From Zootoca vivipara (lineage: Eukaryota): a stretch of 64,000 nucleotides of DNA. A program made the position numbers and the translations under genes. The stretch is from positions 27,342,001 through 27,406,000 of the forward strand of contig NC_083280.1 in assembly GCF_963506605.1 (NCBI RefSeq), given 5' to 3'. Below, one piece after another: positions 1 through 64,000 of this stretch. The stretch's first letter is position 1. The number at the start of each line of letters is the position of its first letter. The notes beneath the pieces were generated by a model, which was not told where the DNA came from, did not search any database, and saw only the letters and a program-made list of their open reading frames with translations.

Positions 1-1431
1 TGTATTACTAGCAGACCCACAACGGGATGCCTAAGAATAATTTGTCTCATGCTTCCAGATGCTGCAATCTAAACATTATATCGTTGAGCAGAGTGGGGAT
101 AGGGGAACCATAAAGATAATAAACAAGTTGTTTTAACAGACTCCATGCTGAGAATAGTTCCGAGCTGCAGCAAGCATACAATAAGTCTCTAGCTGATCAA
201 TACTCCCCGGTGCCTTGGTGATCTGAAATGGAGAGTAGATTTGTTTGCTTCCCTTTTCTCTGTTCCATGCAAGGTTTTAATCATATTATATTTTCAAAGC
301 CACATGGGGGAACAATGTTTTCTGCCATATGCACGGGTTTTTTTTCTAAAGGTCTTCTCCCGTTTTTGAGTTTCACCCACATGCTTGCTTTCGCTTATAT
401 GTTTTTCTCCCACAATACCAGAATGCTTTGCCAACATTACCAGAGACGATGATCGGAAGATCAGCTAAACAAAGATGTGGTCTCTAGGAAAACAGATGGT
501 TTTCTTCTGCTGTTAGGTGTTGCACTATAGCAAGAGTGGGTGACCCAGTGGTATGAGGGCCTGAAATGCCTCCCCTCACGAGCAAATTCCTCTGGTTACC
601 CCCCAAGACTCCACCAATTTTGGCAGTGGCTGCAAAAGGGGGGAGAGTAAGACACAGTGCTGGTATGGATGGAGAGGAGTGGGTGGGTGAAAGCATTTTG
701 GGTGGGTGTGTATGCAATCGTGTGTTTATGGAAGAGTTACAATTTTTTTAAATATACTGTATTGAATAAAAGCTAAGGGCCAAGCAAGACATGATGCAGG
801 AGGTCTATCGTCTGATCTCTCAACAGATTTCAAAGCAGGCGTGGGACCTGCCTTAATCTGGTCAGCAAAGCAATGCTGGAGAAGTGAGAGCAGGAAGGAG
901 GTTAACTCTCCTTGAAAGAGGATCAAAAACAAGTATAGAACAAATAAAAAGTAGAAAAGAGGCAGATGTGCAAGTGTTTTTTGTCCAAACATGTTTCAAC
1001 AATCTGTTTATCAAGGGATCTACAAAACAATTATACAAACTACAACATGCTGAATTTAAAAAGTACTCTTTTTTATAAAAAGCCAAACCTATTCTGAAAT
1101 TCAACACCCATAGGTTACTATATTATATCTAACAATTCCCGCTATATTAATCAGAAGTGGCTTATCAGGTGGTATAGCTGCTACAGTAGCTTCCTGGCAA
1201 GTGAACAGGAACCCACCTGAAGCTAGTTTATTTTTGCTGCATCCATACCCAGCATGCCACTTCTGATATTCATCAACAATATAAAAAACAGATTTATCCA
1301 GAGAACCCATTGCACGAGCGCAATGCTATGCAAAGAGGGAGTCTTCAGTTCCCTCTGATTCCCTATCAACCAAACCCCACCTACAGTTCCCTGTGCTTCC
1401 TCTCACGACATTCATGGAGGTCCCCTGACTC

Positions 1432-1604
1432 CATAGGAGCCACCTCCTAGGGGCAAAGGTCCCCCACCAATAAAATATTTAAGAGAGCCAGGTCCCCCTA
1501 AAGTTGTTGGGCATTGCCATTCAAATGGTGTTCGTGTGGCATCTTGTGATTGATTGTGGGGCTTACAATCCCCCCCCCATATTTTATTCAAATTGGCACC
1601 CCTC
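1432..1604. mobile_element. non-autonomous hAT-like MITE
   Basis: Ends cataggagcca / tggcacccct; imperfect 8-bp TSD cctgactc/cctgaccc. Confidence 0.55.
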
Positions 1605-2315
1605 CCTGACCCTTAAAAGTAACTTATTGGAGATCTAGGAGCTGTACCTAGAAAGAAGATGTCCCAGTTACACCAGACTAACTCCTATTAGTGATTCTCT
1701 GGGTCCAATCCTGTGTTTTTCACTTGCTTTGGAAGTGGCTTTCTTTCACATATTCTTATTTTGAACATCCTACTTACTTTGTACTTCATTGGCCTATGTC
1801 ATCTGAATTGTCCTGGCTCCACCCACTGAACTGTCATGCTCCACCCCCTTACCTGTGGACAGAAACTGGTCTCTATTTTCATCTGTGAGGTGATGGAGAG
1901 ACTAGGGCTGGGCCATGGCTATTATTTGAATGCATTTCCAGAGAAAAGCTGCCGAGACATTCAACAGGAAAGCAATTATGAGATTTGGTAATCAAAGTAC
2001 TGTTTGTGTCACCCTTTAAAAAAGGAGAGGCTCAAAGCTCATGGAAGCTCAGCAATGAAACAGCAGCAAATAATCATGACAAATGTAAGATTTAATTTGT
2101 TACAGTAATACAACTCATTACTTTCTTCTTGCCTCATACTTCCTTTTCAGTAACGAGAAAGGTGAGCCTGCTCCTGCAAATGGAGTTCTGCTGGCATCAC
2201 TCCTTTTCCCTGACAGCCACACATAAACAGCCACACACATTTGATTCATGAGAAACAAAAATGTAAAAGATAATTGTATCACAATGCATTGCTTAATTTA
2301 CTATCTAGATATTTG

Positions 2316-3125
2316 CGTGTGAAGACCTTTTAACCACACCCCGAAATAAATTCAGACCAGACTCAAATTTTAGGTTTCGTTTTTGGCAGTATTTAGGCCA
2401 CAACTTTATTGATTACAATCAAGTGAGTGGCTGCATAGGCTCTGGTTCGACTAGCTCCCTGCACCCTTGCAGGCAGCGCTGACCCTGGGCACCAACCATA
2501 GGTCAGCCTAGGGTGAACACCTGGGACAGTGGAAAGCAGGAGCCCTGTTAGACCTCCACCCAGATGTCCCCTGGACTCAGGCTCAGGGCACAACCCCTCA
2601 CAGGGAAGACCAACCATGAGTCCATGGATTCCTTCTTAAAGGAATACCCAACGAATAGGGATGGCTAGGCATCCTACCACCCCTATCCACAAGAAACAGA
2701 GCCTATCCACAACCTTACAAGTTGTGACGATTTGCTATGTGGCACGCGAAACCCAAATGGCACCAGCCAATCAGCCAAGTGGGGGAAATTCCTGCCGTGC
2801 CCCTGTCCCAATGACAGATGACACACGACGGCATAGCAAGGTCAAGTGCAAGCCCTAAATATAGGGAGAGGTGGGCAAGTGTTCCAATGCACTGAGCCCA
2901 AAAGGGACACATGCATGGGCTTAAATAGAGGTCCCTCGATCAATTTGACTGGCATCCCATTGGCCCAATTGCACCCAAGATCAAGGGACCTCCAATAGGG
3001 TGTTGTGGCCACCCAAATGTTCCCACCCACAAGACAGGGTCTGGTTGCCAGGTCACATCACAACACGTGCCCTCTTAAGGGAGGACCCGATTTACTTAGT
3101 GGCAGGGAGATAAAATCAGGTCACA
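2316..3125 (-). mobile_element. solo LTR (LTR-A) with structured R region
   Basis: (T>C)GTGTG...TCACA ends; approximate 4-bp TSD tttg/cttg. On the minus strand: CCAAT (~2960), TATTTAAG (~2920-2928), AATAAA (2405-2410). Shares blocks with 15724-16490. Confidence 0.75.
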
Positions 3126-3904
3126 CTTGTTCCTGTCAAGATTCTTTGTTGGTTTTAATGTAGTGTGCATCTTGTCATCATCTGAATGGTTTGATCTGGG
3201 ATTAAGGCCCACTTCATATTTTGTACGGCAATTGTTATCCTTGGCTACATCAATGATGCACTGGTATTTCCTACAGCATGACTTCTCAGTGTTTTTCCAT
3301 TACATGTTTATTGCACAAAACACCAGTGTAACATTGACAGCTCTGCAGCATCCACAATCCTTATGTATGGTGTGAAGCCCTCAGCAGAGGTGGTTTTAGG
3401 GTAGCACAACCGGTTCAGATGCACTAGGTGCTGGGCCACAGGGAGCACCACAACATTGCTGTAGAATAGTGTGCAAGAGGTGGGGAGGGGGTTCCCAATT
3501 TTCTGTCACACAGGGCACCGCTGAAATTTGAGAGCCCAAGTCTGCCCTCAGTGGTTTGAGTTTATCAGTTGCAGCATGCAAAATGAACTGAGCTTTGGAT
3601 AGTAAATGCTTTGTGCTGCTGGGGCTATAATTGCAAGAAGATCAAAATCAGCTTCGTGGGGAAGATAACTTATCTTCTTGTGTGGTAAAGTCTGGGCACA
3701 TCAGCTCAGTAAATTATGCTTACTAGGAATCTGTGCAAAAGGAAGATAGATAAAGCTGTGTTGAGGGAAAGCATGTTAGATATAAGCCAGAAAGTCATTG
3801 TTTCAAATGTCAACTCAGCTACAAACACAATAGGAGGTCTTTCATGAGTCACCATCTCTCAGCCACCAATATGAAAAGAATGATTCCGACCCACCTTGCA
3901 TATT

Positions 3905-3990
3905 TAGGGATTAGAGATATAGGTCAGTGGTAGAACACAAGCTTTGAATGCAGAGCATCCCAGATTCAATCCCTAGCATCTCCAAGCTAG
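3905..3990 (+). mobile_element. tRNA-derived SINE head (Squam3-like), degenerate
   Basis: A-box/B-box-like cagtggtagaacac...cagattcaatccctagcatctcca; similar copies at 17295, 30815 and 58172. Confidence 0.6.
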
Positions 3991-4046
3991 CCTGAGGGTA
4001 GCAGGCTAGCTTGAGGAACACAGGGATGGCTTAACAGCCCACACCC

Positions 4047-4354
4047 CAGGGCCGGCTCGTCGTAGACCCCTGGTGGCGCAGGGCAGCATGGCGCCGGCCG
4101 CCAGGAGGGCGCCGCGAGCTGCGCCCGCCCGCTGGCCGGCCGGCCAGTCCGCTGCGCAGTTGCGCGCAGCGCCCACCTGCCCACCGCGCTGGGAAACGGG
4201 GCGGGAGGGCGCCGGAGAGGTCGCGCTGTGCCTGCCCGCCCGCCCGCCGCGCAGCAGCGCCGCGCCCACCCGCCCACCGCGCCGGGAAACGGGGCGGAAG
4301 GGCGCCAGAGAGATCCGGCGCACCATGGCGACAGGGGCGCTTAAGACGGCGCTG
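4047..4354. mobile_element. GC-rich non-autonomous hAT element (cagggcc family)
   Basis: TIR cagggccg/cggcgctg; perfect 8-bp TSD ccacaccc (4039-4046, 4355-4362); internal imperfect duplication. Confidence 0.9.
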
Positions 4355-5021
4355 CCACACCCCTCTGTCCTCCAACACTTTGCTGCCATTCTGTACACCT
4401 CTCCAGCATCTGAGACAGTCACCTCCATCTGCCTAATGGTAGGTCCAGACCTGCCTGCTTTTCAGAGTACTGGGATAGATGAATAAATGTCTACCTCATG
4501 CCTTAAACAATGGCGGTTTCCCATGTTCACCATTGAATGGTCATTCTTATTGTTTTACAGATATGGAAGCTATATTGAAAGATCTTGTGGCACACACAAG
4601 AGACTGCAGTGCCTCAGTTTCCTTCCTCAGCAGACCATTGTCAAAGTCGGAGAAGAAAATGCAGATTCCTGCACCAAAGAGGCAGATTTATTTCTCTGAT
4701 AATGGGGCAAAGGGTTATATGGGTGATGTGCCTTTCAAAGCTGTTCCTGGACTAAAGCAAATAAAGAAACAGCCAGGGAGATAGACCAGTATGAGCAGGT
4801 GTAGTCACCCAGGCATTAACTTGTGACAACTGTTAAGAGAAGGAAAGGAGGAAATAAAATGGAAAATGGCATTTGTAGCCTTGTTGAGGTCGAGTCTGTG
4901 TAAATATAAATCTTAGCCAGAAGTGCCTAAACAAAAAGAAAGTCATATTTAATACACATGCATGGGGTTGCTAGGTCCAACGTGTTCTCCAGATGTGAAC
5001 CATTTACTGTGACATCAATAA

Positions 5022-5369
5022 AAAGGTAAAGGTAAAGGGACCCCTGGCCATTAGGTCCAGTCGCGAACGACTCTGGGGTTGCAGCGCTCATCTCGCTTTA
5101 TTGGCTGAGGGAGCCGTTGTACAGCTTCCAGGTCATGACTAAGTTGCTTCTGGCGAAACCAGAGTAGTGCACGGAAACACCATTTACCTTCCCGCCGGAG
5201 TGGTACCTATTTATCTACTTGCACTTTTGATGTGCTTTCGAACTGCTAGGTTGGCAGGAGCTAGGACAGAACAATGGGAGCTCACCCCATCATGGGGATT
5301 TGAATTGCCAACCTTCTGATCGGCAAGCCCTGGACTCTGTGGTTTAATCCACAGCGCCACCCACATCCC
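5022..5369 (-). mobile_element. Sauria SINE
   Basis: aaaggtaaaggtaaa tail, ttcgaactgctaggttggcagg core, TSD tgtgacatca(a/g)taa. Confidence 0.93.
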
Positions 5370-5479
5370 TGTGACATCAGTAATTAAATGCTATTGTCAC
5401 TCTTTCAGAAGGGAGATCAGGGAGCAGCTAGCTAGCCTCCAATCCCTCGTAGCTCACACTCGCTTCCAAACTCACTCCT

Positions 5480-5870
5480 AAATTGGGATAGGGGGAGAAA
5501 TTCAATTCCACTTGCATTTAAAGGTGAACTCACTTTTTGAAACAATACACAAACAAAACATGACCATTCTTCAAAATTAATGCTGTCAAGTAATGTGTAC
5601 AAGAATGCATATACTAGGGTAAAGTGTACATGTAAATGCATATGTCAGACCAAGAAGCATTCCATTAGGGTGAAATGTTTTGGAAAGAAATTAGCAAACT
5701 TGCATAAAAATGTGTACATTAGAAGAAATTTGCACTAAAACGCTTATTAATTTTCATGAGGATTTTTTAAGTAAAAATAATAATCATGAACTTATGTGGA
5801 GAACTGAGTTTAAGATTGGAAAATGAGAACTGGAGAGAACCCAAAATAATTAAGAACAATAAATTTAGGT
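5480..5870. mobile_element. old AT-rich non-autonomous DNA element (related copy at 44740-45235)
   Basis: Shared segments (ttttcatgagga, tgtggagaactga..ttaaga.tggaaa) in inverted orientation at 44740-45235. Confidence 0.55.
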
Positions 5871-6243
5871 GTGTTTCTCTGAAGATATAGTCCTAATTTA
5901 TTTATAAAATATGTCTGCAAGCAGTCCTCCACAGAAGTAAGTTCTTTTAGGGGTAGATCAACATTCAGAGAAGGACAGGATCTTGTTGGTACACTCAGCA
6001 ATGAACTGTTAAGCATCTATCTATATGGTGAAATCTCATTCCTCTAAGAATCAGCAGAAAACAGTTTTAAAACAGATGAAAATATCAGTATATGGCTTAA
6101 TGCAGTGGGTAAGTTCCTACAATGACATATTTACCTATCCTTAGTTACAAGAGAAGGGAGGGGTAAATGACCTCAAGTTCTTCTCCCAACACAGGCTCCT
6201 TGCCTCCATCTTAAACTCTGCTAACTACTGTAGAGAGTAGAAG

Positions 6244-6625
6244 AAGAGCGGGTGGCACTGTGGTATAAACCACTGAGCCTCTTGGACTTGCAGATCAGAA
6301 GGTCAGCGGTTCGAATCCCCACGACAGGGTGAGCTCCCGTTGCTCTGTCCCAGCTTCTGCCAACCTAGCAGTTCGAAAGCATTCCAGTGCAAGTAGGTAC
6401 CGCCGTGGCGGGAAGGTAAATGGCATTTCCGTGTGCTCTGACTTCCATCACAGTGTTCTGTTGCACCAGAAGTGGTTTAGTCATGCTGGCCACATGACCC
6501 GGAAAGCTGTCTGTGGACAAAGGCCAGCTCTCTCGGCCTGAAAGTGAGATGAGCGCCGCAACCCCATAGTCGCCTTTGACTGGACTTAATTGTTCAGGGG
6601 TCATTGACCTTACCTACATACCTTA
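6244..6625 (+). mobile_element. Sauria SINE (long subfamily)
   Basis: gtggcactgtgg head, ggttcgaatcccc B-box, accttacc tail, TSD tactgtagag. Confidence 0.93.
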
Positions 6626-6757
6626 CTGTAGAGGGTGTACCCCTCTTGAGATTTCTAGCTTGCAGGACACTGTTTCCTGTACAGAGCAACCTCACCACAG
6701 TATTCCTTTTCTTGTCCTTCCCATAGGGTTTGCATTCAGAGAATTCTGATTCCACGG

Positions 6758-7649
6758 CATGGACGTAGCCAGGATGAAATTCAGGGGGGGCAAGGGGGGC
6801 AAAGGGGCAGGGCCAAGGGGCGGGGGGAGGGGCCACAGTGGGGCAAGGAAAGCTCCCTTCTCCCTTGCCAGCTTTCCCTCCTCCCGCCCCAGCGATCGCG
6901 GAGGGGATCGGAGCAGCCCGATTTCGGGCTGCTCCGACTCCCTCCTCCCCCTCCGCGATCGGCAGGGGCGAGGGGGCACCAGGAACAGCCCGAAATCGGG
7001 CTGCTCCGACTCCCTCCTCCCCCTCCGCGATCGGCAGGGGCGAGGGGGAGCCAGGATCAGCCCGAAATCGGGCTGCTCCGACTCCCTCCTCCCCCTCCGC
7101 GATCGGCAGGGGCGAGGGGGAGCCAGGATCAGCCCGGAATCGGGCTGCTCCGACTACCTCCTCCCCCTCCGCGATCGGCAGGGGCGAGGGGGAGCCAGGA
7201 TCAGCCCGAAATCGGGCTGCTCCGGCTACCTCCTCCCCCTCCGCGATCGGCAGGGGCGAGGGGGAGCCAGGATCAGCCCGAAATCGGGCTGCTCCGTCTA
7301 CCTCCTCCCCCTCCGCGATCGGCAGGGGCGAGGGGGAGCCAGGATCAGCCCGAAATCGGGCTGCTCCGACTACCTCCTCCCCCTCCGCGATCGGCAGGGG
7401 CGAGGGGGAGCCAGGATCAGCCCGGAATCGGGCTGCTCCGATCCCCTCCTCCCCCTCTGCAATCGCCGGGGCAGGTGGAGGGAAAGCCCCAGAGCTGCGC
7501 AAAGCGGTTGCCTGGCTTTCCCTCCACCCGCCCCACAGCCAGCCAGGGAGAAGGGAGAAGGCACCGGGCGGGCAGCGGGGCAGGCTGGCCAGCGCCCCTG
7601 CTTCTAGGGGGGGCAATTGCCCCCTCCTGCCCCCCTGCCTACGCCCATG
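6758..7649. mobile_element. non-autonomous hAT element containing a 72-bp minisatellite
   Basis: TIR catggacgtag/ctacgcccatg; perfect 8-bp TSD ttccacgg (6750-6757, 7650-7657). Confidence 0.92.
6914..7470. repeat. 72-bp GC-rich tandem repeat, ~7.7 copies
   Basis: cagcccg starts at 6914, 6986, 7058, 7130, 7202, 7274, 7346 and 7418; ORF track shows 24-aa periodicity. Confidence 0.95.
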
Positions 7650-8690
7650 TTCCACGGGTTCTCTCCTTTCCACCAGATTTCCTTTATTCCCACTGTATCC
7701 ATGCTCTCCTGTGAAACAAAGTGCTCCAGCTTGCCTATCTTCTTTTAGAAATCTCTTGTTAAAGCCCAATATTTGCTTTTGAGACTTGCCTCAAAGCATA
7801 AGCACCAAGTGGGCCAGAATGCATGAGTGACAAGCCACATTTGGCCTGGTGCGTACAAATTACGGTGTATAAATAAATCTGCTCTTCTCAGCAACTGGAT
7901 GAATTCAAATGAAGGCCAGGTAGTTTTCTGTATTCTAAAGAGTGTCTGGAAGCACTTAATTGGTCTATTAGCTATGAATACAAGGCCAAGCTCTTTTTTT
8001 TCTCCCGGGTTCTCTTCCTTCTGTTTAGCCTGTACTTAATCGTGCTCCCTTCTCTATAAATGTCTGGCTTTTGGAAGCAATGCCATCATATTAATAAATT
8101 TGTTCCGTGTAGTGCACAAAAGAGCAAAAAGGAAAGAAGTCAGAACAGAAACAGAAGCAGAGCTTTCATAACCATCACTCTGCAGTTGTTGTTTTTTAAT
8201 CCATCATGGGCATCACTGTGATTTGTGAGTCACAAATGGCATTCGAAATGGCATAAAATTCTTTTAAAGTGACACCTGACTAAAATCTACAACGTCTCGG
8301 GTAACACAGAGAAAGATGCTTTTTAAAAATTAATTAAAAGGGCTCCGACCACAAGTACCTTAGAGAATAGTTGCAGCTGGGAGTACAGGTGGATCTGTTG
8401 TGAGGACCTTGAGATCTCTGCATGTGGAGACTGAAGAAGGAGAGAAATCCTCAGATTTTTCTCTTTGAGCCAGCTGCCAGGGGAGGGGATCAGAGTGCTG
8501 CATTTCCTCCTAGTTTATCATTGTCCATGGATCATCAGAGGCAAAAGCCTAGTGGGAGATACAGTGCTCTTTCAGATTCACACAAGGCAAACTATGCATG
8601 AAAGGACTACAGTGCAAAGGATTAATATTCTTAAAATGTTTGCATTATTTTGTTGTTTTCTATCCTGTACTCCTTTGGGAGGAAGGAATA

Positions 8691-8872
8691 CTGTATATTC
8701 CTGCATATAAGAGTACTTTTTAACGCAGGAAAATCTTCTCAAAAGTCGGGGGTCATCTTATACGCCGGGTCGTATTTCTTATACGACGAGTATATCCCAA
8801 ACTCTATATTTTAACTGGAAAAGTTGGGGGTCGTCTTTAACGCCCAGTTGTCTTATACGCCAGAATATACGG
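8691..8872. mobile_element. Tc1/mariner (pogo/Tc2-like) MITE
   Basis: TIR ctgtatattcctgcatataaga / tcttatacgccagaatatacgg, flanked by TA. Confidence 0.85.
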
Positions 8873-8898
8873 TAAATAAATATTATCTTTATTATTAT

Positions 8899-9002
8899 CA
8901 GTGCTATTTTTCTAGAAAAAGAGGTGCTGGAACTCACCATGAGCACCTCCCTCACTCTCTTAGAATGGCAATGGCACCCACCTGAGAGGAAAAAAAGCCC
9001 TG
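8899..9002. mobile_element. short hAT MITE
   Basis: cagtgctattttt / aaaaaaagccctg ends; TSD attattat/attcttat. Confidence 0.75.
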
Positions 9003-9384
9003 ATTCTTATTAGTATTACTATTAAACAGTTCCCTTGGTGTCATAGGGCAACAGTCACTGATATCTTTTTTAAAAGGCATTACTAGTTTGTGCGGAAATG
9101 TATCCCCAAAGGGGAAGACGGAATCAATATAAAAATATGCTCCTAGATCCTAGAAAATCCTTCAGCAGTCCTGATGACATAACTCAAAGGATAACATTTG
9201 CATAATTTAATGGATAACACTTGCATAATTTAAAGGGTAACACTTGCAATTATTTCCTTCATTTGCCATAATTTATATTGATTGAATAGGGTTGTTGTTT
9301 TTGATTATCTCAACTGTCACAATCATTCCTGTGGTATTTAATGAAAGGCCTCCCCCTTTCTGTCAGAGCTGCTGAGAGAAAGCC

Positions 9385-10214
9385 ATATATTGGTCAGGCA
9401 TATATGAAGAACTGAAAAAAATGCTCAGATTTACATTTGAGAAAAAGCCAGAGATCTTATTGCTAAGCATGATCCCTGAAGACATACCGGCAGATAGGAA
9501 GAACATACTCCTCTATGCGGGTGCGGCAGCCAGAGCGCTGATCGCGCAAAACTGGAAAAGAGATAAGATCCCATCGATACAGGGTTGGTATATAAAATTA
9601 GCCGAATATATGACTCTAGCAAAGCTAACTGCAATGATCAGAAGGATACCCAAACAAAAAATTAAGGAAGAGTGGAAATATGTGGATGAGTATTTTTATA
9701 AACAAAGAATAAGCACAAAGTTGGTGATATGTTTAGACTAAGAGGCACAAGACGGTAAGAAATAAGGGAATGGAAAGGGGAGAAATATAGTTTAATTAAT
9801 AAAGAGGAGAAGCTTAGTAGAAATAAATTATGAGATGGAACCGATTATAAGTGTTTGGAAGTCGAAATATTATCTTGTCTTTCTTAATCTTTACTCACCT
9901 TTTCCCTTTCTCTCCTTCCCTCCTCCTATCCCACCCTCTCCCTCTCTCCCCCCCCCCCACCATAGACTTACCTTAGACATCTCTTCTTGCTCCCCTTTCT
10001 TTCTATTCTTGTTCTCTTTTCCTGTTCTTCTTATATTCTAGTCTTCTTGTTCCAAGATTGTTGAAGACTATGTTCAGGTTTTGAAACGTTGAGATTCTGA
10101 AGTCTATTTAACATTGCTATAATGTCTGAGTTATTTGTAAAGTTTGTATTTGTCATATTATTTTCCTTTTGTAATTTTAATATGCAATAAAGGTTTTTAT
10201 TTTTCAAAAAAAAA
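9385..10214 (+). mobile_element. 5'-truncated L1-clade LINE (ORF2 C-terminus + 3'UTR + polyA)
   Basis: ORF 9421-9741 has LLYAGAAARALIAQNWK...W.IKLAEY..LAKLT, typical of a reptile/fish L1 ORF2 end; AATAAA then an A-tail at ~10187-10214. Confidence 0.85.
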
Positions 10215-10934
10215 GAAAGAGAAAAGACAGCATCTTAAAAGATAATCTTAACCCTCCCTCCATGTAAGGGAAGGAGACCAGAAATAAATTCCATCCCCAC
10301 CACCATCTGCAGCTCCAAGTGAATGAAGAAATTGACCCTGCTTGGTGCAGCAGCAGGGTGTCGGTGACCTTAATTCAGTACAATGAACCAGGATTTTTGG
10401 AAGGATTTCCCCCTCCCCCAGTCTTGGTCCCCAAAGCCAAAGTGAGACTTGCCTATAATTGAAAAGGAGTGGATTGAGACCGTGGCTGCACACTGACAGA
10501 ACGCAATTCCTGTAATCTTGCGTAATGAATGAGACAATTTGAGCAGAGAGGGTGGGGCTGTGAGAAATCAGCCCCACCCTCTCTGGCCAGGAATCAGGTA
10601 ATGATCTTGAATTCTCCCTGCTACCCGCAGTGATGCTGATCCACCTAGGAAAAGAGAGAGAAGGGGTTGGTCTCATCTTGCAGCCTTGAGCACATCTGAA
10701 GAAAATCAGGCTAGAGTTGAGAAGGTGAAGTTAAAGACTCTTGGGATCCAAACCAATATGACTGGCTCTGTCTGCAAAAGCCATGCTAAAGCAAACTCCA
10801 GATATTCCCACCCAGTTCATCAAGAATCTAGAGATCAGATGGGACTGCAATCAGAACTTTGCCCCCATGGATCCAGGACTGCAGGCCTGAAAATTAAAAC
10901 TTGGTTCAGCTCTTTCCATCCTTGCCAGTGTCTC

Positions 10935-13703
10935 TCTTTTTTCTTTCTATTTAGTGATCCCTTGTAGCCGAGTAAGATTGTCTTCCATAAACACGGTTTT
11001 AACAATGAGTCCGTGAGTGGCTGTGGAGGCCAATTCTGGATCCACACATCCTTCCACAGTGGGGACATTAGTTTCCAGGTGGGAGTTGATCACAGTGTGG
11101 ATTTGCCAACCATGCCTTCTTCTTAGCATGTTTCTCCCTTGCATCCTGAGATCGAGTGTCTTCAAAGCCCATGACACCTTTGGTAAAGGCTGTTCTCCAA
11201 CTGGAGTGCTCACAGGCCAGTGTTTCCCAGTTGTCAGTGTTTATACTACATTTTTTTAGATTTGCCTTGAGACAGTCTTTAAACCTCTTGTGTTGACCAC
11301 CAGCATTACGCTTTCCATTTTTAAGTTCGGAATAGAGTAGTTGCTTTGGAAGACGATCATGAGGCATCCACACAACATGACCAGTCCAACGAAGTTGATG
11401 TTGAGGAATCATTGCTTCAACACTGGTATCTTTACTTCTTCCAGTACACTGATATTAGTTCACCTGTCTTCCCAAGTGATGTGTAAACTTTTTCAGAGAC
11501 ATCATTGATGGAATCTTTCGAGGAGTTAGAGATGGTGTTTATAAGTGGTCCATGTTTCACAAGCATATAGTAAAGATGGTAGTACAATAGCTCTGTGAAC
11601 AAGTATTTTGGTTTCCCTGCGAATGTCCCGGTCCACAAACACTCTGCACTTCAATTGGGAGAAAGCCACACTCGCAGAGCTCAGGCGATGCTGGACTTTT
11701 GCATCAATGTTGGCCTTTGTGGAAAGGTAACTGCCTAGGGAGGAGAAGTGATCGACATTTTCCAATGTTACAACACTGAGTTGAATTTGTGGTGCTGCAG
11801 AGGGGTTATTATGTACTTGTTGTTGCAGCACTTTGGTTTTTTGGATGTTGAGTGATAGGCCAAGCTTTTTGTAAGCTTCTGTAAATATATTTAGGATGGT
11901 TTGGAGGTCATCCTCTGAGCGTGCACACACTACGTTGTCATCAGTATACTGAAGCTCTATGATGGAAGTTATGGTAACCTTACTTTTTGCTTTCAGCCTG
12001 CTCTGATTGAATAGCTTTCCATCTGTTCGATATATGATTTCTACTCCGGTGGGGACCTTCCCGTTGACAAAGTGTAGGATCATGGCAATGAAAATAATGA
12101 ATAGAGTTGGGGCAATATCACAACCCTGTTTAACACCTGATCCCACTGTGAATGGGATCTCACTTTGAGAGCCATTGTTATCTGCCATTGTTGCTGTCAT
12201 ATTATCATAGAGGAGCCGAATGATGTTTACAAATTTATCTGGGCAGCCAATTTTCAGAAGGACAGTCCACAGGGCATTACAATTTACAGTGTCAAAAGCC
12301 TTAGTCAGGTCAATAAACAGGGGTTGGTTTTGCTCTCTGCATTTTTCTTGAAGCTGTCGAGTGGTGAAAATCATGTCCACTGTCCCCCTAGAAGGCCGAA
12401 AACCATTTTGGGATTCAGGAAGGGTCACCTCATATATTGTTACGAGACTGTTTAATTTTGCCAGCCGCAGCTAATAGAGAGTTGCCTCAATAGTTTCCAC
12501 AATCAGTTCTGTCACCTTTTTTAAAGAGATTGATAATTTTGTCATCCCTAAAGTCTGCTGGGATTTCTTCTTTTTCCAGATTTTTTTTTGATGAGCTTGT
12601 GAAGTTGTTATGTAAGTTCAATTCCGCTCACTTTGAAGATTTTGGCAGGTCCACTGGCTTTGTTGTTTTTCATTTGGTTAATAGCTGTACACAACTCTCC
12701 CAGATTTGGAGATACTGTAAGCTCATCTCTAACTTGTTTTTGCAGAATTTGTGAGAGGACCTCAGCAGCTACGGGGGAGTTGCAGTTAAGGAGATGTTGG
12801 TAATGTTCTTTCCAGCGCAGTGCAATAGCTTCTTTATCTTTTAGACATGTGATACCATCTGCTGAGCATAGGGGGCATATGCCATGATTTATTGGCCCAT
12901 AGATGGTCTTTGTGGCTTTAAAGAAACTCTGTGCATCATGAGTGTCCGCTAAGTGCTGGATCTCTTGAGGTTTTTTTTTATCCACCAGGTGTTTTTCAGT
13001 TCTCTGGTTCTTCTTTGACCCTCAGCCTTAGCGTTGGCATAGGTTTTTTTCTTAGTGGCACAGTTTCTATCTCTTTGCCAGATCTGAAAGGCCTTCCTTT
13101 TCTTGTCAATCATGCATTCAATCTCACTGTCATTCTCATCAAACCAGTCCTGGTGTTTCTTGGTTTGGTATCCAATAGTTTGTTCACAGGCTGCAATAAT
13201 GGATGTTTTTAGCTTGGTCCAGTGTTCCCCGATGTTATCAGGGAATTCTGAAAGCAGATGATCCTTAAGAGTCATTTGGAAGCAATCCTGCTTAATGGAA
13301 TCTTGAAGGGCTTGAGTGTTCATTTTGCACCTTGGTTTCCTTCCTTGAAGCCTGCATTGAGGTATAATCTTGATAGCCATCATGGAGCGTATTAGTCGGT
13401 GATCTGTCCAGCAGTCATCAGCGCTCGTCATAGCTCTGGTAAGGAGCACATCACGGTGATCTTTAGCACAGACATAGTCTAAGAGGTGCCAGTGGTTTGA
13501 CCGAGGGTGCCTCCATGAAGTTTTAAATTTATTTTTCTGTCGAAAGAGTGTGTTGGTAATAACAAGGTTGTGCGCTGCATGTATTGTCAAAAGTAAGATT
13601 CCGTTCTGGTTGGTGTTGCCAACTCCTTCTTTCCCAATAGTCCCAGGCCACAGATCGAGATCTCACCCAACTCTTGCATTAAAATCACCCAGCAGGATAA
13701 TTG
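10935..13703 (-). mobile_element. RTE-clade LINE, 5'-truncated and disrupted (endonuclease-RT-C-terminus)
   Basis: ILLGDFNARVG and WHLLDY endonuclease motifs; QNGFRPSR, FIDLTKAFDTV, GVKQGC and LQYTDD RT motifs; QLRWTGHV..M...RLPKQLLYSEL. Contains frameshifts and stops. Confidence 0.95.
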
Positions 13704-14594
13704 TAGCAAGGGTCCGTGAACTATAATTGCTCATTAAATGGTATGATTCATTGAATGGCCAATCATACACAAATAGACCAGCAAGGGTTGGTTGGTTTGC
13801 TTATATATATATTGAGTCACTTAACTGAGCTACTGTGCTCCAACCCAGTGACTAATCAAATTTTACCAAAGAAAACTACCTTGAAGTGGTTCTTGTAAAT
13901 GAAGCCCCAAGTGCAACTGTGTTCTTGTGTTCCCATTGAATGCTAAATCTGCAATTATATCCTGATTTATTGCTTTGCTGTTCTTTTGCTCCGTGCTATT
14001 TTGTTTCCTTCTCTAGAATGTTTTTTGAAGAATGGTTTGTGTATCCATTCAGGAAGCTCTCTCCTCCTAGGTAACCAGTTTGAAATTTGTGTCCTGAAAC
14101 ACAAGGTCCTATCCCTAAAGAAAGGGCTTTTTTCAAAACACTGCATTGCCATGTTCCTTTTGAATGCTGGGAGGAGATAACTCCCTGCATGTTTAGTCAG
14201 AAACTTAGTCAGTTTGCTTATTGTTTACTTAAAATCCTAAATGTTGGTTTTAGTATGGCCCATTTGCCTGTACCCAATATGTGTTTATGGACCCTTGCGG
14301 ATGCCTTTGTTATGAAACTTGCAGTGTTTCGATGTTAAGCCACAGGAAACTTAGAATAGTGGATCTTGTGATTGCATAATCAATTCCATTCTTTTAATGT
14401 GGATGGATTTTCCAGTAATAATAAACCTCAAAATCCATATGGTGGAGCAGGGGAGAGAAATGTGATGAAGTTATGATCCCTCAGTCTGTTGTACGCAGGT
14501 GGTGGCAGCAAAAATAGAGGATTAGGGCAGGTACTCCAGAGTTACAAACCTACAATACAGGGTTGAGGTGAACCATGGAACTGCAGGGGTCATA

Positions 14595-14900
14595 GCAGAT
14601 AGCTCTGTGGGGAGCTGGCTTCAGGCCCCAGGCCCATTGGCAGACCAACTAGTCCTCTGCATTGCAGAGATGTCTGCAAAAATGACATGAATGCTGGCAG
14701 CATCAACCCCACCATGTGGGAATGTCTTGCACAGGGAGCACAGAGAGAAGAAACATCATGGTGCATCTGCAGCAACACAACCGGACACCTTTATTTGCCC
14801 GAACTGCAACAAAACATGTCTCTCCATGTATTCCAACCATTTGACTTCCCCTCCAAAGTTGCACTCCACCATTGTTCCTGAGACAGATGGATGCCAACGG
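14595..14900 (+). mobile_element. RTE LINE 3' fragment
   Basis: ELASGPRPIGRP...DVCKNDM...WE and FICPNCNKTC zinc-knuckle remnants. Confidence 0.75.
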
Positions 14901-14924
14901 GCAGCAGATAGCTGAATGAAGAAG

Positions 14925-15718
14925 TCAACCCAGTGGATAGCAGATGTGAAAAAGATGAACTCCATGTTAAGGATCATTAGGAAAGGGGTTGAAAATAAAA
15001 CTCCCAGTGATCATTGTGCCTTTACAAAAATCTATGTACCCTTGGGAAATAGCTAATGTTAGTACTACTCAAAGTAGACCCACTGAAATGGAGAAATATG
15101 ACTAACTTAAGCCTACTAATTTCAATGGGTCTGCTCTGAATAAGACTTAGTTCAGGCATCCCCAAACTGTGGCCCTCCAGATGTTTTGGCCTACAACTCC
15201 CATGATCCCTAGCTAACAGGAGCAGTGGTCAGGGAAGATGGGAATTGTAGTCCAAAACACCTGGAGGGACGAAGTTTGGGGATGCTTGACTTAGTTGATG
15301 ATAGCCCATAGAATGCCACACATAAATTGTGGTTGCCACAATGCAAAAAGGACAATGAAAATGATCAAGGGGCTGGAGCAAATCCTCTATGGTAAAAGGT
15401 TACAATGGGTGAGAGGTAGTTTAGAAATAAAAAACATGAGTAAGTGAGGACATGATAAAGGGAATACCTGATAGAACTAGAGTTCATCCAAGAAAAATGA
15501 AAACTGGGAGATTCAAGGCGGACAGAAGGAGGTCCTTCACTAATGAATTGGTAAATTATGAAATTCCCTACCCCAGTATATAGTGATGGTCACCCATTTG
15601 GACAGCTTGAAAAGGAAATTAGACAAATTCATGGAGCATAAGGCAATCATTGGCTACTAGTCATGCTGGCTATGTTACCTCCAGTATCAGAGGCAATATG
15701 CCCCTGAATCCCAGCTGT
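14925..15718 (+). mobile_element. old CR1 LINE 3' part, interrupted by MITEs
   Basis: aactccatgttaaggatcattaggaaaggggttgaaaataaaac, atgatcaaggggctggagca, and the ttagacaaattcatggag...ggctactag 3' end. Confidence 0.75.
15153..15288. mobile_element. palindromic hAT MITE (caggcatccccaaact family)
   Basis: Long TIRs; perfect TSD acttagtt. Confidence 0.9.
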
Positions 15719-15723
15719 TCCAT

Positions 15724-16490
15724 TGTGTGGCAATAGCCCTCCTTCCCATGTAATAAAGACTCATGACACAGTGATTAAGATTTAATTGGGTGGTTAAGGC
15801 CACAACTTTATTAATTATGCATGTTGAGCGGAATTGGCTTAGGCGTTGGAACCTAACAGACTATATCCGACTCCAACCCGTGTGTTGAAGTCTGTGAGAA
15901 GTTAACCACCAGAAAGGAGCCCCGCGACGTAGATCTACTAGAGCTCCTCCTGTGGCCACCGAAGGGCGTGCCTTACGGCCCAGGCAACTCCAGGCTCAGG
16001 ACCAAGCCTCGCCCCCGGAATCCTTTAACGGAATTACTTCTCCAAATTTGGGCAGCTGATGACGTAGCCTGCCCCTCCTCCATCTAATTGTTATGCAAAT
16101 TTCCAACGCCTAACCGCCTAACCTAAGTTGTGACGACATGCTACGAGGTAGGCGAAAAACCCATCATGGCTAGCCCAGTATGGGAAAAATCCTACCCAGC
16201 CCCCTGGCCAACCAGGGCGACCAACTGACGTCCACAGCAGCGTCCCCTTACCTCTTTTTAAGGGGTGGGCGGGCGGGTGAATTGTTCGCTCCGGCGAAGA
16301 GGGACGAAAGAGGGAGCTTTCCCCGCCTGCAGAGTGCTTAAAGTTGGTGGCCCCGCCCCGACCGACCTCATTGGCTGGTCGGGGGGTGACGCAGGCGGGA
16401 ACCTACCATTGCGTAGGGGCTGAGCTTGCAGCCCCTACGCGATGGTACAGTCGGGCAGCCCACAACCCCACCTCCGTCGCAGGCGCGGAA
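15724..16490 (-). mobile_element. solo LTR (LTR-B) with structured R region; right end approximate
   Basis: TGTGTG left end. On the minus strand: CCAAT (~16370), GC box (~16351), TTTAAG (~16340), AATAAA (15807-15812). CpG-rich, suggesting a young insertion; homologous blocks to LTR-A. Confidence 0.78.
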
Positions 16491-17294
16491 GTGGCTTTCT
16501 TATGTTCTTAGTTTTTTCCCCATTTAAATAGAACTGAATATCAGCCAGAGTGCTGCACCTGAAGGAGGGGGAAATGCAACCAGTCTCCATAGCTCTGTCA
16601 AGTATAGAGCAGTGCTGCAATAGTTATGTAGACAACTTTTCCCTGCTTGCCATTTGGATGGTTGCCTTTGGACAGCTCCTACCTTCCTCAGTTGTTACTC
16701 CGTACAACTAAGAAATGCTGTGGTACACCTGCATGAGCCTCCATCTGTCCCTGAGGCAACAAAATGTGTCTCTTCCATATCGGTCTTTACAGCCACAGCA
16801 AGCACTGTAACTCTCCAAGAGTTTGACTTCACCCCTGAAGGCACACTCTCCCATTGTCTCCCGTGACAGACAGATGCAAAAAATAATTTTTGTGAGAGGG
16901 ATAAACCAATTGTGTCAATAACAAGAGGCAACATAATGGTTTCGTTTATTAAAACAATAAAAACAGGCCACCAGGAGTGGAGCTCCAAAGCAGGCAAAAT
17001 AATGAGTTAACTACACAACAAAGAGGTTGATAAAATCAGAAGTACCCAGCCAGCACCAGAGAATTGGATCCACTGGAAGCCAAAGCTCATCAGGAGTAAG
17101 AGTAGACTTACAGAAGACAGAGTTTCTGCACAAAAGCAAAAGATGTGATGCTGAAAGGCTATGTCTCCTTGGGGTGCAACAAGACAAATAATATTTCCCT
17201 CAGCACTGTTTTGAAAAAACTGCACAATATCGGAAGGTAACTAACCTATTCCCATTATATGCACATATCGTATCAGGGCTACAATAGCTACAAT

Positions 17295-17465
17295 AGACCA
17301 TCGCTCAATGGTAGAGCACGTGCTTTGCATCAGAAGATCCCAGCTTTAATCCCTGGCATCTTCTGTTAAAAGGACCAGGCAACATGTGAAGGGAAAGATC
17401 TCTGCAGGTGATGCTGGAAAACCGCTACAAGTTAGCGGAGACAATCATGGGGCTAGATGGACTTG
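17295..17465 (+). mobile_element. tRNA-derived SINE (Squam3-like)
   Basis: gctcaatggtagagcacgtgctttgca...atccctggcatct...gggctagatggac. Confidence 0.75.
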
Positions 17466-17535
17466 CTATCAGACAGCCTCTTGCATTCTATCAACCCAAA
17501 TATGAAAACACACATTGCAAACCTGCACTCTGAAA

Positions 17536-17665
17536 TCTTCCTTCCACATACTGGTGTGCTCCAGATGTTTTTGGACTACAATTCCTATCATCGCTTTGCA
17601 AGCCAGGGCTAATGGGAACTGTAGTCCTTAAACGTCTACAGGTCACCAGGTTGAGGAAGGCTGCC
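17536..17665. mobile_element. degenerate palindromic hAT MITE
   Basis: ctccagatgtttttggactacaattcc...gggaactgtagtcc...ggttgaggaaggctg. Confidence 0.65.
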
Positions 17666-19599
17666 CTAAATTACAGCATTTTAAGATTAACCCCAAACCC
17701 TCTGGCAACTGGTTTACATGGCCTTAAGTGATGAAGAGCCAGTACACAACAGAAAGCACCTCTCTCCGGGTAAAACTGCCCACCACAAAGGTCTGCAAAT
17801 TAACTCTGACTTGGGCATCCTGTACAAACAGAAGATTAGGTTGTTGGGTCCCAGTCAACCTGTAACAAACCTCCTAGGGCCATTTGTTTATTAAAAGAGT
17901 TTCGTAATACAGAGTTTTAAAGGGAACATTGTTTTTCCCCCTTGTACTTCAAGGACATTGTGTTTCTCATACCATGAAATTAGAATAAATGAATGTTTCC
18001 AGAATGTAAGGCATGATTCACCTACAGTTAAGAACTATTATGTTCCCCCCGATTCCAGCAGAATAATGTTAAGCAAGGGGCCTTTGCTTAGCTTTGGCTG
18101 AATCATGCCCTTAATGCAAAACAGTGGCCAAAGACATGTTTGTGCGTATTGAAGGTTCTTCCAGACATTATGGAGTCATTGGCAATTTCCACTTCCAGCT
18201 GCAGCCCTTAATATTCCATCCAAAGCTGCTCTTGACGATGGTCCTCTTGACCTTCAGGAAAATATTTATATAGAAGTGTGTGGTGGGCAGGGGGACCTGA
18301 AAAATCCCAGCATGCACATACACTGGTAACTGTTGCCTATTGGGACTTGGGCAGAAGACAGGGAGAGTCAGCAGGTGGAGTCAGAGCCAATGACAGGCAA
18401 AGCACCCCCTACTGTTTGTTTGTTTGTTTGTAAGCAATGCAGGCAAATGGTAGCCAGCTTGAGGGCATCTGAGATTGGTGGGGCAGTGCCCCATTTGCCT
18501 TCATAAATCAGCCTCCTCTGTGCACATGGCCCTTTGGATCATGGCCAGTGGCAAAAAGTTGAACCTTTTAAGTGAGACGAAAGATCCTTCATCGCTGGTC
18601 AACATGAGAGTAGTGTTGTTCTTACTACAAAACCATTGGATGCTATTACTACAAGACCATTATTTAGCTTCAATGCCTTTTTTATTTTCCTATCCTTTTT
18701 TTCCTTGCAAAAGAATGTGATCAAATGTAAAAAGAGAGAAGGGTTCTTAAATGCCGCAAATAAATAGCGGGTGACTAGTTTCTCCTGATACAGGGAAATA
18801 GCACCCTGGGAAAGTGTCAAAGGATACATCAGTTACAAATCATCTTGGCAGGGATCATTCTCGACAGATATGACGATCATATAATTGCTCAAGATGAGCA
18901 GATTTCTTTCATCCCAATAAATCACTTTTGGATGAAAAGATTGGAACGACAGGTGCAAAACAATAGCATAAGCCTGTTTCTGGCGTATTTACATAATTTC
19001 ATACAAAGGAGCACCGAAGTGTGAAGTGTAAAACAAATGTGTTGAATTCTGAGAAAGGGCAGGAAACAGCTTCACACTCACTCCCCTGCTGTAAAGTTAG
19101 TTAACATTTCGTGAAATATGTTTGGCTTGTGACAAGGGAAGGGGTGTGAAGGTTTTATTTGGAAAATGCTGAGTGGGCACTTCGAAGGAAGCCAAGTATA
19201 TATGACAATTACTAGCCATTTGCTTCTTTTATGCAAAGTGCTCCATGCAGCTGCATCTTGAATAGTTTTCGCCTGCAATTGTCTGCCGGGGCACCTTTTC
19301 AGGGCAACGCAGATGTTAGATGAAAATGATACACCCAGATAGCTTGCTGTACACATCCCCTGACTAGATCCCCTCCGGTTTTCCAATCACATTTCTTCTT
19401 CAGAGTTCTGGGCTTGACAAGTTCCCAGCATCGCTTGGTATTCCAGGCATGTTGATGGTGGCATGTTAGGTTTAGATAAACAAGCTAAAGCTGAAACGTG
19501 TGCATATTCACCACTCAGCAACTACAGCATCGAGAGGAAGTTTGTGTATTGCAGGTGCCCTTGACAACTGCAGTTCAGCAGGCAGCCATAGCTAAAGAC

Positions 19600-20225
19600 C
19601 CAGGGTAGTGGTTAGAGTGTTGGACTAGGGCCTGGGAGACAAGAGTTCAAATCCTCAGAAAGCTCACTTGGCGGCCTTGGGCTAGTCCCAGTCTCTCACA
19701 GGGTTGATTGTGATGATAAAATGGGGAGGGGGGAAGCCATCTATGCCACTGTGCAGGGGCGCTGCAATAGGGGGCGGGGGCGGGACGCCCCGGGCTCCAC
19801 TCTGCAGGGGCAGCGCGGCACCCCCTCGCCACCTCCACCAATGGCTGCCGCTACTGTGGCGGCGGCGCGACCGCCATCACGGAGGCCCCGATGTTGCTGG
19901 CCTTGCCCCTTGCTTCTTCCTGGTGGGATGGGCCAGAGAGCAGGGTCAGCGGCGGCCGCTGACGCCCCTCGCCGCTCCACCTCCGGCTGAGTAGGAAGAA
20001 GCACAACACGCGCTATGGATTGGCTTGCCGCACGCTTTGTGCTTCTTCCTGCTCAGGCGGAGTGGCGAGGGATATCAGCGAGCTACGGAGCGGGTTGCCG
20101 GTGGTGCCGCTCTAGCATCAGGATCCTCGGATCCGGGCGCTGGAGCACCGCCCCCCGGCAACCCACTCGACGCCGCTGCCACTGCGAGCTCATTGGAGGA
20201 AAGATAGGGTCTAAATGTAATAATA
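19600..20225 (+). mobile_element. MIR/CORE-like tRNA SINE split by a hAT insertion
   Basis: gtagtggttagagtgttggactag...gagttcaaatcc...cacagggttgattgtgatgataaaatg; continues after 20186. Confidence 0.7.
19754..20178. mobile_element. GC-rich hAT element with internal hairpins
   Basis: Ends caggggcg/cgccgctg; TSD ccactgtg/ccactgcg. Confidence 0.82.
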
Positions 20226-20234
20226 TAAAACATA

Positions 20235-20447
20235 TAGGTAAAAAAGGAAGCCAGAGCACACAGAAACAGCATTTACCTTCCCGCCACAGTGGTAGCTATT
20301 TATTTACTTACACTGGCATGCTTTCAAACTGCTAGGTTGGGAGGAGCGGGGATAGAGCAACGGGACCTCACTCTGTCACAGGGATTTGAACCGCCGATCT
20401 TCCAGTCAGCAAGCCCAAGAGGCTCAGTGGTTTAGACCCACGTCTCA
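20235..20447 (-). mobile_element. Sauria SINE, internally deleted
   Basis: atttaccttccc...aactgctaggttgg...gcaagcccaagaggctcagtggtttaga. Confidence 0.85.
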
Positions 20448-20479
20448 TATATCATATATTATATGTATGTAATAAGTCA

Positions 20480-20665
20480 GTATTCCCTGTGAAGTGGTAT
20501 TGACTATTAAACCACTCTGGAAATTGTAGCTCTGTGAAAGCAATAGGGATCACCTAACAACTTTCAGCTCCCTTGACAAACTAGAGATTCCAGATTTCTT
20601 TGGGGGAAGCCATGAGTGTCTAAAGTGGTATCATTGTGCATTAAATGTATGGTGTGAATGTGGCC
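20480..20665. mobile_element. PIF/Harbinger-like MITE fragment
   Basis: Ends aaatgtatggtgtgaatgtggcc; internal tggaaattgtagc/aaactagagattcca palindrome. Confidence 0.45.
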
Positions 20666-21134
20666 AAGGTCATGCCATAGAGACATTCCAAATGTAGCAT
20701 TGTGAAGTAACACTGAGAGCTTGGTTGCAGCTCTGCCTTCCCTTGTAGTGGAGTATTTGGAAGGCAATAGTTCTCTATAATAGGGATGATTATCAGTAAT
20801 GAGTATCTTTAAGGTGTCATCTGTTCACAGATAATGTATTTTCATCATTCATATTTTAACAGCTATACTTATAAAGATTAGCAGTGGAATTTTGTTTATT
20901 GAAAAAGGCAGTTTCTTGCATGGCATGCTGAATATTAACTCTGTGTATGAGAACAATGAAGGTGAGAAATGTGAAATTGCATTACGTGTGAAAGTGAAGC
21001 AAAACTCCTCGTTGTCCATGTTTGTTTGTTTATTTTTGTTGATGATGACAACTCCCTGTTTTTGTTTATTATAACACTAGTTGCAGTGATTGTAGTGCTT
21101 CATAGTTTCACATATGCATAAGGAGGGAACTTGC

Positions 21135-21152
21135 CCTTAACATCTTTCACAG
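21135..21152 (+). promoter_or_regulatory. U12-type (minor spliceosome) branch point and 3' splice site of the SLC9A9 intron
   Basis: CCTTAAC at 21135-21141, with the branch A about 12 nt before the end of AG and no long polypyrimidine tract. Confidence 0.8.
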
Positions 21153-21258
21153 ATATTTGAAGCCAATTCTCACCCATTCCGGCCCACCACTTACTACAAC
21201 TTTACCAGAATGGTGTAATCCTGTGGCCAGATTGCTGACTAGCCCTAAAGCATACGGA
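21153..21258 (+). CDS. SLC9A9: SLC9A9 (NHE9, endosomal Na+/H+ exchanger) penultimate coding exon
   Basis: Reads (x)[35 protein letters not shown], matching the recalled NHE9 tail [35 protein letters not shown]. Acceptor cacag| at 21152, donor |gtaagt at 21259; 106 nt, phase 2 in and phase 0 out. Confidence 0.95.
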
Positions 21259-21312
21259 GTAAGTAGCAAAAGTGCATGTCCACGTTTCATTATTTTGGGT
21301 AGGCCTCTAAAG

Positions 21313-21518
21313 CAGAGCTTTCCAAACTGTGTGTCATGACACATTAGTGTGTTGGCTGCATTGTGTAGGTGTGTCACATGAAAGATCCCCATGCTCCTCC
21401 TGAGTCTGGAAAGGGGTTAGTTTAACCTCTGTTTTGCTAGTAAAACTGAATTACTGTATCGCAAAATGATGCATGTTTAAAAAGTGTGTCACCAACATGA
21501 AAGATTCGGAAAGCTGTG
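21313..21518. mobile_element. hAT MITE in the last SLC9A9 intron
   Basis: TIR cagagctttccaaact/attcggaaagctgtg; TSD ctctaaag/ctccaaaa; repeated tgtgtc/gacaca subterminal motifs. Confidence 0.78.
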
Positions 21519-21893
21519 CTCCAAAAGCTAATAGAATGTTTCTCCAGAGGGTTGGGGAGAATGTAGAAGGTAACATGGATGTCTGAAGGCCGAGGGGGAG
21601 CCAAATATTGCTTCAATCCATGTTCCACTCATGGTAAGTTCCACCAGATCAAAGGTCCTTCCATCACTGGAGGCACAACAATTGGACCCAACCATTAATT
21701 TTTTTAAAAAACCCTCCATTTTCTGCCAATGCATTGCCATCTAATATGAGTAAATATAAAGGAAACCAGTACAGCATTTAATTCAAATCAAGTCTGTCAG
21801 ATTTTAATGGAACTGCAAAGCCACCTTGTAAGATTTTATTCTGTCAGTGAAAAACATTTATATATTTTTTTCCCTTTCTTAAAAAACACCTAG

Positions 21894-22115
21894 GAGCAAC
21901 TGAAGGATGATGATACTGACTTCATTGTCAGTAACGATGAACTGTCTGTGACTTGTGCTGCTCCAGACCTTTCTCCGATGCCAGCACAGAACAGAATCGA
22001 CCTGCCCCATCTTCCAACCAAAGAAAACATTTACGAAGGAGACTTGGGCTTAGGAGGATATGAACTCCAGCCTGAGTCGGCTCCAGGTCAATCCCAGTTG
22101 GTGTCCTCAGCCTGA
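21894..22115 (+). CDS. SLC9A9: SLC9A9 terminal coding exon (73 aa + TGA)
   Basis: After cctag| it reads EQLKDDDTDFIVSNDELSVT...KENIYEGDLGLGGYELQPESAPGQSQLVSSA*. EQLK.DD and KENIYEGDLGLGGYEL..E...GQSQL match the recalled NHE9 C-terminus. Phase 0 fits the upstream exon. Confidence 0.95.
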   Translation, partial: EQLKDDDTDFIVSNDELSVTCAAPDLSPMPAQNRIDLPHLPTKENIYEGDLGLGGYELQPESAPGQSQLVSSA

Positions 22116-23260
22116 GGTCCAGCGAAAATGTATATCGCAAGCATCAAAAGGAGCACAGAAGGCATGGAAGCCATGTTTATTATGCAGAGCTTGAAAATGT
22201 ATTAAGGGCATAAATGGAGAAGAAGCGAAGCCTTGCTGAATCTATCCCTGGAGCCTGGAGGAATGAGAATTTATTACCATCCCTATATGTTATACAACTA
22301 CATTTAATTTTTCTGACAGTGGCAATTTTTAATAATGGAATCGAGGGCACCGTCTGTCTGCTACTGGGACATTACATATGCACTCATAGTCTCTGATCAT
22401 GCTTCATCGTTCCCATTCCTATCTCACATGCACACAAAGGCCTTTGAATGTTATTCTTCTAATTAATTCAATAGAGAGAAGGACGAGGATTTAGTTAACT
22501 ACAGTACATGCTCCAAAGATCACAACCATTTTGATGTTGTTACTCCCTTGCCTGTATATTATCCTATGTTGTCAGGTGGACTGTTCTTCCATATTTCTGG
22601 CTGGGGGGGGGGGGTTACCATTACTGTTGCAAGCTTTACATATATTTCAATCAATGGCAGTTTGCCAGCAATGGGTTAACAAAGTTGCACACAAAAACTG
22701 GGCATTGATATATGAGCTGCTGAGGACTGCACAAGTCACTAACTAGGGCCCTGTTATTGTTTTGATTGAGGATGATCACTGGTATAGACAGCAATTACAC
22801 TTCCTTCCCCCAGTCAATTTGTTCCTGCCCCTGTGCAGTAGATTCATAATACAAAGCCCATGTGCTGGCTTTTCTTCCCTGGTGTTCTATGTTGACTTCG
22901 GGAATGTGGAAAGAGAGGGAGAGAAAGACTGCAAGCCTTTATAAGACTTTAAAAACAAGGTGTGCAAACTCTTTTTCACACCCTCTGCAGCCTTAGATGT
23001 TGCAATGAGGAATAAGGCAGTCCTAGACATATGATAGCTCTGCACACTACACAGAGGAAAAGGTCATCTGAATCATCCATCGCAAGTGTATGAACATTGC
23101 TGCTCAAACCCACGTATCAAGAAGGTTGTGGTAGTGCCCCAAAGAGCAAGTTCATGCTCTTGACAAACTGTTCAAATGACCTGCTTGCTAATGCTACATG
23201 GCATAATACAATACAGACTGTGAAGCAATATATTAAAGAAATAAGGGAGATAAGGTGACT
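22116..23260 (+). other. SLC9A9: SLC9A9 3'UTR (end uncertain; ATTAAA at 23232, next AATAAA noticed at 25545)
   Basis: Largely repeat-free sequence after the stop codon, with candidate poly(A) signals. Confidence 0.5.
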
Positions 23261-24529
23261 AGATGTCTTCATGGATGGGATTCTGATGCCTTTAAGAGGT
23301 CCATAGTGGGCAACTTTTCCTAACCTAGCTGACAGCCCTATGGCATGGCCTTATACCGAATCAGACCATAGGTCAATTTTACTCAATATCGTCTGCACTC
23401 AAGGCCCACTCCATGTGCTCTGCTGCTAAGATTCAACCCCTATGTTCTGAGTTACTCACCCATTATGATGCTCATTAATTGGGTGGTTGCTGGACTACAG
23501 TAGCTTTAGAGCAACACATGGCAGGAACATAGCTTGAGAAGAAGGTCCTCCACAAGGTAGAGCTGTTAAACTGCACTATAATTTTCTAACTTCTCTATGG
23601 TTTACTGTTGTTTACAAATTTCTCTATCTGTTTGCCTGTTCCTTACTTTATTAGAATAGCATCTAGTGCCTACAAGTGCTCAGCTCCTTTGTGGCCTTAT
23701 GGGCATGTAGTTTTGCTGCAATCATAGGTCCTCTTATTGTGTTTATCTCTCCCCTACAAAAAAAAAACAAAAAACAGCAGCATCTTTGGCAATTATTTAT
23801 TTACCTATACCAGTCGTGCATACCTACCGTAAGTGCAATTCTGTAGGAGAGGCAGGGGTGAGAAGGACTATCACTTTCACAATACAGGCAAGTGATTTCC
23901 TGATATTTTAAAAGTCTGAAAATGATTGAAAACCAAGTAAAAAAAAATACAGTGGAAAACAATGTAATACATTATCCTATCACTGATGGAGCTCAAATGC
24001 CCAGGAAAACAAAAACATATTTGCCTCATGCCAATATATAATGCCAGGTGATATTATTCCCAAGGCAATTCCTCATTTTGTAGATTGTTTTTTTCTACAA
24101 ACACTTGCTTGGTGAGATAAGTAGAAGCAGGGAAATTTTCCTCTTTGCAATGCAGTTTTCCCGACTTATGTATACTTTGATGTGACATGTTTTCAATGAA
24201 ATAGTGCGGGTGAGATCGGCATATTTTATCATATACCTCAAATAATCACTGAGTCATGGTAACAATCTCATGCCATCAAGTTCCAGGATAAACTGCGATT
24301 GTTTTGTCTTTTGATTCAGTGTTAGCACATGACTCTTCAGCACTTACCTACCTGGGAAGAGGTATTTGGAAGGTATTGCAAATACGTGCCCAGTATGTAA
24401 TACATGCTTGTATCAAAGGGTCCATCTTAATGGAAATCTTATTATCACACAACTGGAAGTTTGAGAAGCAATCCCATGGAAAGTGGGGCTCAGATTGTGA
24501 TGGGATTTCTCATGTTAACACTGAACATG

Positions 24530-25010
24530 CGATCATAAGATGAGGCCTGCTGGATGAGGTCAAAGGCCCATCTAGCCAGCATCCTGGTCTCATAGTGGCA
24601 AACCAGATGCTTATGAGATGCCTGCAAGCAGAACTCTCCCCGTGTGTGATTCCTAGCAACTGGTATTCAGAGGCATATAGTGGAGATGTAGCAAAGCCAT
24701 TTGTGGCCAGTAGCCTTTGATAGCCTTGTCCTCTATAAACCTGCCTAATCCTCTTGTAAAACCATCCATGTTGGTGGCCTTCGCTACCGTTGTCCGCTTG
24801 AAGCAGTGCTTCCTTTCTCCTCTCCTGAATCTTCCAGCATTCAGCTTCACTGAATGACCCTGAGTTCAAATATTATGAGAGAGGGGGGAATCAGGGGAAA
24901 AAAATATCCACATCATGAATAATCTTATACACCTCTATCATGACCCTGCCTTATTCTCCTTAAGAAACTCTAAAACTTGTAACTTTTCCTCATAGAGAAG
25001 TTTCTCTAAC
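24530..25010 (-). mobile_element. old CR1 LINE 3' fragment
   Basis: cataaga...gcctgctggat..g.caaaggcccatctagccagcatcc; cctgaatcttccagcattcagcttca. Confidence 0.8.
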
Positions 25011-25011
25011 C

Positions 25012-25147
25012 CAGGCACAGGCAACCTTGGCTCTCCAGATGTTTTGGAAGTACAACTCCCATGATCCCTGACCACTGGCCCTGTTAGCTAGGGATCATGG
25101 GAGTTGTAGTTCCAAAACATATGGAGAGCCAAGGTTGCCTTTGCCTG
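25012..25147. mobile_element. near-perfect palindromic hAT MITE
   Basis: About 57-bp inverted arms; perfect TSD ctctaacc. Confidence 0.92.
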
Positions 25148-26121
25148 CTCTAACCTCTTGCACTGTCTTGAACTTGAACTATGTACCCTAGCCCAGAATG
25201 GGATTCTCTAAGGAAATGCTTAATCTTAAATGAAATGTAGAGTGGATTTCAAGAAAGATGAATGACTACACTGAAAAGGCATTCCATGCAGACCTTTCAT
25301 AATAGTGGTCACACGCTTTGGCCACAGTCCAGGACTGGGACTGCTTCTCTGAAATCAATGCACGTAAAGATGACTAACTCTGTTCTGTACTGTACTGTAT
25401 TGCATTTTATTCGCAACTCAGGAATGCAGCTTCAAGTTGCTTATTGCACAGTCATGAAAAGGTTGCTACCCCAGAAGTCAAGCCTTAAGGGAAATTTTAT
25501 GGAACAATGACTCATATCTTTCAACAACATTTGTAATCTGTAAGAATAAATGTCACACCATCTCGTTGAGACTGTGAATGATTGTAAAGTGGAATGGGTT
25601 TTGGTTCACTCACAGATGATAAGAGCAGCACAAACTTAAATATAATCAAGCTTTAATCTTGCCTTTCCAAGTCTAATTAATTGTCGATTGAATGTTATAC
25701 TACAGCAGCTGCTTTAAGCCTTAATTTAAAACAGGGATTCTATGCACTCTACAACTGATCACAAGCTGAAATGTGTTTTTATTGAATTTATTCCAAAACA
25801 TGAATCAAGTTGCTTCAAAGAATCTCACAAGGGGAAATATATATTGGCTCTACTGATTTTTGACCCTGATGAAAAAAAAGTCATCAGCTTATAGCTCCTG
25901 GGTATGACATACTTAGCTGCCTAAGCAGAAGCAGAGGTGAAACGGAATGAAGAGAGTTATGTATACAGAGCAAGATGCATGTGGAACTAAAGTCACAAGA
26001 AGAACATGAAAGGACTCCCTTCTCAATGAAGGATGCAACTGGGATGTTCTGTAACCCAATGTGAGAATGAAGAATTCTGATCCAGGAGGCCTCATAAGAA
26101 ATGGTTAGACAAGCTAGACTA

Positions 26122-26345
26122 CAGTGGTACCTCAGTTTACGAACTTAATCCGTTCTGGAAGTCAGTTCTTAAACCAAAACTGTTCTTAAACTGAGGCACG
26201 CTTTCCCTAATGAGGCCTCCTGCCGCCGGTGCCCTTCCACCGTTCAGATTCTTTTCTTAGACGAGGTAAAGTTCTCAAACCAGGACACTATTTCCGGCTT
26301 TGCAGAGTTCGTAAACCGAATTGTTTGTAAACTGAGGTACCACTG
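26122..26345. mobile_element. Tc1/mariner (Tigger-like) MITE
   Basis: TA|cagtggtacctcagtttac ... gtaaactgaggtaccactg|TA. Confidence 0.92.
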
Positions 26346-26586
26346 TATTATGAACAGCTTAGATATCTTTTCTTCTAGTAGATGGCATATACAGTACAGT
26401 TGTTAAATAAACACCTTCCTGAAAACTGCTACAATGAGAAGCTTTAGTTCAGTAGGCAGGTTCATGGTTACATCGCACCAGAGGATAGAAAGTGGTTGCA
26501 TCCTTTCGTAAAAGTTGTGCAAACGGATATATTTTATGGTGGTGGAGGAGGAGAGAGAGAATTCAGAGCCCACTCAATAGATTGTA

Positions 26587-26828
26587 CAGTGGTACCCCTG
26601 GTTACGAACGGAATCCGTTCCGGAGGTCCGTTCATAACCGGAAACCGTTCATAACCTGAGGAGCGCTTTTGCTATTGGCATCTCCCGCTGTGTGCGCGCC
26701 TCTGGCACACGATTTCTGCTCACATCCTGGGGCAAAGTTCACAACCAGGAGCGCCTACTTCCGGGTTAGCAGAGCTTGTAATCCGCAGTGTGCATAACCA
26801 GGAGCATTCGCAACCAGAGGTACCACTG
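26587..26828. mobile_element. Tc1/mariner (Tigger-like) MITE
   Basis: TA|cagtggtacccctggttacg ... gcaaccagaggtaccactg|TA. Confidence 0.92.
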
Positions 26829-28002
26829 TATTCAGCTGCAAATTTGCAAGCTTTTGTGACTTCAATACAATTTAAGTGGACAGAATGGGATCTGTGCTTC
26901 CTGTTGCCCAGGATTCTCCATCTCATCTGAAATCAATCTTGCATATCTCCCCATGGGGGAGATAAGCGAGATCAATTCTGGACAAGAACATGAAGTGCAA
27001 GGAACAAGAAGCACAAATCAATTTTCCATCCTGTCTCCCCCACCCCACACTTTTTTTTATTTCTCTTTTGGCTATGGCCTGAGTGGCTCTGGGTTTAAGA
27101 TAACATTCAGGGCCAATATCTGATAACTGTGTTCTATATATAGAAATGGGTAGGATTAAATTCTCACATGGCCCTGTGAAAACTTGGTATTTGGGCTTTA
27201 GTCCAGTGTAATGTACAACTACCAGCTTAACTATAGGCACAAATTTATTGATAGTCATTGGGCTGCAAAAACTGCAATTAGTTGTGCATACATCGAACTT
27301 CCCTTTGACTAAATGGAAGTCTTTGCTCAGACATTCATTATATTTGCTTGATTAAATTGACCTATTGGCTGATGTGAAATATTTGATTTGTTAGCCTTAA
27401 CCTAATTTGTCTGAGCAAAACTGCAGATACCCCACCATTTCATACATGCTTGCTGGTCACTTCCCTGTGGTTCTATTACATGCACCTGTGATGTCCATGT
27501 GTGTGTAAATTCTTGTAGTGACATGAGCAGGGAGAGTCTCATCAGTCTTTTGCACCTGAGAAGCACTTTTTTGGAGAGAGCAGGACGAGAATACATGTGA
27601 GAAAGACTCACACTATCAGATCTGTCCAGGATTGTAATTTATCACACGTGTACTGCAGCTCTGTGGAATGACATCACACTGACATTGTATGGGAGGACTC
27701 AGTACTCATGGCACTTGTGGGTACCAAAGACAGACAAAATAGTTGACTCTTGTCGTAAGAATTAAGGGTTCTATAAATGGAGTGCATGAACATAAATGTA
27801 CTAGAGATAAATGCATAAGCCTAAGTGCACAAACACAGAAATATAAATCCATACGCAAATTCACAAAACACGCACTGTTACTTCCAAAGCGGCCCTTTAA
27901 ATTGACTCACCACCACCCCATTGGTCAAACAGACTGGCCAATAGAGGGAGCCCTAGCAGCAGGTCTAAAATGATCTAAATTGAAAGTGTGTATCTCCTGA
28001 AA

Positions 28003-28340
28003 GGTTGGCGCTGTGGCACAGAGCCTAGGGCTTGCCGATCAGAAGGCCGGCGGTTCGAATCCCCGCCACGAGGTGAGCTCCCATTGCTCGGTCACTGCTC
28101 CTGCCAACCTAGCAGTTTGGAAGCACATCAAATTGCAAATATATAAATAGGCACCGCTACAGTGGAAAGGTAAATGGTGTTTCCGTGCACTGCTCTGGTT
28201 CGCCAGAAGCAGCTTTGTCCAGGTCCACATGACCTGGAAGCTGTACGCCGGCTCCCTCGGCCAATAACACAAGATGAGCGCCGCAACCCCAGAGTCAGTC
28301 ACAACTGGACCTAATGGTCAGGGGTCCCTTTACCTTTACC
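28003..28340 (+). mobile_element. Sauria SINE
   Basis: Core sequence plus ctttacctttacc tail; TSD tatctcctgaaa. Confidence 0.93.
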
Positions 28341-29288
28341 TATCTCCTGAAAACAATCAATATATGGCTCTCGGTCCATATTTTATGAATTGAAAGCTTT
28401 GTTTTATGAATTAAATTTATGGCAACCACTACAGAAAACCAAGAGATGGACACAAAAAGCAGTGTGTGATCCCACAGCCACCCCCACATCACATAGGCAG
28501 AAAACACAGAAGCTCTTCGGCGGGCTGTGAGTAAACTGATATATTGAAGTGGGGATTGTTCAACAATATAGGAGACCTACGGTATCAAACAGAGGTTTTC
28601 CACTCATCAAAGAGGAATGATATGAGCAAAAGCAAGAAAAATGGGTCTCAGCAAAGCAGGAGAAAGCTTAATTTTAATTCCTAATGGCATGGTCAAAAAA
28701 TGTCTGGAAATGAATGGCAGGTCCAGACGAGCAATTCACAAAGCATCCTGATTGCAGTCATGTACTCCAGTTTTGCTGGGCAACCTCCTTTTTGGTGGTG
28801 TTTATGGTATGTTTTGGAGTGGTCTTTGGGCAGATACTTTCTGAGGTTTTAAAAGTTGTTACATTCTTGTGTCCAGGCCGGCTCACTCTTTTCCTTTTGG
28901 GTTGAAGGGACACCCTGTTGCAACAGAACATAATAAAGACCAAGCTTATCAGCTTGCCTTGCTTTTCTTTTCACCTGATTTGATGTCGCCTTTGTTTCCT
29001 CTGACTGACATCGGACCTCAAGGTATCCAACATCCCTTGCAAGGGGGTTATGCTGTAAACTCTGGATTCTTATAACCCTCTCAGTGCAGGGCTGAGGAAG
29101 AGGTATCCAGAGGATGGGTTTAGAAGCCCACAGGAACAATTTGAGGAAAGAGAAACAAGGGGAGACGCCTTAAAAATAGAACAGGCAGTTTGTCCTTTTG
29201 AGCCTTGTGCTGTCTGCTCTGATTGTCAAGGGCTTGTCAACTGGAGTTAACAAGGAGTGAGCCTTCTGAGGTCTCGGTGGGTGGAAGG

Positions 29289-29480
29289 CATAAGAACATA
29301 AGAGGACCCCTGCTGGATCAGGCCAAAGGCCCATCTACTCCAGCAACTGTTCTCACAGTGCCTGTGATAAGCCTGCACAAGAGCATTCTCCCTTCCTGGT
29401 TTTCCAGCAACTGGTATTCAGAAGAATACTATCTCCAACAGTGGAGGCAGAGCTTAACCAGCGTGGCTGGTGGCCATGTT
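29289..29480 (-). mobile_element. CR1 3' end fragment
   Basis: cataagaacataaga...ctgctggatcaggccaaaggcccatct. Confidence 0.75.
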
Positions 29481-29484
29481 GGTC

Positions 29485-29632
29485 TTCTGGGATAGCTCAG
29501 TTGGTAGAGCATGAGACTCTTAATCTCAGGGTCATGGGTTCAAGTCCCACATTGGGTAAAATATTCCTGCATTGCAGAGGGTTGGACTAGAAGACTTTCG
29601 TGGTCCGTCCAACTTTACAATTCTATTATTCT
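29485..29632 (+). mobile_element. tRNA-Lys(CTT)-derived SINE with CR1-type 3' tail
   Basis: tagctcagttggtagagcatgagactcttaatctcagggtc.tgggttc matches tRNA-Lys(CTT); followed by gggttggactaga...tccaactttacaattcta, like the CR1 tail. Confidence 0.88.
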
Positions 29633-30000
29633 TTGTGCTCTTCCACTCGTCTGTGTTCCCTCACAAAAAGTAAAGACTTTCTGTGTTCAAGGAGGAGGCA
29701 GCTTAACTTGGAACCGTAAGAGAAACGTTTCGACTTTTCTTTAAACGATTTCTTGCTTTTTCAGATGCACATGGATACAAAAGCATTCAACCATATGAAG
29801 AGGAAACCAAAATACGGAACTTCAAGAGAACAGGGGGGGGATGGGCACTACTACAATACTGCATCCTAAACAGGGAAAGATTGCAGGCAGGAAGAAGTAT
29901 ACATTGATGGCAACTGGCCTTGCCCATCAGAAACAGACAGTTTGAAGAAGACAAACTGTAGAGCAGCTTGTAAACTTATTTCTAGAGGAAAGCTGAAAAA

Positions 30001-30068
30001 TAGAATCACAGAACTGTAGAGTTGGAAGGGTCTTATATCTAGTCCAACCTCCTGCAATGCAGGAATCC
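30001..30068 (-). mobile_element. CR1/SINE 3' tail fragment
   Basis: tagaatcacagaactgtagagttggaaggg...ctagtccaacc.cctgcaatgcaggaa. Confidence 0.75.
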
Positions 30069-30814
30069 TGCACACGACACAGGTGACCATCTCAATCAGA
30101 ACAATTCATCCTTATAGATCAAGTTCTGAATCAAGAGTAGGCCCTCCAGATGTTGTTCAGCTCCCATGGCCAATGGTGAGAGATAATGGGAGATGGATCC
30201 CAAGAACATCGACAGAGAAACAAGTTTCCCCACCCGTTTTAAATGTTCTCTATCCACAAACTGTGGTTAGCACAGAAATAGGCAACAGGCATACCGAAAG
30301 TACAGAGCCAATCAAAACTCTTTGATTGTTTGAAAGGTTGAAAAAAATACACATGAAAGAGTCATTTGAAGAGCAATAGAATAGAAATGATGGGGCAAAT
30401 TAGACTTGCCTGGGACTTAAGAGTATATAAATATAATGGGAATTTCAGAAACCAGCTGCAACAGAGAAAATTGTTGGATACGGTTCGCGCTGAATAAAAT
30501 GAATCAGTAGAAGAGAAGGCCAGATTGATGGCTGCTTTGTCCCGTGTGTCAAAGAAGGCAAAGATGATTATTAGAAATCCTACAAAAATATATTTAGCCA
30601 CAGGATCACTCTGGAGAGAACAAAAGCAGTACAGTTAAAGACTTTCAATCAGTCAACTGGCCAAAACGTTGGCAGTAGTCTGGGAAGCAGCATAGTTAAG
30701 TAGCAGAGACAAGGAAACCATAAAAGGTAAGTAATGAGCAATATTTAATTATTTAGGATGCTTTATTTAGGCTTTAAGAACTAAAATCCATCAGCACCAT
30801 CATAATTCTGTAAC

Positions 30815-30965
30815 AGGGCACATGCTTTGTATACAAAAGGTGCCAGGTTCAATCCTCTGCATTTTCAGGTAGAGCTGAGCTACGAATGCTCCCAAGTCTG
30901 AAACCCTGGAAAATCAGTGCCCATCAGTGTGCAGATAATGTTGTGGTACAAGGATCAATGGACAC
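30815..30965 (+). mobile_element. Squam3-like SINE, degenerate
   Basis: gcacatgctttg...ccaggttcaatcc...caggtagagctg...tgaaaccctgga...cagtgtgcagataat. Confidence 0.6.
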
Positions 30966-32639
30966 CCTTGGAAAACACGTTACAAACATGCATTGTGAAG
31001 TTGGGAGATTCCCATATGAGATATATATGTTCTGTTTTTCTGTTTTATGTCTGTTTCTCAATCGTGTTGTTTGTTCATGGTTTTTTTTTCCTGATCTATT
31101 ATAAGGCAGCTTCCTGCATAAGAGTCTCTCCACCCCTCTGCTCGCCGCCCCCTCCTCATTTCCTGTGAGTGGATGGAAAACAGCTCTCTTGAACTTCTTG
31201 CAATGAACCACTTCAGAGCGTTTTAATAAATAAATAACATAACCCAGGCAATTCCTATCATCAGCGATGTAATCCTGGCAGACATGAATCCCGGCTAGTC
31301 AACTGTGAACTGCCTGTCAACAATTTTACCAGAAAAACAACAACGTTATAGCACAATCTGGAAGTTTGCCTTGCTTCATTCCACTCCCGAAACCAATCGT
31401 TCAGTTACCAAGTTTTGTTCTCTTTCTTCTGCTGAAGGAAACTCAATGTCAGATGAGTCCATGTGAATTTGGCTTTCAGGTTTTGTCATCTTCTTTAGAA
31501 AGAGATCCCCTCCCATGTTTTCTTGCGGAAATAGCATGGAGAAGGGGTAAAAAAAACAACAACCCTTCCTCCATTCTTCTGTTCTGATTCAAATCAGTAG
31601 GGGCCTGTTAGTGGCTAGGAGATCTGTGAATAGGTCTCTGGTTTTGCCCTGAGTAGGTTGGTCTGGCTTGGCAATTGTTCTAATAGGCTTTAACTTTAAC
31701 AGCTTAGCTCTATGTACCCAACAGGGAAAGCTGATGGATATAAATAAAACACTACTGTTACTTCCTTCAATTAGAGCTTTTTAAAAAAGAGACAGTGTCA
31801 TCTCTGAAATTGTATTAAAATAATGTATTCTGTCCACATGAGGAGGTATTATTGCTAGGCATTATTACACATGCCTTAGACAAGCAATACACCAGTGAGT
31901 TAAAGATAATAATAATGCTCCCCTATATAAGAAATAATGAGATTTCTTATATTTGAGTGGAGCACATACTAAACTAGCCCCATGTCCCAGAATACAGAGC
32001 AGACTAGAACTCAACACACAAGGCAAGGAGCGGGGAGAAGCAAGTAGGAGAATAAAGAAAAATGATGGAGGGGAGAGAATTAATTTGGATGCCAAAGGAG
32101 AGAATGATCCTAAAGGAAGTCAGAAAGCAGTTCCAACTAAGATGTGTCTGGAGATTCCCATGTAAGTCTGCAAAATGCGCTTTTGTTGTAATGAGCCTGT
32201 CAGTGACAAGCTGGCTCCCTCCAGATATTTTTATTTGTTCTTCTTTCATCGTCTTTTGCCTGAAAGCATCCCCGCTCTGTATATAGAGAGGTTCCATTGT
32301 TGGTTCCCATCAGGGTGTTTTATCACTGGGTTTTAATATACTTTCATTATGCTTATGTGAAAGTGCCCTGGGTGTGCTATATAAATATTGTCATCCCCGT
32401 TTTATTTGGTAAGATTTCAGGCTGAAAACGCTAGTTAAATAATCCTGGATGACTCAAATGGGCCCAAACCACATGAGTGCCTGCCACTTGTCACAAGCAA
32501 TGAACCTTACAAAGAGGTGCTCATTTAATTCAGGGTCCCAGCACCAGCAACATTGTCAGGGTAAGGGGGGCAGTGGATTGCCTTTGAAGCCTGACTCCAT
32601 GTGTCTGTACTTGGATGTAAGCACCACTGAGTTAAAAGT

Positions 32640-33015
32640 GATGTGGGTAGTGCTGTGGTCTAAACCACTGAGCCTCTTGGGCTTGCCGATCAGAAGGTCA
32701 GCAGTTTGAATCCCCGCGATGGGGTGAGCTCCCATTGCTCTGTCCCAGCTCCTGCAAACCTAGCAGTTCGAAAGCACACAAGTGCAAGTAGATAAATAGG
32801 TACCGCTGTGGTGGGAAGGTAAATGGCATTTCCATGTGCTCTGGATTCGGTTACGGTGTTCCGTTGCGCCAGAAGTGGTTTAGTCAGACTGGCCACATGA
32901 CCCAGAAAGCTGTCTGTGGACAAATGCCAGATCCCTTGGCCTGAAAGTGAGATGAGCGCCGCAACCCCATAGTTGCCTCTGACTGGACTTAACCATCCAG
33001 GGGCTCTTTACCGTT
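32640..33015 (+). mobile_element. Sauria SINE (long subfamily) inserted in a short palindromic MITE
   Basis: Full core with the gctgtctgtggacaaa segment; flanks gtaagcaccactga.../...gcttactcc. Confidence 0.9.
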
Positions 33016-34185
33016 AGCTTACTCCCCCAAATAAGTAGTCAGAAGTATTCATTACTCCCCCAAGTAAGTATTCAGAAGAATGCAGCCTAAATTCTCATTC
33101 CCTCCCATTCTTCTTACAGTTCCCCAAACGAAGCAGCAGGACAGTGCAAGGCACTATTGTGGCTCCGTCTCTCTTTTCTCTTGTCACTGCTTCCATGCTT
33201 GGGGAGGGCAGGTGAACAGGTAGTGACAGCAAAGAGGAGGAGCAGGGCCAGGGGACTCTGGAAATGAGCAATGGGATCCATGCAGGTCTGTGGGTGTCAG
33301 CAGATGCCCAACGTCAAATTCTTAATGCCAGTCTGAGTAGAAATGGGAACCTGCTAATGTCCTATATAGTTTTTTCAATACTTTTTTTCCCCCATTCAAA
33401 AGTTAGAAAGTTTCTAGTGAAGGTTCCTGGTTTAAAGTGAATTTGGGTAAGTGGATGTAAGGCTTTCCTGACTGATGGTTGAGAAGAGAACAAAGATACA
33501 TCCCGCACTCCTAGTTCCTGCTCTTTCCACCCACATGGAGCCTGGTATAAGAAACATATTTCTGAGAGTCTATTGTTAGCGCATTTTCTGCAAACTGGTG
33601 ATTTAACCCAAAGCTCTTATCTTGTAAAAGATTTTAATTAGCTTTATTGTGAGTCTATCATGAGGTGTCTCAAAGGTTCCTGTCAAATAGGTACTGGGGG
33701 GGGGGCTATTATAAAACCACCTTTAATAAGAGTAAGCAAAGCTGCTTCAGGAGAAGATGTTGACCTCTGTGTTTAGCAGATAACCTCTATTTCTCTTTCT
33801 GACTCTTGAGGTCTCTCAAAATGTCAGCTTGAACACGGAAAAAGGTTTGAAATTTTGGACACTAAAGAAACATTTCATGTTCCACACGCTAGCAGATATT
33901 TTGAGAGCTTGTGTAGTTTTGCAAGAAATCGCACAAAGCGAAGGGACGTGTTAATTTATAGCCTTGCTTTTCTCCTCTTTTTCCTTTCATGTCTTCTTTT
34001 TCTCATCTTTTGTATTTGCAGTGCAGGCGGATCCATTAGGGCAACTGAGGCATCTCCTCAACAACCCCAGCCAGCTCTCAGCCAGCCATGTCTGTCACCC
34101 TTCCTACTTAGCAACCAGTCCCAGCAATGGCTGTCTGCTTCCTCCTCCTCCTTAGTCTCAGTCTTGCCCTTGTGGGACTCAGTAG

Positions 34186-34209
34186 GGAGGAGGAGGAGGA
34201 GGAGGAGGA
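34186..34209. repeat. (GGA)n microsatellite
   Basis: ggaggaggaggaggaggaggagga. Confidence 0.9.
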
Positions 34210-34954
34210 CAAAACTGGAATTAGTGAACTTTGCCTGTTGTTGGCTCTGACCCCCTTCTGTCCTGCTAGTTCCAGCACCAAGCACCATTGTGTGCTTGGT
34301 TGCCTTTGATGCAGACACTGGATGTGAAAGGTGGATGTGCAGCTGGGACCTATAGTTGGCTGTGGAGTGTGAAGATTGGCTAAGGCAGGCACCAACCATT
34401 CCACAGTCTACAACAGGAAAGCTGTGCAGGGGCAGACCTTGGTCTTTCCAATTTCAGGAGTGCCCTGTGTGAGGCCAAAATTTGACATGCACACACACAC
34501 ACACACCCATCTCTCACCTTCCATTCTGCTCAATTCACTGTGTCATAGTTGCTCTTTCCCTACTGCCGCAGTGACATTCATTCTGCAAGCTGAGTAACTA
34601 ACCAGGACATCCCTTCTTCAGACAACGAGCATGTCCTGCCATGTTTATTCTCTTGAGGGTTTGCACTTCTCCCCTTCCCACTCCAAATGCCAATCATAGC
34701 CGTCCCTTCGCTCATTGGCTAAGAGCTCCAAGAGGGCAGTTTCACAGGGTCGTTTCTCCAGAAGAGTCTGGAGGTAACGGCAGCTCTTCCTTCTCACACG
34801 CTGACCATCCTCATCCCCATTCCCAGAATTGCCATGTCAGTTACCCAACTGCGGATTGGAGGACATGGTGCTGCTAGCCTCCAACAAGAGGCTTTTCCAG
34901 CTGAGAGCTTCTGGTTGTAGAACCAAGCATTCTTCTGGCTTCAGCACTGGTTCT

Positions 34955-35735
34955 CCAAAAGCAAACAAGATGAATTTTAACAAGGAAAAATGTAAAGTAC
35001 TACACTTGGGCAAAAATAAATGAAAGGCACAAATACAGGATGGGAGACATCTGGCTTGAGAGCAGTACATGTGAAAAGGATCTAGGAGTCTTGGTAGACC
35101 ACAAACTTGACATGAGTCAACAGTGTGATGCAGCAGCTAAAAAAGCCAATGCAATTCTGGGCTGCATCAATAGGAGTATAGCATCTAGATCAAGGGAAGT
35201 AATAGTACCACTGTATTCTGCTCTGGTCAGACCTCACCTAGAGTGCTGTGTCCAGTTCTGGGCACCACAGTTCAAGAAGGATACTGACAAGCTGGAAAGT
35301 GTTCAGAAGAGGGCAACCAAAATGGTCAAAGGCCTGGAAACGATGCCTTATGAGGAACGGCTTAGGGAGCTGGGTATGTTTAGCCTGGAGAAGAGAAGGT
35401 TAAGGGGTGATATGATAGCCATGTTCAAATATATAAAAGGATGTCATATAGAGGGGGGAGAAAGATTGTTTTCTGCTGCTGCAGAGAAGCGGACACGGAG
35501 CAATGGATTCAAGCTACAAGAAAGAAGATACTACCTAAACATTAGGAAGAACTTCCTGACAGTAAGAGCTGTTCGGCAGTGGAATTTGCTCCCAAGGAGT
35601 GTGGTGGAGTCTCCTTCTTTGGAGGTCTTTAAGCAGAGGCTTGACAGGCATATGTCAAGAATGCTTTGATGGTGTTTCCTGATTGGCAGGGGGTTGGACT
35701 GGATGGCCCTTGTGGTCTCTTCCAACTCTATGATT
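34955..35735 (+). mobile_element. young 5'-truncated CR1 LINE (ORF2 C-terminus + short 3'UTR)
   Basis: [50 protein letters not shown]; ends ccaactctatgatt. Confidence 0.96.
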
Positions 35736-37381
35736 GTTTGAAAGAGGGGAGGTGCAAGAGGTCTCTCTCTCCCCTCAGGCCTGTGTGTGTCAGACCAGGA
35801 AGCCAAGAGCAAGTTCTGCTCCAATGCCAATAGGACTGGATGTCTGTGCAAGCCAGCCAGTAAATGGTTTTGTGTAGAGCATGCGCCATTCCCAGGAAGG
35901 TGGAAGTCATATGCATTGAATGTGCTTTAAATGTAAGGCATGTGAGCAGAGGTCAAGGGCTACAGGTTGCCCAGCCCTGCTGTACTGGATAGACCTTTGT
36001 CCTATCCAGCAGCAAGATTGTGTTTATGTACAGGGTGATCTTAGGCTCTCAACTGAAGCTACCAACAGGGTTCTTGAGGATAAACACAGAGGATCACATA
36101 CCCTGCCTTGAGCTCTTTGGGAAGCAGCCATAAAGAAGATATATATACTATATATTGAACTAAAAGGGAAAGGGGGGGGGATTCAAACAAAATGAAAGGA
36201 CAACCATCACAGGAAAAACACAAACTATACCTGGGGGCAGCAGGGGCAAGAAGCTCTGTGCCAATCCTTGCTCCCTTTTCTTTGTTCATTTAAGAGGCTC
36301 CATTTTCAATGTCAGTTCCGGAACACAAGAAATAACAGCAGAGAAGCAAGTAACTCGGAACGTGTTGGTGGAGCTCCTTCTCTCACCAGTAGTTACTACC
36401 AGCAGCAGCCTGATCATGGATTAGCAGGACATCCTCTGTGACCAGAGGCATGACTTCTCTCTAAGAGGCTTCAGCACCAATTCCTCTCAATTTAGAAATG
36501 AGGCTTTGACATCTGTCCTTTCTAAACAGGAAGGGAATCTATTCCACAAACATTAACAGAAACTAGAAAACCGCATTATTCATGCTGGAGAGCCGGTGTG
36601 GGGATGAAAGTGAAGGGTGTCTGTTAGGCTTTGCTTTCTATTGCAAATTGGGAATTGGAAATGTAATGCTTGCTAGACCGAATCTTGTACCCCAGTGGAA
36701 AGGTTTGGCAGATTACATGGTTTTGCTATTAGTTAGTTTCACTTCTTCAAAGGAAGAACGGGAGGTGGAAAGAGAATGTAACTAAAGACACTCTGAAGAA
36801 GGCTGCATGCTTTCAGGATCATGAACATGCTCCCTGTACACAATGTAGCAGGAAATCAAGAGAGTTTAAGAGGTCTTATTTCAGAAAACTTGGTCGTTGG
36901 GTTTGGCCCTATTCCCTCTCTCTTAGAGCTCCATGCTGGTGATTTCTTTGCATGCCTCAATATATCCTTGATGCAAAAAGGTGAAAATGCAACAAATTGG
37001 TAAGGATGTTGGTTGGACATTCTGTCTTCTGATTTAATAACCCTGAAACCAGTTGCCCTCTGTTGACCCATACCTAGTCTGCTTGTAGTAGCTGGTACCT
37101 CAGGCATGGTTGTACAGTGAAAATGTGATCTCTTTCAGAGTGATTGAACAAATCAGCAAAATCTGGACAGTCTGAGACCAATGAGCTAATAAGTATGGGT
37201 ATCCATGACATGCAGAAGTGTACAGTATCCAGAAACCATGAGAGCTTGAGGCTATAGAAAAACAAAAAGCAACATAAATTGTGGAGATGGTGCCATATCA
37301 TCATCCCATTATGTTCCAAACCATCTTTATTGAAACCTACACAACTTAGGAGACCAGTTCTAAAGATAACATCTATCTAGG

Positions 37382-37517
37382 TCAAGGATGGGGGGGTTGG
37401 CCCTTCAGATGTTGCTGGAGTACAAATCACATCAGTTCTGCCCATTGGCCATGCTGACTCAGGCTGACAGGAGTAGAATCCAACAACATCTGGAAGCCAT
37501 AGGCTCCACATCCCTAA
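37382..37517. mobile_element. degenerate palindromic hAT MITE
   Basis: ggcccttcagatgttgctgga.tacaa...caacaacatctgga. Confidence 0.6.
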
Positions 37518-37679
37518 TGTAGGCCATAAATATAGGCACATGTCCATCTGGTGCTTTGGGAGTCACAAACACCCGCAAGCTGAACTCCCTTCTTCACTGC
37601 GAGGGACAAAAGAAGCTTTGTCCTGGATGTTCCTTTGTTATATATACTTACCTAACTACATGAAAACATTTCTCTATAA

Positions 37680-37814
37680 CCAGGCCTTTGGCTGATTGGA
37701 CAATCTATGGATTTTTAAATATGTAAGGGGGATTATTGGTTTGTTTTTGTTTTCATTACATTATGTATTTTGTGTTCTGATTTTGTATTTTTATGTTGTG
37801 AACTGCCCTGAAGG

Positions 37815-37815
<1 letters not shown>
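37680..37815 (+). mobile_element. L2 3' end fragment
   Basis: caggcctttgg...tttttatgttgtgaactgccctga followed by an (AAT)n tail. Confidence 0.6.

Positions 37816-37870
<55 letters not shown>
37816..37870. repeat. (AAT)n microsatellite
   Basis: About 18 perfect AAT units. Confidence 0.97.
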
Positions 37871-37955
37871 TCATCAATGGTTCACCATCCCTGGAATGGC
37901 TGCCTTATTCTGAATTGGCATCTTAAATCTATGCTGTTACCATGAGTTTTTACAG

Positions 37956-38205
37956 CAGGGGTTCCCAAACTAAGGCCCAGGGGCCGGATGTGGCCCAATC
38001 GCCTTCTCAATCCGGCCCGTGGATGGTCCGGGAATGAGCATGTTTCTACAAGAGTAGAATGTGTGCTTTTATTTGAAATGCATCTCTAGGTTATTTGTGG
38101 GGCATAGGAATTCGTACATATTTTTTTTCAAAATATAGTCCGGCCCCCCACAAGGTCTGAGGGACAGTGGACCGGCCCCCTGCTGAAAAGGTTTGCTGAC
38201 CCCTG
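37956..38205. mobile_element. hAT MITE (caggggt family)
   Basis: TIR caggggttcccaaact/aggtttgctgacccctg; perfect TSD ttttacag; second copy at 61666. Confidence 0.93.
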
Positions 38206-39097
38206 TTTTACAGCAAACTGGAGAGTTCACTGGTATATACCTATGGGGCCCCAATACCTAAATGTATTGCTACAATTATTCTTTCTGGAGGGATGTATCC
38301 AGCTTTCACTAAGTAGACATTATGAATAAAAATTTGCAAAGGACATGAATAAATCTCTGATGATAGCCAGCATGTGTTTTATTTTCATTTAAAAGGAGTG
38401 AGGTTCTGAGGAGAGCCTTGCTGGTTCATAGGGAGGGAGTGATATCAATAAGCTGACCACCCTCTGAAGTTGTAGTGGGAGGAAAAGAATATATAGGAAC
38501 CTGGCGGAGTTTGGATTACAGGTTTGCTTCAACTCTGCAGAGAGTTCCAGCTCACCCAGCTCAGCTTACTGTGCAGAGGAATCCAAATGCAGGCTAAACA
38601 TGCCTGTCCTCAGCTGAACCCAATTACAAATGCCATATAAGAAATGTTGCTTTTAGCCTTCCTTGTTTGGAAGAAAAACAAATGGCATTGTAAATGTTGG
38701 ACTCTGGGAGTTTCGCAATAACAAGCTGAAGCACATTTCCCTGAGAGAACTCTGTAGCTGGGGATGACTGGGTTTTTTTTGAGAGCAGATTGACAGTGCC
38801 ATCATGACGTATGACATATATCAATTACAGTGACTATGCTGTGAATGTTGGCTTCAACATTTGAATACTGACAGTCCGCGATAAAATTCTGTGGTTATCC
38901 AAAATCTACAGGACATATCAGTAAATGTTGATGGTCACTTATATCCAATTGTTGGCCTTCACTGGTGTACATCCCCCCAAAAATTGGCCATTTCATTATA
39001 GTTTCTGGCATTCGCAAAATTCACCTAGGTTGGAATCTTAGGATGATCTGTGAATGACCCCATGACAAAATTTTAGACAGTCACTATAAAATGTATA

Positions 39098-39452
39098 AGG
39101 GACCCAAGTGGCGCTGTGGTTAAACCACTGAGCCTAGGGCTTGCTGATCAGAAGGTCAGCAGTTCGAATCCCTGTGACGGGGTGAGCTCCCGTTGCTTGG
39201 TCCCAGCTCCTGCCAACCTAGCAGTTCGAAAGCACGTCAAAATGCAAGTAGATAAATAGGAACCGCTACAGCGGGAAGGTAAACGGCATTTCCATGTGCT
39301 GCTCTGGTTTGCCAGAAGCGGCTTTGTCATGCTGGCCACATGACCTGGAAGCTATACGCCGGCTCCCTCGGCCAATAATGCGAGATGAGCGCGCAACCCC
39401 AGAGTCGGTCACGACTGGACCTAATGGTCAGGGGTCCCTTTACCTTTACCTT
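39098..39452 (+). mobile_element. Sauria SINE, full length
   Basis: gggacccaagtggcgctgtgg head to cctttacctttacc tail; TSD tataaaatgtata. Confidence 0.95.
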
Positions 39453-39592
39453 TATAAAATGTATACACTCTTTTTTCTTTTGTTCCACCATCATCTCTGG
39501 TCAAACAACCAGCATGTGAAATGTTTCCAAGCATATCCAGGTATGACTGGGAAGGACTCCAGCATGAAATCTTGCTTCATTTTGAGCTACAT

Positions 39593-40464
39593 CAGTGATG
39601 GGCAACCTTTTGAGCTTGGTGTGTCAAAATTCGCCCAGAAACTGAGCATAACTCGGGTGGTGTGTCACTTCAAGAGAAAAAAAACCATAATTTTGTGATA
39701 TTTATAGTTTAAATAACAAAAAATGTATAATTGTTTCACCTTTAAAAAAAGGAAAAAGGGGAGGGGGGAAATTATTAAAGTTTTTGTTTTTTAAAATATA
39801 TTTAAAAGGGGGGGGGGGGAATAAGGCAAAACACAGAGATCTTTCCCAGTGGGACTCTGGGCTTAGGCTTTCCTCCAACGGGTCTGCCGCTGGGGAGGTG
39901 GGCTCGGGTTGTGCCTGTGCCTCCTTGTGGCCCTCTTCAGCACACCTCTCCCCTCACTCGGCTATGCTTGCGCGGCGGCGGGGAAACAGGGTAGGGACTT
40001 CAGCTTACTTGGGTGTCTCTTCTCTCTTCCTGGGATGGCGGCGAGGTGGTGGCGGTGGCAGCAGCGAGGTCGGGGTTCTTCTACCTCCTCCAAGGGCCCC
40101 CTCTTCTCCCTTGAGGCGGGGGCGACGGGGACGGCAACAGAGCGAGCGGACCTTTGTTCTCCTTTGCCTTGTTTTTCCTTCTTTTCTCCCTCCTTTCTGC
40201 AGTGGCAGTGGGCCCAGGGCTTCTCTTTCCAGTGGCTCGGGAGCCCATCCGGCAGCTCCTGCAGTGCTGGTCACTTTCAGGAGCTCCGCGGCTCCGTGCT
40301 GACCGCCATCTTGCCTTGCCGGAAGTCCACAAGGCCCCCAGAGATGCGTCACCTGCAGCATTCTGCCGCCGGCTGGAAGTGGGGTCTCGACATGCGGCCG
40401 CGTGTCACCAAAAATGGCTATGCGTGTCAGTGCTGACACACGTGTCATAGGTTCGCCATCACTG
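39593..40464. mobile_element. non-autonomous hAT element (OposCharlie1/hAT2-like ends) carrying captured host-like sequence
   Basis: TIR cagtgatgggcaacct/aggttcgccatcactg; perfect TSD agctacat (39585-39592, 40465-40472); tgacac/gtgtca subterminal repeats. The family name is from recall. Confidence 0.92.
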
Positions 40465-42666
40465 AGCTACATGGACGCAACAGTTTGAGTTGGTATAAGG
40501 CATCTTCCTATGTTCTTACAATGATTCTTACTTGTTCAAGATTTATCTTTCAGTTCTATATTGAAGCTATGCCTCTTCTTTTGCTTATTTGGCACTGCCG
40601 CCTATTCCCCTTTTCCTCTGGTGCATGTATGGCATATCGTTCATGTTTGTATGCTCTCTGTAAGACACTAGAAGCAATTGTGTGTTGACGATTGACAGAA
40701 GTGAAAGTCTATGCACATTGAAGACTTCTCTGCCAGCAACATTTTCCAGCCATTTGCAGGGACCAAAAGCTGCACATTAAATGTCATGAACACTGTTTCC
40801 TTCATATGCAGTTCCAATAATTCACAGTCAGTGCAGGCACCACAGTGGAACTGATAAGGGGCTGGCCATTCAGGACAAAGGGGGTTGTGTTCAGTAAGGA
40901 TCCTAAACACCACATAATGTGATCAAGCCACCATTGGCACCTGTTGGTTTCTAGCATGGTGGCTAAGAGTATAAATGTGCCAATGTGACTGAGACACTTG
41001 ACAAGTTTACAGCAAACCTCTCCTTCCATCAGCCCAGTTTTTGCCAATTTTCCAGGAGTTGGCTTCCTGTGGTCTTATGGTATCTGATCATTCCAGCACT
41101 TACCCATTATTCCGGCTTCCTAATGGGGAATGCATATGTGGGAAACGGCTTTAGGAAATCCATGAGGCAACATGGAAGAAGACACTGAGATGGCAGTGGA
41201 AGAAGGAAGCCAAGAGATGCAAGCCAATGAACTTAAAACTTCCCCCGTCGTTGTTGGTTTTTTAAGGCCCATAAACACTGCTGGTACCACCATACTCATG
41301 AGTGCTATTAATTCACTTGGTAGGGGGAATGCACTTTCACACACATCCATGGAGACATGAAAGCCAGTTCCTTGCATTGTGACCCCATGTGTGAAGGAGC
41401 TACTTGTGAATGACGCAACTGTCTGGAGAGACAGATCACTTCCTGCAGCTTGATATTACTTTATTCTGCAATGCAGAGGACAGAAATACAAGCTGGTTGA
41501 CTAGTTTGACTTGTGCAGGTGGGCAGTTTGGAGTGGTGAGTTTTAAAAATGCCAAGCAATTCACTTATTCCCGTTTTAATCATGGTTCCTATAGTTGACT
41601 AAGATACCATTTATCATTCCCATCGCCGCCGTTTGCTCACATTAGAACAGACATCTTTTCACCTTTCAGGACTATAAACACCAGAGCCGTTCCAAAAGTG
41701 AGAGTATCATAGCCTTAGAGGGAGCCAGCAGCAGCTTTTACTGCTCTAGGCTCTGTCCCCAGAGATCCTTGACATTGTCAATTGAGCTCCCTGGCTACAA
41801 TAAAGTCCCTTTGTGAAACTCGGAGTAGGGCTCCGTTTCTTCCTGATGTAAATCCCCAGCACATATTGTAGATTACACAACAAAGGTGAACTTAGCCCAG
41901 AATTTTTATCGTGCATTGCTATGCTGGCTACCTTATCCCTTCTTATGCAAGGTGATTTAGACTCAGCTTCCTCTTCTGCTGATAACAGCCCATGTCTCTG
42001 GATCCAACATCTTGCCTTAATACAGCTCTCTCGACTGTGGAATGTATTTCAGTAACAGATCAGCTGAGGATGTTTTTCCCATTGCCCGGCAGGAGACAAA
42101 AGATGCGTTCTTCACTTTTCTCTTAGATATTTGCTTAGAAAATGAAGACAGTGTAGGGGGGGGGACCGGCGGCTAATCCTTTAGTATGTTTCGGGTCATT
42201 GTTCATGATGAATAACAAGTTTGGCATCCACCCATTAAAAGCTTGGGATTTTCTCTAGCTGGAATTATTTTAGCTTTTCCTACATCAGGAGGCTCAGGGC
42301 CAGTAGTGTTTACGCCCAATGAAGTTGTAATGTTTTAAATCATGTTTAGGAGATTAGCGGTACACTGTGGGTTCCTCCTGTTGCTGCTCCTCTCTCACAT
42401 AGGCATCCCCTTCCTTCCCTTTTCAGAGCTGATGACTGTGGAGCTTTAAGTCTGCACCAATGTTAGCACCAACCCTGGTTAGCTTTAACCAGACTTTGCA
42501 AACCTGCTTCAGACTCTAATTGCAAAGTTGGGGTAGCATTCACATGGTTAGGAAATCGGGAATGTTATATACAACTGACCTGTGAAACATTTTACCCAAT
42601 GCAGTCATTTGGATCGGTTCTTTTTAAAAAAAAAAATTAAAAAAAACAGCAATTAAAAGAATAAAA

Positions 42667-43270
42667 CATAGAATCATAGAGTTGGAAGAGACCACAAGGG
42701 CCATCCAGTCCAACCCCCTGCCAAGCAGGAAACACCATCAAAGCATTCCTGACATATGGCCGTCAAGCCTCTGCTTAAAGACCTCCAAAGAAGGAGACTC
42801 CACCACACTCCTTGGGAGCAAATTCCACTGCCGAACAGCTCTTACTGTCAGGAAGTTCTTCCTAATGTTTAGGTGGAATCTTCTTTCTTGTAGTTTGAAT
42901 CCATTGCTCTGTGTCCACTTCTCTGAGGCAGCAGAAAACAACCTTTCTCCCTCCTCTATATGACATCCTTTTATATATTTGAACATGGCTATCATATCAC
43001 CCCTTAACCTTCTCTTCTCCAGGCTAAACATACGCAGCTCCCTAAGCTGTTCCTCATAAGGCATCGTTTCCAGGCCTTTGACCATTTTGGTTGCCCTCTT
43101 CTGGACACGTTCCAGCTTGTCAGTATCCTTCTTGAACTGTGGTGCCCAGAACTGGACACAGTACTCCAGGTGAGGTCTGACCAGACCAGAATACAGTGGT
43201 ACTATTACTTCCCTAGATCTAGATGCTATACTCCTATTGATGCAGCCCAGAATTGCATTGGCTTTTTGCA
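42667..43270 (-). mobile_element. young 5'-truncated CR1 LINE, same family as 34955-35735
   Basis: ORF 42738-43280 is nearly identical to 35040-35669; (ctatgatt)n tail. Confidence 0.96.
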
Positions 43271-43650
43271 TAAAATGCATGGTTGAATCAAAAGCTCTTA
43301 TATTAGTTTATTCATGCATCTCCCTCTCCAGCAGCATGGCGGTGGGCTTGCAGTTTGTCCAGAATGATATGGGAGGTGTACACACAGGTGCTGCTGCCAC
43401 CTGAGAAAATGTAGGTGCTTGGAAAAGACCAGGAGAATTTCACTTTTTCGTCCAGGTCTGATTGGAATAAGCATTTCTGTGCTTCAGTCCCACTCATGTT
43501 GTTTCCTTCTTGCTGAACACCCCCTGGTTATTGCCTTAAATGCCTTGCCTTGCTTTCTACAGGTTCTATAATCCTCCTAGCTCCTTCTCCGAGTCCTTTC
43601 TTCCAGTCAGTGGCTGCATGCGAGGTGAAAATGATCCAGCTTCCACACAC

Positions 43651-44100
43651 TGTGATGAAGTCTTCTATTGTTGCAAGCTGGGGTCTTTTGTTGTGGGGGG
43701 GGGAGCAGTTAGGCTGTATGTCTAAATCCCTTCTAATTCCTGGATCCAGCAAGAATTCAATTGTTGGACAAGGCGAACCAACTTCTGAGTTAATGCCCCC
43801 CTAAGTATGGGTCATTAAGGTAACAAACGAAGCGGCTCTGTGCCAGAGAACAAAAGCCCTTTCCCTCACCTGGCTCGTAGTTAAAAGGACAAAAGCCAGA
43901 GTTGAGTTGTGTGTGGGAACTAAAAAGCTAGAAAGCGGCAGCAGGCTGAAGCCAGTGAGGGAAAGACGTGCTTGATTTCTGCTGGTATGCTAGGCTATGG
44001 GAGAAGAAAGACCTTCTGGGGGTGTTAATGCTGCAAGGTATAAAGAAATATATATCCTAAAGACACCACAGTCCCTCATTATAAGGAAACTGAATAAGGT
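43651..44100 (+). mobile_element. possible degenerate solo LTR
   Basis: TGTGATG start, ttaaaagg TATA-like box, taaagacaccacagtc segment. No TSD found. Confidence 0.35.
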
Positions 44101-44739
44101 GAGAGCTTGGAACTCCTGGAATCTCACCTTGCTCAGAGATTGGGGTGGCATGCAACAATGCGATAACTGCCACCAGCGAATGAATTAATCATAGGATCAC
44201 CCCCCAAGACATGATCCATTCTTTGGCCTCCTGAACAACAATGATGAATCTTGTTCTGCTTCCTGCTGTAATTTGTTCTATAGGGACTCTGGATGCCTTT
44301 GGGCAATATTGGCTCTTTATAAGAGCATCCCCAGGCTGACTTTCAATTTGGTTTTAGGATTTCCCAGTCTGCAACTCTCCTTCAGTGCCATAGCAACTCT
44401 GTTTCCCCTCCCCACAGGCAATGTTGCGGCAGACGGATGTCATGTCCCGAAGCAGTTTGTCTGGTCTGTCAGCTGCAGCCATCCAGAATGTCTTAAAAAA
44501 TCATTTACACTCTCAGTGTACGCTTGGCAAGCGGACTGTACACTTTGGGCTCCAGTGCTCGGCCGTCAGCCCTGGAAGCAGCTCTTATTAATTCAGATCC
44601 ATGGATCTACTTCGCATGGAGTGTGTAACTTTATCAGCAGGGGAGGGTGAAGGGGTACTAGAGCATCTTCTCCTCATTCTCCCAAGCCAATCCAGAATGG
44701 ACTCTAACCCCTGGACTGTTAGCCAGCACGGAACAAACT

Positions 44740-45235
44740 TAGGTGAATTTGTCAATTTCAGATCTCTCGATTTCTTGCTGTTTCCAGTCTTTAAGTTCAG
44801 CTCTCCACATTTCCACACCAGTTTGTAAACAAAAGTCCTCATAAAAGTTCATCGATATTTTCATGCAAATTTCTCCTAATACACACATGTTAGCACGCAC
44901 TTTCCCCCAACATTTTAATTTTTTTATTAGCCACCCTTCACCCTCCAGACCCAAGGTGGGTTAATGCATTAAAACACCATATTAAGAAGAAGTTTAAAAC
45001 AACTTCCAATCATAAACATAAAAATAATGCATTTTTGTGTGTTACTTTCACTAATACAGGCACATATGTATGTGCACACTTTATTCCAGCAGATACCCGT
45101 TGGTGTACATTTCTTGGCCAGAGAACCACACTGTGAAATTCAGAAAAGTGTGACTTTTAAAAGGCACCTGTGTTTTGGTTTTGTATTGTTTCAAAAAAAA
45201 ATGCAAAATGAATCAAAATTATCCCCCATTCCTAG
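44740..45235. mobile_element. old AT-rich DNA element (family of 5480-5870)
   Basis: Inverted similarity to 5480-5870; ends tcccccattccta. Confidence 0.55.
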
Positions 45236-46379
45236 GGGCAAGAGACTGACAGGGTGCTTGTTGAGACTTCAGCACACCGTTCTGTCTCCCAGCCTTTAAT
45301 TCCTAGCCCTACTCAGACATTCTGCTATGGAGGTGTTGCAGGGTCACATGCTGCTTCTGCCGTCTCCACCGGCCTTCCCACATTGAACAGGGAAGTCTGA
45401 AGCGGGGTCGTAGGTGTGTAAAACTAAATGTTACTACATCCCTCCCTCCAATTGAACAGGGTTCACAACCACAGGGAAAACTGTAAGCCAAATGCACTTA
45501 CAAGCTCCCTTCACACCTTCCCAACCAACACATCGTTCTCCACGGATACAATTTAAGAATGCCTGTATTCAGTTTCACAACTTGATGCCTTTCAGGTGTC
45601 ATTGCGCTCTACCTCCCATCAGCGCCAGAAGGCATGGCCCAAGGTCAGGACACTGTAGTCCCAAACATCTAAATGTCCCCTGCTTTGCAAATGGCGGGCT
45701 ATTATCTCCCAACGATCTAAGAAAAAAATGCAGGGCTGGAGGAATGACAGGCAGAACAACCGCCATTCATAGCCTCTCCCAAGTAAGAAGGCTGCCCAAG
45801 TCAGGCCAACTAAAAGATTTTATTGTGGTTGTGTGGGGAATCGTATTTGTTCTTTCCATGCTGAAGAAAGCAAGGCTTCTAACGCTGCAATCTTATACTT
45901 GTCTTCCCAGAAGGAAATCCCACTAAGTTCAGTGGGGCCTTACTCCCAGCTAATTGGGTAAAGGAATGCCATCTAAGGTAACAAAACGCAGGAGACTGCA
46001 TCCCCTAACAGCCTGTTGTGTACAGTGATGGCAACTTGAGAGTGATGGGGGGGGACAATGTCACGCACGTGATGTCAGGACATCAGGCGTAGCCAGGGGG
46101 CGGAGCTGAATGTGGCGGCTGTGCAACTTCAATGGCCTCTGCCTCTGCCTCCACCTCTTCCTGGTGCCGCCACTAGCAGGAGGTTGCTTCAACCCTCCTT
46201 CCCCTCCATGGCAGGAAGAGAAGAAGAAGGACCAGGCCACTAGAGCCATGCTAAGCTCAGCTCCATGCTTTGCCTCCATGCTTTTTTGCAATCACACAGG
46301 GTCCCCGGACATTTAACCGTCTATTGATCCCTGTGCCTGACTGCTGCCACCAATCACTTAGTCCAGACAGGGTTTAGAA

Positions 46380-46675
46380 CAGGCATCCCCAAACTGCAGC
46401 CCTCCAGATGTTTTGGCCTACAACTCCCATGATCCTAGCTAACAGCAGGGCCATCTTAAGTGCCTCTGGCACCCCCGCCCCGCCCCATTTCCCAGTGCAG
46501 AGCGGGCGCAGCTCTGCAGCGGGCAGGTGGGTGCAGCTGTGCAGCGCCCCCTGGCGCCCTGCACCACCCAACCTGGCCGTAGAGCCGGCCCTGGCTAACA
46601 GGACCTGGCTAACAGTCAGGGAAGATGGGAATTGTAGTCCAAAACATCTGGAGGGCCGAAGTTTGGGGATTCCTG
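46380..46675. mobile_element. palindromic hAT MITE hosting a nested hAT insertion
   Basis: Same family as 15153-15288; perfect TSD gtttagaa. Confidence 0.92.
46446..46593. mobile_element. GC-rich cagggcc-family hAT element nested in a MITE
   Basis: cagggcc/ggccctg ends; TSD gctaacag; inverted homology to 4047-4354. Confidence 0.9.
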
Positions 46676-46683
46676 GTTTAGAA

Positions 46684-47104
46684 TGTGAACACAAAACTCC
46701 AATTTATTTGTCACAGATTACAAGCTTATGCTTACTCAGATAGTTTTCTGTCAATGTCTTATCTTTAGTTCCTATACCTTCCTATACCTTCCACCCTCAA
46801 GTTCACAATCCAGCCAACCTCCTCCCAGTTTCCAACCAAACTGTCTAGGTTCTCATCTGTTTCTCTCAGACACTGACTATGTCTGACTCAGACTTGCTTT
46901 CTCTCTCACGGACTAAATCAACCCACAGACTCCGCTCTTAAAATTCTCAACTCTCAACCCTCCACTCTCAGCTCTCAACTCAACTAACTACAGTAACTCT
47001 AAAACTCCCCCAGTGCTTTTCTTATACCTTAGCTGACTCCCCCCCCCCCCGGTTCTCATTGGGCAGACATTTAACTCTTTCACTCTCATACTGGGATTAC
47101 ATCA
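46684..47104 (-). mobile_element. probable solo LTR
   Basis: TGT...CA ends. On the minus strand: CCAAT (~47058), TATAAG (~47022), AATAAA (~46703); strong purine skew in between. Confidence 0.5.
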
Positions 47105-50100
47105 CTAGCATCATAGGGCAAACGCCGCAGGGGGCTAGCCCCCACCCCCAAAATATTCAGGGGGGGGGGCAAAAGCACTCAACTCCCAGAATTTTGCACC
47201 CCTTGTTGTGTAGTCTTGCATACTTCATAATTCTTACACTAATATTTATAGAGTAAATATTACACTAATATTTACCTGTAACCATTTATAGAGGTGCAGT
47301 CATTGCTGTGCTCCAGGAAGCAATGTGTGTGGGAGCCAGTTGTACAGCTGGCAGACAGAGCTACTGAAGCTTTCAAAATGCACATGTTTTCTTAAGAATG
47401 TAGTGTGTGCTTCACTTCAAACAATGCCTCACCAAAGACAGGCAAAGCGCAAAGCAGGTGCGCATGTATTTGAAGAGATAAGAGTCTCCTTTCTGCACAA
47501 CTGGATGCCCATGGCACATCAGTTATAACATAGCCAGCTATACAGCGGCTGTTGCAAAAATGACAAGGTTAGATCTAGACGAGTTTCTTGTTTAACTTTT
47601 CTTCCCTTCGACAGCAGTGGTGGTGATGGCAGCTTCTAAGCAGGATCCAAGAGTTTAAAGGGCCTTTTGGCAGGTCAGCCAATTTGAAATCAGATCCGAG
47701 ATTAGGAAAGCACAATCCTCAAAGGCACGCTTTTCAGCTGGAGATGCACAAATGCACCTTGTCTTCACTGGCTCTCATCAGAATGGGGTCTACCTTTGAC
47801 TTCTGGCATGCTTGTATGTTCACAGATCAACTTCAAATAAAGGTGTGGAAGGAGAGGACAAAGTCACACCATTGCGTGCTGTGAAATAAAGGCAGACTTA
47901 AGGAAAATCTACAATCTACAGCAAACTTGATGCAGTTTGTTTTATAAAATCACAAGGCTGATACCTATGGTGGCCAGAATCAAAAAAAGGATTGGGCTCA
48001 TACACCTTTAATAGCTTTTCATGCAAGCTATACCTGCTGAAATCGCTTCCAAACAAAGGTGCAGGTGTCCTGTCCTACTTTTGCATCTGGACGCTCTACT
48101 GGCAACTATTTAAATACTGTACTGTAAATCTTTACAGTGGTAGGAAGACCAAAAAAACAAGAAGACAGTTACACTGATTGGTATATCCCAACACAGAATT
48201 ACCAACACAGACACCATACAACTTGCTTAGACTGAAGAAGTCAAGATGCAGGAAATAAGCAAGTTGCCATTCCAATATACCGGTAGTCAATGATACAGAT
48301 TCACAAGCAATAAAGATTTTGCAACTGTATCCATGAAAAACTAGCAATCAAAACCTGCCCCTCATATTTCACATGAGCCCTTTTTTCACAGGCTTGTTCC
48401 AGATTTCTACCAAAGGAACCCCTAATTCTGCAACAATGAAAGTTCAATTGAAGGTTGAGTCAATTTTAAAATTACAAAATATTGCTTTGCAAAGCAAATT
48501 ATTACATATTCAAAACAGGAGGGGGCCTTGGAAATGTGCTGCTTGTGTGTAGGTTTGACCTGTTTGTGTGCTCTGGTTTGGACCTGAATTTGAGTTTTAG
48601 AAGAATTTGATAACGCATGGGTAGGCAAATGGTAATAAGAGGTTACATCGCTGAAACTGGGATTATTTAATATACCTGCAGATGAGAGTCTCTTTGCTAA
48701 GTCCTCAACATATAACAACACATAAGACAAACAGATCTGCCTAGACAGCAAATGCTTGTCAGAATGAAATTAATTTCACTTGCAAGTGGAATGACCAGGT
48801 GCCCTACATGGAAAAACATGATTTAACATGACAAAAAAAGAATCACTCTAGAAGAAGAAGAAACCTGAAATATTTTACTGATTTTGCAGAAAATGTCACA
48901 AAGCAGAATACATACAGGAATCTGCTTGGATTACATTAGGGTGTGTAATGATCCAAGCAAAGCTAAGCACATGTAAGTCACCTTCCACCTACCTTCCTCC
49001 ATCAGTGAGACTTATCCTAAAATATATGTCCTGTGTGTAAGATTCCTAGAGTATTTACCCAGCCACTCTAAGACACAATCAGATCAACTAGGTAGGTTCA
49101 TGATCCAGCAGGAATATGAATCTCTTGTCCCAAACTGATGCCAACAGCTTGATTCAGAATAAATGGAGGAATCTAGGAATGAGGCAACATTTGCTCCTGC
49201 ATCACAAAAATAAAGGCATCATTCCAAACAAGTTTTTTGCATAAATCCCATTCAAAAAATGTGGAAAGCATAGCCTGAGTTCTAAGAGCCACAGTATTCA
49301 ATGAGTCAACTTGCTAAGGGGCCAGTTTTATATTCAACAGAATCAAATGATAAAACTTTTCTTGGACTGTACAAGCTTCAAATTGGGTGTCACATATCAG
49401 AATGTTTCCTACCTTAAACCCCCTGTATATACAGAACTGTTTGTTGGTCATAGAGGAAAGTGCAATCTAAAATTTGCCTTGACAGGCTGGTTTTCTACAT
49501 GCAGGGAAGTTGGGGAGTGCTGCCCCTTTCCACCATTGCCAGCAGCCTAAAGAGTTGAGCTGAGAAAAAGCTTTACCATTTCGTCCAAGCCTGACACTTA
49601 GTATTATTAAATATTGGTTACTGCGATTTTATTAATGCCTATTTTTGTGGGACCAGGTAGAAAACTAATTAAAAGCTACTAACAGTCACATCCTCTTTGA
49701 AATGTTTACCAAGCTTGACTTAAAGGTTTCTCCCCAAAAAGTGTCTTCTTTTTTCTTTTCGTTTTTAGCAACTTGCCTCAAGAGAGGGCACAGGTTGTAC
49801 TTAGAAGACTAGTCCATAATACCCAGGAGCTCTTAAGAAAATTGTGCTTTCCTTGTTGCTCCTGCAAATAGAGGCACAGCAGTCTACCGGCATTTTTTTT
49901 AAAAAAAAAAATGAGCTTTATGCCAGGAAAAAGTGACCTATTTGTGTGCTCAACTGTCAATGAGCAGCTCCCCCTACTAAAAGAACTATTGTGTCCTGGA
50001 GGGGTAGCCATAGGGGATCCCAGAATGATTCATTTGAAATAATTTTGAGTTCATATGGGACCTTAACACCCCACAATTCGCCTCCAACATTTGGGCAAAA

Positions 50101-51552
50101 TAATAATAAGAATGGGGCCCTGTAAACTTGCAAGGAAGTAATCAGCATATATCTTTCTCCTCATCTAGTGACATTCAGGATTGCTTACAAGACTCACTTA
50201 GCTTTCCATTTAACCCCCTGGAAATCCCATACCCAGGAATAGGTTGAATGTCACCTGCTGCCCATCTAGATCCCATTACTAGGTAGGTGGTCTGTCAAAG
50301 CTCAGCAGTCTCTGGGGTCCTAACAACGTTACAATACTTTCTCTGGTAATCTATCTTTCAATGTGTCCTTTGTCGTGCTATGTCTGTGAAATTGGCACTA
50401 GAACCACAGCTCAAATCAGTACTTCTATCCAGTTTATATGTTGATGTGCAAATGCCAGTAACTGCAGCCTTCCTTTGCTTCTGTAGGATGATGGATATGT
50501 ATTAATATTCCCCACTGTCAACAGAATTCCAACAACCCTTGGCTGAATCAGTCAGCCTGTGTAATATCTCGCACTCTTCTTATCACTGCTTTTCTGATAC
50601 ACATGCCTGAATGATAAGTTACATCCAGATAAGAATAATTGTCAGCTCTGACCCTGAAGAGTTCTTTTTTTTTCCCCATGCTCGTCATCATCTTAGACTT
50701 CGGATTACACCCTGAAGGCCTGCAATTAATTTTTGTGAAGCCTATTAACCCAAATAACAGCTGCTTGTCCTGTGTTCTAGTTACCTTGGCAAGAAGAAGG
50801 CTGAGCCATCTCTGTATTATTCAATATTGCAAAACAATATTAATCTAGGTTACCAGTTGCCACTCTTGGAAGTCCAAGTCCTTAGAGTTTTATTAATTGG
50901 CTCTATTAATCTCTCACCATCCCATGCTACTCTTCGTTGATTTCATTAGGTTGGCCAGTTGTAAAAGACTTTCCTCTTCTGCACAACTCTTAAAGGTGCA
51001 GGAGCCCTGTCTTCCTTTGCATCCCACCATCCTAATTTAATTCCCATGATACGCATATCTGAATTCATAAGCAATGACACAGTTTGTAGTCAGTACACCT
51101 ACTGCTTTGCCACAGGGACTTGAGGTCAACGCAGAGATCAGCGCAGACCTCTTGTTGGAGGTCATCTTGGACTTGCCTTGTGTCCACAAGGAGTTCTGTT
51201 TCAGGCAGCAGTGTCTCCTGGCAATAGGGGTCTAGCACAAGTAGCAGAGCTGAACTCTAGTTCTAGGGAAGGAAATTCCCAATCAAGTCCACATTCATGG
51301 TCTTGTGAGAACAGGCCAGGTCAGATTACAGAAAGCAGGTCAATGAAGAGGAGCCGATCCAATATGCATGGTCTGATGTAGTAAAAGGTCAAGTCTCAGG
51401 TTATCTGCAAGCGGAATGTTCCAGATATATAGCCAGGCAAAGCACAGGTCAAGTCTCAGATAAGCAGAAATAAGCTAAGCTGCAGTACCATGGAAAGCAC
51501 CCAGTGGGACTGCCAGTCAGGCAAGCTTAACTTGAATGTTACTCAACAAATA

Positions 51553-51752
51553 CAGTCGTACCTCGGGTTACGAACACCTTGGGTTACGAACTCCACAAAC
51601 CTGGAAGTATTTTTGCTGTGCGCGCATTCTGCGCATGCGCATAAGTGGTGTGCACGGTTTGCGCATGCGCAAAGCACAAAAATAGCAGAAATTGTGCTTT
51701 GCGCATGTGCAAAATGGCGCTTCGGGTTATGACCATTTCGGATTATGAACTG
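51553..51752. mobile_element. truncated Tigger-like MITE with GCGCATGCGC repeats
   Basis: TA|cagtcgtacctcgggttacgaa left TIR; right TIR missing. Confidence 0.75.
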
Positions 51753-51850
51753 CGTCAAGGTCACCCAGTGAGCTTTATGGCTGAGTGGAAATTCGAGCCC
51801 ACATCTCCCAGATCATAGTCCAACATTCTAACCTCTACACCACATTAGCT
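51753..51850 (-). mobile_element. MIR/CORE-like SINE fragment
   Basis: caaggtcacccagtgagct..atggctgagtgg..attcga.ccc...tagtccaaca.tctaacc.ctacaccac. Confidence 0.75.
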
Positions 51851-51981
51851 TAGACAGTTAGCTCCATTCCTGCAATGAATGAGGCCTCCACCCTTAAAGG
51901 GCCTCTTTTTCCTTTAGGCACCTTTGACTTTCAACTTGGAGTCTGAGAATGGCAGTGCGGATGTGGTGTTTGCCCATTCCT

Positions 51982-52437
51982 TGTGACTATGTTTGTACAG
52001 GGGGGTGGAAATGGTTAATGTAGATTGACCAATGAGAAAGCTCAGAGGTGGAGCCTACCTGGTTTTGAGGCTCAGCCCAGTGGTTCACCATGGGGGAGAT
52101 AGAGGAGTGAGGGTCAGACAGAGGCAGAAAAATTCAAACATAGTGGTTGTGACAGTTAGAGTGAGAGACCGGGATAGAACTGAGAGAGAAGAGTGTGACA
52201 GTGTGAGATAGTGCCACATCTAGTTAAGGGCGCACATTTGAGAAACTGTTCTGAACATATTTAAAACTTGTTTGTTCTTCAATAAACCTTAATCTTCCTT
52301 TTGACTTTACAACCTGACTGAGATTCAGTATTTCACCAGAAGAAACCTGGTTGGTGGCAGCGGAAGAATAAAGCAGTGGTGTACAAGTCAAAAGTCTGTG
52401 AAACGACCCAGGGGTCTGTACAAACACCACGGCAACA
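51982..52437 (+). mobile_element. probable solo LTR
   Basis: TGT...ACA with inverted tgtttgtacag/ctgtacaaaca near both ends; CCAAT at ~52029; AATAAA at ~52281. Confidence 0.6.
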
Positions 52438-53027
52438 TTTTCAGGGGATTGATGTCATTGCCTTTTCTGGTGGGAGGATGGTTTTCTGAGAGGTTAAGGA
52501 CATCAAGAATTGCTTCCAAAGCCAAACTATCTTTCCATTCTGAGGGATTGTCTATATCTGAGAACCTTTGGGCTCCTAGAATTAGTTTAATCATCTTGGA
52601 ATCCTGGCAACGGCATTAAAAACACCCACATGCACAATGGAGTTATCCATTCTAAGACTGCCATTATTTCATTATGCATGTGTAATACAGCTTACAGATC
52701 TCTAATCAATATTAAATCACTGTCAATTTAACTGCAAAACCGACATTTAAAAAAATGTTTGGATTTTTATAAAATCCTGCCATGCACTTTGTACTGTAAA
52801 AGAAAGCTTTGAGGACTGCATAATGGAGATTTTTTATGTCATATTCATGCTATATGTATGCTTTACAGCATTTTTGTCATATCACAACAAACATGTTAAT
52901 GCTTGTATCTGCTCAAAAAGACTGACAGGCACATGGATACATCTGGAGGACAGGCTTTAGCACTGGATACAACAGGAACCTGCATACAATGCCAAAAACA
53001 GATGGGTATGTTGCAAATAAAGCAGGC

Positions 53028-53241
53028 CAGTAGCGTAGGAAGATAGGGGCGGTCGGGGCAGGGTGCCCCGGGCAGCGTGATTCCAGGGGTGCCATCGCAG
53101 CTGCCCGCCCCGCCCCCAAAACGTGCATCCTGCCCCTGCGCGTGGCACACCCCGTCGCCAGAACGCGCACCACGTCCCTGGGGGCAGCGTGCCTGCTCTC
53201 CGCCCCCCCCCCCGGTGGCAGAGCATGGAGCTCCGCCACTG
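53028..53241. mobile_element. GC-rich hAT element (cagtggcg family)
   Basis: TIR cagtagcgtag/ctccgccactg; perfect TSD aagcaggc. Confidence 0.9.
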
Positions 53242-53604
53242 AAGCAGGCACAGCTGGTAGGTGCAAGAAGTTTGGAGTGGAAGCCTCACTCAACTTGATA
53301 GTACCTGTCCACAAGTGAAGAATCTTGGAAGTGCCAATAAAGTGTTCTTGGTCTAAACAACTAATGGTTAACTCACTCAGCAAGCTACTAAGAAGGCTTT
53401 TGTCACTTATTTCTTCTGTGTGAGTGTTCCGCACTCCTCAGCTCCTAGCAACCGCCTCTTCCACAAGTCTGGACAACACCCAGTAGGTACAGATATTTCA
53501 TTTGTTTCACAACATGGTTAGAGAACAGCCTTCCCTTTCTGATTCTTTTCTGTAAACTGCCCTGGTCTTTTCTGTGAACCGCCCTGAGACCTCCATGTAT
53601 AGGG

Positions 53605-53762
53605 NNNNNNNNNNNNNNNNNNNNNNNNNNNNNNNNNNNNNNNNNNNNNNNNNNNNNNNNNNNNNNNNNNNNNNNNNNNNNNNNNNNNNNNNNNNNNNNN
53701 NNNNNNNNNNNNNNNNNNNNNNNNNNNNNNNNNNNNNNNNNNNNNNNNNNNNNNNNNNNNNN
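53605..53762. other. assembly gap (158 N), following an L2-like tail
   Basis: N run preceded by tgtgaaccgccctgagac. Confidence 0.98.
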
Positions 53763-54539
53763 ATATAAGCCTTGGTAAGATTTTGTTTCCTTTGTTCTCG
53801 TTGCATCATTTGTTTCACTGTCATTTGGCTTCTTGAGGAGTCTCCCTGTGATCCTCTTGAAGACAGTGGTATAAAAGTGGAAGAAAATGGAGAGATGAAA
53901 AGCCAGTCTAGTATGTGTGTTTGTGGGGACTAATAAATATAATGTACACCGCTTACTGAGCAATCCTAACTGTAGAAAGTTGGCTTAAATTATGCCAGTT
54001 GAAGTTACTTCTGTTCCAGACTCTGTTCAGGAATGCAGCTATTGCCAGCTGAGCTGGCCCAAGCCTGGCAGAGGGGAAACAAGCCTTTTAAACAATGGTT
54101 TATTTACACCACTCTCTTTGCCAGTGTAATTTCTCCCACTGTACGATGTAATACAAGTGTGGGGAACCTTTTTCAGCCGAAGGGCTGCAGTTTCTCAGGT
54201 AACCTTCAGAGGGCTGTGTGTCTTGGGTGGTTGGGGCCTGAGGCAAAAGTAAGAAGACCAATGTCTGTGGCTCTTACTATGGTACAGTGAGCTACCTTCC
54301 AATAATGCAAATGTCCGCAAACACAATGTACCCTGCTCACCATCCCCTATACAGACAAACAAGAGGCATCATGAATCAAGAACACATTTCATCCAGACAA
54401 CAGCATTCTAGGAGAGCATGGAGCAGGCCCACTGAGGTGGGAGCATGGGCTAATGAGGGTTCTGAGGGCCAGACAGAGTGATCTGGAGGGCCACTTTCAA
54501 TTCTCAGGCCTCAAGTTCCCCACCCATGACGTTATATTG

Positions 54540-54605
54540 TGTATTGCAAGGCGTTGGAGTAGATGACCCTTTGGTTCCCTTCCAGCTCTACAATTCTGTG
54601 ATTTT
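54540..54605 (+). mobile_element. CR1/SINE 3' tail fragment
   Basis: gttggagtagatgaccc...cccttccagctctacaattctgtgatt. Confidence 0.7.
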
Positions 54606-55922
54606 ATTACACTTGTCAGAAACCACAAGGGAGATCAAAATATCTGCCCTACCCCTCTTCCAATGTCAATAAGGAAACACTGAGAATTACGAGCGGCCTT
54701 ATTTACAACTTTAGAAAACTTCAGCTAGATGGAAAGTCAAAGAAATGCGGGAGTTTTTTATTTTTTGAAAAAAAGTTTTTAATAAGACAGCTTGTAAACA
54801 GCCTTGCCAAGAACAAGCTATGAGAATTAATATTTTTACACGGCTGTCGCTGTTTATAAAATAGAGTCAGCCAATTACATTGGTGCCAAGGGTGTGTGTG
54901 TTCTAGCGCATAATGAATCAGACCTTTAAAGACATTACTCGCTGTGTACAGGTTAAATAGCCAAGAATCTAATTCATTTTGACAAACGGGGAGATGGCAG
55001 AATGTGGATGTGTTTAATTTGAACCTAATCAGGGTCGGTTTTTTCCCCCTGCCTTTTCTTTTTCTCCTTTTGGTGTTGCTGTTAAGCTCACTTCCAAAGT
55101 GTGTCATAACCCATCTGCCCCAGGCATTCTTCACATTATAGCTTTCTTCTGACAGCTTCAGAAGAACTACATTAACTGCAGCACACATCATTATCATTTC
55201 TGCTGTAAAAGCATGAAAGAGTTTGAAAGCAAAATAAGAAGCTATTTGGTAAAGGAGCGGGAGGGGGAGAGAACACAAAATGCCTTAGATACCATCTTAC
55301 ACCCAAATGTCTTTTATTTTGAACTGATTAAATTAAAAATTAAAAATCAAAAACTTAATAGTATGATCTTACTGAGTGATCATGTCTGAATGGTTTTCCC
55401 CCCATCTTAGATCATAGACTTATTTCAAGACATTTTTGAATTTAACTTTTGAAATCTGAATCAGTGTACAATCCATCATATTGCCAGGTACTTCTGAAAT
55501 CAGCAGGGCTTGACATGTGTTTAACTGGGCTCTGGATTGAACCCAGTATTCTCACACATTGCCCTTACTTGCAGTGCTATACTGAGTCACGGGAGTCCCT
55601 GGCTATCATTTGGAACATTGCAGGAAACAGTCGTTCAGTTTAGTTTTTGATCATTTAGGTACCCAATGTAAACCTTATGCTATGACTCTTTCCCATTTTC
55701 TCTTCTTTTCTGCCTGTTTACCTCTTCAGTTTCCTCCTGTCTCTCGTATCTGTCTTTCCCTTCACTCCTCCATTATTTATTCATTTTGCTTTCTCCCTTC
55801 TTTTCTTCTCCTTCTTGTCTCTTCCCACTCACCCAAAAGCTTCTGGTATTTCTCCACGTTTCCTTACATTTTTCTTTCTGATCACAATTCATAGGGGGTT
55901 CTTCCCTCCCCAAGCAGGTAGA

Positions 55923-55923
55923 G

Positions 55924-55986
<63 letters not shown>
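55923..55986. repeat. (GT)n(GA)n compound microsatellite
   Basis: Seen directly. Confidence 0.96.
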
Positions 55987-55988
<2 letters not shown>

Positions 55989-57286
55989 ACCCAAGTGAAG
56001 GAGGAAGGGTGCTAAGTGGAAGAAAGTGTTCAAGAGCAATTATTTCAGTTGCCAAGGCCATCTTTGCATTATACACATCAACCAGATCTTTAACAGAAGA
56101 GTCAATCAAATCTGCTGGAAACCAGCACAATGCAAATCCACCTGGAAGCCACCTAGATTTTTTTAGCCTTCAGGAGTCGCCATCTTAACAGGGGGTGGGG
56201 CTGTTAATCAAAACCTCACCAGGTGGTGAATATGGCAGAAGAAACAGTGAAATCCACCACCTTCAGATCATCTTCTCTCTGCCCAGCCACAAAAACCAAA
56301 TCCAGCCCTGCTATAGGTGTTCACGTGTTGGGCTGATAGCACATTGAAGCAGCCCCATGGTTGTCATAGTGGCCATGAAGTCCTGAGGCACCTTATCTGC
56401 AGCAGTAGTCTGTGGGTCTTCAACACCATGTCTGAGACCATCTCTGTCACCTTACATAGGGGGGACTGCTGGGCACTGGAGTGCATGGGAAACCAACAAC
56501 ATCCCAGTCTGTCCCACTGGCACAATGCAAGATTAGCACTCAAATAGACAGGGAGCCTAGAGAAGAAGATGGACCTCAGCTACTGCTGAATGGAGTATGC
56601 AGTTGGCACAGATTCTTGCCCACTCAGTTCTTAGTTATACATATCCACCTCATTCTTGATTAAATTGTGGATGAGAAATTTTTATTAGAAGCCAACCAGG
56701 CATTCAAAAGCAACATCTGGAAACCCAAGGGCTGACTGATAGGGCAACCACCATAAATACCCCAGGTGGGAAGAGATTCAGAACATGGCATAGACTTGGC
56801 TTATCCTATGCACCTCACTTGGCATACTCTGCGAAAATATGCACTTTGGCTCATGCTTAATGGAGGGACAGCATGCACAAATGGACAAGATGACTCAAAT
56901 ATAAAAGCAGAACTTTATCTGTAATGTTAAAATAGACATCAAAGTCTGTTTCATAAAATCATTTTCATGAGTGCTTTTTATAGAAGGTTTTTACATTACG
57001 AGCAGTGATTCAGCTGCAGGATTCCTTTCTTGATGTAGGTTCAACACTGGTGATATAAAACTACATTTCACTAAAGTCAAATTGCTATTGCTAATACTGT
57101 CCTGAAACTATTTGCAAGGGAGTAAGCCCCGCTGAAATCAGTGGGGCTTACATCTGAGTAGATATGCATAGGGTTGTGCTGCATATGACCATTCCCTCTG
57201 CAGAGATCTAGGAAGGGGTAAAAGTTCCTTTTTCACATTACCTCTGCAGATCTCCAGCATTTCACAGGTGCTAACCAAGGCATGCT

Positions 57287-57588
57287 TTGTTGTTGTTTAG
57301 TCGTTTAGTCGTGACCCCATGGACCAGAGCACGCCAAGCACTCCTGTCTTCCACTGCCTCCCACAGTTTAGTCAAACTCATGTTCGTAGCTTCGAGAACA
57401 CTGTCCAACCATCTCATCCTCTGTCGTCCCCTTCTCCTTGTGCCCTCAAACCTTCCCAACATCAGGGTCTTTTCCAGGGAGTCTTCTCTTCTCATGAGGT
57501 GGCCAGAGTATTGGAGCCTCAGTTTTATGGTCCTGCTCTCACTTCCATACATCACTACTGGGAAAACCATAGCTTTAACTATACGGAC
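57287..57588 (-). mobile_element. BovB (RTE) 3' fragment with internal deletions
   Basis: MVFPVVMYGSES...GHLMRREDSLEKTLMLG..EG.RRRGRQRMRWLD; (caa)n tail. Confidence 0.92.
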
Positions 57589-59439
57589 TTATAACACCCC
57601 AATTCTCGTACCAAGGAGCACTGCTCAAGCTCAGCAAATCCCCAATTCACACTGCTGAAAGTCCATTCCATCTGCTCTTCTGCTGCAGTCAATTCCCTCT
57701 TTTACATTAGTTTTAAGATCACGAAGGCATTTGCTCTTTTGGTTAAAGATATTTTAGAACTGGGGTGGGGAAACTGTGCACTTCTATCAGTTCTTGGACT
57801 CCAACTCCAATCAGTCCCAGTCTGTGTGGTTAATGGTCACGAATGGTAGGATTTGCACCACTGACATGGTGACCACCACCAGGTTCCTTCCCCCTGTGTT
57901 AGAAGAACAAAAATGGTCCTACCATCTGTTCTGTCAACAAAATAAGTCTCCAAAATAAGCCTCATCAGACTGTAGACTACTTTGCACCTTAGTGCCCATG
58001 AGTGGGCTTTTATGTGCCCTTGCATAAGTGTTGAAATGTATCAAGATCTCCAAGTCTTGAGATTTAACTTTTGTAGGCCTTGGGGGGGGGGCTGAACCCT
58101 GAAGAACCACAAATCTAGCAGTTCACAGTTATAACATTTGATAGTAAAGCATCCTCAAAAGTTATTAACAGGGGAGGGCCTTAGCTCAGTGACAGCACAC
58201 GTGGTTTCATTGCAAAAGGTCCAACGTTCAATTTGAGGTATTGAAGGGAAAGTGGTTTTCCCTTCTCAAGTGTCCGTGGCTGGAAAGTCAGTCACCACAG
58301 ATAGAGAAGGACAAGTCAAGAAAGACAATATTTTGTGATCACAAAAGGTGGGAGCCCTGTTATAAATAACAGTACACCACACAGGAACTACCGCAATTGC
58401 GACTGCAGCTATAGTTTTCTCAAAGGAAAGAAGAATTCAAAACAGCCAGCCACAACATTGCATAGCATAATAACATTTTATGGCAGATTACATACATTAG
58501 CCTCCTTTTTGACATATATATATTAGAATTGGCCGGTCTTCAGCATGCTCCCTGCATGATCAACACATAGACAGTTTCCCATTTATCATACCTTACCTAA
58601 CATTCCTTTACTTAGGAAAGCATCTCCCAGCAATAACTCAATCCCACTTTGCTTATACTTTTGCTTGCAAAGCTAGACATTTTACACAGGCAGTTCATGC
58701 TGTAACAAAACCCACATTCTTTTTCCATCATTGTTTTATTTATCGGCAATTCAAGCAAAGAGGGCAATTCTCAATAAAAAAGGGTTTAATTGTGTTTCCT
58801 TAATTATTTTTACTTTATTAATATGAATTTTCCCTTCAGCATCTCCAGGTAGGGTTGGCAAAGACTTCTCCCTGAAACCCAGGAGAGCTACTTACAGTTA
58901 GTGTAGGGTCACTAAGCTAGTTGTATCATCATCCCTAGTTGTACCATCATCCCTGGTCACTGGCCATTCTTGCTGGAGCTGGTGGGAGTTGTGGTTCAGC
59001 AACAGCTGGAGGGACACAGGTTCCCCACAACCTTATGTAAGGCAATTCCCTATGTTCTGTAAATAGAAACTATTCCTGGTAAATAGGGAAACTTGGAAGA
59101 TATAGCTTTGCAGCCTGGGAAGCACTGCAACATGGATCCTTCTCTTGCTGCTCAAGTAGTTTTGCAAGCTCTGGGTCTTGTGGGTGGAACCAACACTGGT
59201 CTGCATACTAGTTTCTGGGGAGAAATTGTGGGAATAAGGCTGTTGCGCTCATGTCTGTGGGTCACTGCTGGTTGGCCACTGTGAAAACAGGCTTCTGGAC
59301 TAGATGGGACTTTGATCTGATCCACCAGGGATCTTCTTCCATTCTGATAGCACTATGGTTCATTCTCATGCCAATATTGCCCCACTTCCTGGGGAAACAT
59401 TGTAGCAGCAGCATCACCCGTTATCATCACCATTCTATT

Positions 59440-59832
59440 ATTTCTACTCTGCCCATCTGACTGTCTTGCCCCAGCCACTCTGGACAGTCAACATACATAA
59501 AACATAATCAAACATTACACATTAAAAAGCTTCCCTATACAGGGCTGCCTTCAGATGTCTTCTGAAGGTTATATAGTTACTTATCTCCTTGGCATCTGAT
59601 GGGAGGGTATTCCACAGGGTGGGTGCCACTACTGAGAAGGCCCTCTGCCTGTTTCCCTGTTGCTTCACTTCTTGCAGTGAGGGAACCACCAGAAGGCCCT
59701 CGGAGCTGGACCTCAATGTCCAGGTTGAACGAGGGGGGTGGAGATGCTCCTTCAGGTATACTGGGCTGAGGCCATTTAGGGCTTTAAAGATCAGCATCAA
59801 CACTTTGAATTGTGCTTGGAAATGTACTGGGG
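59440..59832 (-). mobile_element. L2 LINE 3' fragment
   Basis: PVHFQAQFKVLMLIFKALNGL.P.YLKE.L...LRSS...RAFSVVAP.LWN.LP. Confidence 0.9.
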
Positions 59833-60761
59833 AAAGCATCCCCTGCCACAATGTTAATGTGAGCTTCACCGATGAGAAGCCCTTCAAGAAGAAATGTCTT
59901 TTGAGTTTCATCCCATTCCTGTCATAGTCAATGAGAAGTCTTTCCCTTTGGTTGTCGCATTCATGGTGGCAGCCAAGAGTGTTTTTCACCCATTTAGTTG
60001 CACCCTTTCCTTGGTGTAAACTACCTAATCATGGCCACTCATGCTTTAGTTGCATCCAGTCAAGATTGCTGTAATACGCTCTACGTAAGACTGGTTCAAA
60101 TCCAGTCATCCGATTACTGACCTGGCCAGGCTGAAGAGAAGTTCCCTGGGGGATCGCATGTTGTCAGTCTTAAAATAACCTCACTGTGGCCTTCACTGGT
60201 ATTCAAGTCGAAATTAGGAATAGAAAGATCCATATACTTTTGGCCTGTTTCAGTTTCATATATATTGATTTTTAAGTCCATTTGGTCCTGTTTCTGTGCA
60301 AGGTAAAGCTTGGTAATTGTAACTTTCGATTTTTTTATATATATTACATAAATAATTTTAAAACCTCAGGATAAATCCTTCTGGAACAGATGTTAGTCAG
60401 GGATCAAGGTTGCTAATACAAGGTGGAATTTACTCCGGTCGTTGCATTCCTTCAGGTTGTGCAGGAAATAGGCCAGGGAACAGCTAGTGGGATATCTGTG
60501 AAGGGAAAACAGAGCTCCTGTATTTGATCTCTGTTCTTTTTTGCATGCAACAGCTGGAGAGAAACAGGGGAGCTTGGTACAGAGGGAATAGAGATATCAC
60601 AGCAGGAAAGAGAACAAAGGAGAGTCTGAGGGACAAATTATTATTAGAGAGCAACAGATGATGGTCTCAACATCAGACCTTTTCACAACAGAGTGGCAGC
60701 TTTACCACAATTAGCTATACCACTGAGTTTTAATCAATTGCTATGCAAATAATTCTATGGT

Positions 60762-60821
60762 TGTTGTTGTTGTTTAGTCGTTTAGTCGTGTCCGACTCTT
60801 CGTGACCCCATGGACCATAGC
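60762..60821 (-). mobile_element. extremely 5'-truncated BovB tail
   Basis: gttgttgtttagtcgtttagtcgtgtccgactcttcgtgacccc; TSD attctatggt. Confidence 0.88.
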
Positions 60822-61119
60822 ATTCTATGGTACTGTATATAAATAGCAAATCCCTTAATAAAATAAAAAATCTATTCTACCAAGTCCTTGGATCTCCAAT
60901 TTAAATGTTTTTGCATATTTTGTAGTCTGAAATACAGATATAGACTGTGTGGTTCAATATGGTGGTTGAATACCTGGATGTGCAACACATTCAGGTCATG
61001 ATAGTTTTCAATATAATGCCTCTCTGGGTTCAATCATCATTTAACATTAAAACCTGCAAGCTAACAAGCCTAGTGTCTTACAACCAATGGACATTTTGCA
61101 TATACATCCTAACACAAAT

Positions 61120-61350
61120 AGGGTTTTTCTTCCATTTTATTTTATTTTGCAATATTACATTCATTGACATCTTTAATCATTCTTGTAATACATATTATAC
61201 ATATTTATCTAGATATATTTATCTATTTTCCAAATTATACCATTGTGGCTTCCCTCCACCCGTGCTCAGCTTCCATTGATCTTCATTCCTTTTATATTCC
61301 TTATATATAAAGTTATTTACATATTTCTCATTAATCCCTTTTCATCTTTC
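61120..61350 (-). mobile_element. possible L1 3'UTR fragment
   Basis: T-rich tail, tttatt, gcttccctcc motif, AT-rich skew. Confidence 0.4.
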
Positions 61351-61665
61351 CCTTTATGAACTTCAGTCAATGAATAGGATTTTACCTCATGATGTGGAGC
61401 TAAATGCAGGAGAAGTCTTCCCTAGTCCTTGTGAGCTAGGCCTTAATCCACTATCTCTACCTTCCTGGCCCACAATCTTGATTTTCTCCACACTCCTTTT
61501 TAGGGTCTTCCCTAAAACCTCTGGGTGTGCAACAAAACAAAATAAAACCCTGCAGGATCTTTAATTGTAATCAGGAAGGACCTGGTGCACAATTTGGTTT
61601 GAACCTGTTAAAAATCAGACTGGCAGGTGACTGTTCCACAGAAGCCCACAATGCAAGTTCAAGAC

Positions 61666-61988
61666 CAGGGGTCAGCAAACTTTTTCAACAGGGGGCTGGT
61701 CCACTGTCCCTCAGACCTTGTGGGGGGCCGGACTATATTTTGATGGGGGGAAAGGAACGAATTCCTATGCCCCACAAATAACCCAGAGATGCATTTTAAA
61801 TAAAAGGACACATTCTACTCATGTAAAAACACCAGGCAGGCCCCACAAATAACCCAGAGATTCATTTTAAATAAAAGGGCACATTCTACTCATATAAAAA
61901 CATGCTGATTCCCGGACCGTCCATGGGCCGTATTTAGAAGGCGATTGGGCCGCATCTGGCCCCTGGGCCTTAGTTTGGCAGACCCCTG
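61666..61988. mobile_element. hAT MITE (family of 37956-38205) with ~70-bp internal duplication
   Basis: Perfect TSD ttcaagac; the block gccccacaaataacccagagat...ctactcat occurs twice. Confidence 0.93.
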
Positions 61989-64000
61989 TTCAAGACCCAG
62001 AACTACAAAAAAAAGTCAAAAATGAAGTTTTGCCACTACTTTTTTTAAAAAAATTAGGGATGGGGATAGAAAGGCATGTAAGAGAGAGATAAAACAATGG
62101 TTTAAAAGTGGATAGTTTTGCATTTTCTTTGTGCAATAAATATAGCGGAAGGAACTAGTCATGTTTTTGGACATTGGCTTGGAATCATTTACATATAGAA
62201 TGTTTATTACAGCAGCCAAAAGGTAGAAGTAATACAATTGGTTCCTACTGCAAGGCTTCCTTCCTACCCCCTGCTGGCTACGCACACTGCTGCAGCATAC
62301 ATCCAGATTAGCTTTATTGCGGTTCCACTGCAGAACCTATGATTCACTGGAGCAAACTATATTATCAGGCCTACCATGTGTGAGTTTATTATTTAAAGTT
62401 CTTTGTTGTCATTGTTGCTACTCATTTAGTCGCTACAATTGCTGCTGTCTGAACCCTTTAGATTGTAGTTTGAGAAATGCGTTGTGAAGAATTCAATGCC
62501 TTCCTTCAGGCTGTGTATCTTCCAAAGATGGTATGACATAAATTAACTGTGTTTGTAGAAATTGAGATTTATTCCTGCTTTTATAACAGAATGGCTCCAT
62601 CCAAATTCTAATTTACCGTGTGTTTTAGAGGAAGCACTTAATTACACACCAAGGAGGAAGAATGGGAAAAGAACAAAGAAAAACCCCAAACCCATGAAAG
62701 TGTTACAAAAGGAGAAGGAAAAGGAAATAATGTTCCGAAGACTGAAAACACGACAGCACAACAATTTGTAATTATATTGCTCACACTGAGGTTTTGTTTT
62801 TGTTTTTTTACCCACCTAATGTGCAAACTGTCATTCAAGTACATTCATGCCTGGTCTAGTAGCATATACCCCCTACATTGCATTTGCATTTCTAACATGT
62901 TGTTTGTTGCCAGAACAAAAAGACAACAAAACAGGCGGAGGGGGTGTATATTGTTCAAGGATTCGTTGGCAAGCTCTGACTTGCATTGATCTTGAATTCT
63001 GCTTAGGGCTGGTCGTATGGGAATTGCAACAGACGTACTGCCACCTGGGCAGTGGAAAGAGTCCAGAAAAACCCAGGTGTACAACCTACTGAGAAGTTCT
63101 GCCAATCAAGGCAGGTCAATTAGGGTGAATGAGGCACCACCCCACCAACCTCAGCCTGCCCTCATCCAGACCGTATCCAGCAAGTGTCCCGGAAAAACCA
63201 GGACATCCCGTTTCCCCCCGCAAGAGCACAGTGGCCATTTTGCATGCTGTGAACTCACATGATTTTGCGCACGATCTTGCCCCGGGGGGGGAAAGCACAT
63301 TTTTGGGGGGGTCATGATCTCACACAACACCCCAAAACATGCTATTCTAGGTGCCATGAGAGCATGCCCCCCCCAAAAAGCACATCTTTTGGGCTCTGTG
63401 ATCTCATGCGGGTCCCTTGACCCAGAGAGTGCTACTGCCTGTTAGTTGGGGAGGAAATTAAACAAGAACTACTACAAGACAGTACAAATGAATCATATCC
63501 CTTAACCTGGCACTGGGGAGGGGGACAGTCGGGGTCATGTGGGCTTTGCTAGAGAGCAAGCCTAATTGAACTCAATAGGACTTACTTCTGAATAGACATG
63601 TTCAGGATTGCACTGAGAACGGTTGGTCTCTCCTGCTATAGTCATGTTTTCAAAGCATATCTGAGGGTCTAGAGTTTCTTTTCTAATTTCCTACCGCAGC
63701 CCCTCAGAACAAGCTCTGTCTGCCAACCTATTATCTTCAGCAGATCAGTAGAAGGAAGAATTCTGCTTTTTCCCCTTCAAATGAAAGTCTAGAATAATCG
63801 TGGTCCAAAATGTCCCGGCTGAGATACAGTTCTTGCACAATTGTGACAGCTTTCTTTCTAAGCCTACAGGCAAAAATAAAATAAAAAATGAATTACCCCA
63901 TTGTGGAGTTTCTCCACAACTATAATACAGGTTCTTTAAAAATCATAGTCTTATTGCCTCTTCTTATGATTGTATCATTAGTCTTAACCGGAGCTTTCTT

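Follow-up and report, generated by a model that had tools for sequence, protein, structure and literature searches.

A candidate ENE-like RNA module with long-range helices in two diverged LTR-like repeats

Do two LTR-like repeats that look unlike by eye share one RNA fold, and what might such a fold do for a retroelement transcript? The question is raised by a pair of repeats in the 64-kb window (the whole stretch of DNA that was analysed), which is vertebrate-like intergenic DNA with LINE fragments and CR1-, RTE- and SINE-like pieces; its repeat signatures suggest a squamate reptile. The repeats and the promoter-like motifs of the first are as follows:

2318..3125, minus strand: LTR-A, a solitary LTR-like repeat with TG...CA and short inverted ends
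2856..2963, minus strand: putative promoter-like motifs of LTR-A from a motif scan, CCAAT at 2963 and TATA-like at 2927 and 2863
15726..16464, minus strand: LTR-B, a diverged, CpG-rich homologue of LTR-A with TG...CA and short inverted ends

Both repeats display the TG...CA termini, short inverted repeats at the ends, promoter motifs and AAUAAA of solo LTRs, with one minus-strand AAUAAA in each, close to the 3' end. Neither is flanked by a perfect 4-6 bp target-site duplication; the best match for LTR-A is 3 of 4 positions with the left end at 2320, and none occurs at the LTR-B ends. A Pfam scan of 292 translated frames (148 of the 168 from 1-24 kb and all 144 of at least 70 aa beyond) detected no gag/pol or other LTR-element coding domain. 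The lineage may be Gmr1/Gypsy. The two LTRs had been described as aligning poorly, which is so by eye, but they are true homologues over most of their length: the local alignment score of 189 compares with a maximum of 97 in 200 shuffles, and nhmmer relates the two in both directions with E ~1e-13. No third copy was found in the window by nhmmer, motif search or the covariance model described below, and a weak nhmmer match at 56281-56398 (E 0.08) was rejected because it lacked covariance-model support. The sole Rfam match in the window is a partial tRNA-like one at 29493-29550; below threshold, nothing meaningful was returned for LTR-A or LTR-B (1 and 7 weak matches). A hammerhead reading of CUGAUGA on the LTR-B plus strand was discarded, as GAAA does not follow stem II and Rfam reports no hammerhead.

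Directly upstream of the LTR-B 5' TG, positions 16465-16495 form a CpG-rich stretch with a purine tract. This may be remnant internal sequence with a polypurine tract, in which case LTR-B would be a truncated 3' LTR and not a clean solo LTR. Strong self-complementarity marks both strands of the LTR-B U3 (16251-16464; z -5.2 and -6.8), which includes an almost perfect hairpin around 16405-16446. Between the LTRs lies a fragmented RTE-like LINE (11068-13662, minus strand; Pfam RVT_1 at 11529-12470), which is not their internal region. Other elements of the window include a CpG-rich tandem array at 6875-7480 (~72-nt units, 83-93% alike between most offsets, several open frames, no Pfam match), a short CpG-island-like insert at 4050-4360 (internal repeat 4130-4222 versus 4224-4315, no Pfam match) and two CR1-like 3' fragments, 96% identical and inverted 7 kb apart (35140-35735 and 42672-43267). 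The tRNA-like match at 29493-29550 scores 44 bits, is not called by ARAGORN and is probably the head of a tRNA-derived SINE.

The fold in question was proposed for positions 2719-2843 of LTR-A. Its central stem resembles an ENE (element for nuclear expression), in which a U-rich loop flanked by short helices is described as binding the poly(A) tail (PMC7583470; PMC13541005). The predicted features of this domain, with the corresponding loop in LTR-B, are:

2732..2839, minus strand: outer helix of 8 bp (2839-2832 with 2739-2732), closing the domain
2741..2796, minus strand: ENE-like stem with a U-rich internal loop, U3/U3, and one G.G in the lower stem; homologous to the LTR-B loop
2797..2824, minus strand: side hairpin in two parts, 2818-2813 pairing with 2807-2802 as the upper stem; formed when either copy is folded by itself
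16147..16196, minus strand: ENE-like internal loop of LTR-B, U5/U5, flanked by G-C-rich stems and found with a strict descriptor

All of the stem motifs named in the preliminary description are present on the minus strand where it had located them, and all form in the minimum free energy (MFE) fold of the isolated 125-mer. On the 5' side of the loop stem these are GGCAGG (2796-2791), AAUUUCC (2790-2784) and CCCA (2783-2780), and on the 3' side UGGG (2755-2752), UUUCG (2751-2747) and CGUGCC (2746-2741). The outer helix is UUGCUAUG/CAUAGCAA (2839-2832/2739-2732) and the side hairpin CUGUC/GACAG (2817-2813/2807-2803). Taken alone, the domain fold is unremarkable: the 125-mer has a z of -1.79, with 9 of 200 shuffles folding equally well, and the 56-nt core a z of -0.48, with 54 of 200. 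The predictions also depend, in these models, on sequence context. The LTR-A outer helix has a probability of 0.97-0.99 in short contexts and of ~0 with the full U3 or with span limits of 150 or less; it is lost in both LTRs once all of U3 is present. The loop domain is absent from the MFE of the full U3+R fold, where forcing it costs 6.6 of 316 kcal/mol in LTR-A and 2.7 of 291 kcal/mol in LTR-B, and in LTR-B it is lost at span limits of 80, 100 and 150.

Comparison of the two copies was more informative. A covariance model built from LTR-B alone, using that copy's own fold, detects 2719-2843 with a full-model match of 43.6 bits (E ~1e-9), and the next best of its 26 matches scores 11.8 bits. 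The corresponding sequence-only model gives 24.5 bits over model positions 34-120 only, to be read with self scores of 149.8 (covariance) and 133.5 (sequence-only), so that the two bit scales differ somewhat. The proposal that a second LTR family carries the same fold is partly borne out, and the similarity to LTR-B is not due to chance. When the two LTRs were folded independently (108 confident pairs in LTR-B and 125 in LTR-A at p>0.8), 30 pairs coincided at aligned positions. The 110 neutral simulations gave 0.95 on average and never more than 8; this null takes no account of conservation for other reasons. Twenty-eight of the 108 confident LTR-B pairs are broken in LTR-A, with 17 of the breaks falling in the interior, where the alignment is poor. 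Folding of the whole R region gives z -6.9 for LTR-A and -3.3 for LTR-B (40 shuffles), values reached by 0 and 3, respectively, of 32 background windows.

Compensatory changes within the domain had been put forward for selection on the fold, and here the evidence is thin. The lower loop stem has one clean double change between LTR-A and LTR-B (U-A to C-G) and one break (G-C to G.G). All seven compared pairs of the outer helix are kept, with two single-sided changes and no doubles. The side hairpin contributes four double changes or one, depending on gap placement, and its register is ambiguous. With sequence-only alignments, pairing survives in 8 of 17 changed pairs, compared with 6.7-6.9 expected (P 0.33-0.39; five of six parameter sets), and the sixth set retains 6 of 20 with 6.2 expected; retention is thus at chance (8/17 versus 6.8). 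Double changes are in excess (10 versus 3.5 in five sets; 6 versus 3.3, P 0.06, in the sixth), an excess due in part to the misregistered side hairpin.

Better evidence for structure lies outside the stems originally cited. All possible helices in the sequence-only alignment of LTR-A and LTR-B were scanned with four parameter sets, and in three of these exactly two shared helices of at least 7 bp were recovered, designated L1 and L2b. The two are nested and loop out ~310 nt. Their strands, together with those of the adjoining L2a, are:

2719..2728, minus strand: L1 5' strand of LTR-A, in a 12-nt block identical between LTR-A and LTR-B
2697..2710, minus strand: L2a (2710-2707) and L2b (2706-2697) 5' strands of LTR-A
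2427..2444, minus strand: L2b (2444-2435) and L2a (2430-2427) 3' strands of LTR-A
2397..2410, minus strand: AAUAAA (2410-2405) and L1 3' strand (2406-2397) of LTR-A, in a 16-nt identical block
16101..16134, minus strand: LTR-B 5' strands, L1 at 16134-16125, L2a and L2b at 16113-16101
15799..15851, minus strand: LTR-B 3' strands, L2b at 15851-15839 and L1 at 15808-15799, with AAUAAA at 15812-15807

L1 consists of 10 invariant pairs and overlaps the last two A residues of AAUAAA in both LTRs; its 5' strand (2728-2719) is the last ten bases of the domain. The 12-nt and 16-nt blocks that hold its strands are the longest stretches of identity in the alignment and pair over 10 bp, an arrangement with a chance probability of ~0.0015; the two-block pattern has no match in bacterial and archaeal genomes. 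A conserved U.G and the LTR-B wobble pairs are possible on the minus strand only. L1 is predicted in the LTR-B R-only fold (p 0.84) and has a p of 0.01-0.07 in LTR-A, where two local hairpins compete and win by 1.8 kcal/mol; its formation in LTR-A is presumed. L2b has 10 pairs and is predicted in both LTRs (p 0.99 in LTR-A, 0.94 in the R-only fold of LTR-B). Its six differences constitute three pair-keeping double changes, two of which are double transversions, with no singles and no breaks (pattern P 0.003). The helix appeared in none of 150 neutral simulations; with the changed positions held fixed, three doubles appeared in 13-20 of 150, and compensation is not significant once the identity pattern is fixed. 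A double change in L2a is of the CpG-deamination type on both strands and should therefore be discounted as compensation. The spacing from loop to AAUAAA is also kept, at 337 and 341 nt in the two LTRs.

Taken together, these results uphold the suggestion of selection on RNA structure, mostly on evidence other than that first cited: the gain of the covariance model, the 30 shared pairs (at most 8 in any simulation) and the helices L1 and L2b. We conclude that the LTR-A/LTR-B RNA structure is real, probably selected and larger than first described, on covariation evidence that comes from these two copies.

What kind of element might this be? Reported ENEs lie near 3' ends; some are embedded in the LTRs of elements from plants and fungi (PMC13541005), and others belong to retroviruses of stickleback (PMC7583470), so the occurrence of ENEs within LTRs and in retroviruses of that kind is already known from these accounts. 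Over both strands of the 64 kb, a strict ENE descriptor matches LTR-B alone, and it matches none of 100 shuffles; a relaxed one (three U, one mismatch) adds only LTR-A (0.26 matches per shuffled window), the descriptor having been written after both copies had been inspected. The LTR-A loop, at U3/U3, passes only the relaxed form. G-C pairs flank the loop in LTR-B, and in LTR-A a closing G-C is followed by G.G; for the LTR-A upper stem to adjoin the U run, a register with p 0.06 is required. In Evade, the G-C pairs flanking the loop are reported to be essential (PMC12501189). Triplex support is described with four consecutive triples, and natural triplexes are said to have mostly three to six (PMC7583470). 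In both LTRs the loop lies upstream of the predicted poly(A) signal, on the same strand and near the 3' end. By shape and position LTR-B resembles a single-domain ENE, and LTR-A is a marginal candidate. Double-domain and MALAT1-type ENEs were considered and rejected: each copy has one U-rich loop and no second, ARAGORN finds no tRNA gene and Rfam no match of the MALAT1 type in either LTR, and a short A run in LTR-A is not common to LTR-B.

The LTR-A loop has an additional potential partner. Its 3' strand (2757-2747) has an 11-bp complement just past the presumed poly(A) site (2379-2369, minus strand). This pairing has a p of 0.83-0.90 in 5'-LTR-type folds, and read-through transcripts are the only ones in which it would disrupt the loop. 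It was not found in LTR-B, and the duplex energy over the whole region is no better than that of 104 of 1000 shuffles.

The short LTR-A loop had been attributed to an older copy in which the U tracts have decayed. On that account the family has a full U loop and a functional ENE, and LTR-A is a copy that no longer works, its U residues lost by neutral change after insertion. U runs are prone to slippage, and LTR-A is indeed CpG-poor (observed/expected 0.26 versus 0.70 in LTR-B), with 11 of the 24 ungapped LTR-B CpGs reading TG or CA in LTR-A; one G.G mismatch interrupts its lower stem, and its best target-site match carries one mismatch in four. The helices nevertheless are nearly intact. Among 157 predicted LTR-A pairs there are six single mismatches and no A.C, the type expected from post-insertion transitions, although this estimate of decay is biased low because the helices were defined on LTR-A's own fold. 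The R region of LTR-A is more structured than that of LTR-B (z -6.9 versus -3.3), and 6 of its 14 CpGs survive, clustered inside the element (P 0.005). At least three changes in 13 loop nucleotides would have a probability of 0.0003-0.006 at 1-3% divergence and of 0.06 at 7%. Decay of this copy is accordingly unlikely, and the attribution is doubtful. CpGs seem to have been lost along the lineage while selection maintained pairing. The U3/U3 loop is probably a property of the LTR-A family and not damage to the single copy examined.

The comparison establishes that the two LTRs are homologous, share predicted helices, keep their spacing and are complementary between the two blocks that are conserved best. 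On balance, we lean towards the interpretation that 2719-2843 is the LTR-A form of a conserved ENE-like RNA module of LTR retroelements, a stability element to which the tail is brought by long-range pairing. Transcription would proceed on the minus strand to a poly(A) site after AAUAAA. In the transcript of a 3' LTR, L1 and L2 would fold away the ~310 nt between the loop and AAUAAA, which are ~340 nt apart, and place the cleavage site ~10-20 nt beyond L1, hence beside the U-loop domain. The new tail could then dock in the U-rich internal loop through U.A-U triples and resist deadenylation, and the triplex would slow deadenylation of the element RNA. The shorter U3/U3 loop of LTR-A would probably make it a weaker family variant. 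A fuller model, which we offer tentatively, is a self-delivering ENE of an amniote LTR lineage, in which nested helices, one of them on the flank of the poly(A) signal, loop out ~310 nt of R and pass the new tail to the U loop; families would tune the loop (U5/U3), and the 11-bp U5 pairing of LTR-A would turn off the 5' copy.

The structure might instead regulate polyadenylation, with L1 damping the signal in the 5' LTR, in the manner of the HIV-1 polyA hairpin, and the U loop incidental, a possibility that is compatible with the ENE interpretation. Retroviruses with the signal in R are reported to have to suppress it at the 5' LTR (PMC3694450), and in both LTRs L1 covers the last two A residues of AAUAAA and the next 8 nt; in LTR-A the signal lies within a local hairpin of -13.2 kcal/mol. 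The matching LTR-B hairpin is weak, however (-4.1 kcal/mol), and the folds reveal no consistent 5'/3' switch (LTR-B L1 at 0.82 and 0.88, and at 0.31 with a later start). Since control of polyadenylation also leaves the LTR-B U5/U5 loop unexplained, we regard it as quite unlikely to be the function. The domain lies just downstream of both TATA-like motifs and so would also be at the RNA 5' end, where it could serve, like TAR or an export or packaging signal, in RNA handling, with the U-rich loop as a protein site. The highly folded state of the entire R region would suit such a role, but no Rfam family matches LTR-A or LTR-B even below threshold, a transcription start at the later site rules out the outer helix in the 5' copy, and the loop geometry agrees with the published ENE description; a 5'-end element is thus improbable. 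Least probable of all is an absence of structural selection, with the shared blocks as DNA-level or linear signals (the poly(A) signal, or a CRE-like half-site, CGTCA at 2729 and 16135 in the 12-nt block) and the hairpins as inherited leftovers, since the z of -1.79 for the 125-mer alone and the unexceeded fixed-identity nulls are outweighed by the 30 shared pairs (at most 8 in neutral simulations), the L2b doubles without singles, the complementarity of the two best-conserved blocks and the gain of the covariance model over the sequence-only model.

If the ENE-like interpretation is correct, a reptile LTR ENE would extend this defence against decay to amniote retroelements, and the long-range helices would offer a possible account of how the tail is brought to an ENE that is hundreds of nucleotides away from the 3' end. 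Host transcripts that terminate in a solo LTR with such a loop might also be stabilised by it. Each LTR family has many genomic copies, so that covariation and loop length are directly measurable. One ENE is reported to raise transposition in Arabidopsis (PMC12501189). No reptile LTR ENE or long-range tether was found in the open-licence literature, a weak absence because the primary ENE survey falls outside that scope, and an amniote element and a long-range tether are likewise absent from the ENE descriptions in the available parts of the published accounts (PMC12501189; PMC13541005; PMC7583470).

Among known systems, the single-domain ENE of KSHV PAN is similar in that short helices flank a U-rich loop and a poly(A) signal follows downstream, and the five U per side of LTR-B equal the five U.A-U triples described for it (PMC7583470; PMC13541005). 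Unlike in KSHV PAN, there are three U on each side of the loop in LTR-A and a G.G in the lower stem, the loop is ~340 nt from AAUAAA in a larger domain with long-range helices, and the triplex here is a proposed one. Evade/Copia93, the plant and fungal LTR ENEs and the stickleback retroviruses share an LTR retroelement host and a location near the 3' end (PMC12501189; PMC13541005; PMC7583470). The Evade ENE, as described, differs from LTR-A and LTR-B in having four U tracts and in sitting before the LTR (PMC12501189), and most plant ENEs are reported to be double-domain (PMC13541005). The blunt-ended ENEs of MALAT1 and MEN-beta are also vertebrate, with a U-rich loop between G-C stems; unlike these, the LTRs have AAUAAA, no tRNA-like element and no conserved genomic A tract. 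L1 is reminiscent of the HIV-1 polyA hairpin, a structure that overlaps the poly(A) signal (PMC3694450; see also PMC2645353). The Rex response element (RxRE) of HTLV-1 likewise involves a long folded R region, through which 3'-end signals far apart are brought together, in that case AAUAAA in U3 and a distant cleavage region (PMC3694450). Compared by structure, LTR-A and LTR-B differ from the RxRE in having AAUAAA close to the presumed R-U5 border and a predicted bridge from it to a U-rich loop.

Follow-up and report, generated by a model that had tools for sequence, protein, structure and literature searches.

We find a real, conserved and apparently undescribed RNA domain in a known class of retrotransposons, the novelty of which is best taken as provisional. 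The domain lies in spacer C of a Ngaro-type element of Zootoca vivipara and is predicted to form, on the sense strand, a three-way junction that bears an ENE-shaped arm with a U-rich internal loop. This arm forms the heart of the domain, which acts in cis and for which the leading reading, at about even odds, is an ENE-like poly(A) clamp that would stabilise read-through transcripts only. The window, that is, the whole stretch of DNA that was analysed, has a length of 64,000 nt (GCF_963506605.1, NC_083280.1, positions 27,342,001-27,406,000 of the forward strand), and the genome that was searched comprises 1.44 Gb in 48 contigs. The features discussed below are collected in Table 1.

Table 1. 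Features of the window that bear on the C domain (positions are those of the window)
Feature	Position	Strand	Details	Basis
Solo A-C-B remnant	15723..16498	-	Ngaro-type (split direct repeat) tyrosine-recombinase retrotransposon	copy comparison and ORFs
Repeat A, 220 nt	16279..16498	-	CCAAT (16374), GC-box (16359) and TATA-like (16342) motifs	bounds of the repeat A1 match
Spacer C, 160 nt	16119..16278	-	one copy per element, lying between A2 and B2; contains the entire structured domain	
Repeat B, 396 nt	15723..16118	-		
Outer helix P1/P0	16135..16244	-	16244-16233 with 16145-16135; closes the three-way junction	
Side helix P2	16198..16222	-	conserved bulged G at 16218	
ENE-like arm	16147..16196	-	lower stem GGUAGG/CCUACC, loop AUUUUU/UUUUUCG, upper stem CCCAU/AUGGG, small 2x2 loop, apical hairpin	
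Anchor, 5' arm GUCACAACUU	16125..16134	-	complementary to 15808-15799, which overlaps and follows AAUAAA	invariant in 9/9 families
Long-range helix PB, 5' arm	16101..16113	-	start of B; pairs with 15851-15839	MFE and centroid, covariation
Long-range helix PB, 3' arm	15839..15851	-	about 30 nt before the poly(A) signal	
AAUAAA poly(A) signal with conserved GUUGUGGCC (anchor 3' arm)	15798..15812	-		8368 exact genome matches
Decayed C domain of a second family	2717..2846	-	GGCAGG/CCUGCC stem, U3-4/U3 loop	85.9 bits; relatives in the training alignment

The host element

The original prediction took the unit that carries the domain for a solo LTR. This label has to be given up, since the unit is the A-C-B remnant of a split-direct-repeat element of Ngaro type, with no target-site duplication seen by eye in solo copies and no match to rve. 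A DNA search of the genome with window positions 15700-16560 (40 scored of 2236 candidates) delimited a repeat unit of 776 bp, which begins with AAAGCC in 31 of 32 rows and ends with CACAC followed by AA in all 23 rows where the end was located; by eye, none of seven solo copies with both ends has a target-site duplication beyond AA. An extra B, i.e. the last 396 nt of the unit or sometimes part of them, lies immediately upstream in 14 of 30 fetched close copies. Repeat A (the first 201-222 nt) recurs about 6 kb upstream in nine of 13 longer stretches, the other four being two stretches that have no A1, one tandem array and one partial A. The layout of the element is A1-ORFs-B1-A2-C-B2, with the 160-nt C solely between A2 and B2, and in each of four full-length stretches the covariance model matches once per element.

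One copy, L042, has four long ORFs: gag-like, RT, tyrosine recombinase (YR) and SGNH-like. In Pfam, the RT ORF matches RVT_1 (E 1.9e-13), and the YR ORF matches Phage_integrase (E 1.9e-4) and SAM_4 (E 1.7e-4), both below the Pfam cut-off, its HxxR and Y motifs being recognised by eye. The SGNH-like ORF has an atlas score of 0.98 to SGNH/GDSL clusters. The Pfam matches of this copy include RVT_1 and phage integrase and no rve (DDE integrase), and a methyltransferase family is found in none of five L042 ORFs at E 0.01. In other words, the element combines the marks of Ngaro: split direct repeats, ORFs for RT/RNase H and YR, and an SGNH ORF after YR with no methyltransferase match. A Ngaro-like element with an SGNH hydrolase ORF is described from Xenopus in the available text of PMC9210276 (DIRS-53/54_XT). 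On the evidence of its repeats and reading frames, the host is a Ngaro-type tyrosine-recombinase retrotransposon, and the window copy is a recombination leftover of the form A-C-B. An LTR or ERV solo LTR was rejected on the ends (AAAGCC...CACAC|AA, not TG...CA), the layout and the ORFs, and a Penelope pseudo-LTR reading was dropped after A1 and the YR ORF were found. Ngaro relatives were absent from the viral and prokaryote collections searched.

To judge from its motifs, repeat A is a probable promoter. Full-length sisters of the window copy (99.7% identical) have short ORFs only and inserted repeat sequence. The youngest subfamily (L031-L040, >98% identical) also has short ORFs only, with a host-type repeat inserted near L034 4837-5370, and has probably spread non-autonomously. 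A tandem array A-B-A-C-B-A-C-B, from which the internal region is absent, occupies L041 160-2300 and is also seen in L009 and L010. In L031, L035 and L042, as in most copies, A1 stops at about base 220 and the sequence beyond differs between copies, hinting at a fixed template-switch point.

A second family is present in the window as a unit at about 2311-3094 (minus), the other of the two repeats that the original prediction had called LTRs. Its members (L044-L073) share the C domain, the PB helix and the poly(A) motif. No second B lies within 1.5 kb in any of the 30 copies that were fetched, and the family looks old and mostly solo. Beyond the C domains of these two units, the covariance model has no further match in the window. 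Elsewhere in the window we noted a 72-nt tandem repeat with several frames open (6753-7615), a partial tRNA match of 44 bits (29493-29550, plus), perhaps a SINE head or a pseudogene, and a non-LTR-type RT fragment (11526-12470, minus; RVT_1, E 3e-26), which has no model match nearby.

Predicted fold and its conservation between families

The minus strand of 16125-16250 folds as originally drawn: MFE and centroid structures agree and reproduce the stems, the U-rich loop, the outer helix and the side hairpin. In the ENE-like arm, the lower stem has six pairs (16196-16191 with 16152-16147), the two loop strands occupy 16190-16185 (AUUUUU) and 16159-16153 (UUUUUCG), and the upper stem has five pairs (16184-16180 with 16164-16160), all on the minus strand. 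The hairpin at 16217-16202 is present too, and it is the distal part of a larger helix, P2. As a single sequence the stretch is weakly stable (z -1.77, with 10 of 200 shuffles equally stable), and its opposite, plus strand has a z of -2.49. A pattern defined post hoc has one match in the window versus none in 200 Markov copies, and was given little weight. It is the comparison between families, and not single-sequence energy, that provides support beyond chance.

The first alignment comprised 30 rows hand-chosen for diversity, with a structure that we drew from the sequences. In it, 91.7% of 736 cells are paired, and two-sided change is seen in 15 of 25 pairs; three rows of metagenome origin have another alignment of the outer helix. 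Slid controls pair at 37-50%, and none of 500 shuffles reaches the observed percentage, a test that kinship among the sequences inflates in both alignments. RNAalifold independently recovers the three main helices. The 23 rows of the second alignment were picked via the poly(A) signal, not the loop, but were fitted to the covariance model. Here 93.6% of cells are paired and 25 cells show two-sided change (0 of 500 shuffles), whereas the number of pairs with such change, six, is matched by 85 of 500 shuffles, i.e. is not above chance.

The lower stem is paired in 100% of cells in the first alignment and 96% in the second. Its distal pairs covary (U-A, A-U and C-G; G-C to A-U), the A-U type at one stem position of the first alignment being imposed by the search pattern in most rows. 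In the first alignment, P2 is paired in 94% of cells, with two-sided change in four of its six pairs, and its bulged G is found in 29 of 30 rows. The loop U columns of that alignment are invariant (30/30), the search patterns having forced these U's in most rows; in the second, the core U's occur in 23, 21 and 22 of 23 rows on the 5' strand and in 23, 22 and 23 of 23 on the 3' strand. The G-C pairs closing the loop are present in 30/30 rows of the first alignment and in 19/23 and 23/23 of the second, where the A that opens the loop is seen in 22/23 rows, the G that ends it in 21/23, and the base after the A is free. The 3' loop strand terminates in YG, the U-tract lengths range from 3/3 to 7/6, and an apical AUU(A/G)G is conserved.

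In the second alignment, G-U cells on the sense strand outnumber A-C cells by 62 to 15. Neutral CpG decay would be expected to yield about equal counts of the two, and the excess points to sense-strand RNA. Family sampling rests on sequence patterns and best matches; within it, nine family representatives, whose identity over C-B is mostly 46-62% and reaches 76% and 89% in the closest cases, all keep a loop of three or more U on each strand closed by GG/CC, together with GUCACAACUU and the poly(A) motif. The alignments show that compensatory changes have preserved the three-way junction in the sense-strand RNA. The original prediction had staked itself on conserved U tracts and on stem covariation, and both were found: the tracts are conserved between families, and the stems carry compensatory changes. 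The single-sequence z of only -1.77, the folding of the other strand as well and the common ancestor of all families would agree with a fold that arose by chance, or with a palindrome at the DNA level, that was passed on by descent. Such an origin is nonetheless largely refuted, and scarcely credible, given compensatory changes in four helices, a G-U bias on one strand and conservation against a background identity of about 50%.

In Rfam, the domain has no match at the gathering score and, at E up to 10, only chance-level miRNA and snoRNA rows. This bears on the notion of a self-cleaving or otherwise catalytic RNA. Other retroelements carry ribozymes, and a three-way junction with invariant unpaired bases might suit one. 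However, no ribozyme family matched at E up to 10, and reads and a contig cross C with no listed pile of ends, so that we hold a catalytic role to be very improbable.

Repeat B is otherwise poorly conserved, with the exception of a short UAA.GG motif (window about 16030-16024, minus) that is invariant across the nine representatives. B also has a hammerhead-like CUGAUGA on its plus strand, which lacks conservation between families and was dropped.

Outside this genome, four of 34 metagenome pattern matches carry the same junction and loop at 78-83 bits (three of them belong to the training set), in GC-rich contigs with a tandemly repeated context. In these contigs (L167, L169, L179 and L194), the three-way fold recurs in decayed form about every 175 nt, and the anchor sequence is missing. 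They seem to resemble CR1 3' UTRs of other vertebrates, but the link to CR1 suggested in the original prediction was not confirmed: the five frames tested had no Pfam match and tblastn found no RT. The A-U variants that could be placed in this genome are Ngaro-type. The other 30 metagenome matches look like chance (19 of them were scanned and score 18-27 bits), as do, by eye, all 41 viral pattern matches.

Position of the domain and long-range helices

The fold sits entirely within C. Among 20 diverged 3' ends, hand-picked from 150 SGNH matches with 65-78% protein identity, 16 have B twice and one model match ending just before B2, and the other four have one poly(A) motif and no model match. 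The poly(A) motif of B, AATAAAGTTGTGGCC, has 8368 exact matches in the genome, the reversed control none. The first 30 matches include 22 with the domain upstream on the same strand, one with a partial domain farther off and seven with none; given these numbers, stabilised 3' ends may be available ready-made at thousands of loci in the host. Despite about 50% identity between families, the distance from loop to AAUAAA is mostly about 300-345 nt (about 330 nt in the window).

Helix PB covaries strongly and, as the pairings at one position show, is kept such that it zips B shut in the predicted fold: G-C occurs there in 19, A-U in 15, U-A in 13 and C-G in four stretches, with a mismatch in six (57 of 67 stretches parsed). 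The anchor helix appears in both the MFE and the centroid structure of the window C-B stretch, where the two final A of AAUAAA are part of it. Ensemble probabilities above 0.5 were obtained for it in 16/16 full-length 3' ends, 15/22 signal-chosen and 9/10 hand-picked sequences, versus 3/16 copies with a mutated 3' arm, sets that included three further rows as controls from another search. Among 65 variant-signal loci there is no compensatory anchor variant: copies with a changed 3' arm retain the usual 5' arm or have none within reach, and the changes look like decay after insertion.

Modelling suggests that B may adopt two folds, depending on whether it stands as B1 or as B2. The bases preceding AAUAAA pair with post-ORF sequence in the B1 context only, and this pairing covaries in three families. 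The start of B was found in 12 of 15 loci, and there the pairing energy of B is about -29 to -42 kcal/mol with the sequence before B1 versus -9 to -18 with the end of C. In L031, L042, L086, L089 and L105, the 55 nt preceding B1 pair with the 34 nt before the B1 AAUAAA; this second long-range helix, which also covaries, is confined to the B1 context, and a small conserved hairpin comes next, immediately ahead of B1. Just 5' of the fold, an acceptor-like pyrimidine tract with AG|G is seen in L105, L108, L112, L143 and others, twice in some families, and in the window's family the sequence at about 16262-16250 (AG|GTAAG) is donor-like as well. From such sequences, C-B could be a terminal exon.

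It might be argued that C governs 3'-end choice or nuclear export and forms no triplex, with B folding differently after the ORFs and after C so that the two poly(A) signals are used differently. The pairing confined to B1 would fit, as would the overlap of anchor and AAUAAA, which exists in the B2 context only, and the acceptor-like tract with AG that several families have. Yet U on both loop strands would be left unexplained, and the anchor would mask B2, not B1. Moreover, no splice joint into C is among the joint rows listed. On balance, we find this explanation rather improbable.

RNA reads

Reads from three raw RNA runs, all from a single study and sampled to about 6%, were mapped on L034 together with one contig set, with read strandedness assumed from the tool's note. 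There is sense-biased RNA over C and B. Sense-direction depth over C and B2 is 40 and 88 versus about 1 in run X14, 21 and 19 versus 3.5 and 1.5 in X15, and 3 and 9 versus <1 in X16. The maxima of the ORF-region bins are 2.8, 6.1 and 8.5, respectively, and X16 shows no enrichment of C-B over the ORF region. Over the lower stem, X14 has 50 reads in one direction and two in the other. The variants in this run agree with a different full-length subfamily at 18/18 positions; the reads do not demonstrate transcription of the window's own copy, and the C-B excess may come from solo copies and cross-mapping. The rows listed include neither a poly(A) end nor a splice joint into C, the mapping being swamped by the host repeat inside L034.

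Possible functions of the domain

The C domain is ENE-shaped, and its membership in the class is plausible but putative. As in ENEs, a hairpin contains a U-rich internal loop with U on both strands, and G-C pairs that could provide A-minor contacts adjoin the loop; such pairs are named as needed in the available parts of PMC7583470 and PMC12501189. The loop strands would allow U-A.U triples from 5/5 U in the window's subfamily, 4/5 in 14/16 full-length ends and 3/3 to 4/4 in many others, whereas the PAN ENE has five triples (PMC7583470, in part). With a triple count that is often below that of PAN, the domain is a candidate ENE.

If the domain is a poly(A) clamp, it could work as follows. PB and the anchor would hold the B2 poly(A) site at the foot of the C domain, and a tail added about 15-30 nt after AAUAAA would start at the domain base, provided that the anchor forms. 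From there the tail would follow first the outer and then the lower stem, reaching the loop on its G-C side. Entry from this side is the polarity of known ENE triplexes. What PMC8704770 reports in its accessible part is consistent with it. Three to five U-A.U triples would form in the loop and slow deadenylation. With B present twice, transcripts may end at B1 or read through to B2, and the B1-A2 junction, needed to rebuild the ends, would be carried solely by read-through RNA, as would C. Since only read-through RNA has C, a clamp would enrich replication-competent RNA over B1-terminated messages. Selection on the domain would have acted in active parents, not in the window's copy.

Several features speak against a clamp. 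The near-invariant U's are only three per strand, and many families would form three or four triples compared to five in PAN. With an invariant A and then a variable base at the start of its 5' strand, and YG at the end of its 3' strand, the loop could instead close through A.G and U.U pairs and serve as a protein target. An ENE also gives no reason for the conservation of the bulged G, the three-way junction and the apical AUU(A/G)G. Finally, an anchor lying over the last two A of AAUAAA could hinder the use of B2.

Features of this kind lead to another possibility, namely that C is a recognition site for the RT or Gag of the element, used in packaging or at the start of reverse transcription. 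In this view, a protein would recognise the loop as a stack of non-canonical A.G and U.U pairs, to which the long-range helices would deliver the RNA 3' end. Contacts with protein, or tertiary contacts, typically leave such marks as the invariant A and G, the bulged G and the conserved apical loop, and the genomic RNA has C a single time, at its 3' end. Beyond A1 the sequence varies among copies, so that no conserved primer site is seen there, and for DIRS-1 of the same order the primer is given as unknown in the accessible text of PMC7192593. VIPER, too, has an exclusive stretch between A and B according to the part of PMC6681497 at hand. However, the fold is also present in four metagenome contigs, in a tandem setting that is not of Ngaro type, which would better suit a function that relies on host machinery, and a U-tract length varying from 3 to 7 would be poorly tolerated by a tight protein site. 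In addition, if priming took place within C, its 3' half, which is unique, would not be copied without an extra step. We regard such a site as unlikely, if far from negligible; a hybrid, in which the clamped tail end is used as primer, is possible.

One may go further and imagine a two-state 3' machine at the end of the genomic RNA of vertebrate Ngaro elements, to which we give little credence: B would fold with post-ORF sequence at B1 and with C at B2, a tethered triple helix would grip the tail, mark the copyable transcript and hand its 3' end to RT, and the module would have moved between unrelated retroelement classes. If true, this would amount to a new ENE class and an answer to template choice and priming in split-repeat retrotransposons. 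For the question of how split-direct-repeat retrotransposons choose their RNA 3' end and begin reverse transcription, C offers a domain of 125 nt with clear bounds, a pair of long-range helices and naturally occurring variants for mutation and assay. Should the domain bind poly(A), ENEs would extend to tyrosine-recombinase elements and gain a short-loop, tethered-tail design that would be useful as an RNA-stability part.

Comparison with known systems

TE-borne ENEs and dENEs have reportedly been treated by Tycowski in 2016 and by Torabi in 2021. The accessible part of PMC7583470 lists ENEs for stickleback retroviruses as well as for TEs of plants, fungi and slime moulds, and that of PMC12501189 shows an ENE to aid the mobility of Evade. 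The suggestion that a vertebrate TE-borne ENE might be an undescribed system is weakened by the stickleback entries (PMC7583470); for the C domain itself, Rfam has no match. With TE-borne ENEs and dENEs, those of Evade (PMC12501189) and of stickleback retroviruses (PMC7583470) among them, the C domain shares a U-rich loop in 3' non-coding transposon RNA; it differs in its host, a tyrosine-recombinase element, and in having a single U-rich loop. The two loops of a dENE are not seen, there being one U-rich loop and above it a small, mostly 2x2 loop. Among the papers listed in literature searches, none points in its title or the start of its abstract to a structured spacer or ENE in Ngaro elements, and the supplementary ENE lists (Tycowski 2012/2016, Torabi 2021, Zhang 2017) may hold the motif.

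Among related retrotransposons, Xenopus DIRS-53/54_XT (PMC9210276) share the arrangement A1-ORFs-B1-A2-B2 and the gag-like, RT/RH, YR and SGNH ORFs, and Cafeteria Ngaro (PMC8547959) shares the solo AB remnants. A unique 160-nt structured spacer between A2 and B2 is not part of their descriptions in the text available from these sources. SIRE of Trypanosoma cruzi VIPER is likewise a solo unit, in which an exclusive stretch separates A from B, but its spacer is about 30 bp, with no structure described in the available portion of PMC6681497.

The original prediction likened the stretch to both PAN and MALAT1. The U-rich loop and the closing G-C pairs hold up, whereas the MALAT1 type does not. With the blunt-ended triple helices of MALAT1 and MEN-beta the C domain shares the U-rich stem-loop design, but no C or G interrupts its U tracts, and downstream there is neither a genomic A-rich tract nor a mascRNA or tRNA match. 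It is closer in outline to the single-domain ENE of KSHV PAN, as portrayed in the accessible parts of PMC7583470, PMC13541005 and PMC8704770: common to both are a hairpin, U on both strands of the internal loop, adjoining G-C pairs, short extra bases on the 3' strand and a place near the 3' end of a probably polyadenylated RNA. Compared to the five triples of PAN, the C domain, whose binding is putative, would allow three to five, and an invariant A opens its 5' strand. In addition, it goes beyond the PAN hairpin by sitting in a three-way junction, to which predicted long-range helices would tether the poly(A) signal.

Follow-up and report, generated by a model that had tools for sequence, protein, structure and literature searches.

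The window, by which we mean the whole 64,000-nt stretch of DNA analysed here, carries on its minus strand two units, LTR-B and LTR-A, which are solo A-C-B remnants of two subfamilies of Ngaro, a tyrosine-recombinase retrotransposon (Table 1). A preliminary description had regarded them as both LTRs of a single element, but they are unrelated solo remnants. A repeat search of the window did not pair the two units with each other, and a single provirus spanning both was rejected because they belong to different subfamilies and tblastn of the four element ORFs against the window gave no match. A retroviral or Gypsy LTR was rejected as well, since there is neither a near-identical flanking pair nor any element ORF in the window, the solo units end in AAA...CAA and lack TG...CA, and no target-site duplication was found at the flanks of LTR-B. 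An Rfam search with the whole unit returned nothing at the gathering score and only matches with chance-level E-values.

Table 1 Features of the two Ngaro remnants, in window coordinates
Feature	Position	Strand	Basis or remark
Solo A-C-B unit of a young Ngaro subfamily, 776 nt (LTR-B)	15723..16498	-	Boundaries common to all copies
A repeat (220 nt), which also opens full elements at their 5' end	16279..16498	-	Copy comparison
CCAAT and TATA-like word in A repeat	CCAAT 16374-16370; TATA-like 16343-16337	-	Predicted promoter
Predicted start, pyrimidine Inr-like	near 16312	-	Read depth climbs over the 3' end of A
Spacer C (160 nt), which separates A2 from B2 and is single-copy in full elements	16119..16278	-	
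PAN-type ENE-like hairpin: lower stem, U5 tracts, upper stem	16147..16196	-	
U5 tracts of the ENE-like hairpin	16189-16185 and 16159-16155	-	
Helix (a) 5' arm, in spacer C	16125..16134	-	
B repeat, 396 nt, twice (B1, B2) in full elements	15723..16118	-	
Helix (b) 5' arm	16101..16113	-	
About 250 nt looped out between the helix (b) arms, containing several covarying stems	15852..16100	-	
Helix (b) 3' arm	15839..15851	-	
Stretch of B with which the internal antisense strand would pair at B1, ending in AAUAAA 15812-15807	15807..15838	-	Strand missing from the solo
Helix (a) 3' arm, covering the last two A of AAUAAA	15799..15808	-	
Estimated 3' end region	15780..15790	-	Conserved CCA; read pile-up of the sister subfamily 27 nt past the hexamer
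Solo A-C-B unit of an older, diverged Ngaro subfamily (LTR-A)	2313..3093	-	Copies 87-90% alike
LTR-A weaker ENE-like hairpin	2741..2796	-	Lower-stem mismatch in the window copy
LTR-A helix (a) 5' arm	2719..2728	-	Out-competed by a local hairpin
LTR-A helix (b) 5' arm	2693..2706	-	
LTR-A helix (b) 3' arm	2435..2448	-	
LTR-A helix (a) 3' arm	2397..2406	-	

Ten of the first 30 LTR-B-like loci carried an extra full copy of the last 396 nt directly upstream, preceded by coding sequence, and the order of the full element is A1-RT/RH-YR-SGNH-B1-A2-C-B2. Among 109 ten-kb loci that we fetched, 77 had both B1 and B2, and 71 of those had A1 and A2 too; the 32 loci without a full B1 and B2 pair were left out, and the 77 were reduced at 95% identity to 37 representatives, whose pairwise identity goes down to 51%. 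The element ORFs contain a reverse transcriptase (PF00078, E 1.5e-11), a weakly matching RNase H-like domain (PF13456), a tyrosine recombinase that is barely within the cut-off (PF00589, E 5.6e-6) and has conserved YR motifs, and, past it, a GDSL/SGNH ORF with a weak match (PF00657, E 0.0066), one homologue of which is named SGNH hydrolase. SGNH motifs precede B1 in the LTR-A family as well. No match to a Dam methyltransferase was found in the four ORFs, whose closest relatives are from lacertid lizards. For annotation, it matters that thousands of candidate matches in this genome (2188 for the LTR-B unit and 3766 for the LTR-A unit at first look) resemble solo LTRs but are Ngaro remnants.

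The split repeats, the ORF set and the solo remnants of the lizard element are like those of Ngaros from Xenopus and Cafeteria: the excerpts consulted give the order A1-ORFs-B1-A2-B2 with RT/RH, YR and an SGNH hydrolase for Xenopus DIRS-53_XT (PMC9210276), and solo AB remnants for the Cafeteria elements (PMC8547959). Beyond what those excerpts mention, the lizard element has a 160-nt single-copy spacer with an ENE-like hairpin between A2 and B2, and an internal antisense strand before B1. A unique spacer between A and B is also present in the SIRE of VIPER, given in the excerpt as A, a unique 30 bp and B (PMC6681497), whereas the Ngaro spacer carries the ENE-like hairpin.

Several minor features of the layout were noted along the way. 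Some elements have tandem A-C-B units at their 3' end (L007/L008, L068, L178 and L184), produced by unequal recombination or by mini-circle insertion, and L115, L116, L128 and L170 have inserted into a satellite that repeats about every 146 nt. Upstream of CCAAT, repeat A contains a strong GC-rich hairpin (16447-16404), which matches itself in BLAST. A second promoter in spacer C was rejected because its TATA-like word at 16262 is missing from distant clades.

The hairpin in spacer C has the features of a PAN-type ENE, namely a U-rich internal loop (about 5+5 U) between stems and a short 3' bulge beside the G-C stem, and a scan of the window for this motif gave two hits on the minus strand and none on the plus strand. 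In the LTR-A family the loop is weaker, with 3-4 U per side. The motif was found in spacer C of 36 of the 37 representatives but never in the 37 stretches that precede B1. The 5' arm of helix (a), which is invariant within an otherwise variable spacer and lies 11-13 nt past the ENE, was likewise present in C of all 77 elements and before B1 in none. Because both sit in C, the helix geometry of the preliminary description is limited to the final repeat and the solos.

On a letter check of the window, all eight helix segments in the LTR-B and LTR-A units lie where the preliminary description had put them, although the strings it quoted for helix (b) are those of the plus strand, so that the two arms swap on the minus-strand RNA. 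It was also right that helix (b) occupies the same position in both units, but the two are homologous with a common core and not of different sequence. Helix (a) does overlap AAUAAA as claimed, although merely the last two A are paired, and the looping out of about 250 nt by helices (a) and (b) together is indeed predicted. Helix (a) by itself is within chance (34/300 shuffles do as well for LTR-B, and 63/300 in the second comparison). In LTR-B it has 10 bp including one U-G pair, and helix (b) has 13 Watson-Crick pairs, matched by none of 300 dinucleotide shuffles, with a pair probability of mostly 0.9-1.0 in the folding prediction. Helix (b) of LTR-A has 13 of 14 positions paired, and its longest perfect run of 10 was equalled by 13 of 300 shuffles. 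The folding z of the whole region was -2.98 for LTR-B and -5.16 for LTR-A.

Since shuffles alone often reach 10 bp, the support for helix (a) is its conservation. In an alignment of 43 C-B sequences, six of them from the LTR-A family, the core pairs of helix (a), the U-G wobble included, were kept in 40-43 of 43 with no compensatory change; helix (a) is so nearly invariant that covariation cannot test it. Helix (b), which lies inside B, was kept with double-sided (compensatory) changes at 4 of 12 columns, and the 250-nt domain that it encloses, for which Rfam gave no match, showed many more double-sided changes than helix (b). The expectation that the helices are conserved across copies is borne out. 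Helix (a) was predicted with a probability of at least 0.58 in all 19 B-lineage representatives and at least 0.9 in 17 of them. Of 30 solos of the LTR-A family, 7 could not be anchored and 14 of the 23 anchored were folded: the window LTR-A prefers a local hairpin over helix (a) (p=0.02), with helix (b) still predicted, and helix (a) reached at least 0.6 in 12 of the 13 others. The helices are real, conserved structure; their function, set out below, is inferred. We also observed a third possible pairing, 16203-16201 with 15789-15787 on the minus strand (3-7 bp and -5 to -11 kcal/mol in 19 representatives), which could join the ENE and helix (a) as one junction at the estimated cleavage site.

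The sequence in front of B1 differs. There, an internal strand, with a small hairpin after it, can pair with B, starting where helix (b) ends and continuing toward AAUAAA, with duplex energies of -24 to -41 kcal/mol (mean z -6 against shuffles; cognate -34.4 vs non-cognate -26.8 kcal/mol). The antisense strand extends into AAUAAA in 33 of the 37 representatives, and the window's own subfamily is among the four in which it ends short of the hexamer. Double-sided changes were found at 10 of 26 columns of the duplex, and the first three hexamer positions were paired in 33-36 of 40. For the LTR-A family, an arm derived beforehand from its B sequence gave 5 genomic matches and a control pattern gave 0; four of the five lie directly behind SGNH motifs, and the 4 scorable duplexes have -24 to -34 kcal/mol (L209 was mis-anchored and its duplex left out). 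In 27 of 37 the B1 duplex was more stable in its sense version, and in 13 of 13 the C-B fold was more stable as sense than as antisense, so pairing in RNA is favoured over pairing in cDNA.

We then compared the cost of opening the hexamer in the two contexts. At equilibrium, with 25 nt downstream included, it was 3.02 kcal/mol at B1 and 2.74 at B2, with B1 higher in 23 of 37 and the order reversed in most of the window's own clade. In a nascent chain ending 3 nt past the hexamer, a cut-off picked after the equilibrium result, it was 2.33 vs 0.33 kcal/mol, with B1 higher in 31 of 37, and the contrast was weakest in the window's clade (1.07 vs 0.40 kcal/mol). Masking costs of 2-4 kcal/mol, as modelled here, would be small. 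The picture is mixed: folding at equilibrium fails to distinguish B1 from B2, and the nascent fold shows a difference in most representatives. To judge from the predicted pairings, it is likely that in the first copy the upstream antisense strand hides part of the poly(A) signal.

Excerpts of related work describe comparable arrangements. In HIV-1 one of two identical poly(A) signals is repressed by structure (PMC2645353), and the analogy drawn in the preliminary description stands to the extent that one of two identical signals is predicted to be partly masked; the putative masking strand is the internal strand before B1 and not helix (a). Unlike in HIV-1, both Ngaro signals are at the 3' end, and the putative mask is a copy-specific flank, not a local hairpin, covering 3-5 nt. 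In HTLV-1 and BLV folding shortens a distance of more than 200 nt for 3' processing (PMC12789967), whereas the Ngaro folding would join the tail to the ENE and not the signal to the cleavage site. The ICR of DIRS-1, which is internal, past the ORFs, complementary to the terminal repeats and required for mobility (PMC7192593), differs from the Ngaro strand, which matches an inner part of B ending in AAUAAA and not the outer ends of the element.

Transcription was examined in three RNA runs of one study (about 6% of each), in which the reads come from many copies and are not assignable to the window locus. Reads of the element were sense-stranded. In the three runs, the internal|B1 junction was covered by 47, 4 and 31 reads, the C side of the C|B2 junction had a depth of 86, 14 and 3, and B|A readthrough joints numbered 4, 3 and 0. 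In run X15 the depth on a better-matched copy was about 7 over the 5' part of A, 29 over its 3' part, 65-92 over C and about 150 over B, and past the signal it was 47 and then 9; this run also gave 63 sense C|B joints, with internal ORFs at depth 0-10. Such a profile is what one would expect of a short RNA that begins at the A promoter and ends at the B signal, together with partial B1 readthrough. Ten first mates of X15 start 27 nt past the hexamer in the sister subfamily. In run X17, with 31 internal|B1 reads, a depth past the signal of about 0.3 and no B|A joint, transcripts seem to end mostly at B1, which speaks against strong masking; diverged A and ORF sequences map poorly, and in X17 such A repeats may have gone unmapped. 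None of the three runs displayed loose read ends bearing poly(A).

One joint in the reads was unusual. At L125:8002-8248 (about window 16107-15862), six sense X15 reads with 3 starts jump back 247 nt, leaving close to the 3' arm of helix (b) and resuming at the 5' arm. The looped-out domain may have formed a circle, the animal sampled may carry a duplication, or the joint may be an RT artefact; a search of G000 with one exact pattern found no genomic copy of the joint.

Taken together, we lean, with slightly better than even confidence, towards a context-dependent switch of 3'-end formation in the 3' split direct repeats of Ngaro, in which B1 would be partly masked and the tail would be brought to the ENE at B2. 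This reading starts from the observed element identity, layout, motif placement, covariation, sense transcription and approximate 3' end. Full elements contain two B repeats, each with an AAUAAA, and the predicted fold of B would be set by the sequence that precedes it, provided that folding in vivo follows the prediction. At B1 the internal antisense strand of about 28 nt would lengthen helix (b) and, in most subfamilies, pair with the first 3-5 nt of the emerging AAUAAA. Such partial masking would let some transcripts pass the B|A junction. To judge from their layout and from models of such elements, RNA spanning this junction would be needed for replication. At B2 and in the solos, spacer C would supply helix (a) in place of the antisense strand. 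Helices (a) and (b) would then loop out about 250 nt. This would put the start of the tail, about 360 nt downstream in sequence, 12-19 nt from helix (a), whose other arm is separated by 12 nt from the ENE stem. If it works as in PAN and Evade, the U-rich loop would form a triple helix with the tail, and deadenylation would be slower. Two RNAs would be protected in this way: the genome at full length, and a short one of about 530 nt that starts at the A2 or solo promoter. The earlier proposal that the tail comes to lie beside the U-rich loop holds up for its geometry, as a prediction consistent with the placement of the motif in spacer C and with the drop of reads about 27 nt past the hexamer. 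The ENE and the tail are about 360 nt apart in sequence and come near only once folded, with the 3' end estimated from the 10-read pile-up.

In the parts of the sources consulted, an ENE has a U-rich internal loop flanked by two stems and lies upstream of a poly(A) site (PMC7583470; PMC12501189). Transposon ENEs include that of Evade/Copia93, which protects its RNA (PMC12501189), and about 200 in plants, fungi, slime mould and stickleback retroviruses. Unlike the ENEs of KSHV PAN and Evade, the lizard hairpin is found in an amniote host and in a carrier of the DIRS order; it lies about 360 nt from the tail, to which nested long-range helices would tie it, and its triplex is a predicted one. 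In the portion of the literature covered we found neither RNA structure nor ENEs nor poly(A) control described for Ngaro repeats; the ENE surveys of 2012 and 2016, in which an entry for DIRS is possible, were outside its scope. As far as that portion goes, Ngaro elements, transposon ENEs and the structural control of duplicated poly(A) signals are each known, and their combination in Ngaro repeats is new.

A possible, if somewhat unlikely, alternative to the switch is that the helices are mainly a scaffold for replication, which would mark the 5' border of B and hold the 3' end of the RNA at C|B2 for priming or template switching; the overlap with AAUAAA would then be incidental, and the ENE might still protect the tail. 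B1 and B2 differ along their whole length at just 66 sites over 77 elements, even though the poly(A) site has about 300 nt of B upstream of it, so B appears to be re-copied almost whole, up to a sharp border, but many of the 27 differences near the start of B are alignment-edge effects. The excerpt consulted calls the primer of DIRS-1 unknown (PMC7192593). Among 79 metagenome loci with distant Ngaros (25-40% YR identity), the layout of arm, hairpin, start of B and long helix was found without an adjacent AAUAAA in hydrolase-bearing elements of 30-35% YR identity, clearly in L241 and partially in L248, L219 and L222; the UGUGGCC...CCA motif is retained in L241 and L248, and four of seven elements lacking the hydrolase also have a significant upstream arm (equalled by at most 4 of 200 shuffles). 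Against a scaffold, however, extension from the end of helix (a) would omit the last 16 nt of C, the U-G wobble speaks against the arm being re-copied from a primer, and the lizard antisense strand tracks into the hexamer in four lineages with differing sequences. Because of the distant layout without AAUAAA and the near-identity of B1 and B2, we keep a role in replication open. The other tests on the distant set were less informative. An ENE scan of 55 of the 79 loci, most of them without B2, gave two stray hits, neither of them spacer-like in position. A duplex test (60 nt against the whole B) was insensitive, with z of -1.2 to -3.5 even for lizard controls, and its replacement, a best-helix test, failed to detect 2 of 4 lizard controls, so its negatives mean little.

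We consider it quite unlikely that helix (a) is absent in vivo, its arms being separate conserved motifs (a protein site or one related to tRNA-His), with helix (b) and the B1 duplex real and the tail reaching the ENE less directly. The absence of covariation in helix (a) and the local hairpin favoured by the window LTR-A would fit this, as would the 9 nt directly past AAUAAA (15806-15798 on the minus strand), which are identical to the host tRNA-His anticodon arm, maybe by chance. On the other hand, the 5' arm is invariant in a variable spacer at a fixed distance from the ENE, the predicted probability of the helix is high in most representatives, and in duplex folding the 5' part of tRNA-His and spacer C formed interrupted pairings only. 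On the same ground, tRNA-His binding at the spacer C arm as a primer site was rejected.

It is highly unlikely that helix (a) itself hides AAUAAA and decides between polyadenylation in the 5' and the 3' LTR, in the manner of the HIV-1 polyA hairpin. The last 1-2 A are paired and the hexamer costs about 2.7 kcal/mol to open at equilibrium, but there is no retroviral LTR pair, the arm is absent before B1 and found only at the final copy, whose signal must be used, and reads end right past that signal; this part of the preliminary description is not supported. That the complementarities arose by chance, or are neutral remains of old inverted duplications, deserves almost no credence: a 10-bp helix like (a) is common in shuffles, but compensatory changes across clades as little as 51% alike and the successful prediction of the LTR-A family arm largely exclude a chance origin of helix (b) and the B1 duplex.

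A retrotransposon with split direct repeats has to be transcribed through its first poly(A) signal and yet end at the second; in the literature excerpts covered we found no description of how such elements manage both signals or prime reverse transcription. The switch reading offers a covariation-backed structural model for passing the first signal and stopping at the second and, if true, would extend ENE triple helices to an amniote element of the DIRS order, with long-distance delivery of the tail. A bolder version, which we put forward as speculation and think rather improbable, is that the B repeat is an ancient RNA machine whose flanking strand sets either "read through" (B1) or "end, protect and prime" (B2), and that the ENE-stabilised short A-C-B RNA is a part of replication, as primer, second template or independently mobile mini-element. 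If true, it would supply the missing priming step of these retrotransposons.

Other features of the window were noted outside the Ngaro units. A fragment of reverse transcriptase (PF00078), unrelated to the units, lies at 11526-12470 on the minus strand and resembles what we take to be an RTE-type LINE. A 72-bp tandem array at 6753-7615 has open frames on both strands, and the segments 35140-35740 and 42667-43267 form a 601-nt inverted pair that is 96% complementary, 6.9 kb apart. A partial tRNA match in Rfam at 29493-29550 is possibly the head of a SINE.
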